A stretch of 64,000 nucleotides of DNA from Nitrospirota bacterium (GTDB taxonomy: Bacteria > Nitrospirota > Thermodesulfovibrionia > Thermodesulfovibrionales > UBA9159). Positions 1-64,000 of the stretch are shown here, one piece after another (positions within the stretch are counted from its first letter, which is position 1; every line of letters starts with the position of its first letter). The notes beneath the pieces are model-generated. The model saw nothing but the letters and a program-made list of their open reading frames with translations. It had not been told where the DNA came from and ran no database searches. Made by a program: the position numbers and the translations under genes. The stretch is from positions 416,001-480,000 of the forward strand of contig CAVOUE010000003.1 in assembly GCA_963699545.1 (NCBI GenBank), in the 5' to 3' direction.

Positions 1-5
1 AGACG

Positions 6-512
6 TTGAAGGCGGTAAGCGAACTCTCCTGCGAAACACAACTCTTTATGCTGAACTGCATGAATATCAAACCGTGTCAGGATTGCGGCGGTTGCGAAAA
101 AACAGGGGCCTGCATCATCAGTGATGATATGAATGACATCTCCCGGGCCATACGGGAGGCGGACAGGATTGTCCTCGCCTCCCCTATTTTCTTCTTCGGT
201 CTGAGTGCCCAGGCAAAGATCATGATCGATCGGTGCCAGGCCTTCTGGTGCGAGAAATATCTCTTAAAAAGACCTGTCCCGTCAGGTCCTCACGGGAGAA
301 AGGGACTTCTCCTCCTGGTCGGAGGGATGAAAAAAGAGATTGGCATTCAGTGTGCAGAGGCGACCGCAGCGGCATTTTTCAGAACCATAAGCGTTCCGGA
401 ACACAGGACGCTGAGCTTTCTTGGTGTTGATGCCAAGGGGGCGATTCTTGAGCATCCCGAGGCGCTGAAGAGTGCATTTGAAGCGGGCAAGGACCTTGTA
501 AAGGTCGCATGA
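6..512 (+). CDS. Flavodoxin-like iron-sulfur flavoprotein / NADPH-dependent FMN reductase (5' end probably cut by window edge)
   Basis: CQDCGGC-x4-C cysteine cluster followed by DDM...ASPIFF...KIMIDR flavodoxin-fold motifs. Confidence 0.8.
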   Translation: MKAVSELSCETQLFMLNCMNIKPCQDCGGCEKTGACIISDDMNDISRAIREADRIVLASPIFFFGLSAQAKIMIDRCQAFWCEKYLLKRPVPSGPHGRKGLLLLVGGMKKEIGIQCAEATAAAFFRTISVPEHRTLSFLGVDAKGAILEHPEALKSAFEAGKDLVKVA

Positions 513-679
513 GGGCATTGAATTCGCTCAATGCGTGACGGTCGTTATCCTCCTTTTCCAGAATGAATACAACACGATCACAGCCCCCTTCGTGAGTTTA
601 CAAAAATCATAGGTATGGTATAAACTAACGTCGTTCTGATGAGAGGGGCGGATGCCCCGAATGCTCATCGGTTGCTTTT

Positions 680-750
680 TGGGGAGTCGTCCAATGGCAG
701 GACGGCAGACTCTGGATCTGCTTATAGGGGTTCGAATCCTCTCTCCCCAG
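680..750 (+). tRNA. tRNA-Gln (CTG)
   Basis: Cloverleaf: acceptor TGGGGAG/CTCCCCA, anticodon arm GCAGA-CT CTG GA-TCTGC, T-loop TTCGAAT; CCA not encoded. Confidence 0.95.
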
Positions 751-797
751 TCATCCGGGGTCCCTGAAAGATCGAAGATTTTTTGGGGTGCCCATTT

Positions 798-873
798 GGT
801 CCCATCGTCTAGAGGCCTAGGACGTGGCCCTCTCAAGGCTAAAACACGGGTTCGAATCCCGTTGGGACCGCCA
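798..873 (+). tRNA. tRNA-Glu (CTC)
   Basis: Cloverleaf: acceptor GGTCCCA/TGGGACC, anticodon arm TGGCC-CT CTC AA-GGCTA, TTCGAAT T-loop, encoded CCA at 871-873. Confidence 0.95.
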
Positions 874-1077
874 GCACGCCTGTCAGATCCCCGTTCACTC
901 TCTGTTTCTTCTCTGTCTCACCATCGAACGCGTGGGTGCGCACACCGGGAAAGATCATCATCTGAAGAGAAATGCCTTTCGCGGAACGAACGGGAGCACG
1001 AGCGAAAAGAACAAAGCATACGTGGCTCCGCTCAGGTGCTCTTTCCCGAAGGCCAACGGGACCGCGGGGTTCTTCAA

Positions 1078-1188
1078 CGTAGTTCACTTAATAAAACGAT
1101 TGTTCTTTATTTAGCATCGTTCACAAAGAAGCACTATCTGTTGTTTCATACGGATCGTTCACAATAATGCATTATCTGTTCTTTATTG
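1078..1188 (+). repeat. Three imperfect 37-38 bp tandem direct repeats upstream of the wHTH gene promoter
   Basis: GTTCAC at 1082, 1119 and 1157, each followed ~20 nt later by TGTT(C); copies 1116-1142 and 1154-1180 match at 23/27 nt. Confidence 0.7.
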
Positions 1189-1199
1189 CAATTTTTTTG

Positions 1200-1228
1200 T
1201 TGACAAATTAACTTTTTTAGTATATAAC
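1200..1228 (+). promoter_or_regulatory. sigma70-type promoter
   Basis: TTGACA (1200-1205), 17 nt, TATAAC (1223-1228). Confidence 0.75.
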
Positions 1229-1238
1229 TATACCAGGA

Positions 1239-1790
1239 ATGAAAATGTTAAAGAGTTTATTCTCCTCATCCATCAGGGCAGATGTCCTTTCACTGCTCCT
1301 CAACAGTCCCGACGAGAAATTCTATGTCCGTGAGATCGCAAAGCTGCTCAGAAAAAATCCCTCAGGCGTAAAGCGCGAACTCGACAACCTTGAACAGATG
1401 GGGATCGTGCTCAGTGAAAAGGTTGCTAATCTTAAGTACTTCCAGGCGAACAACGAGTCACCTCTCTTCTCGGAGCTGAAGAATCTTATTACCAAATCCC
1501 TCGGATTGCCGGGTGCCATTAAGGCGGTTATCAGGGCATCCGGCGCCAAGGCTGCCTTTATCTATGGTCCATACGCAGAAGGTGAAGATGTGGACACCGT
1601 TGATCTGTTTATCATCGGGGCCTCACCCGTGGTATTAAAGGGACTGAAGGATCTGCAAAGGAAGTTTAACCAGAAGATAAATTGCACATTGATGGACGAG
1701 GACGAGTATAAGACCAAGCGGAAGAAAAAGGATGCAGCACTGAGAAGGCTCCTTTCAGGAAAGCGGATCGCGCTTATCGGAAGGACTTAG
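1239..1790 (+). CDS. Winged-helix DNA-binding protein fused to a degenerate minimal nucleotidyltransferase (MNT)-like domain
   Basis: N-terminal wHTH (FYVREIAKLL...VKRELDNLEQMGIV); C-terminal FIYGPYAEG...DTVDLFIIG aligns with the MNT GS...DxD signature but with substitutions. Confidence 0.75.
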   Translation: MKMLKSLFSSSIRADVLSLLLNSPDEKFYVREIAKLLRKNPSGVKRELDNLEQMGIVLSEKVANLKYFQANNESPLFSELKNLITKSLGLPGAIKAVIRASGAKAAFIYGPYAEGEDVDTVDLFIIGASPVVLKGLKDLQRKFNQKINCTLMDEDEYKTKRKKKDAALRRLLSGKRIALIGRT

Positions 1791-1836
1791 TTCAGGCTTC
1801 CCCGATTTTTCGGGGATAGAAAGGGGGTGAAGAATA

Positions 1837-1911
1837 ATGGCGACAAAGAAGGCAGCAGCAAAGAAACCGGCGGCGAAGAAGACCGCAAAGAAGACCGCAA
1901 AGAAGAAATAA
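1837..1911 (+). CDS. 24-aa Lys/Ala-rich histone-H1-like micropeptide MATKKAAAKKPAAKKTAKKTAKKK
   Basis: SD-like AAGGGGGTGA 6 nt before the ATG, TAA stop, terminator immediately after; below the ORF-track size cutoff. Confidence 0.75.
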   Translation: MATKKAAAKKPAAKKTAKKTAKKK

Positions 1912-1931
1912 GGAAAGTCTTGTGGAGACTC

Positions 1932-1967
1932 AGGGCTGGAGAAGAGATTCTCCAGCCCTCTTTTTTT
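1932..1967 (+). terminator. Intrinsic terminator
   Basis: 12-bp stem AGGGCTGGAGAA/TTCTCCAGCCCT, 4-nt loop, then C and T7. Confidence 0.85.
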
Positions 1968-2058
1968 GCGGTCTTCAATTTGCGGTCTTCGTAGATATGA
2001 AACCCGATTTCGAGAAAAAATTCAAGAGAAATTTGTAACGTATTGAAACTAAAGGGTT

Positions 2059-2937
2059 TTAGAGATGAAGCTGGGCCTGTGGCTGTTCAAGCTTCTGATA
2101 CAATCTCCCAGCACTCCGGACAGGAGATGACTTCTTCATGAACTTCAGATTCGTTGAGTGTCCTGCTTTGTTGGAGAGTATGTGGCCGTATATGGGAAAG
2201 CCGATCAGCGAAAAATCACCGATGGAATCCAGTATCTTATGCCGCACGAACTCATCCTTGAATCTGAGTCCAGAAGAGTTCAGCACGCCGTCATCACCAA
2301 GAATTATGGCGTTGTTAAGAGAGCCTCCCTTTGCGAGCCCGTTTGCCATCATATACTGGACGTCCTTGAGGAAACCAAAGGTCCGGGCGGGCGCGACCTC
2401 CTTTATAAAGGTCTCTTCATTCAGTTCCACGCTCAGGTTCTGCTCCCCGAGGAGGTGATGGGTGAAATGTATCCTAAAAGTGATTTTTCTCCCTTCATAG
2501 GGGAAGACGGCTATTTCGGCGTGACCGTCCTCCATAAGGAGCGGTTTTATTATCCTCATGTACGGCATCTTCTTGCCCTGTTTAGCGATACCTCCCTGCA
2601 AAATGATGCTCACCAATTCAGTGGAACTTCCGTCGAGTATTGGTATTTCAGGACCGTCCACCTCAATGATCAGGTTGTCAATGCCCAAACCGGCCAGGGC
2701 GGCAAGAATATGCTCAACGGTCTTGATCTTGACGTTGCCGCTGCCCAGAGTTGTCGCAAATGCAGTATCAGTAACAGCGCCGATATGGGACCTGATCACC
2801 GTCATTCTGTCCACCCGGTTGAAGATAATCCCCGAGTCCCGGGGAGCAGGTTTCAGCGTGACGGTAGCATGCCTTCCCGTATGGAGGCCAATACCGCTAA
2901 AGCTCACTTCTTGTCTGAGGGTCCTTTGTAAACGCAT
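2059..2937 (-). CDS. lpxC: UDP-3-O-acyl-N-acetylglucosamine deacetylase
   Basis: MRLQRTL...GIGLHTG, TVEH, EIPILDGS, ARTFGF, HKILD and GH motifs; start probably at 2937 (track uses 2949); C-terminus may carry an indel. Confidence 0.95.
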   Translation of the reverse strand: MRLQRTLRQEVSFSGIGLHTGRHATVTLKPAPRDSGIIFNRVDRMTVIRSHIGAVTDTAFATTLGSGNVKIKTVEHILAALAGLGIDNLIIEVDGPEIPILDGSSTELVSIILQGGIAKQGKKMPYMRIIKPLLMEDGHAEIAVFPYEGRKITFRIHFTHHLLGEQNLSVELNEETFIKEVAPARTFGFLKDVQYMMANGLAKGGSLNNAIILGDDGVLNSSGLRFKDEFVRHKILDSIGDFSLIGFPIYGHILSNKAGHSTNLKFMKKSSPVRSAGRLYQKLEQPQAQLHL

Positions 2938-2955
2938 AAAACTACTCATTTAAGT

Positions 2956-2971
2956 TGCAAAGAAGATGCCA
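2956..2971 (-). promoter_or_regulatory. sigma54 (-24/-12) promoter of lpxC
   Basis: Minus strand TGGCAT-CTTCT-TTGCA fits TGGCAC-N5-TTGC(A/T) with exact spacing; AT-rich sequence upstream. Confidence 0.75.
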
Positions 2972-3069
2972 GAAAAAAACCTTTTAGTTAAAGGGGTTTC
3001 AGTTGAAAAGTGTTGTTTATATTCTTCAAGTGTCTAATAAATGCAACACTCTTCAGCCGGAAGATATCT

Positions 3070-4457
3070 AGGCGGCTTAGAACTTCACCACCAACTACCA
3101 TCTCGCGAATCCTCAAGGTTGGCATTGCGTCTGATACCGGCACCCCCTGGGCGTCCTTTCCGCACGTACCGATGGAGAAACCCAGGTCCGAGGCTATCAG
3201 GTCAATGCATTAAGAACACAGGGTCCGTTGCCGGCGAGGTGGCTTCCCTACTGGTTCGCCGATGACGCCGTTATCTATCATGTACCCTTCCTGGACCTCA
3301 AAGACGAAATCTCCGGTGACGGTATTCACCTGTCCTCCCCCCATTCTTTTTACGAAGAGACCCTCCGGAGTGGATTTTACCACTTCATCGGAGGTGGTAT
3401 CTCCCGGTGCGATGAACGTGTTGGACATCCTTGGCAGAGGCCTATGCCGATAGGATTCGCGTCTCCCGTTCCCGGTGGATGCTACCCCATCCCTGGCAGC
3501 CGTAAACTTGTCATACATATAGCTGCTCAGTATGCCCCTGTCCACAAGAACGGTCCTCTGGGAGGGAGTACCTTCGTCGTCGAAACGGTAGGAGCCCCTC
3601 TTATGGGGGAGTGTTGCATCGTCTATGACCGTGACGAGTCTGGATGCCACCTCACGGCCTAATTGATGAGAGTACACCGACAGTCCGTACTGTGCAAGGT
3701 CTGCTTCAAGTCCGTGGCCGATTGCCTCATGGATCATGGTACCGCCGGCATCCGAAGATATGACCACAGGCATTCTGCCCCCCGGTGCCCTTCTGGCCCG
3801 AAGCATCATGAGCGCCCTGCGGGATGCCTTGAGGGAAAGTTCCTCCACCGATACACTGTCGAACAGCTCAAACCCGATGTGACCGCCGGCAGTTTCGTGC
3901 CCCGTCTGAATTACCCCGTTCTCCGATGCGATGACATGGACCATGGAAAGGGTATGGACGCGCTCATCCTCTGCAATAATTCCTTCTGAGGTAACGATGT
4001 AAACCCGCTGAATGAAGTCACGATAATGTGCCGATACCTGTTTGATGCGGCTGTCAGATGAACGGGCTGCACGGTCCGCCCTATGCACAAGATCGACCTT
4101 CGCCGCCATAGGTATGGTGTCCGGGAATTTTTCAATGACCAAGTCCGTCCCGGGCCTTGCCTTCCTGAGGTCAAACAGAGGGTTGGAAGGCCCCTTGACC
4201 GCTTTCCCGAGGGTCTCAGCAAGTTCCGTGAGGGATTCTTCAGATGCGTCATTGCAGAAGGCATAGGAACTCTTCCCTTCCCATATCAGTCTTATCCCGA
4301 CCCCGCTGTCCACCCCGGTCGAGACCTTCTCCACTTTTTTATCTTCCAGGTGAATGGACGTTGTCCTCTTCTGTTCAAGGAAGATATCGGCATATTCACC
4401 GCCACGGGACAACACCTTTTTCAATACGTTTCGGTACAGATCAGGATCGAGCACCAT
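3070..4457 (-). CDS. tldD: TldD-family metalloprotease (frameshift near 3245; 3' end approximate)
   Basis: HEAIGHGLEAD, FDDEG, TGNGRRESY and PRMSNT motifs; conserved CGKDAQGVPV...PTLRI tail continues in another frame. Confidence 0.9.
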
Positions 4458-4610
4458 AAACCCTCTCTTCTTGGCTACTGGACTTCCGGGAGGTTTCTAT
4501 TATAGCATTATACCGATGCGGGAAGGAGCCGGTGAGGGAAGGGATTCAGACAATCAGGAGAAGGCATCTTTGTATCCCGGAATTCCTGAGCTTCAAGAAA
4601 GGGTGAGTCT

Positions 4611-5396
4611 ATGCCGAAAGTCGGAATGATTGCGGGAAGCGGTTTTCATGAGATTGAAGGGGTCGAAATCAAGGAGCTGAAAAAAGTGACGACTCCGTAT
4701 GGAGAACCCTCCGATTTGTACCGGCTTTGCGAGCTATCAGGGAGAGAAGTCGTTTTCTTGTCGCGCCACGGAACCCCTCACCATATCCCTCCGCACATGA
4801 TTAATTATCGGGCGAACATGTGGGGCTTCAGAGAACTTGGCGTAGAGCGTATCTTGTCGGTGAATGCGGTGGGAGGGATAAACCGGGAACTGGGACCGGG
4901 AGATATGGTGATACCGGACCAGATCATTGATGTGACTCACGGAAGGGCCTCGACATTTTTTGATCGCGATGAGGTGATTCACATAGATTTTACTCATCCT
5001 TTTTGCAGTGAGATCAGGGACTCTCTTATCACTGCCGGCAGGAAGTTGAAAATATCACGGGAAGAAGATGGTACCTACGTGTGCGTGAATGGACCTCGTC
5101 TCGAAAGCAAGGCAGAGATAGAACATTTCTCGTCCATGGGCGCCGATATCGTAGGCATGACCGTAATGCCTGAAGCCCCTCTGGCCAGGGAACTGGAGAT
5201 CTGCTTTGCCGGTATCGCTGTGGTCACGAACTATGCAGCGGGCATACATGATAAACGACTGACCACCGCTGAAGTTGTGGAAACCATGAAGACCTCTAAA
5301 GAACGACTCAAAGACCTCCTGACAGAGACACTCAAGCTTATTCCGGAAGTCAGGAAATGCAGCTGTCAACATGCGCTGAAAGACGCTCGGATGTAA
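4611..5396 (+). CDS. mtnP: S-methyl-5'-thioadenosine/thioinosine phosphorylase
   Basis: TPYG, LSRHG, PPH-INYRAN, NAVGG, GPRLES, VGMT and TNYAAG motifs. Confidence 0.9.
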   Translation: MPKVGMIAGSGFHEIEGVEIKELKKVTTPYGEPSDLYRLCELSGREVVFLSRHGTPHHIPPHMINYRANMWGFRELGVERILSVNAVGGINRELGPGDMVIPDQIIDVTHGRASTFFDRDEVIHIDFTHPFCSEIRDSLITAGRKLKISREEDGTYVCVNGPRLESKAEIEHFSSMGADIVGMTVMPEAPLARELEICFAGIAVVTNYAAGIHDKRLTTAEVVETMKTSKERLKDLLTETLKLIPEVRKCSCQHALKDARM

Positions 5397-5543
5397 ATTG
5401 GCTGCTCCACTTTGTTCATAGATCATTTTTTTTATTCTCCCATCGATTCCCGCACTATGAAGCACATGTTCCCTCCTGAAAATCTTGCTTTTCTGAAACT
5501 TGTCATTTGCCATGGCTTACGAGCGGATATCAGCGGTTTCTTC

Positions 5544-5573
5544 TTGACATCGGTCCGACAAGCAAGGTATAAA
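5544..5573 (+). promoter_or_regulatory. Putative promoter driving the cassette array (Pc-like)
   Basis: TTGACA, 18 nt, TATAAA, ~30 nt before the first GTTAGAC core site. Confidence 0.5.
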
Positions 5574-5601
5574 AAGGGTGATTCTTCGAGGGGGGTCGTT
5601 T

Positions 5602-5757
5602 GTTAGACAGAAAACTCGATAACACCACAAAAGTAATATTAGCCGATCACGATAGCACGATAGAACAATCAGTTACGCCGGAAGTAATGTCTATGGTAGA
5701 TTGGGGAGACCGGAAAATTCCGGAGTTATCGAGAAACTATCTAATAACTGGTTAGAC
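5602..5757 (+). other. Integron-like recombination core sites / gene-less cassette (attI-like)
   Basis: GTTAGAC at 5602 and 5751; inverted ATCTAAT at 5739 lies 5 nt before the second core; internal inverted repeat CTCGATAAC (5615) / GTTATCGAG (5725). Confidence 0.45.
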
Positions 5758-5793
5758 TACACTGAAGAATGATACTTACTAGAGGAACGTCCT

Positions 5794-6375
5794 ATGATAT
5801 ACCGACAAGATAACGAATTTGAAGACAAATCAATAGAGTTGAAAGATCCTATACGAACGCTCCTTCTGCGATGGAGGAGAAATTGCTTGCGCAGTCAAAT
5901 TGCTAATTATGATGCCGCAAACTGGTTTTCGAAAGCTAATTATTGGATTGGCATTCCAGCAACATTTCTTGCTGCGGGGGTTGCCACAAGCATGTTCGCA
6001 ACACTTCAGACTCAGCTTTCAACGTGGGCGAAGATAAGTTTTGGACTCCTAAGTGCTCTGGCGGCCCTACTTGCTGCGTTACAAACCTTTCTCCGATTAG
6101 AAGATCGTTCCAATAAACACCGAGCGTCCGCGGGCAAATATGGCAGTGTGAAACGTGAAATTGATTTATTGCTTGCTAAGACTCAATCAGATCAATCCAT
6201 TTCGGAAGTAGACGTAGAGTCAATTCGAAAGCGTATGGATTCCTTGGCGAAGGACGCTCCTGAAATGCCTGAACGTTTCTGGCAAGGCGTTCATCAAAAG
6301 GTACCACCCAGAGCAGAAGAAGACCATAGCCTTGCATCTCTAGCTGAGGATAATAAGTTAAAGGAACAGCCATGA
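5794..6375 (+). CDS. SLATT-family two-transmembrane effector
   Basis: Two hydrophobic helices (WIGIPATFLAAGVATSMF; ISFGLLSALAALLAALQTF) followed by HRASAGKYGSVKREI, a typical SLATT layout. Confidence 0.75.
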   Translation: MIYRQDNEFEDKSIELKDPIRTLLLRWRRNCLRSQIANYDAANWFSKANYWIGIPATFLAAGVATSMFATLQTQLSTWAKISFGLLSALAALLAALQTFLRLEDRSNKHRASAGKYGSVKREIDLLLAKTQSDQSISEVDVESIRKRMDSLAKDAPEMPERFWQGVHQKVPPRAEEDHSLASLAEDNKLKEQP

Positions 6376-7370
6376 TGACAAACGAGTATATTCCTGGACT
6401 CGGTCTAATTCCTAACGACGCTGGAATGTATGGAATTGAAAAGACATCCGATGGGCGCTTTAGAGCTGGTGAACATGGGGTCAGATTTATAATATCGACT
6501 GGTGATAGGAAGGTAGAGTTTGTGTCATTCAATACTCATACCCTTGCCTATGTAAAATCAGCAATGGGGTATCCGGCCTATTATCCCGTTCATGATGTCA
6601 AACTTGAGAAGCCAATCAGAGGTCTGCTGCTCGATCTCGATGGGACCATCATACGAAGCGAGAACTTTTGGATCTGGATTATCGAGAAGACCATCGCAAG
6701 TCTTCTTGAGGATCCAGACTTCAGACTCAAAAAAGACGACATAATCCATGTTTCAGGGCAAAGTGTATCAGAGCACCTTCAATACTGTATCACGGAATAT
6801 TGTCCAGAAAAGACTTTAGAAGACGCACGGAAATGGTATTTCAAACATACTCAATACGAAACGAGCGAAATCATAAAAGGACGTGGGGTAAAGGAGGCTT
6901 TTAAGCCTTCGCCGGGTATTAAAGATTTTCTACTTGCCCTAAGAGAGATGGGAGTAAAGATCGGCCTCGTTACTTCAGGGCTATATGAAAAGGCATGGCC
7001 TGAAATTATTTTTGCAGCACATAGTCTTAAGATAGAAAAGCCTCAGGATTTCTTTCATGTAATTATCACCGCAGGATTTCCACTCCGCAATGGGGCACCC
7101 GGAACCCTTGCCGAACTTCCGGCCAAGCCACATCCTTGGCTCTATGCGGAGGCAGCACGGATAGGTTTCGGCTTTCCGTTTGAAGAAAGACATCACGTCG
7201 TAGGCATTGAAGATAGCGGTGTAGGCATCTGTTCAATACGGCTTGCGGGCTTTTCCGCGATCGGTATTAGTGGCGGCAATATTGTTGACAGCGGCACTAA
7301 AGCGCTTTGTACAAATTATTGCGAGAGCTTTGAAGACATTCTTTTTGTTATAAGAAGGTATGTGATTTGA
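6372..7370 (+). CDS. HAD-superfamily phosphatase (beta-PGM-like) with N-terminal extension
   Basis: Motif I DLDGT, motif II VTSG, KPHP, motif IV IEDS; start abuts or overlaps the SLATT stop. Confidence 0.85.
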   Translation: MMTNEYIPGLGLIPNDAGMYGIEKTSDGRFRAGEHGVRFIISTGDRKVEFVSFNTHTLAYVKSAMGYPAYYPVHDVKLEKPIRGLLLDLDGTIIRSENFWIWIIEKTIASLLEDPDFRLKKDDIIHVSGQSVSEHLQYCITEYCPEKTLEDARKWYFKHTQYETSEIIKGRGVKEAFKPSPGIKDFLLALREMGVKIGLVTSGLYEKAWPEIIFAAHSLKIEKPQDFFHVIITAGFPLRNGAPGTLAELPAKPHPWLYAEAARIGFGFPFEERHHVVGIEDSGVGICSIRLAGFSAIGISGGNIVDSGTKALCTNYCESFEDILFVIRRYVI

Positions 7371-7495
7371 CAAATGAAAAGCTGTCGCACGGTAAGGGGT
7401 CTTGCATAGCATATTTCTGTCCTAATCTAGTACACGGAGTATGGGACGATGCCAATTTAAATAACTTATTAAACGATGGCGAATCGGCAAGAGAG

Positions 7496-7674
7496 CTCTA
7501 ACCAGGCGCACAAGCCGTCAAGCGGCTTAGCTTGTTGTTCCCATCCGGCGCTTCGCGCCGAACGGGAATGCGGCGGTAAGCGTCGACTGCCTGTCCTCGG
7601 CGCAAAGCGCCTGCGGGAACCAGGCAGTCAAGACGGACAAGCCCTTCGGGCGGCCGCTTACCGCCGCATTGGGC
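7496..7674 (+). other. attC-like site(s), composite of ~180 bp
   Basis: R''-like CTCTAAC, 5 nt, GCACAAGC...GCTTAGC, 5 nt, GTTCCCA; then CGGGAAT and a perfect 16-bp inverted repeat AATGCGGCGGTAAGCG/CGCTTACCGCCGCATT ending in ATTGGGC, whose TTGGGC complements GCCCAA(C) at the far end of the next gene. Confidence 0.65.
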
Positions 7675-7694
7675 ACTAATATTAGTAAATAGAG

Positions 7695-8852
7695 ATGGAG
7701 GGTAATAAAATGGGAGCAAAAAAGAAAGACACGACTGAATCGGAAAGGACGAGTAACCAGAAACGTAGCTATTTGTCACAGACTGACGTGCCTGGCTTAT
7801 CCTTGGAACAAGCATTACGCGTGCCACGGGCTATCGCCGAAAACTATGCTGGAGGCCCCGTTACACCACTACAACTAGCCTCTGCGCTAAATATGACTCC
7901 GTCTTCTGGCCCCTTCAAAACTCTATGTGGTGCATCTATAGCCTACGGTTTAACTGAAGGCGGATACAATGCACAGTCAATAGCACTCACAACGCTTGGC
8001 AAGAGAATTGTAAAGCCTCTTGAGGAGAATGATGATACTGTGGCCAAACGTGAGGCAATACTAAAACCTCGTGTGCTGGGCGACTTTCTAAATAAGTACA
8101 ATGGATCTCCTCTTCCTAGACATGACATAGCAATGAATGTTCTCGAAGAAATGAAAGTGCCATCAGATAAAACGGAATCTGTTTATACCTTAATTTTAGA
8201 TAGCGCAAACTCGGTCGGACTTCTTCGTGAGATAAAAAACAAGCAGTATGTGGACCTGACAGGTGTCGATCAATCAACTGTTGTTGAGCAAGCAAGTAGC
8301 GAAACCGAAGAAGAAACAGTCAAAGGGGGAGATCGCGAACCGTCAATCGCACCAGCCTCAGCCGTTACCCAGGTAGCTTCAACACCGGGTAGTGCCTCCC
8401 GCAAGGTATTCATTACGCATGGAAAGAACAAGGAGTTCATCGAGCCAATAAAGAAGCTTCTTGGCTTCGGAGAATTAACACATATTGTATCTGTTGAGAA
8501 ACAGTCAGTTTCAAAGCCGGTTCCGGAAAAGGTTATGGATGATATGCGCAGTTGTGGAGCAGCCATCATACACGTTGAAGACGAAATGAAACTCATCGAT
8601 AAAGAAGCTAATGAGCATGTAATTATCAATCCTAACGTCCTTATTGAAATTGGCGCTGCCATGGCGCTCTATGGTCGGCGATTTATCTTGCTAGTTAAAG
8701 AAGGAGTCGAGCTTCCATCAAATCTGCAAGGATTGTACGAGGTCCGCTATAAAGGCGATATGCTAGACGGTGAAGCAACAATTAAGTTATTGGAAGCTAT
8801 TAATGACATCAAGAATAATCCGATCCCAGAACGGTACAAGAGTAATACCTGA
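7695..8852 (+). CDS. TIR-like (CAP12/Pycsar-type) domain protein with unknown N-terminal domain; gene cassette
   Basis: C-terminal KVFITHGKN...NPNVLIEIG...LPSNLQG signature with the conserved Glu; acidic linker; start may be 7710. Confidence 0.8.
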   Translation: MEGNKMGAKKKDTTESERTSNQKRSYLSQTDVPGLSLEQALRVPRAIAENYAGGPVTPLQLASALNMTPSSGPFKTLCGASIAYGLTEGGYNAQSIALTTLGKRIVKPLEENDDTVAKREAILKPRVLGDFLNKYNGSPLPRHDIAMNVLEEMKVPSDKTESVYTLILDSANSVGLLREIKNKQYVDLTGVDQSTVVEQASSETEEETVKGGDREPSIAPASAVTQVASTPGSASRKVFITHGKNKEFIEPIKKLLGFGELTHIVSVEKQSVSKPVPEKVMDDMRSCGAAIIHVEDEMKLIDKEANEHVIINPNVLIEIGAAMALYGRRFILLVKEGVELPSNLQGLYEVRYKGDMLDGEATIKLLEAINDIKNNPIPERYKSNT

Positions 8853-8910
8853 GACAGGCAAGACGGATTGAAAATATCTGCCCAACACTTATAAGGCCCC
8901 CCGCTGTCAA

Positions 8911-9410
8911 GAGAAAAAGCGTTCCTAATCGGAAATCAGAATAAAGACATTTCCTTAATGTTCTTCAGATTGCCGGTGAGTTCCGACTTGGTTTCCGAAA
9001 GCGGCGTCAGATCAATATCTGCACCAAACACTTATCGAGGCTCGATAGCCGGTCAGCACGGAACAATGTATCAATTCCGTACTGCCGACGACAGTGGAGA
9101 GACCAATCGGTCTTGTTCTCCACGGCCTGGAAACAATTCAGAACCCTTATACCGTCCTCATCAAAGGTCTGGTTCATCCCGACTAATCGGGATCCTCCAG
9201 TTAGTATCAGGCTCGGGTAAGGGGCAGAACCTGTAACAATCTTTTATGTCTTATAGAGACCGGGCGTCCTAATCAAAAAAGATAGGCGCCGGGTATCGCA
9301 TTCCATGATGCCCTATCCATGATCGAAGCCATATACAAAGGCATGTTCTAAAGAGCATCCGTCGGACTTAACCCTAATGGCGCCAGTTAGACGCAACAGG
9401 CTCACCCGGT
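8911..9410 (-). ncRNA. Candidate bridge/seekRNA of the IS1111-type element (boundaries unknown)
   Basis: Hairpin-rich non-coding region downstream of the transposase, with short matches to both IS junctions (AACACTTAT 9027-9035; GTATCAA 9068-9074; AGTATCA 9203-9209). Confidence 0.55.
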
Positions 9411-9417
9411 CCCAGCC

Positions 9418-10461
9418 TTATTTCGCAAAGAAGACTTCTGGATGAAACACCTCTTTTCTTTTCAGGATATGATAGGCAGCCCTCGCAAGCTTATGTGCCA
9501 AAATGGTCAGGGACTTCGCCTTGCCGTGCTTCCTTGCCAGTTTGTCCCGATACTTTACCGCTTCGGGGTTTCTCCTGAGGAAAAGAACGGCTGCTTCTGA
9601 GAAGGCCCATTTAAGATGTGCATTGCCGATCTTCTTGCCCGAGGTGCCGAGTTTCTTGCCTGCCGACTCCTTGGCGGATTTAACAAGTCTGCAGTATGAG
9701 ACGAAATCCTGCACTCTGGGGAAGCGGTCGATATCGTGAATCTCATAGAGAATGACCAGGCCGAGGATTCTTCCTATACCGGGTATGGAGCGAAGACGGA
9801 AATAGGAATCGGCATCATCGACCTTTGCGATAAGGGATATCTCATGTTCAACACGGTGAAGCAGTTGATCATAGTGGTCTATGAGGCCAAGATCCAGTTC
9901 GATGCTCTTTTGGACACTCATGTCGGTGAACCGTTCGGCCAAGCCTTCGCGGTTGCCTTTCTTTCCGATATTCTTCCCTATCTCCGGAAGGTTGTATTGA
10001 TGATTGGTGTTTTGCACATGGGCAAGGAGTTCGGCCCGCTTGCGGACAAGGTGCAACCTTCTTCTCAAGAGATCCCTCGTGGACCGCATTTCGGAAGGGT
10101 AGACATACGCCATAGGCATCATGCCGCCCCTTAGCAGCACCGCTATCTTATGAGCGTCTACCTTGTCGTTTTTGGCTTTGCCTCCGTGGATGGCTTTCAT
10201 GTACAGGGCATGGCCCAGGACAAACGGGATATTCTCCTTATTGCAGAGATCGGCGATCCAGTACCAGGTGAAGATGCATTCTACGGCCACGACAATGTCC
10301 TCACGATACGGCGCGATAGTCTTAAGGAAGATGTCGGGATTTGTTTTGATGTCCCGGTGCAGAACGATTCTTCCCTCCTGATTGAGGATGCAAAGGTACA
10401 TGGTCTTGGCATGCAGATCGATTCCGCAAGAAAATTTGTGCTGCTTGGTGTAAAATCTCAT
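9418..10461 (-). CDS. IS110-family DEDD transposase/recombinase
   Basis: GIDLH, VAVE and KNDKVDA (DEDD), IPGIG, KESAGK serine motif, GNAHLKWA; AGGAGG SD before the ATG at 10461. Confidence 0.95.
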   Translation of the reverse strand: MRFYTKQHKFSCGIDLHAKTMYLCILNQEGRIVLHRDIKTNPDIFLKTIAPYREDIVVAVECIFTWYWIADLCNKENIPFVLGHALYMKAIHGGKAKNDKVDAHKIAVLLRGGMMPMAYVYPSEMRSTRDLLRRRLHLVRKRAELLAHVQNTNHQYNLPEIGKNIGKKGNREGLAERFTDMSVQKSIELDLGLIDHYDQLLHRVEHEISLIAKVDDADSYFRLRSIPGIGRILGLVILYEIHDIDRFPRVQDFVSYCRLVKSAKESAGKKLGTSGKKIGNAHLKWAFSEAAVLFLRRNPEAVKYRDKLARKHGKAKSLTILAHKLARAAYHILKRKEVFHPEVFFAK

Positions 10462-10687
10462 TTGAGGCCTCCTATGGGAAAAGGTTTTGGGTCCCTGAAT
10501 CATACCTGCTTCGGGTATGGTTCAGGGGGGCCTTAATGAGTATCAAATCTTTCCAGCCGACCGGTGATAAACCTAGTTGGTTTTAATAGGAAAACTAGGG
10601 ACACATCCCAGTTTTTCTTGACCACCGAGAAAAGCAAGCTTGCGATTCAATGTTTCTACTTGCCCGGCTTTCCTCTATTGCTAACGC

Positions 10688-10717
10688 TTGACAATAGTAA
10701 TGCCGCGAGTTACTATT
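10688..10717 (+). promoter_or_regulatory. higBA promoter with overlapping palindromic operator
   Basis: TTGACA, 17 nt, TACTAT; inverted repeat AATAGTAA/TTACTATT; ATG 5 nt after the -10 box (leaderless). Confidence 0.8.
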
Positions 10718-10721
10718 AATC

Positions 10722-11000
10722 ATGATTGTATCCTTCAAATGCCGGGATACGGAAGCCATGTTTACCGGCAAACGCATTGGGCGGTTCATCGGCATTGAGG
10801 CTGTCGCAATGCGGAAGCTCGCGTTGCTGAATGTTGCTGATAGGATAGAGGATCTGAGAGTGCCGCCTGGCAACAGACTCGAAGCTCTGAAGGGCAAACG
10901 TCAAGGGCAATGGAGCATTCGCATTAACGATCAGTGGCGGATTTGTTTTAGATTCAAGGGCGGAAGCGCCGTTGATGTGGAGATTGTTGATTACCATTGA
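10722..11000 (+). CDS. higB: HigB toxin (RelE/ParE superfamily)
   Basis: DLRVPPGNRLEALKG...WSIRINDQWRICF...VEIVDYH. Confidence 0.95.
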   Translation: MIVSFKCRDTEAMFTGKRIGRFIGIEAVAMRKLALLNVADRIEDLRVPPGNRLEALKGKRQGQWSIRINDQWRICFRFKGGSAVDVEIVDYH

Positions 11001-11009
11001 GGAGGTTGC

Positions 11010-11312
11010 ATGAGAAAAAGACAGGTGCCTTATCCCACGCCGGGAGAGATACTGCTTGAAGAGTTCTTGGTACCGATGGGACTTACCCAGTATAGGCTTG
11101 CAAAAGAAATAGGCGTACCACAAAGGCGCATCGGGGAGATTATCAGCGGCAAAAGGGCAATCACCACGGACACAGGGCTTAGGCTGTCTCGGTTTTTCGG
11201 TCTGAGTGACGGATTTTGGGAGCGGTTGCAAATTGACCGCGATCTATCAGTTGCCAGGGACGAAATGGCCGATACACTTCTCAAAATTAAGCCATATAGT
11301 CACGCGCAATAG
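11010..11312 (+). CDS. higA: HigA antitoxin (Xre HTH)
   Basis: PTPGEILLEEFL...QYRLAKEIGV...GKRAITTDTGLRL...FW. Confidence 0.95.
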   Translation: MRKRQVPYPTPGEILLEEFLVPMGLTQYRLAKEIGVPQRRIGEIISGKRAITTDTGLRLSRFFGLSDGFWERLQIDRDLSVARDEMADTLLKIKPYSHAQ

Positions 11313-11323
11313 AGCAGACGGGG

Positions 11324-12076
11324 TCAGGCGATCCTTGTCATGCCGATGGGATTCGGTGAGCGGCGCTTGTAGCCCCGGTCCTGCGCAAGGATGTCAAGGG
11401 GAAGGCTCATGATGTCCAGAAGATCGGCGGTGTACTCACTGAGAAGGCCCTCGTCCGCAGTCTTCAGATAGCTCTTACATTCATTGCAGAGGTCTATCCT
11501 GAACCCTTTTTCCTGTTCCACTTCGATGATCTCCAGTTTCCTCGCGTCCCTGTTCTGACAGTGAGGACATCCGACCCTGTGCCACGCGCCGCGGCTTGAA
11601 CAATAAGAACAGGAGAGAGCCTTTCCCTCTTCCCGCCTGAGGAACGAGAGGGAGGGGGCGGCATGACACACAGGACATCTTCCTTCTTCCCAGAACACGT
11701 CATGACCATTAAGGGAGCCTCTGAGCCGGAGGAAATACGGTCTGCTGATAAGGAAAAGAAGGCCCGTGAGTTCGTCCTCGTGATAGGGGAGGGAGAATGC
11801 AGGGGTTTCGTTAAGGGGCAGTCTGGAAAGATCCACCTGGCCCAACTTCATCGCTTCCTTAAGTGGAGCCAATATGTCCAGGGGTACTTCAAAGACGGAC
11901 GAAAAGGATTCAATAAGAAGATCGATGGACGACGGAGGATAGCATATATCTCCGGGAGAGGGAGCGACTGCATTCATCTTTCCCATTAACCGGTCAAACT
12001 CCGTGACCTTTTCATAAAGCCTGAGAGCATCCTTTAAATGAGGTCTTCGTTCAGCAATCTCTTTGATGGCAAACAT
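11324..12076 (-). CDS. fdhE: Formate dehydrogenase accessory protein
   Basis: Four CxxC pairs (CPVC, CSYC, CPHC, CNEC-KSYLK); last gene of the FDH cluster. Confidence 0.85.
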   Translation of the reverse strand: MFAIKEIAERRPHLKDALRLYEKVTEFDRLMGKMNAVAPSPGDICYPPSSIDLLIESFSSVFEVPLDILAPLKEAMKLGQVDLSRLPLNETPAFSLPYHEDELTGLLFLISRPYFLRLRGSLNGHDVFWEEGRCPVCHAAPSLSFLRREEGKALSCSYCSSRGAWHRVGCPHCQNRDARKLEIIEVEQEKGFRIDLCNECKSYLKTADEGLLSEYTADLLDIMSLPLDILAQDRGYKRRSPNPIGMTRIA

Positions 12077-12081
12077 AATGT

Positions 12082-13158
12082 TCAGGGTATTTCAGGGTAT
12101 TTCAACGACATTTCCTGACCGGCGAGTGCTTCGGTGAGAAATACCTTCAGAGAGTTCTTCTCCTCAGCAATGAGTCCCAAGGGTTTCAGCGCCTTGTTCC
12201 CCTTGCCGCCTCCTTCATTGAAGAATTCTATCACCTCATCCAGCGTCTTAAAGACGCCGTTATGCATATAGGGTGCGGTCTTTGGGATTTCCCTCAGCGT
12301 GGGCGTCCTGAATGCCTTCCAGTCTTTTCGGTCCTTGGTGATCAAATACCGGCCGGGATCTTCTGTCAGGTTCTTATAATCCTTATAATGGTAGACCTTT
12401 GCCACAAATCTCATCGTGGCCGTGACCCTTGGGTCATCCAGCAAAAGGGGGTTTTCAGGGACTTCCAGGGCATAAAACCTGTCATCAGAAAGATTAACAC
12501 CGTGATGACAGTCAGCGCATTTCCCTTTTCCCCTGAATATCTCGAGTCCCCTCTTCGCATCTTCGGACAATGCGCTCTTATCCCCTTTAAGGTACTTATC
12601 GAGAGGTGAGTTGAGGGAAATAAGGGTCCTCTCAAAGGCCGCAATCGCCATTGCGATCCTTTCCCGTGTAACAGCGCCGCCAAAGACCTTTTTGAACGCT
12701 TCGGCGTATTCCGGTACCACCCTGATCTGTTCCTCGAGATAATCGAGATTCTTGTTCATTTCGAATGCCGACATCATCGGGAAGAGCGCTTGATCTTCCA
12801 AGGTACTGACCCGGCCGTCATGAAACAGGAAGCGATAAAATGCGACGTTGATGAGCGTTGGGGAGTTTCTCCAGTTCTTTGTGGTGGGATAACTGAGGGA
12901 AATATCCTGGCCATCAGTGAACGCTATCTCAGGTATGTGGCAGGAGGCGCAGCTCATTGTGCCGTCACCTGAAAGGCGCCTGTCAAAAAAGAGCTTCTTG
13001 CCCAGTTCGATTTTCTCAGGTGTCTGAGGATTTTTCCCGGGAACGGGAACGGACTTGAAAGGTTCAAGATGTCCCGCGTATACGCCGGCCACGAAAACGA
13101 TTGTGAAAACCCATACAACAAGGGGGATGACAAAGAAAGCATATCTATTTTTTTGCAT
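12082..13158 (-). CDS. Diheme cytochrome c peroxidase / MauG family protein
   Basis: Signal or anchor helix, LGKKLFFD-RLS, CASCH and CADCH heme motifs, RNSPT, FRTPTLR...APYMHNG. Confidence 0.9.
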   Translation of the reverse strand: MQKNRYAFFVIPLVVWVFTIVFVAGVYAGHLEPFKSVPVPGKNPQTPEKIELGKKLFFDRRLSGDGTMSCASCHIPEIAFTDGQDISLSYPTTKNWRNSPTLINVAFYRFLFHDGRVSTLEDQALFPMMSAFEMNKNLDYLEEQIRVVPEYAEAFKKVFGGAVTRERIAMAIAAFERTLISLNSPLDKYLKGDKSALSEDAKRGLEIFRGKGKCADCHHGVNLSDDRFYALEVPENPLLLDDPRVTATMRFVAKVYHYKDYKNLTEDPGRYLITKDRKDWKAFRTPTLREIPKTAPYMHNGVFKTLDEVIEFFNEGGGKGNKALKPLGLIAEEKNSLKVFLTEALAGQEMSLKYPEIP

Positions 13159-13735
13159 CTCTCAGCTCCTCGTCAATAACTTTCTTAAAAAAATCATAGG
13201 GCCTGTTCCCCGTAACCTTCCTCCCGTTTATGAAGAATGCGGGTGTCTCATAGAGGTCCATGGAAACCGCAAGTTGCTTGTCCCGCTCTATGATCCGCGC
13301 ATTTTTTTTCGTATCGAGTGATTCCGTGAATTTCTTCACGTCCAGCCCGAGCTCCTGTGCGTACTTGACAAGCTTGTCCTTGTCAAGTTGGGGAGATCTT
13401 TTCAATAAGAGCTGATGCATTTCCCAGAATTTTCCTTGGTCGCGGGCAGCGAGTGCCGCCTCGGCCGCTCCATGAGAGAAATCCCGGTACTTGTACGGGT
13501 TCATTTTCACCACAAGCCTAAGGTTTCCTTTGTAATCCTTGAGCAGTTTATCGACAGTCGGACCGACTCCCACGCAGTGGGGTCACTGGTAGTCGACAAA
13601 CTCAATCATCGTTACCCGAGCCGTGGCCTGACCGTACCCGGGCGAGTCTTCCAGAGGCACTTCGTACCTTTTATCCTGGGCAGAAGAAACGGATACCGCA
13701 AAGAACAGGGCAAGGAAAAGCAGCAGTCTTTTCAT
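13145..13735 (-). CDS. Exported DsbA-like thioredoxin, selenoprotein with UPHC active site
   Basis: Two track ORFs are in frame across TGA at 13583-13585: EFVDYQ-U-PHC-VGVG; signal peptide MKRLLLF...SSA; TPAFFING cis-Pro loop. Confidence 0.85.
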
Positions 13736-13847
13736 CGTCTTCCTTTCTCCAGTTAAATGATCCCCCCACATCACGTTCTCCGTCACGTGACATGGGGGGA
13801 TTAGTTCTATCCGAGATCGTTCTCTTTCCGGCTAAGAAGGGGCCGGC

Positions 13848-14466
13848 TCAGGATTTATGCGCGTGACCCTCCACTTCGGCTATCCATTTTGGATGCCTCT
13901 TTCTGGCCCAATTGTATGGAACGGTTCCGTATATCATTATCCTCAAGGTCCCGGGGTTTGCAAGCGACCCCAGGTAGATGTGGGCAGGTACCGCCATCAT
14001 CAGAACGACAAAACTGACATTGTGAATCAGGTGGGCGTACATCACCAGCTGTTTGTCTCCCGACATGAGCCAGAAGACGAAACCCGATGCCGAAATGCCG
14101 ATTCCGAAGACGAGAACGGCGAGATAAAAGAACTTCTGGCCCGTATTCAGCTTTCCCATAGGGGGCGTTTTTACCTTATGGGAGAGATAGCCGCCGGCCA
14201 CCGTTATCCATCTGATATCGTCAGCATCAAAGGTGAGAGACTCTTTAAGGTAAAAGAAAATGGTAAGGAAGAGGGAGACCGAGAAGGCGACACCGATATA
14301 GTTGTGCCACGTCCTCATCGAGTTGAAACCACCGAAAAATGATCCGATTCCCTCTATATGGAACAGGAACCCGTATCCCTGGACCGAGAGGACGATGCAG
14401 CTTATAGCCAGCACCCAATGGTTCACGATTTCGAACGCGTCTGGACTTTCTGATCATCTTATCCAT
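13848..14466 (-). CDS. fdnI: Formate dehydrogenase gamma subunit (cytochrome b); indel near 5' end
   Basis: NHW, H-NYIG, GKLNTGQK, HLIH, HIYL...HPKW; four transmembrane helices. Confidence 0.9.
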
Positions 14467-15232
14467 TTTTCTTTTCCTCCTCTTCGGATTCTTTGTGAGG
14501 ACCGATGGCAACGTAATGGATATGGATGCAGCCGCTACGCCTCCGAGTCCTATGTAGGCGAGGGGCTTAAGGACCTTGTGCCAGAAGACAATCGACTTCG
14601 GGTATGGCCGGTTTTTCGTTCATCCCGTAGAGTTTCGGAGCATCCTTGAATGCATAGAGCGCACCGAGTCCACCGAGGTCCGACTGTCCGTAAAGCTTTG
14701 CATAGCCCACTTTCTGGGCCGAAGCTGATAAGATCCCGTCCCTGTCGCCGTATTTCAGAGCGCCCGTGGGACAGGTCTTTGTGCATGCGGGCTGAAGCCC
14801 ATTTGCGATCCTGTCAAAGCAGAGATGGCATTTCGATATCTTGTCTTTCTCATCGTAGCGCGGAACATTAAAGGGACATCCCGCAGACACAGAGCTTGCA
14901 TCCGATGCATTTGTCCTTATTGATCCCGACCGCACCTTCCTTTGTTCTGTACAGGGCCCCGGAGGACGGACAGATCTTCATGCAGCCCGCATCGTCGCAG
15001 TGCATGCAGCGCTGGTTCACGAAAGAGCCACCGCTCGACGTCTTTTGTCAGAGGGCACCTCAAGATAGTGGATCTTGTTGTAAAGATGCGGGGTGAGCTC
15101 GGGCGGATTTTCAAAGCCTCCCCTGTTGACTGTCTTGTCGCCAGGAAGCTGGTTCCATGACTTGCAGGCAACCTGACAGGCCCTGCATCCTATACACAAT
15201 TCCGGTGAAACGAGTATTCCCATTCTTGCCAT
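14459..15232 (-). CDS. fdnH: Formate dehydrogenase Fe-S beta subunit (split by indels)
   Basis: CIGCRACQVACK, CMHC, CPFNVPRY, KCHLCFDRI...PACTKTCPTGAL across several frames. Confidence 0.9.
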
Positions 15233-15243
15233 AATATCACCCC

Positions 15244-18200
15244 CTATGCCTTTTCCACATTGACCATGAAGGCCTTTGATTCAGGTATGCTTGTGTTCGG
15301 ATCTCCGATGAACGGAGTCAAGAGATTGGCGCTGTCCCCGCCGCTTCCGTCCACCGGGAACTGCCAGCCGAAATGCCACGGCATACCGACCTGATGGATC
15401 GTCTGGTTCATGACCTTGAACGGTTTGAATCGGTCTGTGACCACTGCAACGGCCCAAAGGCTTCCACGGCCTGATGAGACCTTAACCTTGTCACCGTTCT
15501 TGATCCCCTTTTCAGCCGCGAGCTCCTTGCTCATCTCCACAAACATCTGTGGCTGCATCTCAAGAAGCCATGGAGTATGCCTCGTCATTACACCCGTCTG
15601 CCAGTGCTCCGTGACCCTATAGGTGGTGGCAACATACGGATAGCGCACATCACAACTAAAGTGGGAGGCCATTTGCGCCAGCGGAGTTGCCGTGGGATTT
15701 ATCCTTCGCTTTTTGGACATCGGGTTTTCCTGAATCGGGCATTCCAGCGGTTCGTAGTGCTCAGGAAATGGCCCGTCAGCAAGGCCCGGTCCGAAGATCG
15801 AAGCGATTCCATCCGGCTTCATGATGAAAGGCAGCTTTCCGCCCTTGTCGTCTGATAGTGGTGGAGCAGGACCATCCGGTATGTCACCTTCCCAGACACC
15901 TGGTTTATTTGTGGCAGGGTTCACCTTGGTGGGGTTCCATTTCAGGACAGCCCGCTTGGGATCCCAGGGATTTCCATTCGGGTCGACCGAGGCCCTGTTA
16001 TAGATGATCCTTCTGTTCAACGGCCAGGCCCATGCCCAGTTCGGGATAGAGCCCAAGGCCGGTAGGATCTTCCTTACCTCTTCTGGCCATCATGTTTATG
16101 ACCTTATCGTCTTTCTGGGTGTAGCTTCCGGAGTATAACCAGTTACCGCAAGAGGTCGTACCATCTGCCTGGAGGGTCACGAAATTTGTGACGAGTTGCC
16201 CTTTCTTTCCGATGAGCTTGGGCGGGTCAACCTTCTTGTCGTAGATATCTTCAAGATAGTATCCGTTGATCTCTTTTGCCACACGGTGGATATCGAAATG
16301 CTCTATCTTGCCGTCCTTGTTCTTTTCACCGTAATCCCAGGTCAGGTTAAGGATCGGCGCAGGGAACTTCCCTTTCTCTTTCTGGTAGAGCTTCTTCACC
16401 CTGTAGTACAGCTCGTTCATGATCTCCGAGTCTGGCATGGATTGTCCGATAGGCTTAATGGCCGCTGTCCTCCACTGGGCAAGGCGGCTGGAATTGCTGA
16501 TACTGCCCTCTTTTTCCACAGAGGAGCAGCAAGGGAGCATGAACACCTCTGTCTGGATATCCTCCGGTTTCATGTCAGGCCCTTTCCAGAAGGAGGCGGT
16601 CTCGTTGTCGTAAAGATTCACGTTAACGAGCCACTTCAGCTTTGAGAAAACCTGTCTGACCTTGCCCGCGGCAGCAGATGAACAGGCGGGGTTCTGCCCC
16701 CAGGCAAAGAAACCTTCAAACTTCCCCATGCCCATCTCAAGAAAGAGTCTGAGCCATGAGGCATTCATCCCCTCGTCAAGTTTGGGCAGCCAGGCATAAC
16801 CAAAATCATTGTCCTTGGTCGCCTTATCTCCATAAATCGCCTTGAGGTAGCTCGTGATGTATTTGGGTCTGTTCCCCCACCAGTTCACGCTCTTCGGCTC
16901 TTTTGTCTTGGGCGTGTACTTTTCGACGTAGGCCTTGAGGTCCACAAGCGAAGCAGTGGGCGTGGGGTTATACCCTGTAAGGATATGGAAGAGGAGGCCA
17001 TAGTCAGTCGAGCCCTGGACGTTTGATTCGCCCCTCATTGCATTTACTCCACCCCCTGCAATACCCATGTTGCCGAGCAGGAGCTGGACTATGCAGAAAG
17101 GCCCTGATATTCTGGACACCCACGGTATGCTGGGTCCATCCCATGGCATAGCACTCGGTTCCGGCCCTGTCACGCTTTCCTGTTGAAGCATAGGTCTTGT
17201 ATACCTCAATGAGCTTCTCCTTTGGTGTTCCGGTAATGCTGGAAACCATATCGGGCGTATAACGGGAAACGTGCTTCCTCAGGATCTGGTACACGCAGCG
17301 GGGGTCTTTCAGGGTCAGGTCTCTCTTAGGGAGACCCTTCTCGTCCATCTGGAATGTCCAGGTCTTCTTGTCGTACTTATTCGTCTTCTCATTAAATCCG
17401 GAAAAGACGCCGTCAAGCTCTCCCGGCATCTTGAAATCCGGATTCACCAGAAAGGAGGCGTTGGTATAGTTGACCACATAGTCTCTGAAGATGAGGTTAT
17501 TGTCGATAATGTATTTGATCATCCCGCTGATAAAGGCGATGTCTGTGCCCGAACGGAGAGGGGCATAGATATCAGCCTTTGCAGCGGTCTGTGTAAAGCG
17601 GGGATCTACGACGATGAGCTTTGCACCCTTCTCCTTCGCCTCGCATGATCCACTTCATGGATATGGGATGATTCGAGGCAGGGTTTGAACCCATGACGAG
17701 GATGACATCAGCGTTCCTGAGATCAACCCAGTGGTTTGTCATTGCACCGCGACCGAACGACTCTCCCAGAGCCGCTACAGTGGGCGAGTGTCATATTCGG
17801 GCCTGATGCTCTATATAGACCAGGCCCCAGGAGCGGAGCATCTTTTGCAGGACATAGCACTCTTCGTTATCCAGGGCAGCGCTTCCCACATGGGCAATGC
17901 CGTCGGTCCTGTTCACCACGAATTCCTTCTCGACATCGACCTCCACCTCAACGGGCAAGCCGCCTTCCTTCGTGCCCGGTTCAGTCTTCTTTTCCTTCAC
18001 TTTTGATTTGGCTTTTTCCTTGAACGTCCTGTCTCTCGTGTCCTTGATCTTTCGTGCAATCTGATCAAGGGCCCAGTCCCATTCGACCTCTTTCCACGCT
18101 GTTGCACCAGCGGCCCGATACAGTGGCCTTGTCACTCTCAGAGGATTGTTCACCATCTGGTAAAGTGATGCCCCTTTCGGACAAAGCGTCCCTTCACTGA

Positions 18201-18426
18201 TGGGGTGCTCAGGATCGCCTTCCGTATTGATGACCTTCCCGTCCTTTACATGGACCATGATGCCGCAGCCCACGGAACAGTAAGGACATATGGAGAAAGA
18301 CTCCTTTGCATCTTTGATGCGCAGTGTCTGCGCATATGCCTTTGCAGGGTCCAGGTCTACCGCTAAAGACCCCAGCGCCAATGCTCCTCCCGAAAGCTTC
18401 AGGAAATTGCGGCGTGATACATTCAT
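15244..18426 (-). CDS. fdnG: Selenocysteine formate dehydrogenase alpha subunit (Tat-exported; several indels)
   Basis: SRRNFLK Tat signal, CPYCSVGC, HQARI-TGA(17791-17793)-HSPT...GRGAMTNHW, RGESNVQG, PEHYEP, TTYRVTEHW. Confidence 0.95.
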
Positions 18427-18642
18427 AAGCCCCTCCTCATTATAGAGATCAGCACTGCAACTAAGAAATGCACCAGATGCGTCCTGATATATTACAACAC
18501 TCTTTTCGTTTCCGTGTCGCGGGTTTTTCTTGTCTTATAGATATAAGGATAGCGTGGTTTGCGAATTCGCCAACATAACGATTGCCATTAAGGGACCACA
18601 TGGAATTACTAATAAAAAGTATATTCTGATTCTATGAGCCTG

Positions 18643-20736
18643 TCAAGCGTTTTCTTCTGTCTTCTTTGCCTCTTTCTCTGCAACAATCTTTTGTGCCAAG
18701 TGCCCCGGCACCTCCTCATAGTGGGAGAATTCCATAGAGTACAGTCCTCTTCCGGAGGTGATACTCTGGAGCTGGTTCGCATACGTCAGCATCTCGGACA
18801 TGGGCACCAGCGCGCCAATCTTCTGGTTCCCTCCTGCCTGAGGTTCCACCCCCTGAACCTTTCCTCTCTTGGAATTCAGGTCTCCGATGACTCCGCCCAA
18901 TGTATCGTCAGGAGTGGTGACTTCTACTTTCATGATAGGCTCAAGGAGAACCGGTCTCGCCTCAAGGAAAGCCTTTTTCAGCGCCATCGACCCTGCTATC
19001 TTGAAAGCCATTTCTGAAGAATCCACCGAATGGTAGGAGCCGTCATACAACGTAACGCGCATATCAATGACAGGATACCCTGCAATGATGCCTTCTTTCA
19101 TTGTCTCTACAATTCCCTTTTCAACTGCCGGCCTGTACTGCTGCGGAATCACCCCCCCCACTATCTTATCGGAAACTCATATCCGCTGCTTCTGGGCAGG
19201 GGTTCTATTGCAATCCAGCAGTCTCCGTACTGTCCCCTTCCGCCTGACTGTTTTTTGTACCTGCCCTGAGCCTTCGCGGACGCTTTTATGGTTTCACGGT
19301 ACGGTATTTTTGGGGTTTTCATTATGACCTCAACTCCGAATTTCCTCTTCAGTCTTTCGAGGGTCACTTCGAGGTGAACCTGGCCCATACCGGAGAGGAG
19401 CATCTCCTTTGTCTCCTCGTCCCTGTGAAATTTCAGGGTGGGGTCTTCTTCCAGCATTCTCTGGAGACCGGAGCTGACCTTCTCCTCGTCCCCCTTGCTT
19501 TTCGGAGCAATAGCATAGGAAATGATCGGTTCGGCAAACTTTACCTTTTCAAACACGATGGGATGGGACTCATCGGAAAGGGTATCCCCGGTATCGGTAT
19601 CCTTCAGCTTTGCCACTACTCCGATCTCGCCAGGCCCAACGACTGCGCCGGGACCTGTTTTTTCCCGAGGAGGTAGAACACCTGGCCGATCCGTTCCTTT
19701 GTCCCTGAAGAGGCGTTCAGTGCAGAGGAGTCAGCCTTGAGGGTTCCTGAATATACCCTGAATAGGGAGAGCTTTCCTGCAAAGGGGTCTGCGATGGTCT
19801 TAAAGACGTACGCGGAAAAAGGCTCTTTTTCATCGAGTTTTCTCTCTACTTCCTTTCCATCCTTCGGATTCTTCCCTTGATGGGTGATATCCTTGCCATT
19901 TCCGCGGTGAGGGCAGACAGAGCACTAGGTGTTGAGAAGCTCTGTAATCCCGATATTCCTTGTCGCGGAACCGCAGGTAACAGGGATAAACTTGCGGGTT
20001 ATGGAACCTTCTTTGATTCCCTTAATGATCTCTTCGGGTGTTAGTTCACCCCCCTCCAGGTATCTCTCAAGCAGCGCTATCGTCCGATTCTGCGATCTTT
20101 TCGACAAGCTTTTTTCGGTACCCCTGTGCCTCTGCGAGAAGTTCGGGGGGAATTTCCATCTCGATTTGCTACCGGCTGAAACTTATTGCCTTCATCGAGA
20201 TGAGGTCGATAATCCCTGAAAATGTTTCTCCCAGTGCCTACGGGCATTTGCAGCGGTAATCGCCTCCGCGTCGAACGATTTCTCTATTTCGGAATAGCGC
20301 CATGGAGAAATTTGCGTTTTCCTTGTCCATCTTGTTTATAAACACTATGCGCGGGATCTCGTATTCGCATGCAAATTTCCATATCTTTTCTGTTTCTGCC
20401 TTGACGCCTGAAATCGCACTTACGATCACCACTGCCCCGTCAACCGCCCTCAGACAGCCCCTGGTGTCTTCAATGAAGTTGATAAACCCCGGGGTGTCGA
20501 CAAGATTGATTCGGTGGTTGTTCCAGCTACAAAAGGACAGTGATGAAGTGATGGTTATTTTCCGTCGCAATCTCCTCCGGCTCGAAGTCGGTGGTGGATG
20601 TCCCGCTGTCGACAGAGCCCAAACTGTCGACAGAGCCGGAAACGAATAACAGAGCCTCGGTCAGAGAGGTCTTTCCCGCGCCTCCATGGGCGATCACCGC
20701 CACATTGCGAATTTTGTTCACATCAAAATTAGCCAT
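18643..20736 (-). CDS. fusA: Elongation factor G paralogue (EF-G2 type), split by indels
   Basis: [46 protein letters not shown]; not in an str operon context. Confidence 0.9.
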
Positions 20737-20792
20737 TTGATCCCCCTCCAGTTATAGTAGTCTTCTGATATGATGAGCGGTTCGCTGCTTTC

Positions 20793-21217
20793 TTATTCTT
20801 CCAGTACCTCTTCAACAACCGGCATATATGAGGTGTTCCTTTCCATCCTTGTACTCCATATCTTGACTGTAACAAAGGCCAGGATGAATGCACCGAACCC
20901 AAAGAGCGCAGAAACGATATCAGGGTCCAGGGAGTGAAAAAAGCGACTGAAAATTTCCTTTCCCGCAACTGCACCTATGATTAATGAAAGCGCGGGAAGG
21001 CCATATACAATGAGTGATCCTCTCAGATAGGAATAGGGCTTCAAGGCAACCCGCACTTTTTGACCCGTCATAGCCTTTGCCCGGTTGATGGCTTCGAGTT
21101 CCGCCCCTGCATCAGTGATTTTGCATCCTGCAGTGCATTGCTCACAGGCGGATTTTCTTTCCACTGACACTATTGCCAAAATACCTTGGTGCTTTTCACC
21201 ACGCCTATTTCATCCAT
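20793..21217 (-). CDS. RseC/MucC-family membrane protein (indel near 5' end)
   Basis: MDEIGVV...SACEQC-x3-C, VYGLPAL and two transmembrane helices. Confidence 0.75.
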
Positions 21218-21295
21218 TCTTAAAACCTTGAAAGTGAAATCAGTGATGCGGAAGGGGGAGCAGAGCAGACGGCTTCATCTCCCTCAATTTCTGTG

Positions 21296-21649
21296 TTACG
21301 GCATCACTATCGTGTTATTCGCAGAAAGACGTACGATTCTTGGCCTGAAATCCCTTACCTCATTCTCTTCAAAATACCCATAAGAGAAAATAATAACCCT
21401 ATCGCCCACAACTCCCTTTCTCGCGGTGGGTCCATTGAGGCACACCTTGCCACTTCCGCTTTCTCCTGGAATCGCATAGGTTTCAAATCGTTCGCCATTG
21501 TTCAGGTTACTCACCATCACCAGCTCATAGGGAAGTATGCCGGCCTCTCTCAATAACTGCTCATCTATAGTGATGCTTCCCTCGTATTCCAGGTTTGACT
21601 CGGTAACCGTGGCCATGTGTATTTTTGCTTTCAGCATGCATCTGAACAT
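21296..21649 (-). CDS. panD: Aspartate 1-decarboxylase
   Basis: MLKAKIH...YEGSITID self-cleavage site, NGERFETY, LNGPTAR. Confidence 0.95.
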   Translation of the reverse strand: MFRCMLKAKIHMATVTESNLEYEGSITIDEQLLREAGILPYELVMVSNLNNGERFETYAIPGESGSGKVCLNGPTARKGVVGDRVIIFSYGYFEENEVRDFRPRIVRLSANNTIVMP

Positions 21650-21653
21650 ATCG

Positions 21654-21940
21654 TTATTCAATAATCTTCGGTACCCGGTAGAAGTCGCCAGCCCTGTCAG
21701 GGGCATTCAGGAGGGCCTCGTCCGTGCAGCAGGGAGGGGCTCACTTGTCTTCCCTCACCACATTACGAATGGTGACTACATGGGATGTGGGCTCAATCCC
21801 GGAGGTGTCAAGTTCATTAAGCTTTTCGACATAGGTGAGAATACTGCTAAGCTGAGCGCCGAACTTCTCCTCTCTTCCGAGTCGGTAAGGCGGAGCCTCG
21901 CAAGCTGTGCAATATGTTCAACGTCAAGCTTTTACGTCTC
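21654..21940 (-). CDS. gatC: Asp/Glu-tRNA amidotransferase subunit C (frameshifted; start approximate; absent from track)
   Basis: Minus strand reads VEHIAQLARL...PTSH...NAPDR-GDFYRVPKIIE-stop. Confidence 0.8.
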
Positions 21941-21968
21941 CTTCAAGGACTGGATTCTTTGTGGCTTC

Positions 21969-24081
21969 TCACAGTTTTTGGAGATTGGCGAACCTCAAGA
22001 CGAGCTTCTTAATCCCAATGCTCGGGAAGTTAACCATTACCTTTTGCTCATCACCGTCACCGTAACAATCCCGGACCACGCCCATTCCCCACTTGGGATG
22101 TTTCACCCTGCACCCTGCCATATACGGGAAGAGAGGCTTTTTCGAAGTCTGCGCCGGGGGGTGCGAGACCGGGTGGCAGGAGTCCCCTGGTTTTCTCTAT
22201 CCACTCGCAGCATTTCTTCGGGATATCGGCAAGGAAACGGGATGCCTCCTGGTCTTGAAACTTTGCGTACAACCTCCTCTTGCTCGCCCCGGTAAGCCAG
22301 AGGATATCCTTTGCCCGTGGTCATCCCGACATAAAAGAGCCGGCGCTCTTCGTGGATTTCATCCTCATTGTCGAGGGCCTTAAAAAACGGGAGCACGCCC
22401 TCCTCCAGACCGATAATAAACACCACGGGAAACTCGAGACCCTTTGCACTGTGGAGCGTCATGAGAGTCACTGTATTGTCTCTGGCCGAATCGTCCAGAT
22501 TGGTGAAGAGTGATACCTTGTCAACGAAGTCCTTTATCTCGGTTTCTGCAGCGGAAGCGATGAGTTCATTAGATGTTGCATTCTGTCATTATTGAGCAAA
22601 CTCCTCATAGGCTGATTTTTCCATGATATCCTGTATCATGTCCGAGGCGGTTTTGTATTTCTTGGCTGCCATCCGCTCGATGAGTTTGATAAAACCTCCG
22701 AGCCTTTCCTTTACTGCCGAAGTAACCCCGTTTGCCTTTACCGTCGACTTCATCACTTCGTATAGGCTTCACGACTTCTTCTTTGCCTCATTCTCGATCT
22801 TCGAGAGCGTGGCAGCGCCGATTCCCCGGGGGGGGCAATTTATGATCCGTCTGCAGGCTCACATTGTCAGTTTGATTCAGGACGAGACGCAGGTAGGCGA
22901 TAATATCCTTGATCTCCTTTCTCTGGTAAAAACTGATTCCACCCACGATATGATAGGGGATCCCTTCGTCCCTTCAATGCGTCTTCGACCGCCCTTGACT
23001 GGATGTTGACCCGGTAGAGCACCGCAAAGTCGCTGAACTCGATACGCCTCCTTTCAGATAGAGTTCCTTTATCGTCTTTGCGATGTGTCTGGCCTCTTCG
23101 TCCTCGTTGTTGAGCCAGCAATGGTAGACCCGGTCTCCGCCTTCTCTCCCCGTCCACAGCTTTTTCGGTTTTCTCACCGGATTCTTAGAGATGACGGCAC
23201 TGGCAACATCCAGTATGTTCTGGGTGGAACGGTAGTTCTGTTCCAGACGGATGACCTTGGTGCCGGGGAAATCTTTCTCAAACCTGAATACATTACCGAC
23301 ATCGGCGCCCCTGAACCGGTAAATGCTCTGGTCATCGTCGCCAACGACCGAAATATTCCTGTGGCCCGAACCGAGCAGCTTTAATAGTTGGTACTGGGCG
23401 TAATTCGTATCCTGGAACTCATCAACCAGGATGTAGGAGAAGAAATTCCGATATTTCTTCAGGATCTCCGGGTGTCGCTCAAAAAGCGTAACGGCAAGCC
23501 CGATGAGGTCGTCAAAATCCAGGGCATTACACCGCTTCAATTCATCCTGATACCGGATATATACCTTTGCCAGTTTTTCATCAAATCCGAAGCCGTCACC
23601 CGTTGAAAGGAACTCCTCCGGCCCTATGAGGCGGGACTTCAGGGAGCTTATCTTCGCAGCCACGCCTTTGTAGAGGGCCTCATGAAATCTGAACTCCCTC
23701 AGGATATGCCGTATCAGCGTGCAGTGGTCGTCGTCGTCGTAGATCGAAAAATCGGGCTTGTACCCGAGCGCGCGTATTTCCTTTCGGAGCAGCCTGTTGC
23801 ACTGTGAATGGAACGTCCCGATCCAGGAGCCGTCCATGTCCTTTCCCGACAGGGAGGTAATCCTCTCCTTCATCTCATCTGCAGCCTTATTTGTGAAGGT
23901 GAGGGTAAGGATGGACGTCAGGCGAGAACTTCCTTGATTTCACGAGGTGCGCGAATTTGTGAGCGATGACCTTTGTCTTGCCGCTTCCTGCGCAGGCGAG
24001 AACAAGCAGAGGACCTTCCGTATAGAGAAGGGCTTCGCGCTGCTGGGGATTAAGGCCTTCCAATAAGCTTTCCTTTGACAT
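21969..24081 (-). CDS. pcrA: UvrD/PcrA DNA helicase (split by indels)
   Basis: [55 protein letters not shown]. Confidence 0.9.
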
Positions 24082-24186
24082 CTCGACTCCTTAGTATAGT
24101 AACAAAACCGGGCCGTATGCGTCAAAGAGAGGACACAGAGCAGGGAACGAAGAGCAGCTTCCGCTCCGTATGGTGTGGCCCGATTT

Positions 24187-26016
<1,830 letters not shown>

Positions 26017-26039
26017 AATCAGTAATCAGCAGTCAGCGT

Positions 26040-27512
26040 TCAGCAATCAGGGAAGAAGAATCCTCTTCCCTGCCTCTTGCAAACGGTTATTGCTTTTTTC
26101 CTTCTTCCTCCTTTTGTCTTTGCTGAGGACCGAGAGCTGTGACCCAGGTGCTTTCTCTTAAGTGCCCATCCTTCAATGGTCTTCTGACTTGTCCTGCTGA
26201 TGGCGAGGGACAGGGGAGGGACATCCTGGGTTATCGTGGAGCCTGCCCCAACGTAGGCGCCCCTTCCGATACGTACAGGGGCTACCAGTTGGGTATCGCT
26301 GCCGATAAAGACCCTATCTGCAATTTCCGTTACGTGTTTTCTCGCTCCGTCATAGTTGCAGGTGATGGTTCCCGCTCCGATGTTCACATCCTTTCCTATT
26401 ATCGCGTCCCCCAGATAACTCAGATGGGATGCTTTACTTGCCTTACCGATGACCGACTTCTTCAGCTCCACGAAATTGCCGACCCTGGCTTCGCACCCTA
26501 TGTCGGAACCGGGCCGAAGGCGGGCAAAGGGGCCCACGGATGCCCTGTCTCTAACCCGGGAGTCTTCTATGACGGTGGAATCCATGATCACGACGTCGTT
26601 CCCGATCTCGCTGTTCCGGATCCGCACGTTCGGATAGATTGTGGACCTTCTTCCTATCTTCGTATGTCCCTCAAGGTAGACGTTGGGATAGAGCGTGGTC
26701 TCCTCCCCGATGGATACGTCGGGATGGATAAAGACAGAACCGGTATCGAGAAAAAAGACTCCCCTGTCAACCCATTTGTCGACAATCTGCTTTTTCATCA
26801 GGCGGGATGCCTCGTACAGTTCTCTCCTCGTGTTTACGCCCATGAATTCATCTTCTGCGCCGATGCTATAGGCAGCGGTTCGCAGTCTTTTTCTCAGGGC
26901 CGCGGCAACAATATCAGTGAGGTAATATTCGCCTTTTGACCTGTTCATCCTTATCCCGTCCAGGACACGAAGGGCATCAGGCTGCAAGGCATAGACGCCG
27001 CTGTTCACCTCGCGAATCTCTTTCTGTGATGCGGCCGCGTCGTTCTGCTCCACTATCCCCACGACCCGACCTGAAGCATCCCTGACGATTCTGCCATAGC
27101 TGTCCGGATTGGCCGCTTCAAACGAGAGTACGGAAACGGCATTCGTATCTCTCCTGTGGAGACGCAGAAATTTTCTTATCGTGTCGGACCGTACCAGGGG
27201 AGAATCACCGTTCAACACCACTATGGTCCCCTTTGCGCCCTTCAGCGCAGGTCTTGCGCATTGAAGCGCGTGGCCGGTACCCCGGGCTTTCTTCTGTACC
27301 GTAAACACCAGATCTTCGTCTTTCATCGCTTCCTTTATGCGTTCCTGATGTTTTCCGGCCACAATGACAATTCTATCCGGTTTCAGCTTTTTCGCCGTGC
27401 TGACAACAGCCCGGAGCATAGAAATTCCGCATACTGTATGCAGTACCTTCGGCAGCGCTGACTTCATCCTTGTGCCGTGACCTGCTGCAAGGATAACGCA
27501 GGAAAGATTCAT
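26040..27512 (-). CDS. glmU: Bifunctional UDP-GlcNAc pyrophosphorylase/acetyltransferase
   Basis: ILAAGHGTRMKSALPKVLH, GEYYLTD, GPFARLRP, HLSYLGD, TCNYDG; start MNLSC at 27512. Confidence 0.95.
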   Translation of the reverse strand: MNLSCVILAAGHGTRMKSALPKVLHTVCGISMLRAVVSTAKKLKPDRIVIVAGKHQERIKEAMKDEDLVFTVQKKARGTGHALQCARPALKGAKGTIVVLNGDSPLVRSDTIRKFLRLHRRDTNAVSVLSFEAANPDSYGRIVRDASGRVVGIVEQNDAAASQKEIREVNSGVYALQPDALRVLDGIRMNRSKGEYYLTDIVAAALRKRLRTAAYSIGAEDEFMGVNTRRELYEASRLMKKQIVDKWVDRGVFFLDTGSVFIHPDVSIGEETTLYPNVYLEGHTKIGRRSTIYPNVRIRNSEIGNDVVIMDSTVIEDSRVRDRASVGPFARLRPGSDIGCEARVGNFVELKKSVIGKASKASHLSYLGDAIIGKDVNIGAGTITCNYDGARKHVTEIADRVFIGSDTQLVAPVRIGRGAYVGAGSTITQDVPPLSLAISRTSQKTIEGWALKRKHLGHSSRSSAKTKGGRRKKAITVCKRQGRGFFFPDC

Positions 27513-28123
27513 TCCTTCGCCCCGACAATCTTCTGCGGTGTGGCGATCCCCCCTGAAAGTATGATCTTGATACCTTCCTCTATGGGGATATCGGTATAGA
27601 AGACATCTTCTCCCTGAAAAAGGATCACCTCGCCGAGGTAGAGGTTGTTTGTCGGAATATACACCGCCCTGAAAGACGTTTCCTCCCCCTTGTCTTCGGA
27701 TCGTACGGAGCATTCCTTGGTGAGGAAGCCGAAGGCAAAGGCCCCCTGCCGGGGGTATTCGACGATCACGAATTTCTTGAAAGATCCGGTATTCTCGGGA
27801 GAAAAAGCATTCGCAAGTTGCTTCAGGCCCGTATAAATGCCCTTAAAGAGGGGATCTTGTGGAGAAACATATCCACTATCCCTATCATCCTCTTCCCTAT
27901 GACGTTTGTGGAGAACAAAGCCTACAAGGAACACAGCGGCGATGGCAGAGATAAATCCGAGGCCCGATACGTGGTATCCAAGCACCTTATCAAACAGAAA
28001 ACCCAGTTGATCATCCACAAAATTGAAAAACCATGCAATTACCTTAAGGGTGAGTATTACGGGGATGAGGACGACCAGCCCGGCGAGAAATTTTCTTTTC
28101 AGGATGGTACGGAAAGGGGCCAT
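27509..28123 (-). CDS. DUF502-like membrane protein
   Basis: FLAGLVVLIP..., VEYPRQG, VYIPT, IKIILSGG; middle segment looks locally frameshifted. Confidence 0.75.
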   Translation of the reverse strand: MAPFRTILKRKFLAGLVVLIPVILTLKVIAWFFNFVDDQLGFLFDKVLGYHVSGLGFISAIAAVFLVGFVLHKRHREEDDRDSGYVSPQDPLFKGIYTGLKQLANAFSPENTGSFKKFVIVEYPRQGAFAFGFLTKECSVRSEDKGEETSFRAVYIPTNNLYLGEVILFQGEDVFYTDIPIEEGIKIILSGGIATPQKIVGAKE

Positions 28124-28124
28124 A

Positions 28125-28879
28125 TTACTTGCTGGCCTTTGTCATAACCTCGTCGGGAATGTCAAAATTAGCATAGACATTCTGGACATCCTCATTTTCC
28201 TCAAGAACTTCCATGAGTCTCATCATCTGCTCCGCCGCCTTCTCATCGAGAGGGACGTAGCTCTTGGGAAGCATTGTTGTTTCTGCAAGGGAAACAGGAA
28301 TGCTTGCGCTTTCGACCGCACCCTTTATGCTGCTGAGGTCTTCGGGAGCGGTAATGATCTCGAAGTTGTCTTCCCTTGGGTCATTCCTCATATCCTCGGC
28401 ACCGGCGTCAAGAGCGACGGTCATGAGGGTCTCCTCGCTGACCTTGGACTTATCTACGAGGATATATCCTTTCTTCTGGAACATCCATGCAACACAGCCC
28501 GCTTCCCCCATATTCCCGCCGTGTTTTGACATGAGATGCCGGATCTCGGAAACCGTTCTGTTCTTGTTATCCGTAAGGACCTCGATAAGCACCGCCACCC
28601 CGCCCGGTCCGTACCCCTCGTAGATGAATTCCTCATAGGAGATCCCGGGGAGTTCTCCGGTGCCTTTCATAACGCCCTTTTGACGTTATCCTGGGGCATA
28701 TTCACTTCTTTCGCCTTTTCAATGGCAAGCCGCAGCCTCGGGTTACCAGTGGGGTCACCCCCTCCGAGCCTTGCGGCAACGGATATTTCTTTGACGATCT
28801 GGGTAAAGACTCTTCCTTTCTTTGCGTCGGTATGGGCTTTCTTATGCTTTATCTGTGCCCACTTGGAATGTCCTGACAT
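28125..28879 (-). CDS. yebC: YebC/PmpR-family protein (indel near 28670)
   Basis: [37 protein letters not shown]. Confidence 0.95.
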
Positions 28880-28981
28880 TCAATGCCCTCCATCTATCTC
28901 TTGTGCAGTAATTCAATAGTACGGGTTCTGCCGGGGAAATGGGTGAATATAACATTTTACCATACAAGCAAGGCCTTTGTC

Positions 28982-30352
28982 TTATTCGATACCGTACTCC
29001 TTGATCTTGGTCAGGAGGGTCTTATAGCTTACGTCAAGCGACTTCCGCTGCCCTGCTCTTGTTGCCCTTTCGTTTCCTGTAGGGCCTTTCTTATTCTCTC
29101 GGTCTCTGCCAGGCGCAGCGCCTCTCTTGCAGTATCCTCGAGGGTACCGTTCATGGGGAGCATATCCATGGTTGTTTTCATGTTCACGGGGCTCAAGGAG
29201 ATATGCTCACGGGTTATGTATCCCGCCGTCACAGAGGATTATCGCTCGTTCTATAGTATTCTCCAGTTCCCTGATATTTCCCTTCCACGGATGGCTCATC
29301 AGCATATCCAATACTTCCTCTGAGACTTCTTTTTACCGGGGTCTTCATCTCGGCGCAGTATTTCTTGATGAAGAAATCCACAAGCGGCGGGATATCCTCG
29401 GTCCTTTCCCTTAGGGAAGGAATCTTTATGGGGAAGACGTTCAGTCTGTAGAAAAGGTCTTCCCTGAATGTCCCCTCGGCGACTGCGATGTCGATCTCCT
29501 TATTGGTAGCGGCAATGATCCGCACATCCACCAGGATCGGCTTTACCCCGCCGACGCGTTCTATTTCACTTTCCTGTATGACCCTCAGGATCTTAGACTG
29601 TAAGGAAAGTGCCATCTCGCCGATCTCGTCGAGGAATATGGTTCCCTTGTCAGCGAGCTCGAACTTGCCGAGTTTCTTCGCTTCCGCCCCAGTGAAAGCC
29701 CCTTTCTCATGTCCGAAAAGTTCGGATTCCAAGAGTTCCTTTGGTATGGCAGCACAGTTTATCGGGACAAAGGGGTAGTCTTTTCTTGGACTCAGACAGT
29801 GTATGGCCCTTGCGAACAATTCCTTTCCCGTTCCGCTTTCACCAAGGAAGAAGGACCGTTGTCTTTGCCGGCGCAACCTTTTGAATCTTCTTCGCGACCT
29901 CAAGGATTTTTTCGGACTTTCCGACGATCGTGTGGCATTCCCATCACGGAAGAAAACTCTTCCTTCAGAAGGATATTCTCGGCCATTAACCGTTGATTAT
30001 CTACGGCTTTCTTAATGAGATGAAGAAGGTGATCGGTATCGAAAGGTTTTGTGATGAAATCGAAGGCCCCTTCCTTGATGGCCTTCACTGCAACGTCTAC
30101 GGTGCCGAAGGCGGTCATCACGATAACCGGCAACAGAGGGTTCTCTTCCTTTGCCGTTCTGAGCACCTCCATGCCGTCTTTCTTCGGGAGCTTCAGGTCA
30201 GTGAGGACAACATCCACCTTGCTCTCTCTGATCCTCCGGATCCCCTCCATCCCATCCCTTGCGATGAGGGGATGATACCCTTCAGCTTCCATGGTCTCTC
30301 TCAGCATCTGGGCCATGGATTCCTTGTCTTCAACGATAAGGATGGTTTCCAT
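28982..30352 (-). CDS. NtrC/AtoC-type sigma54 response regulator (split by indels)
   Basis: Receiver domain, [38 protein letters not shown]-terminal Fis HTH. Confidence 0.9.
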
Positions 30353-31518
30353 GGAGCGCTTTCTTAATCCCTCTGGTCGCCTGCCGTATTCTGTGCTCGT
30401 TCTCCACGAGGGCGAACCTCACAAAATTGTCCCCTCCGTCTCCAAAGCCGATGCCCGGAGATACCGCCACTCCCGCCTCATTGATAAGGAACTTACTGAA
30501 CTCCAGGGAGCCTGCCTGCTTAAACGGTTCAGGCATCTCCGCCCATACAAACATTGTGGCCCTGGGGGACTCCACATTCCACCCGGCCTGGTGAAGCCCC
30601 TTGATAAGGGCATCCCTTCTGGACTCGTAGACGCCCCGTATTTCGCTGACGCATTCCTGTGGGCCCCTCAGGGCGATGATGCTGGCGATCTGGATCGGCT
30701 GGAACATGCCGTAATCGAGATAGCTTTTGATCTTGGTCAGCGCGCCCACAAGCTCTTTGTTGCCGCAGCAGAATCCGACCCTCCATCCCGCCATGGAATA
30801 GCTTTTCGTAAGGGAGAAGAATTCAACGCCCACATCCTTGGCGCCCGGCGCCTGGAGAAAGCTGGGAGCCCTGTAATTGTCAAAGCAAAGGTCCGCGTAG
30901 GCAAAGTCGTGGACGACCATGATGTTGTTTTCCTTAGCAAAATCCACTACCCGCCTGAAGAAGTCCAGTTCGATACATTCGGTAGTCGGGTTATGGGGAA
31001 AGTTTATGATAAGCATCTTTGGTTTCGGCCAGAGAGATTTGAACGCCTTTTCCATCTCTTCAAAGAAGTCATACCCTTTACCCGTAGGAATGTATCTCAC
31101 TTCAGCCCCTGCAAGGATGGCGCTGTATGGATGGATGGGGTAAGCGGGTGAAGGCGTCATCACTACGTCTCCAGGCCCGAGTGTGGCATATGCAAGATGG
31201 CTCAGACCTTCTTTCGCTCCTATGGTGCAGACCACTTCGGTTTCCGGGTCGAGTTCCACATCAAAACGTCTCTTGTACCATTCGGTGATCGCCACCCTCA
31301 GTTGGGTAATGCCCCGGGAAGCGGAATAGCGGTGGTTCTTCGGATTGCCTGGCGGCCTCGCAGAGTTTCTCAACAATATGACTTGGTGTGGGGAGGTCAG
31401 GGTTCCCCATGCCGAGGTCTATGATATCGAAGCCCTTTCTCCTGGCTTCCATTTTGAGAGAATTGACGATGGCGAATACGTAAGGGGGAAGGCGTTTTAT
31501 CCTGCTGAACTCAAACAT
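30330..31518 (-). CDS. Class I/II PLP aminotransferase, AlaC/YfdZ-like (indel near 31350)
   Basis: [48 protein letters not shown]. Confidence 0.85.
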
Positions 31519-31562
31519 CCCGACTCCTTTTCTCTCTAAATCAATCTAATACTATACCAAAT

Positions 31563-32410
31563 TCACCGGGAAAACATCTCCTCAGCGTCCATGGAACTCC
31601 TCACGAGAGGCGCCGAGGCAACGCCCTTGAAACCCAGCGAGAGAGCGGCTTTTCTGTATTCTTCGAAGATCGCCGGCGTTATATACTCCGCGACCGGAAG
31701 CTTCCCTTTTGAAGGTCTCAGGTACTGACCTATGGTAAGATAGTCGCATCCCGCTGAGGGAAGATCCCGCATTAGGGAGAAGACCTCTTCACCTGTTTCG
31801 CCAAGACCTACCATAAGGCCGGATTTCGAACGTATCCGAGGGGCTATCCTCTTTGGCGGTATCCAGCACGCCTAGGGAGCGCTTATAATCTGCCTGAGGC
31901 CTCACCACGGGGTAGAGCCTTGGTACCGTCTCGACATTATGGTTGAACACGTCAGGCCCTGATTCCAGAACCGTTTTCAGCGCCGCCGTAGTCTCCCCTG
32001 AAGTCAGGGGTCAGGACCTCTATCTTCGCATCTGGCAGCAGCTCCCGCAGTGCCATGACCGTCTGGAAAATTGCCGTGCGCCTCCATCGGGAAGGTCGTC
32101 CCGCGTCACCGAGGTAATTACCACGTACTTCAGTCCCATATCCCGCGCCGCAAGGGCTACCCTTCCCGGTTCTTCCGCTTCAGGCGGATCAGGCGGCAAG
32201 GGATGCGGACTCCACCGAACAGAAACCGCAGTTTCTTGTGCAACGGGAGCCGAGAATCATAAAGGTGGCTGTGGGTTTCGAAAAACAGACCCCGATATTG
32301 GGACAACGGGCTTCTTCGCAGACGGTGGAAAGTCCACGGCTTCTCAGCATCTGTTTTGTAGCATGGAGTCCCGTAGAGCTCTTTGTCTTGATCCAGTCAG
32401 GGAGTCTCAT
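31563..32410 (-). CDS. lipA: Lipoyl synthase (split by indels)
   Basis: [38 protein letters not shown]. Confidence 0.9.
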
Positions 32411-32473
32411 GGGTTCATTGATGGCCGGGAAGGATTCCGGTCTTATAATAACTGTTAGCGAGCGTCAGGCCCG

Positions 32474-32683
32474 TCAGGGATTGCCGTCACCCGTCTGAAC
32501 ATCGTCCTTCTTCTCTTCGACTTCAGCACCAGCTTCAGCACCAGCTTCAGCACCAGCGGTTTCACCCTCACCCTGGACGCCTCCAGTCTTGTTGAACCGC
32601 CGCTGCCTTTTTTCTTCCTGTTTTTTCAAGCGGGACAGCTCTTTTTTCCTCTTTTCGCTTTTAAATGCACCTGGTCTTCCCAA
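32474..32683 (-). CDS. Small protein with basic N-terminus and acidic AGAE-repeat tail
   Basis: GAGGAGG SD; KRKKELSRLKKQEEKRQRR; 12-bp tandem repeats. Confidence 0.6.
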   Translation of the reverse strand: MGRPGAFKSEKRKKELSRLKKQEEKRQRRFNKTGGVQGEGETAGAEAGAEAGAEVEEKKDDVQTGDGNP

Positions 32684-32928
32684 TGTATCGACCTCCTCTC
32701 TTAATTAGGCATTATATCATGGAGGAGGCGCGGAATGCTAAAAACTGCGGAGACGGCTTTTCCCGCCAGACAGAGAAAGGTCTTGACTTTTTTTGGCAAA
32801 TATGTCAGTCTTTACAAGAGTTTCAGAAGTTTTTGTACAGGGTAGGGCCACAAAGACTTTTAGCTTTGTGGCCTTTTTCGTTGATGCGGCTTCATGAGGC
32901 TTAGTTTATGCGTAAGGAGGTATGGGAG

Positions 32929-33129
32929 ATGTCAAACGGAACAGTCAAGTGGTTCAACGAGTCCAAGGGCTTCGGCTTCATCACAAGCGAAGACGGCAGT
33001 GATGTTTTCGTCCACTATTCGTCCATCGCGGGCAACGGGTTCAAGTCTCTTGCCGAGGGTGACTCGGTCAGCTTTGATGTTGAAAATGGCCCGAAGGGTC
33101 CCAAAGCTGTCAATGTGGTAAAAAAGTAG
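32929..33129 (+). CDS. csp: Cold-shock protein
   Basis: [15 protein letters not shown] and DVFVHYS RNP motifs; AAGGAGG SD. Confidence 0.97.
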
Positions 33130-33140
33130 TTGATTCCCAA

Positions 33141-33172
33141 GATCCCCCTGCCCTGCAGGGGGGTCTCTCTTT
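33141..33172 (+). terminator. Probable terminator after csp
   Basis: GATCCCCCTG/CAGGGGGGTC stem followed by TCTCTTTT. Confidence 0.55.
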
Positions 33173-33184
33173 TCGGAGGAGGAA

Positions 33185-33571
33185 ATGACAAGCAAGCAGA
33201 ATTACATGGCAAGGATGGAGCTGCACAGGCAGAACAGACTTGCAACGGGCCTGCTTTCGGAACGGTTTCCCCAGGTTTCAAGCATCCTGATCAACATGAC
33301 CTATTACCAGAAGGGAGCGAACCCCGTGCTCATGTTGCGCACTATTCATGTGCAACCCTCTGACTCTGCTTATTTCAACATGGACTGTCTGATAAAGGGC
33401 TGCATTGATGGCGGTTTTGACCTGACTTCGATAATCAAGAAGATGGTGAAAGCCAGAAAGAAGACCGTTAAGGGTAAGCTTGTATGTCGCGGCAAGACTG
33501 ATACCAATTCCGCTGACCATGCAAGTGTCGAGTACGAAATCGAGATGCGCTACAACAGGAAAACCCGGTAG
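33185..33571 (+). CDS. Hypothetical protein with C-x4-C...C pattern
   Basis: GGAGGAGG SD; clean ORF. Confidence 0.6.
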   Translation: MTSKQNYMARMELHRQNRLATGLLSERFPQVSSILINMTYYQKGANPVLMLRTIHVQPSDSAYFNMDCLIKGCIDGGFDLTSIIKKMVKARKKTVKGKLVCRGKTDTNSADHASVEYEIEMRYNRKTR

Positions 33572-33594
33572 GAAATCCTTTCCGCGGTGATCTC

Positions 33595-34786
33595 TTAAGA
33601 TGTTCCTCTCGCAGTATTCAGACGCCTCATCACTTCCATAAGGGGTATCCTGTATTTCCGTGCGATTCTCTTGCAGTCCTCGTACTCAGGGCAGACCTTG
33701 ACGGTCCCATCTCGCATCGTTGACACTTTTACCCTCACCTTTCCAAACTCCGTTTCTTGCGACTTCCCCTCACGATGCAGGACGAGTCTCGACGCCTCAT
33801 AAAATCTCAGCCCTATGGTGGTGGTCTCTCCCAATACGATATCCATGATGTCCGCCCTCTTTTCCTCGTGACACAACACGGTGAGCAGTATCCCCGGTCT
33901 GCCCTTTTTCATGATCACCTGGGTGAGAGAGACATCCAGTGCCCCGGAATCGAAAAGTCTTTCCATGACGTATTCGTACAACTGAGGGTTCATATCATCA
34001 ATATTTGTCTCGATGACCGTCACTTTGGGGAGGTGAGCCGACTCCTGCCGGGATATCTCCTCCCCGAGAAGGATCCCTCAGAACATTGGGAAATCCCTCA
34101 ATGTCCTTCTGCCCGGCGCCGTATCCTATGCGCTCCGTTGTCATCAGAGGCATATTCACGCGGCAGTCTGCCACTTCCCGCACGATTGCGGCGCCCGTAG
34201 GGGTTGTGAGCTCAAAGGGAATACCTGAAGTATGCACGGGGATACCTTTCAGCAGTTCTGCCGTGGCGGGGGCTGGCACAGGGAGTCTGCCGTGCTCTGT
34301 CGTAACAACGCCGCTTCCGAGGTTCAGTGCCGATGAATAGACCTTCTCAACTCCGAGGAGATGAAGTCCTACAAGTGTGCCGAAAACATCAACCATACAA
34401 TCCACCGCCCCGAGCTCATGGAGGTGTGCGCTGTTGAAAGCCTTGCCATGGACCTTGCCTTCGGCGGAAAAAAGCCTTTTGAAAATGCTGAGGCCTTTTT
34501 GCTTTATGTGGGAAGGTAGAGAAGAAGCCTTTATAATCTTCTCTACGTCTTTCCAGTTCCTTGCTGATCGCCGATCGCTGACCGCTGACCGCTTGATGAC
34601 GACATCAACCTTTGTAGCAGCGATGGAGCATCGTCTCACTTTTTTTGCGTGAAGCTTGTATCCTTTTACGGAAAGGGCACTGAGTCCCTGTTCGATCTCC
34701 TTGAGCGGAACGCCGGCATCCACAAGGGCTCCGAGGCACATGTCCCCACTGATCCCGGATGAGCAATCAAAATATACTATTCTCAA
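33595..34786 (-). CDS. larC: Nickel pincer cofactor biosynthesis protein (indel near 34030-34075)
   Basis: FDCSSGISGDM-LGAL, HLHELGAVD, HG-LPVPAPAT, ELTTPTGAA, ETNIDD, MKKGRPG, PEYEDC. Confidence 0.9.
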
Positions 34787-34878
34787 AATGACCTCCGTTC
34801 TCCTGTCATATAATACAAAACATAGCAGGTTTCATCCAGAGGCGGGTTTTCCACGATATAAATGTAGCAACTTATTTC

Positions 34879-34907
34879 TTGACATTTGCTAAATAAACGT
34901 GTAATAT
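34879..34907 (+). promoter_or_regulatory. sigma70 promoter at island start
   Basis: TTGACA, 17 nt, TAATAT; -35 flanked by inverted TAGCAA/TTGCTA. Confidence 0.7.
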
Positions 34908-34938
34908 TCTAACTATAATAACTTTAACTGGGAGATTT

Positions 34939-35157
34939 ATGGATCAGGAGAGCAGAAGTGAGCGATTCAAGAGGATAGCGGCGAAAAGGACGAACGATAT
35001 TCTTGAGAAAGTCAGGATACTCGGGAATTGTTCAAACAAGAGTTCTTATGAATATACAGAGGAAGAGATAAATAAGATTTTCTCTGAGATCGATAAGCAG
35101 CTTAAACTGACCAAGGCAAAGTTCTTGGGTGGGAAGAGGGAGAGGTTTAGATTGTGA
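34939..35157 (+). CDS. Small helical protein, possible regulator
   Basis: RFKRIAAKRTN...LGNCSN-SSYEY-EEEI-KIF; GGGAG SD; first gene behind the island promoter. Confidence 0.65.
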   Translation: MDQESRSERFKRIAAKRTNDILEKVRILGNCSNKSSYEYTEEEINKIFSEIDKQLKLTKAKFLGGKRERFRL

Positions 35158-35195
35158 GAGCGGCCGCAAATTGCGACCACAAATTTGGAGGATGA

Positions 35196-35717
35196 ATGAA
35201 GGCTCTAATTCCGGTTGAGATGATCGAGAGGAAAATATATTTGATACGCGGCCATAAAGTTATGTTGGATAGGGACTTAGCCGAACTATACGGAGTGGAA
35301 ACGCGTGTGTTGAATCAGGCTGTCCGCAGAAATATCGACCGATTCCCTGATGATTTCATGTTCTCATTGACCCGGGATGAGATCATGAACTTATCACAAA
35401 TTGTGATAAGTTCCCGAATCAAGCACGCTCCTAACGTCTTTGTTTTTACAGAGCAGGGAGTTGCTATGCTTTCCACTGCACTAAATAGCGAGCGAGCGAT
35501 ACAGGTGAATATTGCAATTATGAGGGCTTTTGTAAAATTAAGAGAAATTCTTTCGACACATAAAGAATTGGCTCACAAGCTGACGCAGCTTGAGAAAAAA
35601 ATAGAGAAACATGATGAGGAAATAAAACTCATTTTTGATGCTATTCGTCAGCTCATGACTCCGCCTGTTCCGAAGAAGAAAAAGATAGGATTCCACAGGG
35701 AAAAGGAAGTCGGGTAA
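35196..35717 (+). CDS. ORF6N (KilA-N-like) DNA-binding protein
   Basis: [46 protein letters not shown], KKIGF. Confidence 0.9.
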   Translation: [173 protein letters not shown]

Positions 35718-35797
35718 TGCATCTTATGAATACATATCAAGGCAGATTTCTGGCGAGGGAAGAGGTTAGATTGTGAGAGGGATAATATCTTGGTACC

Positions 35798-37207
35798 ATG
35801 AAACATAATACAAAAATGAGAAAAATTGCTTTTAACCGTATTTATGAAGGAGATGCGCGTTACCTTTCTTCAAGGTTGCCAACCAAGAGTATCATGGTTA
35901 CAATTACTTCCCCTCCATATTGGAACTTAAAAGATTATGGGGTAAAGAATCAAATTGGGTGGGGGCAAGAATACAAACAGTACTTGGATGATATTATATC
36001 TGTCTTTAAAGAAGTTTACAGAGCATCCAAAGATTCGGGATCTCTTTGGGTAGTATTGGACACTTTCAAACCCAATGGAAAAGTGAAGCTTCTTCCGTTT
36101 GAGTTCGCTGATAGACTTCAAAGCGAAATAGGGTGGCTATTACAAGATGTCATTATCTGGGACAAAGGCAAGACGTTGCCATGGTCTCGTACCGGACAAC
36201 TTAGAAATCAATTTGAATACTTGCTTTTTTTTTCCAAGACGCAGAACTTTAGGTATGAAATCGACCGGATTAAGGAAATAGATCTCAAGGAGTGGTGGGT
36301 AAAATATCCTGAGCGCTACAACCCAAAAGGTAAGGTTCCTTCGAATATTTGGTCGCTACCTATACCTGTACAAGGTAGCTGGAGTTCGAATGGGCTTCGT
36401 CACGCGTGCCCCTTCCCTACTTCGTTAGTTGAGAAGGTGATACTCCTCACTACAGATCCTGACAAACATCACGTTGTTTTCGATCCTTTTGCAGGATCAG
36501 GGATAGTATTAGCTATGGCTGAGCAAATGGAGCGAGGTTTTTTGGGTTTCGAGCTCAACTCAAGATTTGTCGAAATGTATCAAAAAGAGGTAAAGAAGAC
36601 CGTTAAGAGAGAATGGACTAAACGATCTGACCATTTGAATAGCATAGAGGATCGGCGGGCACACCTTGAAACTCAAATTAAAAAGCTGAGGGTTACAAAG
36701 TATCCCAAACTATTGGCAAGATTAGTTGGCAAGACCATGCCGAAGACATCCCCTTTTCTACGAGGAATACTGGCACTTTCTTCTGATGCTATAGTAAACC
36801 CCTCGGCGACCACGAAACATGATGCATCGCTGTTCATGAAGATATTTCTAATTACTGAAAACATTAGCAACAAGGCTACCCTGATTGAAACACTGCAGAG
36901 GATTGCATCTAAGCCGCCCCTCTCAAAGTTTGGTATTAATGCTCAAATCAGCATTGTGACATTGGATGACCTCGAGAATCTACAACCAAGTTTTGGTATC
37001 TCAGCAAATAAAAGACTTTGGCTTTACAAACACGGCAAAACATACAAGTTTAATGCGGAAACTACGTTAAAGAAATGGTTATCAAATATTCAATTTCATT
37101 GGAAGCCGTCCAAAACCAATATTACATATCCAGTAATTGCGTCAAATGTGGCTGTGTCTCAAATAATAGAGAGAACATGGTCTCCCAAGAATGCGGATGG
37201 AGAATAA
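35798..37207 (+). CDS. Beta-class N4-C/N6-A DNA methyltransferase with ~200-aa C-terminal extension
   Basis: TSPPY precedes H-CPFP and DPFAGSG. Confidence 0.9.
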   Translation: MKHNTKMRKIAFNRIYEGDARYLSSRLPTKSIMVTITSPPYWNLKDYGVKNQIGWGQEYKQYLDDIISVFKEVYRASKDSGSLWVVLDTFKPNGKVKLLPFEFADRLQSEIGWLLQDVIIWDKGKTLPWSRTGQLRNQFEYLLFFSKTQNFRYEIDRIKEIDLKEWWVKYPERYNPKGKVPSNIWSLPIPVQGSWSSNGLRHACPFPTSLVEKVILLTTDPDKHHVVFDPFAGSGIVLAMAEQMERGFLGFELNSRFVEMYQKEVKKTVKREWTKRSDHLNSIEDRRAHLETQIKKLRVTKYPKLLARLVGKTMPKTSPFLRGILALSSDAIVNPSATTKHDASLFMKIFLITENISNKATLIETLQRIASKPPLSKFGINAQISIVTLDDLENLQPSFGISANKRLWLYKHGKTYKFNAETTLKKWLSNIQFHWKPSKTNITYPVIASNVAVSQIIERTWSPKNADGE

Positions 37208-37239
37208 AGTCGATATCAAGAAGGAGAAATCCATCATTT

Positions 37240-37926
37240 ATGACAGACCGAAAATTTAGAGACAAATCTGATCTTCTGAAGCTTAGTCATTTTGATGCAA
37301 AGACTTATGAGCATTATGCTTTAACTTCTTTAACAGCCTATTGTATATACTGGTTGCAGGAATGGGGCATCACGTCTACCCTAGAAACCCTATCTGTTGC
37401 AAGTCATAGAATGTTTCCCATTAAGTTCGCTATGGTTGGCTGGCCTCAATTTCCTGATATTAATCGAACAAATAGATCAGTTCTTCAGATGCGTCCCAAA
37501 TACCGTAATTTAGCTACATCTGCCTCAGATAAGGGTGTCTTCCTAAATCAAAACGGAATACAAGAGGCAAGAGCGCTTATAGAAAAACTGGGGCCACCTA
37601 TTCTTGAGGGTGAACCACAGCAACCAATCAATCCCTCAGTAAGACGAGAGAGAGGAACTGGTAAGCCGAGCGGCGTCCACGCAGAGGACAAAGTAGAGCA
37701 GCTCCGGAAGTCGTATATTTTTGATCTCTATTTGCATTCAAGATTTGATGAGGCAGAAGCAATTGATCTGATTCAGTTGCTCAATGTCTATGATCACACG
37801 CCCTCTCGTGTGAAGAAACTGAAACTAAAGGAATATGTAGATTCTGCAAATGAGCTGAATGACAAAGAAGCATTGGATTTTCTATCAAGGATATCCGAGC
37901 GCTTCAGCAAGTATTTGAATAAATAA
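37240..37926 (+). CDS. Hypothetical protein (possible wHTH)
   Basis: AAGGAG upstream; motif HRMFPIKFAMVGWPQFPD; lies between the MTase and the ATPase. Confidence 0.65.
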   Translation: MTDRKFRDKSDLLKLSHFDAKTYEHYALTSLTAYCIYWLQEWGITSTLETLSVASHRMFPIKFAMVGWPQFPDINRTNRSVLQMRPKYRNLATSASDKGVFLNQNGIQEARALIEKLGPPILEGEPQQPINPSVRRERGTGKPSGVHAEDKVEQLRKSYIFDLYLHSRFDEAEAIDLIQLLNVYDHTPSRVKKLKLKEYVDSANELNDKEALDFLSRISERFSKYLNK

Positions 37927-37961
37927 ATGCAATTGATTCTCAAGACTGACTGGAGGATAAC

Positions 37962-40352
37962 ATGACCTCAACATTTGAATTTGAAATGAAAATGGCTAGC
38001 AGAGAATGGTTAAGACAATTCTATACGGCCGTTGTGAGAAGCATAGCAAAAACAATTACTGAGCCTGTTACCAATTCAGATACATCGTACAAACGAAAAT
38101 TGGATCTATCAGATGCATCTGGAATAGTTGACGAAGCCCTTTCCATTAAGAAAGGGACTATGTTTGATCTTTCTAACATAAAAGCCAGCCTTATGGATTC
38201 AAAACTTGAAAGAAATATCGACATTCACATTTACACAGCAAAAGGTCATGGGCGCGAGTCACGGACATGCGAAATAGTAGATTTTGCAGAGGGGTTGAGT
38301 TCAGACCAACTCAAGGATGCATTCGAAGTTTTTGCCGCAGACAAATCAACAGTTTCAAAACACAGACCTGGAAGAAGTCTCTTCGGGCGGGGTGTTAGTG
38401 ACGTTTTATTGGGTCACAAGCAAGGAACTTTTTTTAGTTATCATGACGGAATTCTTAGCGAGGCTGAATTCAGCTTTGATCCTACTAAGGACAAGGCTCC
38501 TAAAGGAAGAGTGACGGTGACAGCAAAGCCTAAGGCTTCAGATTTAAGAGAAATACACCTTCGACCAGGAGAGAATGGCTCGTGTGTTCGTTTTATGCTG
38601 CATGATGATTGTCGCATTCCTGAAGAGGGAACGATTATTCCTTATTTGGCTGAGTTCTACATGCTTCGCCTAATAAATGCAGATCCAAATATTAAGGTAA
38701 GAGTTTTCCAATATAGGAGCGGGAGAAAGATTATAGAGGATACTCTCGATTATGATTTCCCTATCGGTGATGTAATAGATAACTTTTCTCTTACAATCGA
38801 TAAGCCAGTGAAAGACGTAGCCCTTCCATCTTTAAACATTAAAGGAATAGTCTGTCGAGCAAATATTAAAGGGGGGCTTCCGGGTGGTAAAGATAGAGAG
38901 CAAAGAGCAAATGGGCTGCTAATTGTAGATGAAAAGGATGCAGTTCTTGACTTGACCTTTTTGCCTCGGTTCGAGGATGCCCCTTATCTGAAGAATATTT
39001 TTGGAATTGTCCGCATACAAAATATTCGAAATGTTTTTGACTGGTATCTTAATAACGGTAAAGATTCACCCCTCACGACGAGCAGAGACGGTTTTGATCT
39101 AAAACATGAATTCACAAAAGTGCTTTTTAAGGAACTTTCCGATCGTCTTGAGCCAATTTACAAGCGTGAAGAGGAACGCTTCAATAAGACATTTACTGAA
39201 GATATATCAAAGGAAACAAGACAACGGATCAACGACGCTATTAAGGAACTGAACAAGTACTTGAAGGATCTTATAGGCGAAGGTGAAGGAGATGGCCCTG
39301 AGCCAACCACACCTTGTATTGATCCCGATAAAGTCTTGCAGTTTGTTCCCGACAAGATAAAGCTTACACTCGGGCGCCCTCGTCCTATTAGGCTATTCCT
39401 AAAAAAGGATACCGCGAAACTCAGTGGTGGTATTATCTGTGATGCAAACAATGAAAAAATTGAAATCTCACCTCTTTCCCACCAAATTTCCGATGGTCGG
39501 AAAGAAGGCGCTTATTTAGTATATGTGCTAACGCTCAAATGTGACTCTTTACACGAAAACGCTGTGATTACGGCTCTTGCTGACGGACAAAAAGAGACCA
39601 TTGAAGCAACCCTCGAAGTGGTAGATGTGACATCAGGTGCTAATATCAGCTCCCCAGATGAAATGGAGTTCAGACCCGCAGAGTCAAGCGGCCGCCCAAA
39701 TCGCAATAATTACATCGCCCTTTACATAAATGATAAAGTGATCCCATTGGGAAGGAAGATAAAAATGGAGTTAGAAAAAACTCATGGGGCAATAGGACTT
39801 TGGGAGAATGAGAAAAGAGCCGATGAGCTATCAATAACATTCGAAAAGAAACACATCATTTCTGGTACCAATATAGGGCGTATATTGGTACCTTGGCGAG
39901 GAACGGGCTGGGGACAATCAGCGCGAATTACGGCGAAAACAAAAAAACCGGATGGCAATACAGTATACGCAACAGGGAAAATACTTCTTGAACAGCCGGA
40001 AGAGGAAGGCGGAATTATAAAAGACGTTAAATATCGACCTCTTGAGAATGACATGTGCTCCCATATAGTGGATGGGATTATTTATATCAACAGTAATCAC
40101 TATCTCAATAAGGTCGTGTTTGGCCCCGATGAGAAATCATATGCCCAGAAAATCGATAATGATCGAACAGCACAATATAGATTTTCTGCCGTGGTGGTCG
40201 AGCAAGGTGTTTTTAGACTTGCGGAGCAAAGCTATTTTGATGATGCATTGCAAATAAATCCAGAGGCCCCGGTCACTAGTTTGCGGGAGTTTATTGATAA
40301 GCAAACAAATGTCGCTGCACCCAAGATAATTAAAGCGTTTATGACCAAATGA
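37962..40352 (+). CDS. Large GHKL (MORC/Hsp90-like) ATPase
   Basis: Bergerat boxes EPVTNSD, DFAEG and RSLFGRG; later SRDGF and a C-terminal IYINSNH motif; GGAGG SD. Confidence 0.75.
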   Translation: MTSTFEFEMKMASREWLRQFYTAVVRSIAKTITEPVTNSDTSYKRKLDLSDASGIVDEALSIKKGTMFDLSNIKASLMDSKLERNIDIHIYTAKGHGRESRTCEIVDFAEGLSSDQLKDAFEVFAADKSTVSKHRPGRSLFGRGVSDVLLGHKQGTFFSYHDGILSEAEFSFDPTKDKAPKGRVTVTAKPKASDLREIHLRPGENGSCVRFMLHDDCRIPEEGTIIPYLAEFYMLRLINADPNIKVRVFQYRSGRKIIEDTLDYDFPIGDVIDNFSLTIDKPVKDVALPSLNIKGIVCRANIKGGLPGGKDREQRANGLLIVDEKDAVLDLTFLPRFEDAPYLKNIFGIVRIQNIRNVFDWYLNNGKDSPLTTSRDGFDLKHEFTKVLFKELSDRLEPIYKREEERFNKTFTEDISKETRQRINDAIKELNKYLKDLIGEGEGDGPEPTTPCIDPDKVLQFVPDKIKLTLGRPRPIRLFLKKDTAKLSGGIICDANNEKIEISPLSHQISDGRKEGAYLVYVLTLKCDSLHENAVITALADGQKETIEATLEVVDVTSGANISSPDEMEFRPAESSGRPNRNNYIALYINDKVIPLGRKIKMELEKTHGAIGLWENEKRADELSITFEKKHIISGTNIGRILVPWRGTGWGQSARITAKTKKPDGNTVYATGKILLEQPEEEGGIIKDVKYRPLENDMCSHIVDGIIYINSNHYLNKVVFGPDEKSYAQKIDNDRTAQYRFSAVVVEQGVFRLAEQSYFDDALQINPEAPVTSLREFIDKQTNVAAPKIIKAFMTK

Positions 40353-40422
40353 AAGACATCCTAGAGAAAGTCGACTCCATCAAATCCCTTCTTGACGGTG
40401 AGGACTTAAAAGGAATTTAACG

Positions 40423-41462
40423 ATGTTCAAGCCGAATTTCAGATATACGAATAAAATTGTGAAGGATCTGACACAGATATCTGCTGCGAGAGAACTCATC
40501 CTGAATGCCCCTTTTATCCCTAAGTGGGAAGTGGCCATTCGTCGAGAAGCAATTATACGGAGTGCTCATTCTTCTACAGCAATCGAAGGGAACAGGTTAT
40601 CTCTTGAGCAGGTAAGTGATCTAGCCCAGGGACGCGAAGTAATGGCAACACGCAAGGATAAGCAGGAGGTCCTAAATTATCTGCATGTGCTTGAAACTAT
40701 CGGGAAATTGGCCGCTGATGGAACAATTACAGAGAAAACTATTCTCAAAATCCACAAAATCTTAACCCGGGATACGTTAGAGAATCCTTCTGATTGCGGC
40801 GCATACCGCAGACGTTATGTTGTGATCGGAAACAGACTAACAGGAGAAGTTATTTTCAGACCGCCTTCAAACGAAGATGTCCCGAAATTAATGGGGGGGC
40901 GCTGGTTGTATGGCTGAATTCCTCTGAGGCACAGGCCCTTGACCCTATCATTGAGGCCGGCGTAGCTCACTATGAATTTGTAAGAATACATCCTTTTATA
41001 GATGGAAACGGAAGAACGGCCCGTGCTCTGTCAACGTTGATACTTTATCTTCGAGGCTTTGACGCAAAGCAATTTTTCTGTCTTGACGACTATTATGACA
41101 CAGACAGGCCGACATACTACCGGGTTTTACAGAGTGTGGATCAGAAGACCCTCGACCTGACCGGATGGCTTGAGTACTTTGTCGAAGGCGTCACAGTGAG
41201 CATCGCTGCTGTGAAGGAGAGTGTTATCCGCCTCAGCAGCGAAAGGCTGAGAAGAACGAAGAAAGGCCAGATAGCCCTCACCGAGAGGCAGATGAAGATT
41301 TTGGAAAGGATAATCCAGGATAGTAAGATAACTGTTGGCGAGGTTGCTGAGATGTTCGGGATAACCAGGCAGGCAGCACTGAAAGAAATAAACAAATTGG
41401 TAAGCATGAAAGTTGTTCTGCTGAAAGGAAAAGGCAGAGGGGCAAATTATGTGCTTGCATGA
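40423..41462 (+). CDS. Fic-family protein with C-terminal wHTH (frameshift in G7 run near 40895)
   Basis: HPFIDGNGRTAR catalytic motif and N-terminal STAIEGN inhibitory motif. Confidence 0.9.
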
Positions 41463-41466
41463 AAAT

Positions 41467-41502
41467 GGTTGTCATTTAGGTTGTCATTTCGGTTGTCGTT
41501 TC
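41467..41502. repeat. Three 12-bp tandem repeats
   Basis: GGTTGTCATTTA GGTTGTCATTTC GGTTGTCGTTTC. Confidence 0.85.
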
Positions 41503-41547
41503 TTCGCGGTGGAAGCTTTGCTTATAGGTTGATTATCAGCAATAAGA

Positions 41548-41569
41548 AGGCGGGGTTTCGCCCCCGCCT
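41548..41569 (-). terminator. Probable terminator of the cytochrome c biogenesis genes
   Basis: AGGCGGGG/CCCCGCCT stem with T-rich tail on the minus strand. Confidence 0.55.
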
Positions 41570-41615
41570 GTCATTATCCAAAATTTTCCCGGAACTTCGC
41601 CGAAATTACTCCACC

Positions 41616-42704
41616 CTACTCCATGCTTCCGTAGCTGTGCAAACCCGAAAGGAGCAGGTTGACTCCCAGATAGGTAAAGATAACCATCACAAAGCCCACG
41701 ACGGCGACCACCGCTGCCTTCTTCCCCCTCCATCCTCTGAGCAGCCGCGAATGGAGATAGAAGGCGTAGGCAAACCATGAGATCAGGGACCATGTCTCTT
41801 TGGGGTCCCAACTCCAGTAGACTCCCCATGCCTGGTCAGCCCATATGGCGCCGAAAATGAGACCGCCCAGAGTGAAGATGGGGAACCCGATGGCAATGCT
41901 CTTATAGGTGATATCATCAAGAATCTCCGGAGAAAGGGAAAAGGCACCGACGACCTTCTTCAGAAGATGTCCGTATCTCCAGAACATGAAGACGAAGACG
42001 ACGGCGGCAACCCAGCTCAGGACCGAAACCAGGGGCGAGTGGCTGAAGAAAGAGGCCTTGAACAGGAAGCTCTTTATCAGGACATCGGGATTCTTGATAA
42101 GTACCTTAAAAGAGAGATAATCCAGGCCCATGGCCACGAGAAGCACAATGAATGCCGCTGTGGCGACCGTCCAGAAGATGTAGGACGGCTCGTTTCTCTT
42201 CTCTGTCTTCAGGATGAGATACATGAGGCCTGTGCTGAAGGCAAGGGCGAAAGTGGAATAGGCGATAAAACTCATAAGCACGTGGACCAGAAGCCAGTTG
42301 CTCTGAAGCGCCGGGACAAGGGGGTGAATGCCCTTGTCCATGCCCGTGAGATCGATAAAGGCCAGGGCAAGAGCCGCAATAGGCGTCACAAATGCCCCGA
42401 AGGACCGGTTCCTGTACTTAAATTCGATGATCAGATATCCCAGAATGAGGCACCAGACAAAGAAGACGAGGGATTCATAGAGGTTGGTAAAGGGCGCAGC
42501 CCTCAGCCATCCCATCTGACCGACGTTCTTGAACTCTATCCATCGTGCTCCTATCGCAAAGGTCTGCGAGATGAAACCGATGACCGTCACTGTTGTGGCC
42601 GTGATCCCGATCTGGGGTGTTTTGAACGCAAGATACGTTATGTAAATTATCATGGCAACGACATATGCCACGGTCGAGATTCCGAATAATGTTGAACTAT
42701 CCAT
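41616..42704 (-). CDS. ccsA: System II cytochrome c synthase (CcsA/ResC)
   Basis: LVPALQS-WL--HV and the WWD domain GAIWA--AWG-YWSWDPKETW, GLHSY. Confidence 0.95.
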   Translation of the reverse strand: MDSSTLFGISTVAYVVAMIIYITYLAFKTPQIGITATTVTVIGFISQTFAIGARWIEFKNVGQMGWLRAAPFTNLYESLVFFVWCLILGYLIIEFKYRNRSFGAFVTPIAALALAFIDLTGMDKGIHPLVPALQSNWLLVHVLMSFIAYSTFALAFSTGLMYLILKTEKRNEPSYIFWTVATAAFIVLLVAMGLDYLSFKVLIKNPDVLIKSFLFKASFFSHSPLVSVLSWVAAVVFVFMFWRYGHLLKKVVGAFSLSPEILDDITYKSIAIGFPIFTLGGLIFGAIWADQAWGVYWSWDPKETWSLISWFAYAFYLHSRLLRGWRGKKAAVVAVVGFVMVIFTYLGVNLLLSGLHSYGSME

Positions 42705-42707
42705 AAA

Positions 42708-44279
42708 TCATTTCCCCCCTTCCTTGTCCTTGTTCAAGAGAGCCGTCATCTTTTCGATTTTTTGCTCGAATGCACGCCTGTTCTTGTTCGCCGAAGCCCC
42801 AAGAACGACGCGGGTGTTGTTCTTTTCCTCTATAAGTCTGATCCATATCTTCCTGTGGCTCATAAAGAAGGCAATGAACAGGCCGGTGGCCATGGCGAGG
42901 CAGCCCAGATAGACAATCCCAACCCCAGGGTCCTTTCTCACCTGCAGGCCCGTATACTGGATTCCCCAGACCCCCTGGAACTCAAGCACATTTCCATCGG
43001 GAAGTTTCCATGTTTCCGGGTACCGTTTCAGAAGCCATCCGCCGAATTTCTGCTTGCCGTTCTCTGAAAAGTTCACAAATACGGCAGGGTTGTTCATCTG
43101 CTCTGCATAGGTGAATGCCCTCCCTGTGCGTTCATCGAACCCGAGCGCCGGCGAAAAGTCCTCGATCTTCGCTGAGAGGTTTGTCCCGGGGAAGGCGAAA
43201 GAGCCGCCGAACCGCACATTCACATCCTCTCTCTTGCCATCCTTAGAGATCAATGTGAATCTGAAGATGCCGTTCTGCGCCCCTCCGGGGAGAATGCCGT
43301 AACTTGACTGATAAAAGGTCACCCCCTCATAACTCAGCGGCTCGTTCACTTCAATCACTTTTTTCAGAACCTCTTTCCCGTCCTTTACCACAGTGAGCCA
43401 GCTCTTGTATGCCTTCGGCATATCGGAACGGCTGTAGAAATCCACAAGGAACTCGTCACATCGTATATTGAAACCAAGAGGGAAAATACCGTAGGTGCGC
43501 ATCTTTGCCGTTAACGTGTTTTCGTCCATCCCGGAATGCTTTGCTGCGATGGACAGATTTCCCGAAGATTCTTCCACAGCGTGCAGGATCCTTGCGAACT
43601 CCTCTGTCTGTTGCCTGTGGCCTGTGCGGGCAAAAGCAATTGCATAGGCCTTACCCTCGGGCAGATTAAGAAAACCTTTGAACCCAAAAAAAATACCTAT
43701 TACGGCACCCATGAGAATGACCAGTATGCTGAAGTGGGTAATATACACCCCGAGGCGGGTGTAATTGCCCTTTTGAGAATAGAGCTGATAGCCATGCGCT
43801 TCCTTTGACTCATGCAGCGAGAACCCCATGGCCTTCCTTACTACGCCAGAGATCACTTCCTTTGTTTTTTCCGGCTTTCCGTGAAGGACGAACTCCTTCC
43901 TTATCCCGAACCCTTTGAAGTGTTCTTCAGAAAGGGGCTTCACCGGTTCCTTCACCAGTTTCACTATCCTCGGCAACCGGTCTATGGAGCAGATGATGAG
44001 GTTCGCCGCAAAGAGCAGCAGTATGGCGACGAACCACCAGGAATGGTACATATCCATAAATCCGAGGCTGTCAAAAATCCCGAAGAGGGACGGTGCGGCA
44101 GACTGCCCGAAGAGTTTGGCAAGCAACTTGATATTCCTCGCAGGGTCTGCATTCTGCTCAATGACCGTGCCGATAATGGAAGTGATGGACAGAGCGGCGA
44201 AAATGACTATGGCAAGTTTTATGGAAGCAAGGAAATTCCATATCCTGTCGACAAGAGTCGTGTTCTTTTCTTTTTCCAC
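42708..44279 (-). CDS. resB: Cytochrome c biogenesis protein ResB/Ccs1
   Basis: SIIGTVIEQ, YHSWWF, CSIDR, THFSI, IEVNEPL, YQSSY, TGLQVRKDPG; GTG start after AAGGAG. Confidence 0.9.
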   Translation of the reverse strand: MEKEKNTTLVDRIWNFLASIKLAIVIFAALSITSIIGTVIEQNADPARNIKLLAKLFGQSAAPSLFGIFDSLGFMDMYHSWWFVAILLLFAANLIICSIDRLPRIVKLVKEPVKPLSEEHFKGFGIRKEFVLHGKPEKTKEVISGVVRKAMGFSLHESKEAHGYQLYSQKGNYTRLGVYITHFSILVILMGAVIGIFFGFKGFLNLPEGKAYAIAFARTGHRQQTEEFARILHAVEESSGNLSIAAKHSGMDENTLTAKMRTYGIFPLGFNIRCDEFLVDFYSRSDMPKAYKSWLTVVKDGKEVLKKVIEVNEPLSYEGVTFYQSSYGILPGGAQNGIFRFTLISKDGKREDVNVRFGGSFAFPGTNLSAKIEDFSPALGFDERTGRAFTYAEQMNNPAVFVNFSENGKQKFGGWLLKRYPETWKLPDGNVLEFQGVWGIQYTGLQVRKDPGVGIVYLGCLAMATGLFIAFFMSHRKIWIRLIEEKNNTRVVLGASANKNRRAFEQKIEKMTALLNKDKEGGK

Positions 44280-44346
44280 TGCAGTCTCCTTAACGGTTAA
44301 TCGTGCTATTCTAATATATTTCTTAAAAAAAAGGAGCGGGTACGGT

Positions 44347-44760
44347 CTATCTGAGAATCTTTGGCCTGTCCCTTCTCGCATTCACGATGCAGAAGAAACC
44401 GAACGGTTCCTCAAAGGGATTGCTCAACTGGTGCGGGGTGTCCGGCGCGATATAGAGCGTATCCAGAAAGTCCAGCAGATTCATCTTCCTGCCCGTGCGT
44501 ACCTTTCCTTTCCCGCGGACACAGATCACGACATGCTCATGTCTGTGTTCTTCGAAGCTGCTATGCCCTCCCGGCGATATCTCGAAATACCTGAAGTGGA
44601 ATCTGGCCGATTCCCCTCGGTTTCCCACGATCACCCGTCTGACGATGTCAGCCCAATCCCCGCCTTTCGGCTTATAAAGCTCAGTTCTTATGCCCTGCCA
44701 GGTAAAGTTGCCTTTATGTTTGTAAAGTTTGCTCTTGCTCGCGGCCTCTTTCTTTGGCAC
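44347..44760 (-). CDS. Cupin-domain protein
   Basis: RYFEISPGGHSSFEEHRHEH...PHQL metal-binding motifs. Confidence 0.85.
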   Translation of the reverse strand: MPKKEAASKSKLYKHKGNFTWQGIRTELYKPKGGDWADIVRRVIVGNRGESARFHFRYFEISPGGHSSFEEHRHEHVVICVRGKGKVRTGRKMNLLDFLDTLYIAPDTPHQLSNPFEEPFGFFCIVNARRDRPKILR

Positions 44761-44842
44761 AGTAAATCCCCCGTAGAATGCAGAGTAACTCCTATTTTAC
44801 ACCAAAGCAGACATAATCGGGGCTGGGTTGAGAGGCATCTAA

Positions 44843-45934
44843 CTAGAACACAATAACACTCTTTAGTGAATCCCCTGCCCGGGCAGTAAGAGCGAAGGCC
44901 TCCGCAGTTTTGTCAAGGGGAAATCTGTGGGTGACTAACTTTTCGGCTGCAATGGCTCCCGTCTTTATCAATCTCAGCGCTTCAGAGGTATCTGCGGGCC
45001 CACACGAGTAACTGGTCACTAACGTTATATCCCGGAAATACAGGACGTTGGGATCAATGCAGAGCTTCTCTCCGGGTTTTGCCGGAGTAAAGAGAACAAG
45101 TTTCCCGCCCCTTGATACCACCCCCATTCCCTGGTGCATGGCTTCCGCGCTGTTCGGACCCACAACCACAATGTCTGCCATAAATCCCCCGGTCAGAACC
45201 CTGACTCTCTCGAAAAGGTCCTCCCGTCCAACATCAATGACATGATCTGCGCCGAACTCCAGGGCTTTGTTCAGCCGGAACTGAACCATGTCCGCGCCGA
45301 TGACCTCGCGTGCGCCGAACTCCCTGGCAAGGAGCACATGCATTTGTCCCATGACACCGAGACCGATGACCAGCACGGTATCCCCCTTTCTTACTGACGC
45401 CCTTCTGAGAGACTTCACCACACACGCGGCAGGTTCGACAAGTGTGCCGTCCTCATAACGTATCCCTTCATCCAGGAGTAACGTATCGTTTCTCAAATTC
45501 ATCTCAGGGACACGTATGTACTCCGAGATGCCGCCGGGGATTATCCTCGAATTTCGCCACGTCTCGCACTGGACGTAATCGCCTTTGTCACAGTATCTGC
45601 ACCCCATGCACGGAGCATGATGGTGCACAAAAACCCGGTCACCGACCTTGAAGCCAGGAGTTCCGAGTTCCGAGTTGTGAGACAGGTCATTCTTATCTTC
45701 TCTCCGAACTCCCGGCGCCGAACCCTGAACTTCTCTTCCCAGCTCAACGATCTCTCCCACGGGTTCATGACCGGGGACGAGGGGTGCTTTCTTTTCTATG
45801 TACCACGGCATCACATCACCGGAGCATATGCCGCAGGCCTTTGTCTTTACCAGCGCCTCCCTCGGGCCTATCTCGGGAACAGGAATATCTTCGATGCGGA
45901 TATCGTTAAAATGGTAGAGTTTTGCGACTTTCAT
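44843..45934 (-). CDS. Zn-dependent medium-chain dehydrogenase
   Basis: GICSGD, GHE, CMGCRYC-x7-C, GLGVMG. Confidence 0.9.
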   Translation of the reverse strand: MKVAKLYHFNDIRIEDIPVPEIGPREALVKTKACGICSGDVMPWYIEKKAPLVPGHEPVGEIVELGREVQGSAPGVRREDKNDLSHNSELGTPGFKVGDRVFVHHHAPCMGCRYCDKGDYVQCETWRNSRIIPGGISEYIRVPEMNLRNDTLLLDEGIRYEDGTLVEPAACVVKSLRRASVRKGDTVLVIGLGVMGQMHVLLAREFGAREVIGADMVQFRLNKALEFGADHVIDVGREDLFERVRVLTGGFMADIVVVGPNSAEAMHQGMGVVSRGGKLVLFTPAKPGEKLCIDPNVLYFRDITLVTSYSCGPADTSEALRLIKTGAIAAEKLVTHRFPLDKTAEAFALTARAGDSLKSVIVF

Positions 45935-45946
45935 GGTTTCCGAGTC

Positions 45947-46960
45947 TCAGGGAATAATCGCATATTTCACCCCCTCACCTTTTGACAATTTCTTGAAGGC
46001 GGTCTCAATGTCCCTGAGAGGATAGCAACGGGTTATCAAAGGAGAGACGTCAAGGGTTCCCTTGAGGAGGCTGTAGGCCTTTTTTACGTCCTGTGGGGTA
46101 AAATGAAAGACCCCTTTCAGAGTTATCTCATCATAGTGGAGCCTGTAGGTATCATACTTCACCGTTGTCCCGCTCCTGCACCCTCCGAAGAGGACCACGG
46201 TGCCTCCCCTCCTTACATATCTTACGGAATCCTCCCACACGCTCACCTGCCCTGTGCATTCAAAGAGGAAATCCACCCCCATACCGCCGGTGAACTCGCT
46301 GAGGGTATTCATCAACTCTTCCGGGGCCACTGCCCTGTCAGCGCCCAGTGTCTTTGCCAGTGCCAGCCGTTTCCGCTCCAATCCCGTGATGATCACTTCA
46401 GCTCCCTTCAGTTTTGCCAGGAGAAGATGCAAGAGTCCTATGGGACCCGCGCCGATGATGAGCACTTTGTCGCCTTTCCTGGCAGCCAGGTCGGTCATGC
46501 TATGGACCACACAGGAAAGGGGCTCAAGGAACGCTGCCTCTTCATACGGCAGGCTGTCCGGTTTGTGAAAGAGGTTCTGTTTTACAATGTGCGCGGGCAG
46601 GAGGATATATTCCGCAAAGGCTCCGAGAACCTTTGAATTCATTATGTCTTCACAGAGGTTGAAGACCCCTTTTCGGCAATAGCGGCATTTGAGACAGGGA
46701 GCGCTGTGTACCGACATCACAGCGTCTCCCTCTTTGAACCCTTTGATCCCTTTCCCCGCTTCAGCAATGACTCCGGAGAATTCGTGGCCGAACACGCCGG
46801 GCATCGGGATCATGGGATGTCCCCTCAGGTATGCCTTGAGATCTGTGCCACAGGTGAGGGCAGCGCTGATCTTCACGAGCACTTCGCCCCTGGAGGGCCG
46901 GGGAGCCGCAGTCTCCTGTATCTCTATTTTCTGCGGACCAAGGAGAATTCCTGCGAGCAC
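45947..46960 (-). CDS. Zn-dependent medium-chain dehydrogenase
   Basis: TCGTD, GHE, CLKCRYC-x7-C, GAGPIG. Confidence 0.9.
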   Translation of the reverse strand: MLAGILLGPQKIEIQETAAPRPSRGEVLVKISAALTCGTDLKAYLRGHPMIPMPGVFGHEFSGVIAEAGKGIKGFKEGDAVMSVHSAPCLKCRYCRKGVFNLCEDIMNSKVLGAFAEYILLPAHIVKQNLFHKPDSLPYEEAAFLEPLSCVVHSMTDLAARKGDKVLIIGAGPIGLLHLLLAKLKGAEVIITGLERKRLALAKTLGADRAVAPEELMNTLSEFTGGMGVDFLFECTGQVSVWEDSVRYVRRGGTVVLFGGCRSGTTVKYDTYRLHYDEITLKGVFHFTPQDVKKAYSLLKGTLDVSPLITRCYPLRDIETAFKKLSKGEGVKYAIIP

Positions 46961-46963
46961 CGA

Positions 46964-47251
46964 CTACAGCTCCATCCTTCCTCCCCACAGCTGTCCGATG
47001 ACCGCTGCGAGAACAAACAGGGGAATATATCGAAAATCGAGCTGTGAGAGCACCCTCGCAAGGAATATAAAGGGTATGGGGAGGTGAATATAGAGAAACC
47101 ATTTGAGGGAAAAGCGCCTTGCCTTTCTCCTGAAATAACCGAAGGGAAGATTAATCAGAACGGTCAGTGAAAAAAGGACTACTACAAGGACAGTTTTTGA
47201 GCCGAAATCCATAATAGAAGTTACCTTATGGGTAAGGGATATGTCAAACAC
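46964..47251 (-). CDS. Small membrane protein (start may be 47212)
   Basis: NLPFGYFR...W-LYIH-PIP hydrophobic pattern. Confidence 0.6.
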   Translation of the reverse strand: MFDISLTHKVTSIMDFGSKTVLVVVLFSLTVLINLPFGYFRRKARRFSLKWFLYIHLPIPFIFLARVLSQLDFRYIPLFVLAAVIGQLWGGRMEL

Positions 47252-47321
47252 CGGGATGTTGAATTTGTCTTTTTTTTTCGGTTATTATGATATAGTCTAG
47301 AATGATGAAGGAGGTAATCAG

Positions 47322-48162
47322 ATGAATAACATAAAAACGATGGTACTGCTCGTTACGTTGACCCTTATTCTCGTCTGGGCGGGCGCTGCCATCGGCGGAA
47401 AACAGGGCATGACCATGGCGCTCATCTTTGCCTTTGGGATGAACTTCTTTGCATACTGGTTCAGCGACAAGATCGTTCTCAGAATGTACCGTGCACAGGA
47501 AGTCACTGAGGCTGAGGCGCCGGAACTCTACGGCATTGTGAGGATGCTGAGCCAGAAGGCGGAGATACCCATGCCCAAGGTCTATATCATTGATGAGGAC
47601 CAGCCCAATGCCTTCGCGACCGGAAGAAACCCGAAGCATGCGGCGGTTGCCGTAACAACGGGCATTATGCGAATTCTCAGCCGCGAAGAACTTTCAGGGG
47701 TGATCGGCCATGAACTTGCCCATATAACTCACAGGGATATCCTCATCAGCACTATCGCTGCCACCATTGCAGGCGCTATCAGTTATCTTGCCCAGATGGC
47801 CCAATGGGCAATGATCTTCGGCCACAGGGGAGATGACGATGAAGGAGGAAGTCCTGTTGCGGCCGTGGTGATGATGATCGTCGGTCCGATAGCGGCCATG
47901 ATCGTCCAGATGGCTATCTCACGGTCGAGGGAATACGTTGCTGATGAAGGCGGCGCAAGAATGGCCGGAAATCCGCGATATCTCTCGCAAAGCTCTTCGC
48001 AAATTGGGCCTTGCATCACAGAAGATACCCATGGATGCCAACCCTGCGACGTCCCATATGTTCATTGTCAACCCGTTATCAGGCGGTGGAATACTGAAAC
48101 TCTTCAGCACCCATCCTCCGATCGAGGAGAGGATAGCACGGCTTGAGGCCATGAGCCGTTAG
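47322..48162 (+). CDS. htpX: Membrane Zn metalloprotease (indel near 47985)
   Basis: [30 protein letters not shown]. Confidence 0.95.
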
Positions 48163-48206
48163 AGCTTGACTCTTGGCATAATGATTGTTCAAAATATCGG
48201 CGTCCT

Positions 48207-49164
48207 ATGAAGGCCCTGGTGACAGGAGCTACAGGCTTTATCGGAAGCCACCTCGTTGAGGAACTTGTCAAGAAGGGGTATGAGGTCACCTGTCTCGCGA
48301 GAAAGACCTCCAACCTTAAATGGATCGAAGGTCTTGATGTGAACATCCTTTACGGGGACTGCACAGACAAGGATTCCCTCAAGCAGATTCCTCCTGACCT
48401 CGATTATGTCTTTCATCTCGCCGGGCTGACAAAGGCGCACAGGGATGAAGATTTTTTCTGCGTCAATGCGAAGGGCACAGAGAATCTGCTGAAGGCCGTA
48501 GCGGCAAGGAGCCCCGGATAAAGCGATTTGTTTATATGAGCAGTCTTGCTGCGGCAGGCCCCAGCAGGAACGGTTCACCCCTCAATGAGACCTCCGAGCC
48601 GAGGCCTGTTTCCAGTTACGGGAGAAGCAAACTGGAAGGCGAAGGTGTTATACTGGAGCACAGAGATGCTCCCGGTGACTATCATCAGGCCTCCTGCGGT
48701 GTACGGCCCGAGGGACAGGGATTTCTTTGTCCTGTTCAAAATGGTAAGAAAGGGCTTTTATCCTTATTGGGGAAAATGTTATTATTCACTCTTGTATGTG
48801 GATGACCTTGTTCAGGGGGTTGATAATGGCTGCAGAGGCGCACGAGGCAGAAGGCAAGATATATTTCTTGTCGGATGGCAGGATTTATTCCAACGAGGAC
48901 ATTGTGAATGAGATATGCGAATGTCCTGGATGCAAAGATCAGTGAGGTTGCGGATACCCAGGCCGCTTCCTGAATCTTCTTGCGAAGATCAGTGAGAAGA
49001 CTGGGCGAGGGGGCATCATCATTAACAGGGACAAGCTCAAGGAACTTAAACATCTGCCATTGGACATGTAATTCAAAAAAGGCGGAAAATGAACTCGGAT
49101 TTATTCCAAAGGTGAGAATAAAGGAAGGAATAAAATGGACAGCAGATTGGTACAGGATTCACCA

Positions 49165-49174
<10 letters not shown>
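48207..49174 (+). CDS. NAD-dependent epimerase/reductase, CerR candidate (split by indels)
   Basis: [25 protein letters not shown]. Confidence 0.85.
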
Positions 49175-50370
<1,196 letters not shown>

Positions 50371-50375
50371 GCTCA

Positions 50376-51482
50376 TTGGAAGTCACTGAAGTTGCCTCAG
50401 AGAAAGACCTCGATGATATTCATAGATTTCCCCTATTCCCTCTACGCCAGAGACCCCCTCTACGCTCCACCCCTGAAAAGGGAGATGAAGGAGCAGTTCT
50501 CCAGGAAGAATCCATTCTTTGCACATGCGGAGGCAAGGTATTTTCTTGCCCGGAGAGGGAAGAAGACGGTCGGGAGGGTCGCCTCGATCATTAATCGGAG
50601 GCATATGGAGTTCCACAACGAGAACGCAGGCTTTTTCGGGTTCTTTGAATCCATTAATGACCATGAGGTCTGTTCACTGCTCCTCAATGCGGCACGCGAT
50701 ATACTGAGAAACAGGGGATGACATTCATGAGGGGACCGATGAACTTTTCGACAAATGAGGAGTGCGGGTTTCTCATCGAAGGGTTTGAATAGCCCCCTAT
50801 GCTCATGACCCCTTATAACCCGCCCTATTATGGCAATCTGATGGAAGGCTGCGGAATGCGGAAGGCAAAGGACCTCTATGCGTTTATCCATGAGGTGAGA
50901 GAGACCCTTCCGGAAAAAGTTCTGAGGGTGGCGACGATCGCAGAAAAACGCGGTATTTCGGTCAGGCCAGTGGACAAAAAGAAATTTGACCGGAGAGATG
51001 CTGGTATTTCAAGGAGGTCTATAATTCTGCGTGGGAGAAGAACTGGGGCTTTATCCCGCTGACGGATGAAGAACTCCTCTATCTCGGGGAACGGCTGAAA
51101 CAGATCGCAGTGCCTGAGCTGACGCTGATCGCTGAGGACAACGGGGAGCCGGTGGGGTTCCTGGGCCTCTTGCCGGATTTCAATCATGTCCTGCAGACAC
51201 ATGAACGGCAAGCTCAATCCCCTCGCCATTGTGAAGGCCCTCTATTATTCAAGGAAGATCACAGACCTCAGGCTCCTGCTCCTCGGGATCAAGCCGGAAT
51301 ACCGGAACCGAGGGGTAGACGCCCTGCTCTACAGAGAGGGCTTCAGGGGAATCAAGAAAGGAAAGTATAAACGGCTGGAGTTTTCATGGATACTCGAAGA
51401 TAACATCCCGGTACAGAGGATCGTGGAGATGGTGGGGGGGAGATTGTACAAGAAGTACAGGATTTACGAGAAGGAGATATAG
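50376..51482 (+). CDS. GNAT-fold acyltransferase, bacterial ceramide synthase (bCerS)-like (indels, one in-frame TAG; start approximate)
   Basis: GRVA, GFFGFFE, GPMNFSTNEECG-L-EGF, PYNPPYY, NWGF-P, PDFN, LGIKPEYRNRG, EFSWILEDN. Confidence 0.75.
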
Positions 51483-51524
51483 AGTCGCATTGTTGTTCGT
51501 CTTTGCAGCCTGCGCCCGACGTGA

Positions 51525-52451
51525 CTATAAGGACGCTCGAAACTTCAGATAATCTTCCGCACTCTGTTGTGGCTGTTCCAGCATCGGTAGATGGCCGACG
51601 TCTGGCATTATGATGGCCTGCGAGCGGGGCATGAGTTTGTGAAGAATTTGGGCAGCCGCAAAGCTCAGTACACGGTCCTTATCGCCCCAGACAATCAAAG
51701 TCGGGATAGGCAGACCAGTGACGCGTGTTTCCACGGAGTCAGATTCGATCTGTTTGAAGATTCGCTCCTCCAGGGCATAATTCCTGATGCGCTCCTGCGC
51801 CATTACCTTTATAATGGGCCGTGGGATGAAGGGCGGCTTGTACATCGCGAATTTAATGACTTGTGCGAACTCGTCTACACTTTTGGCCATCAGCTGATTG
51901 CGCCCCGTCTCTGCAATAGTCTTCAAGAGTTCACTCTTAGGCGCACTCCAGATCCCGGCCGGATCGAGCAACCAGAGACTCGCCACCTCGGCAGGGTAAC
52001 GGGTCGCATAGGTCATCGCGATCTGGCCACCCATCGAACTGCCCCCGAGATGCAGACGCTCGATACCTAGGGCACGCGCAAAAGCACGCAACCGTTCCAC
52101 CTGAGCGGGCGGCGCGTAGTCCGCCTCTTGCGGATGAGAGGATTCGCCGAAGCCGATGTGGTCGGGTACGATTACACGATAGTGAGGCGTTAGAAAACGC
52201 GCTACCTTCGTGAAGTGGTCTTTATTGGCGCCGAAGCCGTGCAGAAGCATCAGCGGCTCGCCCTTGCCGCCTTCCAGATACACGTAGTGCAGCCCGCCCG
52301 GCAGATCGATCTCCTTGCGGAGGAGGCCGGAGCGATGGCGATATGCGTTGAAGATAAAACTTGTGACTTTCTCAGGTGCCCAGTAAACAAAGCCAATCAC
52401 TCCAGTCACAATAACAGCTATTGCAACCAGCTCGAAATTTGCGAGATGCAT
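51525..52451 (-). CDS. alpha/beta hydrolase (lipase-like) with N-terminal anchor
   Basis: LHGFG, GSSMGG nucleophile elbow, WGDKD, GHLP. Confidence 0.9.
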   Translation of the reverse strand: MHLANFELVAIAVIVTGVIGFVYWAPEKVTSFIFNAYRHRSGLLRKEIDLPGGLHYVYLEGGKGEPLMLLHGFGANKDHFTKVARFLTPHYRVIVPDHIGFGESSHPQEADYAPPAQVERLRAFARALGIERLHLGGSSMGGQIAMTYATRYPAEVASLWLLDPAGIWSAPKSELLKTIAETGRNQLMAKSVDEFAQVIKFAMYKPPFIPRPIIKVMAQERIRNYALEERIFKQIESDSVETRVTGLPIPTLIVWGDKDRVLSFAAAQILHKLMPRSQAIIMPDVGHLPMLEQPQQSAEDYLKFRASL

Positions 52452-52467
52452 AGTATCTCCTCTAAAC

Positions 52468-52525
52468 CTGTAACGTCAAAATTAATGCGTAGCTATCAGC
52501 CATCGCCTTTAATGTTTTGTTGTAC
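52468..52525 (-). other. attC-like site (58 bp)
   Basis: Minus strand GTACAAC, 5 nt, ATTAAAGG ... CATTAAT, 6 nt, GTTACAG, then GAGGAG and the ATG of the hydrolase. Confidence 0.65.
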
Positions 52526-52613
52526 GCTGTCTTACTTTTTTGATTCGTTTTTCAAAATGTCAATACTTATTTAAACCAGCCCGACCTCTCTTATCCGGCG
52601 TGCCACTCCGTCA

Positions 52614-53948
52614 TTACTCGACAGCAAAGAGCCGCCACTCGCCAGGGACACCTTTGAGGCTATGCACACCGCGATCTCCAAAGGAAATGCCGGAACCCAT
52701 TACCAGTTCCTTGACAGTGCCTGAGACCAACACCTCTCCAGGACCGGCTTTCGCCACGAGCCGAGCACCGATATGTACGGCGATGCCGCTGACCTCTTCG
52801 CCGACTAACTCACATTCACCTGTGTGTAACCCCGCCCGAATTTCAATTCCTATAAGGCGAACAGCCTCACGAATAGCCAGCGCACAACGGATAGCGCGTG
52901 CTGCACCCTCAAAGGTGGCAAAAAAGCCATCACCAGTTGTATTGACTTCGCGCCCACGGAAGCGCTGGAGTTCCTTTCGCACAGCCTCATGGTGGCGGGC
53001 AAGAAGATCATGCCACTTGCGGTCGCCAAGTGCAGCAGCCTGCTCGGTTGAGCCGACTATATCTGTGAAGAGAACCGTTGCGAGGACACGGTCTGCTTCA
53101 ACGCTCTCTCGGCTCCCAGTCAAAAATTCCTCGATGTGCCCTATCGCGTCATCAGCATTCTCAAAAAATAAGTGGCTGTCACTACCCGACAGCTCGATGA
53201 ACTTAGCATTTGGAATATGTTCCGCCAGGTAGCGTCCATGTCTGATATTGACAAAGGAGTAATCACTGCGATGCAGAACAAGGGTTGGGACGCGGATTGA
53301 GCTAAGGATAGATCGCGAATCTGATGTAAAGAGGTAGCGAAAATAAGCGGCTGCCTCACGGGGTGTGGCAGCCGCCCGCATGTATTTTGCTACCAGCCGC
53401 AAAATGTTTTCATCCTTTTTCATGCTCGGGAGAACTATCGCGGCCAACTGCTCAGTTCCCCACCCCTGTTCGACCATCTGGATGAAAGCTGCAACCTTCT
53501 CTGGAGGATCACCACAGGGGTAGTCATCGCTCACGGTGCGCCTGGCATAGGTATTGGCAAGTATCAATGCAGATGTACGCTCCGGTTCAGTAGCGGCGAA
53601 GAGCATTCCCATCATTCCTGCATCACGCTCGGCAAGGATTGCAGCACGCTCAGACCCGACAGCATCAAGTACAGCCCTCAAGTCATCGGTCCATGCTTCC
53701 CATGTGGGCAAAGCGTCAATTGTTATCGGGTCCGACAACCCGAAACCGCGGCGATCAAAAAGAATGACCCTGCTGAAAGATGACAAACGTTCAAAGCAAC
53801 GAACGACCTGCGGAAACTCCCACCCAATATCGAGCTGGGTCGAAAAACCGGCACAGTAGACAAGGTCATGCGGCCCGTTGCCCAGCACTTGATAGGCAAT
53901 GTTACCATCCCGGCTTTTTACATACTGTGTCTTTGGCGGGGCTATCAT
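52614..53948 (-). CDS. alpha/beta-hydrolase fold fused to class III adenylate/guanylate cyclase (LipJ/Rv1900c-like)
   Basis: LFTDIVGST, TGDG, RAGLHTGE, GIAVHIGAR, LKGVPG; hydrolase elbow degenerate (AERDAG). Confidence 0.9.
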   Translation of the reverse strand: MIAPPKTQYVKSRDGNIAYQVLGNGPHDLVYCAGFSTQLDIGWEFPQVVRCFERLSSFSRVILFDRRGFGLSDPITIDALPTWEAWTDDLRAVLDAVGSERAAILAERDAGMMGMLFAATEPERTSALILANTYARRTVSDDYPCGDPPEKVAAFIQMVEQGWGTEQLAAIVLPSMKKDENILRLVAKYMRAAATPREAAAYFRYLFTSDSRSILSSIRVPTLVLHRSDYSFVNIRHGRYLAEHIPNAKFIELSGSDSHLFFENADDAIGHIEEFLTGSRESVEADRVLATVLFTDIVGSTEQAAALGDRKWHDLLARHHEAVRKELQRFRGREVNTTGDGFFATFEGAARAIRCALAIREAVRLIGIEIRAGLHTGECELVGEEVSGIAVHIGARLVAKAGPGEVLVSGTVKELVMGSGISFGDRGVHSLKGVPGEWRLFAVE

Positions 53949-54168
53949 TTCGTAGGAACCTTCTCCTATTTCTCAGCGCGGCACTTACATTTAATATACG
54001 ATCGTATTCCCCGGTAATTTATAACACTCTAACACAAAGCAAAACGACAAGAAAGATAAAAAACACAATAAACTCAGCAGGCTAAATTCTTTGGCATTTG
54101 CCTTTTGTGATAATAGGGACTCAAGGCGAAGTTCGTATATCATGGTAATTTGTCCTTGCTGATTTCGG

Positions 54169-54366
54169 CTATCGCCTCTTGCTGAAAACATCGATCGCAA
54201 GGGGGATTGTGCTGACCGCTCCGACCAGAAACAGCGTCCATCCCACTGCCCTTCGCTGATCCTCATCCAATCTATCCGCGAGTAACAGCGCTGCTCCTGC
54301 TCCGAGCATCCCCCGGGTGCTCGCTACAAGCGCCAGTTCCGGCAAACTTACTTCCACTCTTTTCAT
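54169..54366 (-). CDS. Small membrane protein
   Basis: AAGGAGG SD; two hydrophobic segments. Confidence 0.6.
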   Translation of the reverse strand: MKRVEVSLPELALVASTRGMLGAGAALLLADRLDEDQRRAVGWTLFLVGAVSTIPLAIDVFSKRR

Positions 54367-54443
54367 ATTGCCTCCTTCACGACAATCTTATCAAACGCTA
54401 TCGACCTGAGCAAACCGCACTGCCACACAAGACAGGCTCGGCT

Positions 54444-55739
54444 TTACATTTTCCTCAGTACCACCACCGCATTCACCCCGCCGAACCCAAAGGAATCTGA
54501 GATGGCGGTCTTTATGTCGGCCTTCTTCTTCCCGGTGGTGATGACATTGATATCGCACTCGGGATCCTTTTCATGAAGATTGATGGTGGGCGGGATCACG
54601 CCTTCTTTCATCGACATAAGTGTGGCTGCGATCTCCAGCGCCCCCGATGCAGCGAGCATGTGGCCGGTCATGGATTTTAGAGCGCTGGCAGGGATTCTTG
54701 AGGCCCTTTTCCCAAAGGCTTTTTGTATCGCCTGGGCTTCAGCCTGATCTCCGAGGGTGGTGCCCGTTCCGTGGGTGTTGATGTAATCGACGTCGTCAGG
54801 CGTCACAGCCGCCTCTTTCATCGCGACGCTCATAGCGGCTGATTCACCCCTTGGATGAGGCTTTGTCATGTGAAATGCGTCGGAGGTATTTCCATATCCG
54901 ATGATTTCGCCGTATATTTTTGCGCCTCTTTTCCTGGCATGCTCGTATTCCTCAAGCACCAGCATGCACGCGCCTTCCGAAAGCACAAACCCGTCCCGCT
55001 CTTTATCAAAAGGCCTTGGCATATCGGACACACCCTCTGATGGTTTAGTGCGGGTTGACAATGCGCCTGCCGTCCCGTACCCTTCTATGCACAGTCTGCA
55101 CAAGGGCGCCTCGGTCCCTCCGGCAATTATCAACTGCACGTGGCCGGACTTGATGAGCCTGAACGCTTCTCCGATCGCATTTGTCCCGGAGGCGCATGCG
55201 TTGGAAAGGCCGAGACAATGTCCCCTGACACCCAGCTTCTGCGCAACATAGGAGGCGGCCATACTGATGGTGGTTGCCGGCATAAGGTAGGGAGAGACTC
55301 TCAAACGCTCATTGCTGATCGCTGATCGCTGATTTGTGGCTTCAGAATCAGCCCGGAGCAGTGTTTTCTCTATCGTGCTGATGCCACCGCGGCTGGAACC
55401 GATGATCACACCGCCAGAACCGCGCAATGGGTCAAGGGCAATGCGTGAAGAGATCAGCCCTGCATCCTCTGCCGCCATCACTGCGGCAGAAACGGCGTAA
55501 TGCACGAACGGGTCAAGTCTCCTTATCTCCTTCGGGGAAAGGTACGCCCCTGCATCGAAACCCTTCAACTCGCCAGCGACGCTCCACGGCAGGAGAGATG
55601 TGTCAAACCGTGTTATCCGTTCTATGCCGGATACTCCCTTGTTGGCAGCTTCCCACGCAGAGCTGAACGAATTGCCCAGCGGAGTGACTGCGCCTATGCC
55701 TGTAACCGCTACTCTCTTCACCTCAGCGTATGATACCAT
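54444..55739 (-). CDS. fabF: beta-ketoacyl-ACP synthase II
   Basis: NACASG, HGTGT and KSMTGH (Cys-His-His triad), FGFGG; start uncertain. Confidence 0.9.
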   Translation of the reverse strand: MVSYAEVKRVAVTGIGAVTPLGNSFSSAWEAANKGVSGIERITRFDTSLLPWSVAGELKGFDAGAYLSPKEIRRLDPFVHYAVSAAVMAAEDAGLISSRIALDPLRGSGGVIIGSSRGGISTIEKTLLRADSEATNQRSAISNERLRVSPYLMPATTISMAASYVAQKLGVRGHCLGLSNACASGTNAIGEAFRLIKSGHVQLIIAGGTEAPLCRLCIEGYGTAGALSTRTKPSEGVSDMPRPFDKERDGFVLSEGACMLVLEEYEHARKRGAKIYGEIIGYGNTSDAFHMTKPHPRGESAAMSVAMKEAAVTPDDVDYINTHGTGTTLGDQAEAQAIQKAFGKRASRIPASALKSMTGHMLAASGALEIAATLMSMKEGVIPPTINLHEKDPECDINVITTGKKKADIKTAISDSFGFGGVNAVVVLRKM

Positions 55740-55835
55740 AAGCCCGGACACGGACATTGATGAGACGGGCGAAAATCATATTCCTTTTCCTCTGTCTTTG
55801 TGCTATATTTTTTATGAATCATCCGGATATGCAAA

Positions 55836-56498
55836 TTGCTGGGAGAAATACTAAAGAATAAGCGTGAAGAGTCACGGCTTGACCTCCGGGAGATCGCCCA
55901 TGCTCTGAGGTTTCAATACGACTATCTCAAGGCATTGGAGGATGAGGACCTCAACAAGCTCCCTCCCGATGTGTACGCAAAGGCCTATATAAGGGGCTAT
56001 GCGAAATTCCTCAATATCGACCCTCTCCCCCTTCTTGACGACTTCGCTGAGCTGGGAAGAAAGAGTTCCGGGGAAGTGCAGGTCGAGGCGCCTCAGCCGG
56101 CCCAACCAAGAAAGAATCCCCCGTTGCCGAAAATAGCACTGGTCGCCTCAGTGATTATGGTTATCGCCCTGATCCTCGTTATTTTCATGTATGCGAACAG
56201 GCCTGCGGCCCCCGTCCATTCAACGGTGTCCGTCCCTAGTGAGGCTGTGCCTTCGAAAGGACCGCAGCAGCACGTCCTCGATGTTACCGCCACAGAGACC
56301 ACATGGCTCCTCGTTGAGACGCGGGAAGGGATATCGGAAGAGGTGCTCCTCAGGCCCGGGGAAACGAGGAAATGGACGTCAGAGAGCGGCTTTGATCTCA
56401 AGGTGGGAAATGCGGGGGGGATCAGGCTCGTATTCGATAACAACGAGATCGGGACCCCGGGGGAGAAGGGACGCGTGGTAAGGCTCCACCTCCCCTGA
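55836..56498 (+). CDS. RodZ-like protein (HTH, transmembrane helix, DUF4115-like domain)
   Basis: YLKALE...KAYIRGYAKFL, one TM helix, VGNAGG. Confidence 0.8.
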   Translation: MLGEILKNKREESRLDLREIAHALRFQYDYLKALEDEDLNKLPPDVYAKAYIRGYAKFLNIDPLPLLDDFAELGRKSSGEVQVEAPQPAQPRKNPPLPKIALVASVIMVIALILVIFMYANRPAAPVHSTVSVPSEAVPSKGPQQHVLDVTATETTWLLVETREGISEEVLLRPGETRKWTSESGFDLKVGNAGGIRLVFDNNEIGTPGEKGRVVRLHLP

Positions 56499-56561
56499 TA
56501 TCCGACCAAACGGGTTTCCCGGCAGATAGCGGGAAACTATTGGGCGGGGGTATAATAGGGC

Positions 56562-57326
56562 ATGAAATCAGCCTTGACCATTGCGGGTTCTGACCCCACG
56601 GGTGGAGCAGGGTTTCAGGCAGACCTGAAAGTATTCAGGGCCTTTGGAGTCCACGGCTTGTCCATCCCCGCTGCCCTCACCGCACAGAACACTTCCGGCA
56701 TAGGAAGGATCTTCCCTGTGGAGAGGGAATTCTTCCGCGTTCAGATGGATGAGCTTTTGGGGGACATAAGACCCGATGCCCTGAAAACAGGTATGCTTTA
56801 CAGCGTCTGGGCGGTAGAGGTGGTTGCTGCTATGATGAGGGAGTATTCCCCTGCAAACCTCGTCGTTGACCCGGTTACCGTATCGTCCTCGGGAACAGGC
56901 CTGGTTGTTGACGGCACCCTCGACATGATACGGGATACGCTTTTCCCTCTGGCAAGGGTGATCACCCCGAACATCTACGAGGCTTCTATTTTCACGGGGC
57001 TGAACATAGAGGACGAAAAGGATATGAGAGAAGCTGCCCTGAGGCTGAAAGAGATGGGTCCGGAAGTGGTAGTGATCACGGGCGGCCATCTCGAAAGAGT
57101 CACCCTGGATCTTTATTACGACGGGAATGTCTTTCACGATCTGGAAGCACCCAAGCTTACGGGAGAATATCACGGAACCGGCTGTGCCTTCTCCGCAGCC
57201 ATTACCGCGTGCCTTGCGTCCGGTCATGCTCCCCTTGAATCCGTCAGACAGGCGAAGGAGTTTGTGACCGGGGCGATACGAAAGGCCTATCACCTCGGCA
57301 GAGGAATGGGGCTGCTTTATCTGTAG
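56562..57326 (+). CDS. thiD: Hydroxymethylpyrimidine/phosphomethylpyrimidine kinase
   Basis: TIAGSDPTGGAG-QADLK, KTGML, TPN--EA, HGTGC. Confidence 0.95.
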   Translation: MKSALTIAGSDPTGGAGFQADLKVFRAFGVHGLSIPAALTAQNTSGIGRIFPVEREFFRVQMDELLGDIRPDALKTGMLYSVWAVEVVAAMMREYSPANLVVDPVTVSSSGTGLVVDGTLDMIRDTLFPLARVITPNIYEASIFTGLNIEDEKDMREAALRLKEMGPEVVVITGGHLERVTLDLYYDGNVFHDLEAPKLTGEYHGTGCAFSAAITACLASGHAPLESVRQAKEFVTGAIRKAYHLGRGMGLLYL

Positions 57327-57359
57327 AATTGGCTCCGGAGTCGGCCCAGAACGAAGATA

Positions 57360-58721
57360 ATGTCTAAACAGAAGACCTTCTATCAATGTCAGGCCTGCGG
57401 ATATGCCAGCCCGAAGTGGCTTGGGAAATGTCCGGACTGTGGCGCATGGAATACTCTGGTGGAAGAAAGATCCATCCCTGATACACGCCGGCACGGTCAC
57501 CAGTCCTTTGAAAAGGCCCAGCCCCAGGCGCTCAGTGCCATAACCGGAGGAAAAGGGAAAAGGATATCGACCGGGATTAATGAACTTGACAGGGTTCTCG
57601 GGGGCGGTGTTGTGGAAGGCTCCGTGGTTCTCGTGGGTGGCGACCCCGGGATCGGCAAGTCGACTCTCCTTATTCAGGCGGCATCGAAGCTTGCATTGAA
57701 GTGCGGCAAAGTGCTCTATGTGTCGGGTGAAGAATCGCCCGATCAGATCAAGCTCAGGGCCGAAAGGCTCGGGATCAATTCCGACAGCATCCTCCTCCTT
57801 TCCGAGACGCACCTTGAGGGGATTATCGGCACAGCGGCAGACATGTCGCCGGGTACTATCATTATCGATTCCATTCAGACCATGTACACAGAAGAGCTTA
57901 CCTCTGCCCCCGGTTCGGTAGGCCAGGTGAGGGAGTGCGCGGCCAAGCTGATGTATTTCGCCAAGAGGTCCGACATACCGCTCTTTATCATAGGGCATGT
58001 GACAAAGGAAGGTGCTATCGCAGGACCACGCGTTCTCGAACATATTGTCGATACCGTTCTCTATTTTGAAGGCGACAGAGGTCATGCGTACCGGATATTG
58101 CGTACGGTCAAGAACAGGTTCGGTTCCACCAATGAGATAGGGGTCTTCGAGATGACCGATGCCGGTCTGACGGCAATAGAAAACCCTTCGGAACTGTTCC
58201 TCTCCGAAAGACCCCAAAATGTCTCGGGGTCCACTGTGGTGGCGAGCATGGAGGGTACGAGACCCCTTCTGATCGAACTCCAGGCCCTTGTTTCCCCAAC
58301 TACCTTTGGTATGCCGAGGAGGACATGCATCGGAGTCGATTTCAACAGGGTAAATCTTCTTGTGGCAGTGCTGGAGAAGATCGCCGGCCTGCATCTCGGA
58401 GGCATGGATATATTCGTGAATGTGGTGGGCGGGATAAAGATTGTGGAGCCTGCGGTTGACATGGGGATTGTCGCGGCCATCGCATCATCTCTCAGGGAGG
58501 TCCCGATCCATTCCAAAACGGTGCTCTTTGGCGAGGTCGGCCTTTCAGGGGAGATACGGGCGGTGAACCAGGTTGAGGCACGGATAAAAGAGGCTGCGAA
58601 GATAGGGTTTGAGAGGGCAATCCTGCCGAGAACAAACGGGGCGCGTTTAAAGGACAACACCGGACTGGAGATCATCGGGGTGAATAACGTTGAGGACTTT
58701 CTTGAAGTTATCCTTGTGTAG
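57360..58721 (+). CDS. radA: DNA repair protein RadA/Sms
   Basis: CQACG...W-GKCPDC zinc finger, GDPGIGKST, KNRFG, GEVGLSGE. Confidence 0.98.
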   Translation: MSKQKTFYQCQACGYASPKWLGKCPDCGAWNTLVEERSIPDTRRHGHQSFEKAQPQALSAITGGKGKRISTGINELDRVLGGGVVEGSVVLVGGDPGIGKSTLLIQAASKLALKCGKVLYVSGEESPDQIKLRAERLGINSDSILLLSETHLEGIIGTAADMSPGTIIIDSIQTMYTEELTSAPGSVGQVRECAAKLMYFAKRSDIPLFIIGHVTKEGAIAGPRVLEHIVDTVLYFEGDRGHAYRILRTVKNRFGSTNEIGVFEMTDAGLTAIENPSELFLSERPQNVSGSTVVASMEGTRPLLIELQALVSPTTFGMPRRTCIGVDFNRVNLLVAVLEKIAGLHLGGMDIFVNVVGGIKIVEPAVDMGIVAAIASSLREVPIHSKTVLFGEVGLSGEIRAVNQVEARIKEAAKIGFERAILPRTNGARLKDNTGLEIIGVNNVEDFLEVILV

Positions 58722-59364
58722 GGGCAAGGCACACGGGACAGAGAGAGCTTTTTCCCCCCTGGGCTGCATATTCCTGATTCTCTTCGTCCTTCTCCCCTCA
58801 TGCGCTACAAAAAGAGTCGAAATTCCCACTTACGAAGGGGTCGATGTGCGCTCCGTACTGTCCGGCAGAGAAACCGTAAAAGCCATTGATTCACATTTCT
58901 CCATCGAAGTTGAAAAGGACGGCAGCGCGATGAGGGGCGATGCCGTGCTTAAGGTCACCCACGAAACTCTCGACCTCCAGGTCTATTCCCTTGGGTTTCT
59001 TGTGGCGGAGGTCATATCAAATGACGCGGGAACAAGGAGTGACCCTCCTCTTGACAGGAGCAGGCTCCTGATGCTTGTGGACGGTATCAGGAACAGTTTT
59101 TTCTGGTGGTCCATAAAGAACCCGGAGATAACAGAAGACGATGGGGCCTTCCGCGTGGGAAACTCATGGAGGAGACTTCTCCTCAACAGAAAGACGTTGA
59201 TGCCCGAGAAACAGATAATAGAACTGGAGGACGGGCGCCAGCTAACCGTCGTTTACGACGAACCCGCGTTGATGGAGGGTGGATGGTTTCCTTCGAAGAT
59301 GCGGATTGAACTTGCGAATCGGTCGGTAACCATAAAGATCAAATCCCTTTCATTCAGGGAGTAG
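58690..59364 (+). CDS. Putative lipoprotein (LolA/LolB-like possible); start uncertain
   Basis: Hydrophobic stretch ending in lipobox-like LPSC. Confidence 0.55.
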   Translation: MRTFLKLSLCRGKAHGTERAFSPLGCIFLILFVLLPSCATKRVEIPTYEGVDVRSVLSGRETVKAIDSHFSIEVEKDGSAMRGDAVLKVTHETLDLQVYSLGFLVAEVISNDAGTRSDPPLDRSRLLMLVDGIRNSFFWWSIKNPEITEDDGAFRVGNSWRRLLLNRKTLMPEKQIIELEDGRQLTVVYDEPALMEGGWFPSKMRIELANRSVTIKIKSLSFRE

Positions 59365-59378
59365 CTTGCAGGAGGAGA

Positions 59379-60209
59379 TCATCGTTTCGGTTCGCCGTTA
59401 AGTCCGAGGTCAATGGCCACCGCCTTGATCACCGACTCATCAATGCTCTTTGTTTTGAATAGGAAGCCTTCCAGAAGGGCGTTATCACAGATGGTATTGA
59501 TGAGCCTCGGCACGCCGGAAGAGTACCGGTAGACTTCGGCTATGGCACGATCCGTGAAGATGTCGTTCGTGCCCCCGGCGACCTTCATTCTGTGCCCGAT
59601 ATAGTCCTTCGTATCCTGGTCGGAAAAGGGTTTAATGGTGATCTTCATGGCCACCCTCTGCTTGAGAGGTTCGTCCAGGGAAAGAACATCTTCAAGGTCG
59701 GAAAGTCCGAAAAAGATAAGGTTTATCATCTTTCCCCCGGGCACTTCCATATTGAGCAGCCCCCTGAACTCCTCCATGATCTCCCGGGACTTCAGCATCT
59801 GGACTTCGTCCATAAGGAGGACGGCGGTCTTTCCGCTCTCGTTGATCTCCAGGAGTCTCCTGTATATCTGACTGAGCATTTCCACTTTGCTCTCATTCTT
59901 GATGTCATCAACCCCAAGCTGAATGGCGAATTTCCTGAGCAGCCATTCGGAACTTACCGAGGAGTGGATGATCACCAGCAAGGTCGCCTCATAACTGTTT
60001 TCGTCAAGCTCTTCCAGGAGCCTTCTCGCAAGGGTGGTCTTCCCTGCGCCGATATCCCCGATAACCACCGCGAGCCCTTTCTTGGTGTCGATGGCATACC
60101 TGAGCTTTATCAACGCATCCCTGACTTGCGGACTGTTGTAATAAAACTTATTGTCTACAACGTTGGTGAAAGGATGTTCCTTGAGGCCGTAATATTCGAG
60201 GTAATCCAT
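59379..60209 (-). CDS. ExeA-like AAA+ ATPase
   Basis: GDIGAGKTT, DEVQ, QRV, S-GVPRLINT-CD. Confidence 0.9.
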   Translation of the reverse strand: MDYLEYYGLKEHPFTNVVDNKFYYNSPQVRDALIKLRYAIDTKKGLAVVIGDIGAGKTTLARRLLEELDENSYEATLLVIIHSSVSSEWLLRKFAIQLGVDDIKNESKVEMLSQIYRRLLEINESGKTAVLLMDEVQMLKSREIMEEFRGLLNMEVPGGKMINLIFFGLSDLEDVLSLDEPLKQRVAMKITIKPFSDQDTKDYIGHRMKVAGGTNDIFTDRAIAEVYRYSSGVPRLINTICDNALLEGFLFKTKSIDESVIKAVAIDLGLNGEPKR

Positions 60210-60212
60210 GTC

Positions 60213-62525
60213 TTAAATGTATGAGACCCTGTCTTTCTTGTCCTTCTGCTTCGTCATCGTCTCTTCCTTTGACATGAGGGACTTGAGAGCGTTGAGCTTG
60301 TCCGCAACCTGTCGGAATTTCGAATCCCAGCCGAAGATCTCGCTGTAAATGTCATACGCCTCCTTAAGGTTGGCGTTCTTTTCATAGGCGGATGCAAGGT
60401 CAAAGTTTGCGCCCCAGTAAGCCTCGTCGCGGGTCTCGATATTATTCAGCGCACCCTTGAAAGAATCGATGGCAAGGGGGTAGAGCCCTTTTTCCATGTA
60501 ACAGATGCCGAGCATGCTCGTGGACCGTACAGCACACTTCGGGTCGTTTCTCGATGTCTGGAATTCTTTTATCGCATCGTCGATAAGACCCATTTCCTTA
60601 TATGCGATGCCGAGATTGTAATGTGTCTCCGAATCCTCTGCCTCAAGCTCCTTTTCGAGGCCCTTTTTGAATTCTTCAAATATATCAAGGACGTCGGTAT
60701 CAAACTGAGGCTCCACGATCTCTTCTACGGCATGCGCCTCCACTGTCTCCGCGGGTGCGAATTCCTGCACGTGTATCCCTTCGGCACCCGCAGCGGCGTG
60801 CTCTTCCCGTGTGCTTGCCGATTCAGGAAGCGCACCTTCCAGGGAAGATACCTTGTCCAGCAAATCCCCGTTGTCAGGAAAGAGTTTCAGCAGTTTGTGA
60901 TATATCCTTAATGCGTCGTCTTTCAGCCCTTGTCTGAGATAGAACTCTGCTTCGGCAATATCCTCTATATAGTCGTCACTGCTGAGCGATACCCCCTCTT
61001 CCGCTGCAGGGGCCTGGACGGGTTCTTTGCCTCCTGCGGAAAGCCTCTCCAGCACCCTGGGATCCTCGGGGTTTATCTGCGCGGCCTGTTTCAGCGCCGC
61101 CTCTTTCATTTCTGTATTCCCGTCCCTATCGTAGAGTTCAAAGAGGATGAGGCATTCCGTCACCGCCTGCTCCCCGTCATTGATCTCCAGGTACAAGGAT
61201 CTCAGCCTGGTGTGCACCGTGATGTTATCGGGTTCCTGCAATTTGAGATCTTCCAGGATTGACCGTGCCTCGTCAAACAAACCGTACTTGATGAAGATGT
61301 CAGCATCGGTAAGAAGGTCTTCCGTTGACTTTTCCTTTTCGACGGCAGAAGGTTCCATCCCTGTTGCCATTTCCTGCTCAGCAAGGATCCTCTTGATCTG
61401 TATGTCGTCCGGGTGTATCGTGAGCGCCTCCCGGTAATATTCGACCGCCTCTTCCTGCATCCCGCTGTCCATAAGCAGGTCCGCCACAAAGAGATTCTCT
61501 TCGAAGGCCGCCTCACTGTCGCCCTTCTGCCTGAACAAGGAGATGAGGAGTTTTCCTATCTCCACAGGATTGATATTCTTGAACTGTGCCGCAAGATTTA
61601 TGGCATCGTCCGTTCTGCCGTCGGTAATGAGGGAATCCACCACTGTTTCATACGACTCCCACGCCTTCTCCTTGTTCCCCATCGCGAGGTGAATATCGCC
61701 CGTCATCCTGACGACTTCGATGTCAGAGGGCTTCAATTCAGCGGCCTTCCCCACAGACGTGAGCGCATCGTCATATGCCGCAGCGTCCTTCTGGAGGGAG
61801 GCGCACCGCAGGATCAAATTCGCGTCATCCTTCTGCAGGGCCATCGCTTTCTTCATGCACTCGATGGCCTGCGGCAGAGCACCCCTCTTTTCATAGAGTT
61901 GACTCAGTCCCACCAGAGCGTTCTTGTTGTCAGGCTGGACCTCCAGGATCTTTGTGAAATAGGCCCGTGCCTGTTCGGTATCCCCCTTATCTGCGCAGAG
62001 GTTCGCAATATGGAGATATTCCCTCAAGGCATGGGAGGAGAACCCTTCTTTCAGGAAGAGCCCCGCAACCTTCTCTCGCAGGGGGATGTTGGAAGGGGCC
62101 AGCGCCAGGATCCGTTCATAGATGGCCAGGAATCTTTCTTTACTTGCTTGCTTTGCGAGAATATCAGCAACGGCGAGATAATACTTGATCGCATCGGTGA
62201 CGAGACCCTTTTCTTCGCTCAGTTCACCTAAGGCAGTATAAGCGCCTGCGTCAGCAGGATCGATATTGATAACTTTCTTGTAAAGAGCGAGGGCTTTGAG
62301 GGAGAATCCCCCCTCTCTGAAAAAGGTGGCGGCTTTATGGAAACAATCCACTGCGGGCTTCTTGTTGCCCTTCTTCAGATAAAGATCACCAATGGTGTTA
62401 TAAACATTGCCGTCGGGGGCTTCCTTGATGAGTTTCTCCCATTCAGCAATGGCCTTGTCGACCTGGCCTCGCGCGAGATACTTCTGCGCTTCCTTGACTA
62501 TTAAGCTTTTGTCGGGCATTGACAT
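60213..62525 (-). CDS. Large TPR-repeat protein
   Basis: Multiple TPR units, e.g. THYNLGIAYKEMGLIDDAIKEF; acidic linker. Confidence 0.85.
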   Translation of the reverse strand: MSMPDKSLIVKEAQKYLARGQVDKAIAEWEKLIKEAPDGNVYNTIGDLYLKKGNKKPAVDCFHKAATFFREGGFSLKALALYKKVINIDPADAGAYTALGELSEEKGLVTDAIKYYLAVADILAKQASKERFLAIYERILALAPSNIPLREKVAGLFLKEGFSSHALREYLHIANLCADKGDTEQARAYFTKILEVQPDNKNALVGLSQLYEKRGALPQAIECMKKAMALQKDDANLILRCASLQKDAAAYDDALTSVGKAAELKPSDIEVVRMTGDIHLAMGNKEKAWESYETVVDSLITDGRTDDAINLAAQFKNINPVEIGKLLISLFRQKGDSEAAFEENLFVADLLMDSGMQEEAVEYYREALTIHPDDIQIKRILAEQEMATGMEPSAVEKEKSTEDLLTDADIFIKYGLFDEARSILEDLKLQEPDNITVHTRLRSLYLEINDGEQAVTECLILFELYDRDGNTEMKEAALKQAAQINPEDPRVLERLSAGGKEPVQAPAAEEGVSLSSDDYIEDIAEAEFYLRQGLKDDALRIYHKLLKLFPDNGDLLDKVSSLEGALPESASTREEHAAAGAEGIHVQEFAPAETVEAHAVEEIVEPQFDTDVLDIFEEFKKGLEKELEAEDSETHYNLGIAYKEMGLIDDAIKEFQTSRNDPKCAVRSTSMLGICYMEKGLYPLAIDSFKGALNNIETRDEAYWGANFDLASAYEKNANLKEAYDIYSEIFGWDSKFRQVADKLNALKSLMSKEETMTKQKDKKDRVSYI

Positions 62526-62834
62526 TACTTTCAAAAGTATCATACTATGGCAAAAAGTGTCAATAAGTGAGCATTTTTCTTGCTTGTAGGCCAATCACTT
62601 TCCGGGCATTCTGTTCGACAGGGCTCCTTCTGAAAGTGCCCTGATCCTGACCAGGACTTCTCCGAAAAATAATAAGTATCCTCCTGCCCGTTGGTGAGAT
62701 ATGACAACTCTTCTGCCGGTGAAGCAAACAATTTCCGCTGGAGCAGAAGCCGTAATCTATATGGTGTATAATAGGACTCACAGCGGACGAGAAGCGCCGT
62801 GGTAACAGTAAGAGGAGGAAAAGAAGAGAAAAAC

Positions 62835-64000
62835 ATGGCAGTGCGGCTGACAACGGGGAAGACGGTACCGGTTTCTGAAGGCGATGATCTTTATCATGGG
62901 CTGAAGGGCCAGGGGGTCTATCTCGTCGCTTCGTGCGGAGGCAAAGGGACCTGCGGAAAGTGCAAGGTGAGGATCGTGGAGGGGCAGTCCGAATCTGCTT
63001 CCCACGGGAAGCTCGGCCAGAAGGAGAGGGAGCAGGGTTTTGTGCTTGCATGCCAGACCCATCCAAAAGGGGATATCCTGATAGATATCCCGAAGGAATC
63101 CATGCTCGCGGTGGGGGATAAGATCGCGATCTCGAAAGCACGGGACCTTTTCGAGCTCTTTGAAGCGTTTCATGTGCCGGTCTCCCCTGTAGTCAGGCAT
63201 CTCTGCCTTGAAGTGCCCCCCCCCACGATCCATGACAATATCAGCGATATCGAACGCCTGAAAAGGGTGCTGGAGGAGAGGGGAATAAAGGGGATGAGAT
63301 TTTCACACGCGTTTGTCTCATCCATGGCAAAGGCCTTGAGGGAAGCGGACTGGAAGATCATCCTGGGATATACAGAGGATTCAGAGGGGGTCTTCATCGA
63401 CGACGCCAATAACTATAAAGATAAATACGGCCTCGCTATTGATATCGGAACGACGACCGTGGTCGTTGACCTTGTGGACCTTGCTGACGGGAGGCTTGTT
63501 GATGTGGGGTCCACGTACAACTCCCAGATGAGGTTCGGTGATGACGTAATAACGCGTATTATTCATGCCACAGAAGGAGGAGGGCTTTCCGAACTGAAGA
63601 ATGCCGTAATCGGTGATATTAATGATATTATCACCCCCCTGGCGGAGCGCCATTCCATAGGAAGGGAAGAGATCGAATCTGTTGTGGTGGCGGGCAATAC
63701 CACCATGTCTCAGTTGTTCTGGGGGCTTGACCCCGCACCTATCAGGGAGGAACCTTATATTCCTACCGTGAATTTCTTCCCGAAATGGAAGGCGGGGACT
63801 GCGAAGATCGCAGTGAATTCCCAGGCCCCTGTGTATACAGTTCCGTGTGTTGCCAGTTATGTTGGCGGTGATATCGTTGCAGGGGTTCTCGCATCAAGGA
63901 TGCACAAGAACCCGGAGATAGCCCTTTTCATGGATATCGGGACAAACGGGGAGATCGCCGTCGGAAACAACGAGTGGCTCATGACCGCAGCCTGTTCTGC
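62835..64000 (+). CDS. 2Fe-2S/ASKHA corrinoid reductive activator (RACo/AcsV-like); runs off the window, absent from track
   Basis: CGGKGTCGKC...LACQ ferredoxin, DIGTTT, GNTTM, YVGGD, DIGTNGE. Confidence 0.9.
   Translation, partial: MAVRLTTGKTVPVSEGDDLYHGLKGQGVYLVASCGGKGTCGKCKVRIVEGQSESASHGKLGQKEREQGFVLACQTHPKGDILIDIPKESMLAVGDKIAISKARDLFELFEAFHVPVSPVVRHLCLEVPPPTIHDNISDIERLKRVLEERGIKGMRFSHAFVSSMAKALREADWKIILGYTEDSEGVFIDDANNYKDKYGLAIDIGTTTVVVDLVDLADGRLVDVGSTYNSQMRFGDDVITRIIHATEGGGLSELKNAVIGDINDIITPLAERHSIGREEIESVVVAGNTTMSQLFWGLDPAPIREEPYIPTVNFFPKWKAGTAKIAVNSQAPVYTVPCVASYVGGDIVAGVLASRMHKNPEIALFMDIGTNGEIAVGNNEWLMTAACS

Follow-up and report, generated by a model that had tools for sequence, protein, structure and literature searches.

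Organization of the Locus

The window analyzed here is a stretch of 64,000 nucleotides from a Nitrospirota bacterium (GenBank assembly GCA_963699545.1, contig CAVOUE010000003.1). It carries an island of six genes, three of which form the core considered below: a DNA methyltransferase (MTase), a winged-helix (WH) protein and a GHKL ATPase (Table 1). The genes flanking the island are larC (PF01969) and ccsA/resB (PF01578, PF05140). The GC content is 0.417 across the island, against 0.521 and 0.516 in the 10-kb flanks. An earlier note on this DNA had described a low-GC, co-oriented island with these borders and core genes about 30–35 nt apart. All six open reading frames were found where the note had placed them, and the gaps are 32 nt between the MTase and WH genes and 35 nt between the WH and ATPase genes. 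In G012, a genome of the same family, the island is absent and about 180 bp separate larC from ccsA. The core module sits on a horizontally acquired island. The promoter-like site ahead of the first gene is putative and offered as a lead only, the count of such sites in the region being not above that in shuffled sequence.

Table 1. Genes and sequence features of the island and its immediate border.
Feature	Position in window	Strand	Description
Low-GC island	34820..41545		Between larC and ccsA
Promoter-like site (putative)	34879..34907	+	TTGACA-17-TAATAT, ahead of small leader gene; consensus scan, 10/12 matches
Small leader gene	34939..35157	+	72 aa; recurrent but optional first gene of module
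ORF6N / anti-repressor-like gene	35196..35717	+	PF10543, E 2.7e-32; secondary insertion, non-core
Beta-class N6/N4 DNA MTase	35798..37207	+	469 aa; PF01555, PADLOC MTase_II
WH protein	37240..37926	+	228 aa; winged helix, linker, helical domain
GHKL ATPase	37962..40352	+	796 aa; identified by motifs and structure
SoFic-like Fic + wHTH gene	40423..41462	+	Frameshifted neighbour, non-core
Terminator-like hairpin of ccsA	41569–41546	−	

The Core Proteins

The MTase matches PF01555 over residues 34–262 (E 9e-41) and, in PADLOC, only the generic MTase_II models (E 3e-47). Its catalytic motifs are intact, with SPPY at residue 38 and DPFAGSG at residue 229. The SPPY motif is typical of N4-cytosine enzymes. 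A C-terminal tail of about 200 residues (about 270–469) has no family match, which agrees with the earlier description of a beta-class enzyme with extra C-terminal residues. The window and five aligned relatives share this tail, with the conserved motifs KPPLSKYG and RTWxP, and it is restricted to one clade of module MTases, the long form (12 of 32 loci). Long-form enzymes are 42–75% identical to the MTase of the window; the short module MTases are about 22–34% identical to it.

The second core gene had been listed as a 228-aa unknown protein. Its length and start were upheld, by an AAGGAGA Shine-Dalgarno sequence and by homologues mostly of 222–245 aa. The protein is no longer without an assignment, as it has an N-terminal winged helix (residues ~19–125), a disordered linker (~120–147) and a C-terminal helical domain. 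The recognition helix and the wing are basic and invariant.

The third gene product was shown to contain a GHKL fold and, after it, an S5-like transducer domain (together residues 1–440), two Ig-like domains (457–559 and 566–681) and a C-terminal beta/helical region (688–796). Motif I (ExxxNxxD) of GHKL proteins supplies the catalytic glutamate and the Mg-binding asparagine. Across 26 sequences, E34, T37 and N38 of this motif are invariant and D40 is nearly so. Glycine-rich motifs of the DxGxG and GxxGxG types form the GHKL lid. In the ATP-lid of the same 26 sequences, D107 and G111 (DxAEG) and the stretch R138-S-L-F-G142-R-G144 are all invariant. The identification as a GHKL ATPase is firm by structure and motifs and weak by sequence profile: PF13589 scores 18.9 bits (E 0.0016), under its 25-bit cut-off, and a few homologues have a precomputed match to it. 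Since the protein is built like MORC, SMCHD1, MutL and TopoVI-B, it is expected to dimerize on ATP and to close around DNA.

Neither the WH protein nor the ATPase has a match in PADLOC, NCBIfam, PHROGs or PDB sequences, or in Pfam above threshold. PADLOC-DB v2, which includes BREX, DISARM, Mza, Hma, Tiamat, Shedu and others, returned no family for the ATPase and only PtuB (E 0.0099) for the reading frame containing the WH protein. As far as PADLOC is concerned, the pair does stand outside the known defence models, as had been proposed.

Optional and Non-Core Neighbours

The small leader gene has no Pfam, PADLOC or NCBIfam match, and phrog_35258 matches it at E 0.0011. In L004, L005, L016 and L017, tblastn located homologues ahead of the module, and 12 of the 75 dereplicated loci include the gene in their co-oriented upstream chain. 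The ORF6N gene also matches PADLOC PDC-S05 (E 6e-58) and the anti-repressor phrog_4792. It is flanked by imperfect direct repeats of about 45 nt (35112–35160 and 35738–35779). The small gene directly abuts the MTase gene in L004 and L005, with no ORF6N between them, and of the 18 genome loci only L009 has ORF6N next to the pair. ORF6N was inserted later and is not part of the core.

The Fic gene is not intact in the assembled sequence, being split over two frames (40423–40917 and 40794–41462) that join at a G7 run (40893–40899). The PADLOC SoFic model is matched over positions 42–166 (E 3.7e-18) and 168–350 (E 2.2e-39) in different frames, with no full-length match in one open frame. A tblastn search of the 18 genome loci found no homologue of this Fic, and Fic-domain genes occur near the module in few loci only. 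ORF6N and Fic are thus not parts of the system. PDC-S05 (ORF6N) and SoFic are the PADLOC-scored neighbours of the core in the window.

Linkage and Distribution

The WH gene lies immediately 5' of the ATPase gene in all 18 genome loci and, among the 83 pooled loci that extend 750 bp or more upstream, in 80; this and the other co-occurrence counts are conditional on the ATPase having been found first. The three misses in this strict pairing are a start-estimate artefact (L008) and two ATPase fragments (L063, L107). A beta-class MTase was found beside the pair in all 42 loci that reach 2.3 kb or more upstream and 1.3 kb or more downstream; dereplication at the 95% nucleotide level leaves 32 of these loci, again all with an MTase. 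Linkage to an MTase is obligatory in these loci. The MTases belong to two motif-IV classes, SPPY and DPPF, one having displaced the other, and occur in four arrangements (n = 32): 12 long upstream, 9 downstream on the same strand, 9 convergent and 2 short upstream. Because two MTase subfamilies and four arrangements are found, the link is to methylation and not to one particular gene. Overlaps of 3–21 nt (stop/start or 3'-end) are frequent. The expected co-occurrence of the three genes was thus found across genomes: they form a genuine module of wide conservation and are carried jointly by many environmental bacteria.

A distant ATPase branch (9 Acidobacteriota loci) departs from this pattern. 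An MTase is absent nearby in 9 of 9 of these loci and a WH gene is present in only 4 of 9; therefore the pair can exist without methylation, which counts against the methylation-gated reading proposed below. In 5 of 13 distant relatives examined, the WH protein is replaced by a C-terminal HTH (Sigma70_r4 + Bac_DnaA_C) fused to the ATPase, and one distant relative carries a fusion to a DSP-phosphatase. PIN or MazE genes adjoin the MTase-less branch in L131, L133, L134 and, on the opposite strand, L129. Among the 75 dereplicated loci, 12, spanning several clades (L001–3, L007, L068), are led by a co-oriented PIN gene, mostly accompanied by a MazE-like gene. Leader cassettes can replace one another (small72 in 12 loci, PIN in 12, c5 in 9, c7 in 7, c18 in 4, a second GHKL in 2). 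The PIN and MazE genes, the exchange of leaders and the DSP-phosphatase fusion would suit a methylation-independent conflict module, in which the pair would be a sensor or switch of the abortive-infection or toxin-antitoxin type. PIN or another variable partner would provide the output, and the MTase would be a regulator or a frequently carried passenger instead of the self-marker. We consider this unlikely. An MTase that all 32 full main-family loci carry, with non-orthologous replacement and translational-coupling overlaps, is hard to explain as a passenger. Pairs of the VapBC type are so abundant and mobile that some would be adjacent in any case, and the window has no PIN gene.

The distribution of the family is patchy and island-borne. 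Of 31 related genomes, only the window's own has the ATPase, and the wider family occurs in 9 of 401 Acidobacteriota genomes surveyed with a distant-subfamily profile able to pick up the main family too. Genes for an integrase or a recombinase flank the module in 8 of 32 loci. Searches of 72,556 plasmids, 50,697 phages and the IMG/VR viral contigs found no homologue. This negative result, the lack of a match between the pair and the PADLOC defence models, and the position of some loci between housekeeping genes (L007) would be in keeping with a non-defence epigenetic or chromosome-handling module (methylation-linked regulation, repair or island maintenance) that lies near defence genes by chance. 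Such a role is very unlikely given the patchy distribution, the low GC and insertion relative to G012, the integrases and transposases nearby, and the restriction endonucleases (REases), toxin-antitoxin pairs, SoFic and PDC-S05 among the neighbours.

The Question of a Nuclease

Among the six genes of the island, no PD-(D/E)xK, HNH, PLD or helicase family was found. The three core proteins have no other recognizable effector domain, and no cognate REase lies beside the MTase. The claim of a module without these motifs or a visible nuclease thus holds for the module of the window. For the family the claim fails, as 6 of the 32 dereplicated full loci, and 10 of all 78, have an REase of the BamHI/BglII families and 12 of 75 have a PIN gene. 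In L010, L014 and L012 the REase adjoins the module MTase and is of the BamHI family (PF02923; E 2.6e-55, 9.4e-44) or the BglII family (PF09195; E 2.7e-31).

Could a nuclease domain be invisible to current profiles? It might lie in the C-terminal 110 residues of the ATPase, the helical domain of the WH protein or the MTase tail, making the module a classical DNA-cutting restriction-modification (R-M) variant. ATPase residues 688–796 and MTase tail residues 285–469 match nothing as parts of longer proteins, and both contain conserved residues (Y691, Y708, N710, R740 and D779 in the former, KPPLSKYG and RTWxP in the latter). MutL, paraMORC3/VcSduA and Tiamat are described as having a nuclease C-terminal on a GHKL protein (PMC2292703; PMC12137116; 10.64898/2026.09.30.754977). 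We nevertheless regard a hidden nuclease as improbable. In the conserved C-terminal half of the ATPase, hardly any acidic residue or histidine is invariant; E569 and D779 are the only near-invariant acidics, and no histidine is conserved. The WH residues that are most enzyme-like and conserved (Y88, H186, D208) are lost in distant homologues. The MTase tail is confined to the long-MTase clade and so cannot be a universal effector, and its hhalign probability is 0.1–0.3% against the BamHI, BglII, c4, c5 and c8 profiles (0.1% for BamHI/BglII). The earlier suggestion of a cryptic nuclease in the tail or in the second core protein accordingly found no support.

MutL activates MutH (a relation also discussed in PMC2292703). 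The WH-ATPase pair might likewise assist a Type II R-M system, sensing or looping DNA and activating a separate REase, adjacent or elsewhere. The REases in 6 of 32 loci fit this accessory role as well as a restriction role, and the window's genome has a BglII-family REase about 58 kb away with no MTase beside it. The BglII family occurs in 5 of 11 module genomes without a linked REase versus 26 of 430 background genomes (Fisher one-sided p = 4e-4), a comparison of related genomes rather than independent samples, with an unpublished genome (G084) among the background positives. An accessory role is nonetheless doubtful, since in 26 of 32 loci no REase of either family is linked to the module. 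L007 consists of just the three core genes (with one upstream PIN ORF) among housekeeping genes, between gyrB and gcvP. In 3 of 4 other genomes the unlinked BglII REase comes with an MTase of its own and is so an independent R-M system. The solitary REase of the window's genome matches module-linked REases only at E ~1e-4, the window MTase is about 25–28% identical to BglII-linked MTases, and the BamHI family occurs in 0 of 11 genomes.

Proposed Mode of Action

The three core genes probably represent an uncharacterized R-M-like defence module without a built-in nuclease. The best explanation, to which we assign a probability of roughly 0.45, is a methylation-gated DNA clamp of the R-M kind, formed by the WH protein and the GHKL ATPase. 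The earlier proposal of methylation-based self/non-self discrimination with a DNA-clamping ATPase is retained in this form. The MTase would mark the host's own DNA. The WH protein is predicted to bind DNA and to work in a complex with the ATPase, which would dimerize upon ATP binding and enclose the DNA. The pair may act on DNA without the mark, and replication or expression of the clamped DNA would then be blocked. In some relatives, the DNA may be handed to an adjacent nuclease (a BamHI/BglII-type REase or a PIN protein). A stricter version, methylation-gated silencing free of any nuclease, is tentative and rather unlikely. In that version, the WH protein would load the clamp on unmarked DNA, dimerization would trap or compact the DNA without cutting, and REase or PIN would be optional. 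If true, it would be a bacterial counterpart of the chromatin compaction by eukaryotic MORC and SMCHD1.

Comparison With Known Systems

Type II R-M systems of the BamHI/BglII kind share the beta-class N6_N4 MTase and, in 6 of 32 module loci, the adjacent REase; the convergent or overlapping layouts of module loci are also typical of R-M. Unlike these systems, the window and 26 of 32 loci lack such an REase, and the module adds a conserved WH protein and a GHKL ATPase, which no classical Type II system needs. BREX, as described in PMC9122589, resembles the module in having MTase-marked self DNA, an ATPase machinery and no recognizable nuclease, and serves as a model for restriction without cutting. 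The module has no BREX proteins, three genes rather than six, and a different MTase class.

Topoisomerase VI combines a GHKL B subunit with a winged-helix A subunit, and MutL-MutH performs methyl-directed nicking. In contrast, the module gives no evidence of MutS, MutH, Toprim or a catalytic tyrosine, the WH residue Y88 being lost in distant homologues. Tiamat (10.64898/2026.09.30.754977) and VcSduA (paraMORC3 / Shedu type I-D; PMC12137116) are validated GHKL defence proteins that have an N-terminal GHKL domain, a predicted clamp dimer and proven anti-phage activity. These proteins carry a C-terminal PD-(D/E)xK nuclease domain (DUF3883 or DUF4263), whereas the module ATPase ends in Ig-like and helical domains without such a match. 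They also act as single proteins, whereas the module ATPase depends on separate WH and MTase genes.

Prokaryotic MORC and paraMORC1-5 are GHKL ATPases that have been predicted to act within R-M operons (Iyer, Abhiman and Aravind, 2008; PMC2292703). As in the module, GHKL+S5 ATPases are found there with DNA methylases and sometimes REases, in mobile, patchy loci, and methylation-linked DNA looping or clamping was proposed, as here. The second, HATPase_c_3-type GHKL gene beside the pair in L036 and L096 recalls the pairing of MORC with paraMORC1. The architecture and helicase-less MTase context of the module fit the description of paraMORC1, a tentative likeness. About 70% of MORC neighbourhoods contain an SFII helicase, and their methylases are mostly cytosine-C5 enzymes with Vsr (PMC2292703). 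The module differs in having no helicase among the neighbours scanned, beta-class N6/N4 MTases, an obligatory separate winged-helix partner and an ATPase that scores under the PF13589 threshold. The module is a new variation on the MORC/paraMORC R-M theme.

A three-gene module between larC and ccsA

Six co-oriented open reading frames (ORFs) lie between larC and ccsA/resB in the ORF listing of the window. Three of them make up the module discussed here: a beta-class N6/N4 DNA methyltransferase (MTase), a winged-helix protein (WH) and a GHKL ATPase with an S5 transducer domain. The GC content is 0.417 over 34820-41545 compared with 0.521 and 0.516 in the 10-kb flanks, which bears out the low-GC (AT-rich) co-oriented island described in an earlier note. 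The core-gene spacing of about 30-35 nt given there was also correct (32 nt between MTase and WH and 35 nt between WH and ATPase), and a Shine-Dalgarno-like GGAG precedes each core-gene start. In a genome of the same family (G012), ccsA is located about 180 bp from larC, and the 6.8 kb found in the window is therefore an insertion. The ATPase is present in 1 of 31 related genomes, namely the window's own.

Features of the larC-ccsA interval and its borders
Feature	Position	Strand	Product or family
larC	33595-34786	-	PF01969
Small leader gene	34939-35157	+	72 aa
ORF6N	35196-35717	+	173 aa
MTase	35798-37207	+	469 aa
WH protein	37240-37926	+	228 aa
ATPase	37962-40352	+	796 aa
Fic	40423-40917 and 40794-41462	+	two frames; overlapping ORFs of 164 aa and 222 aa
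ccsA/resB	from 41616	-	PF01578, PF05140

The larC gene itself is split into overlapping ORFs in different frames, with 33998-34786 covering positions 1-231 of the PF01969 model and 33595-34023 covering 246-375. Both parts are in a single frame in G012. A frameshift or an assembly error would explain the split, as would a programmed shift of the kind that joins larC1 and larC2 in Lactobacillus.

Conservation of the module and its linkage to methylation

Searches with the ATPase and WH protein recovered 84 and 133 homologues, respectively, all named only "hypothetical protein" and many on shared contigs. A genome scan with one genome per species gave 18 loci, with titles from Ignavibacteria, Melioribacter, Syntrophobacteraceae, Acidobacteriota, Verrucomicrobiota, Planctomycetota and Nitrospirota, and the module spans at least six phyla of uncultured bacteria. 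WH is encoded directly upstream of the ATPase in all 18, and a relative of the window MTase adjoins the pair in 16. As for single loci, L018 has two MTase fragments that were detected by clustering, and L017 is a 1,999-bp contig ending inside the ATPase gene. Another 80 loci came from a metagenome scan; together with the 18 genome loci and the window, the pool has 99 loci in 78 groups (at least 95% nucleotide identity). The earlier note had proposed checking whether the three genes co-occur across genomes, and they do. WH is directly upstream of the ATPase in 80 of the 83 pooled loci with at least 750 bp upstream, the three misses being a start-estimate artefact (L008) and two ATPase fragments (L063, L107). 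An N6_N4 MTase is present in 42/42 loci whose flanks reach 2.3 kb or more upstream and 1.3 kb or more downstream (32/32 after dereplication). The observation is genuine and goes far beyond chance.

The MTase occupies different places in the 32 dereplicated loci. It is long, tailed, upstream and on the same strand in 12 (the window type), short and downstream on the same strand in 9, short, downstream and convergent in another 9, and short and upstream in 2. Overlaps of 3-21 nt (stop/start or 3'-end) are frequent. Long-form MTases are 42-75% identical to that of the window, most short ones about 22-28% over the catalytic domain, and motif IV reads SPPY or DPPF, depending on the locus. Thus, the MTase is not one gene drifting along with the WH-ATPase pair. 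Its repeated replacement while the linkage was kept argues that the pair requires DNA methylation as such. The minimal locus L007 consists of WH, ATPase and a convergent MTase with one upstream PIN ORF, between gyrB and gcvP.

The wider ATPase family comprises 906 representatives at E 1e-3 or better, including 248 at 1e-30 or better. Among the 13 representatives examined, five carry C-terminal fusions to Sigma70_r4 and DnaA-C HTH domains, one carries a DSP-phosphatase fusion and none a nuclease fusion. The DSP-PTPase domain (PF22785, E 3.8e-20) is located at 785-912 of a distant relative of 943 aa (P0237), at its C-terminus, and is of a type known from conflict systems and polymorphic toxins. 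Of 401 Acidobacteriota genomes, 9 were matched by a profile built for the distant subfamily. In these nine loci WH is upstream in four, and no MTase was detected in any by blastp or by Pfam searches of 44 neighbours; nearby, PIN or MazE genes turn up repeatedly, as do transposases. The ancient unit is thus the WH-GHKL pair, and coupling to an MTase defines the main branch, which includes the window. A reading of the pair as a methylation-independent sensor with variable effectors is considered rather improbable. In two distant-branch loci PIN is directly upstream of WH (L131, L133), with MazE as well in L131.

Domains of the three proteins

MTase residues 34-262 match PF01555 (E 9e-41), with SPPY at residue 38 and DPFAGSG at 229. 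SPPY is typical of N4-cytosine enzymes. The tail of about 200 residues after the catalytic part has no family match and is confined to the long-form clade. The WH protein, unknown in the earlier note, has indeed no match in Pfam, NCBIfam or PHROGs, but its fold and basic recognition helix now identify it as a winged-helix DNA binder. Beyond the winged helix, the chain continues through a disordered linker into a helical domain at the C-terminus, and the recognition helix and wing are basic and invariant (R76, R79, Q83, K87, Y88, R89, N90). A PADLOC match to PtuB (E 0.0099) of a 283-aa ORF containing WH was dismissed as chance level. A topoisomerase-like catalytic tyrosine in WH was rejected, as Y88 is absent from distant homologues.

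The GHKL identity of the ATPase, called in the earlier note, is settled by the predicted structure (pLDDT 83.6, pTM 0.70) and motifs, although the match to PF13589 (E 0.0016) is below threshold. Across 26 sequences, with identities as low as 30%, there is no variation at E34, N38, D107, G111 and R138-SLFGRG-144. PDB sequence-profile searches with WH and the ATPase returned nothing below E 0.2. No ATPase homologues were found in plasmid, phage and IMG/VR searches. A separate search for longer fused forms of the ATPase (1394-3980 aa) also found none, which is weak evidence. A complex prediction of ATPase 440-796 and the MTase tail with WH as partner scored 0.11, below the mark of 0.32, and so counts neither for nor against an interaction.

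No nuclease, helicase or other effector was recognised in the window's MTase, WH or ATPase. The earlier note had raised a cryptic nuclease in the MTase tail or in the unknown ORF, and a hidden nuclease domain is now regarded as distinctly improbable. Profile comparison (hhalign) of the tail with the BglII and BamHI families and with c4, c5 and c8, three families encoded upstream of the module, gave probabilities of 0.3% or less, as did c4 against c8. In WH, the catalytic-looking residues Y88, H186 and D208 are lost in distant homologues. The near-invariant acidic residues of the conserved C-terminal half of the ATPase are only E569 and D779, and it has no conserved histidine. In the ESM Atlas, MTase 285-469 and ATPase 684-796 fell in unnamed clusters only (0.91-0.92), with nucleotidyltransferase clusters at chance level (0.79-0.80).

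Neighbouring genes outside the core

ORF6N and Fic, listed among the island's genes in the earlier note, do not belong to the system. ORF6N matches PADLOC PDC-S05 (E 6e-58) and is near the pair in 1 of 18 genome loci (L009). It is bracketed by an imperfect direct repeat of about 45 nt, at 35112-35160 (the 3' end of the 72-aa gene) and 35738-35779, and the small gene abuts the MTase in L004 and L005; ORF6N was therefore inserted between them. The repeat resembles the trace left when a cassette of one gene enters an operon. The Fic pieces match positions 42-166 and 168-350 of the PADLOC SoFic model. A shift of one base at a G7 run (40893-40899), either real or an assembly error, puts them in different frames. 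Among public sequencing runs no RNA run was listed, and the only DNA run (share 0.08) yielded short contigs from a relative about 93-98% identical that leave the G7 run uncovered. Fic-domain genes are also near the module in L078 (same cluster as the window Fic) and in L003 and L044 (RhuM and Fic), and in the distant-branch locus L130. They are neighbours and not members of the module.

Several leader cassettes, the 72-aa gene among them, are interchangeable; they were counted in 75 dereplicated loci along the chain of genes that precedes the module in the same orientation. Relatives of the 72-aa gene are found in 12 loci, PIN genes in 12 (8 with a MazE-like gene alongside), a 205-aa family (c5) in 9, a 381-aa family (c7) in 7, a family with a weak Rok-type winged-helix match (c18) in 4 and a second GHKL gene (HATPase_c_3) in 2 (L036, 3550-5265, E 5e-14; L096, 1790-3334, E 2e-18). 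In both loci, which have a divergent long MTase, the second GHKL gene immediately precedes WH, giving two different GHKL ATPases per module. MazE-like and PIN genes (VapBC-type) are directly upstream in L001-L003, L007, L030, L035, L037, L039, L049, L052, L058 and L068, and the pair sometimes overlaps the MTase start. These genes may be functional partners or simply common hitch-hikers.

Restriction endonucleases and the proposed mechanism

The absence of a visible nuclease reported in the earlier note is true of the window's three proteins but not of all relatives, some of which have a PIN leader (12/75) or a restriction endonuclease (REase). BamHI-family (L010, L014) or BglII-family (L012) REases are encoded beside the MTase in 6 of 32 dereplicated full loci (10/78 overall). 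A BglII-family REase (PF09195, E 1.4e-45) is also encoded elsewhere in the window's own genome (G000, 87% complete), about 58 kb from the island. It overlaps by 4 nt a DpnI-family gene of the same operon (PF06044, E 7e-66), a methyl-dependent REase. No DNA MTase is located beside this gene pair (G000:C3:514456-515885, equal to L137 5456-6885, minus strand), whose neighbours encode a SpoU rRNA methylase and an alpha/beta hydrolase. The idea of the window MTase as partner of this solitary REase found no support, as there was no specific similarity to BglII-linked MTases or REases, and this pairing is kept as a lead only.

The WH-ATPase pair could instead be an accessory of Type II restriction-modification (R-M) of the MutL-MutH kind, an unlikely reading that is kept alive by the unlinked BglII family. 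Members are found in 4 of 10 other module genomes without a linked REase, against a background of 25/401 Acidobacteriota genomes and 2/30 relatives that takes in G031 (module-linked REase) and G084 (an unpublished genome, one of the 25 positives). The resulting 5/11 module genomes versus 26/430 gives a one-sided Fisher p = 4e-4, which is overstated since related genomes are non-independent. The BamHI family is found in 0 of these 11. Against this reading, the unlinked REase has its own MTase in 3 of the 4 other genomes, the similarity of the G000 REase to module-linked REases reaches no better than E about 1e-4, and the window MTase is about 25-28% identical to BglII-linked MTases. In one Acidobacteriota genome, contig G205:C1 has identical 325-aa frames with a BglII-family domain at six places (95.9 bits each), which suggests a multi-copy mobile element carrying an REase-fold gene.

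The reading preferred here, at a probability of about 45%, is an R-M-like module. In it, the MTase would mark self DNA, and the WH adaptor and GHKL clamp would act on DNA without the mark. ATP-driven clamping would then block replication or expression, and some lineages would have REase or PIN as an add-on. A role for the module outside defence is held to be very improbable. The methylation-based, DNA-clamping core idea of the earlier note stands, with corrections to ORF6N, Fic, the unknown protein and the nucleases. From the constant togetherness of the genes we infer a methylation-reading complex. Because no nuclease is conserved, clamping is considered the likeliest common effect, by analogy with BREX, for which a nuclease-free block of replication or expression has been proposed, and with eukaryotic MORC. 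Blocking by clamping has been demonstrated for eukaryotic MORC.

Comparison with known systems

In this compact and tightly conserved module, a GHKL clamp and an adaptor dedicated to DNA binding are coupled to an MTase, with no nuclease or helicase. As a simple system, it would allow one to study how DNA methylation is read by a MORC-like clamp and if foreign DNA can be restricted by clamping alone. Were it only an accessory of BamHI/BglII-type R-M, it would still be a new kind of R-M helper. It is worth experiment because of its small size and tight conservation and because current defence catalogues do not detect it. No PADLOC v2 system matched the module, which would add a family that these models miss. 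No description of a three-gene MTase, winged-helix and GHKL system was found in the open-access literature searched.

MORC-type GHKL ATPases silence transposons and viruses in plants and animals. Their origin in bacterial R-M systems was predicted in 2008 (PMC2292703). The experimentally tested bacterial GHKL defence proteins found, Tiamat (10.64898/2026.09.30.754977) and VcSduA/paraMORC3 (PMC12137116), both have their own nuclease, and the module is distinguished from them by their PD-(D/E)xK domains. The closest described kind is the MORC/paraMORC set of GHKL ATPases that Iyer et al. predicted to act in R-M operons. The module may be paraMORC1, described as having a helicase-less context and at times a second MORC gene (PMC2292703). 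The module shares with these a GHKL and S5 engine, a methylase context and a patchy distribution, and differs from the MORC/paraMORC set in having no SFII helicase, in its beta-class N6/N4 MTases and in its obligatory winged-helix partner (PMC2292703).
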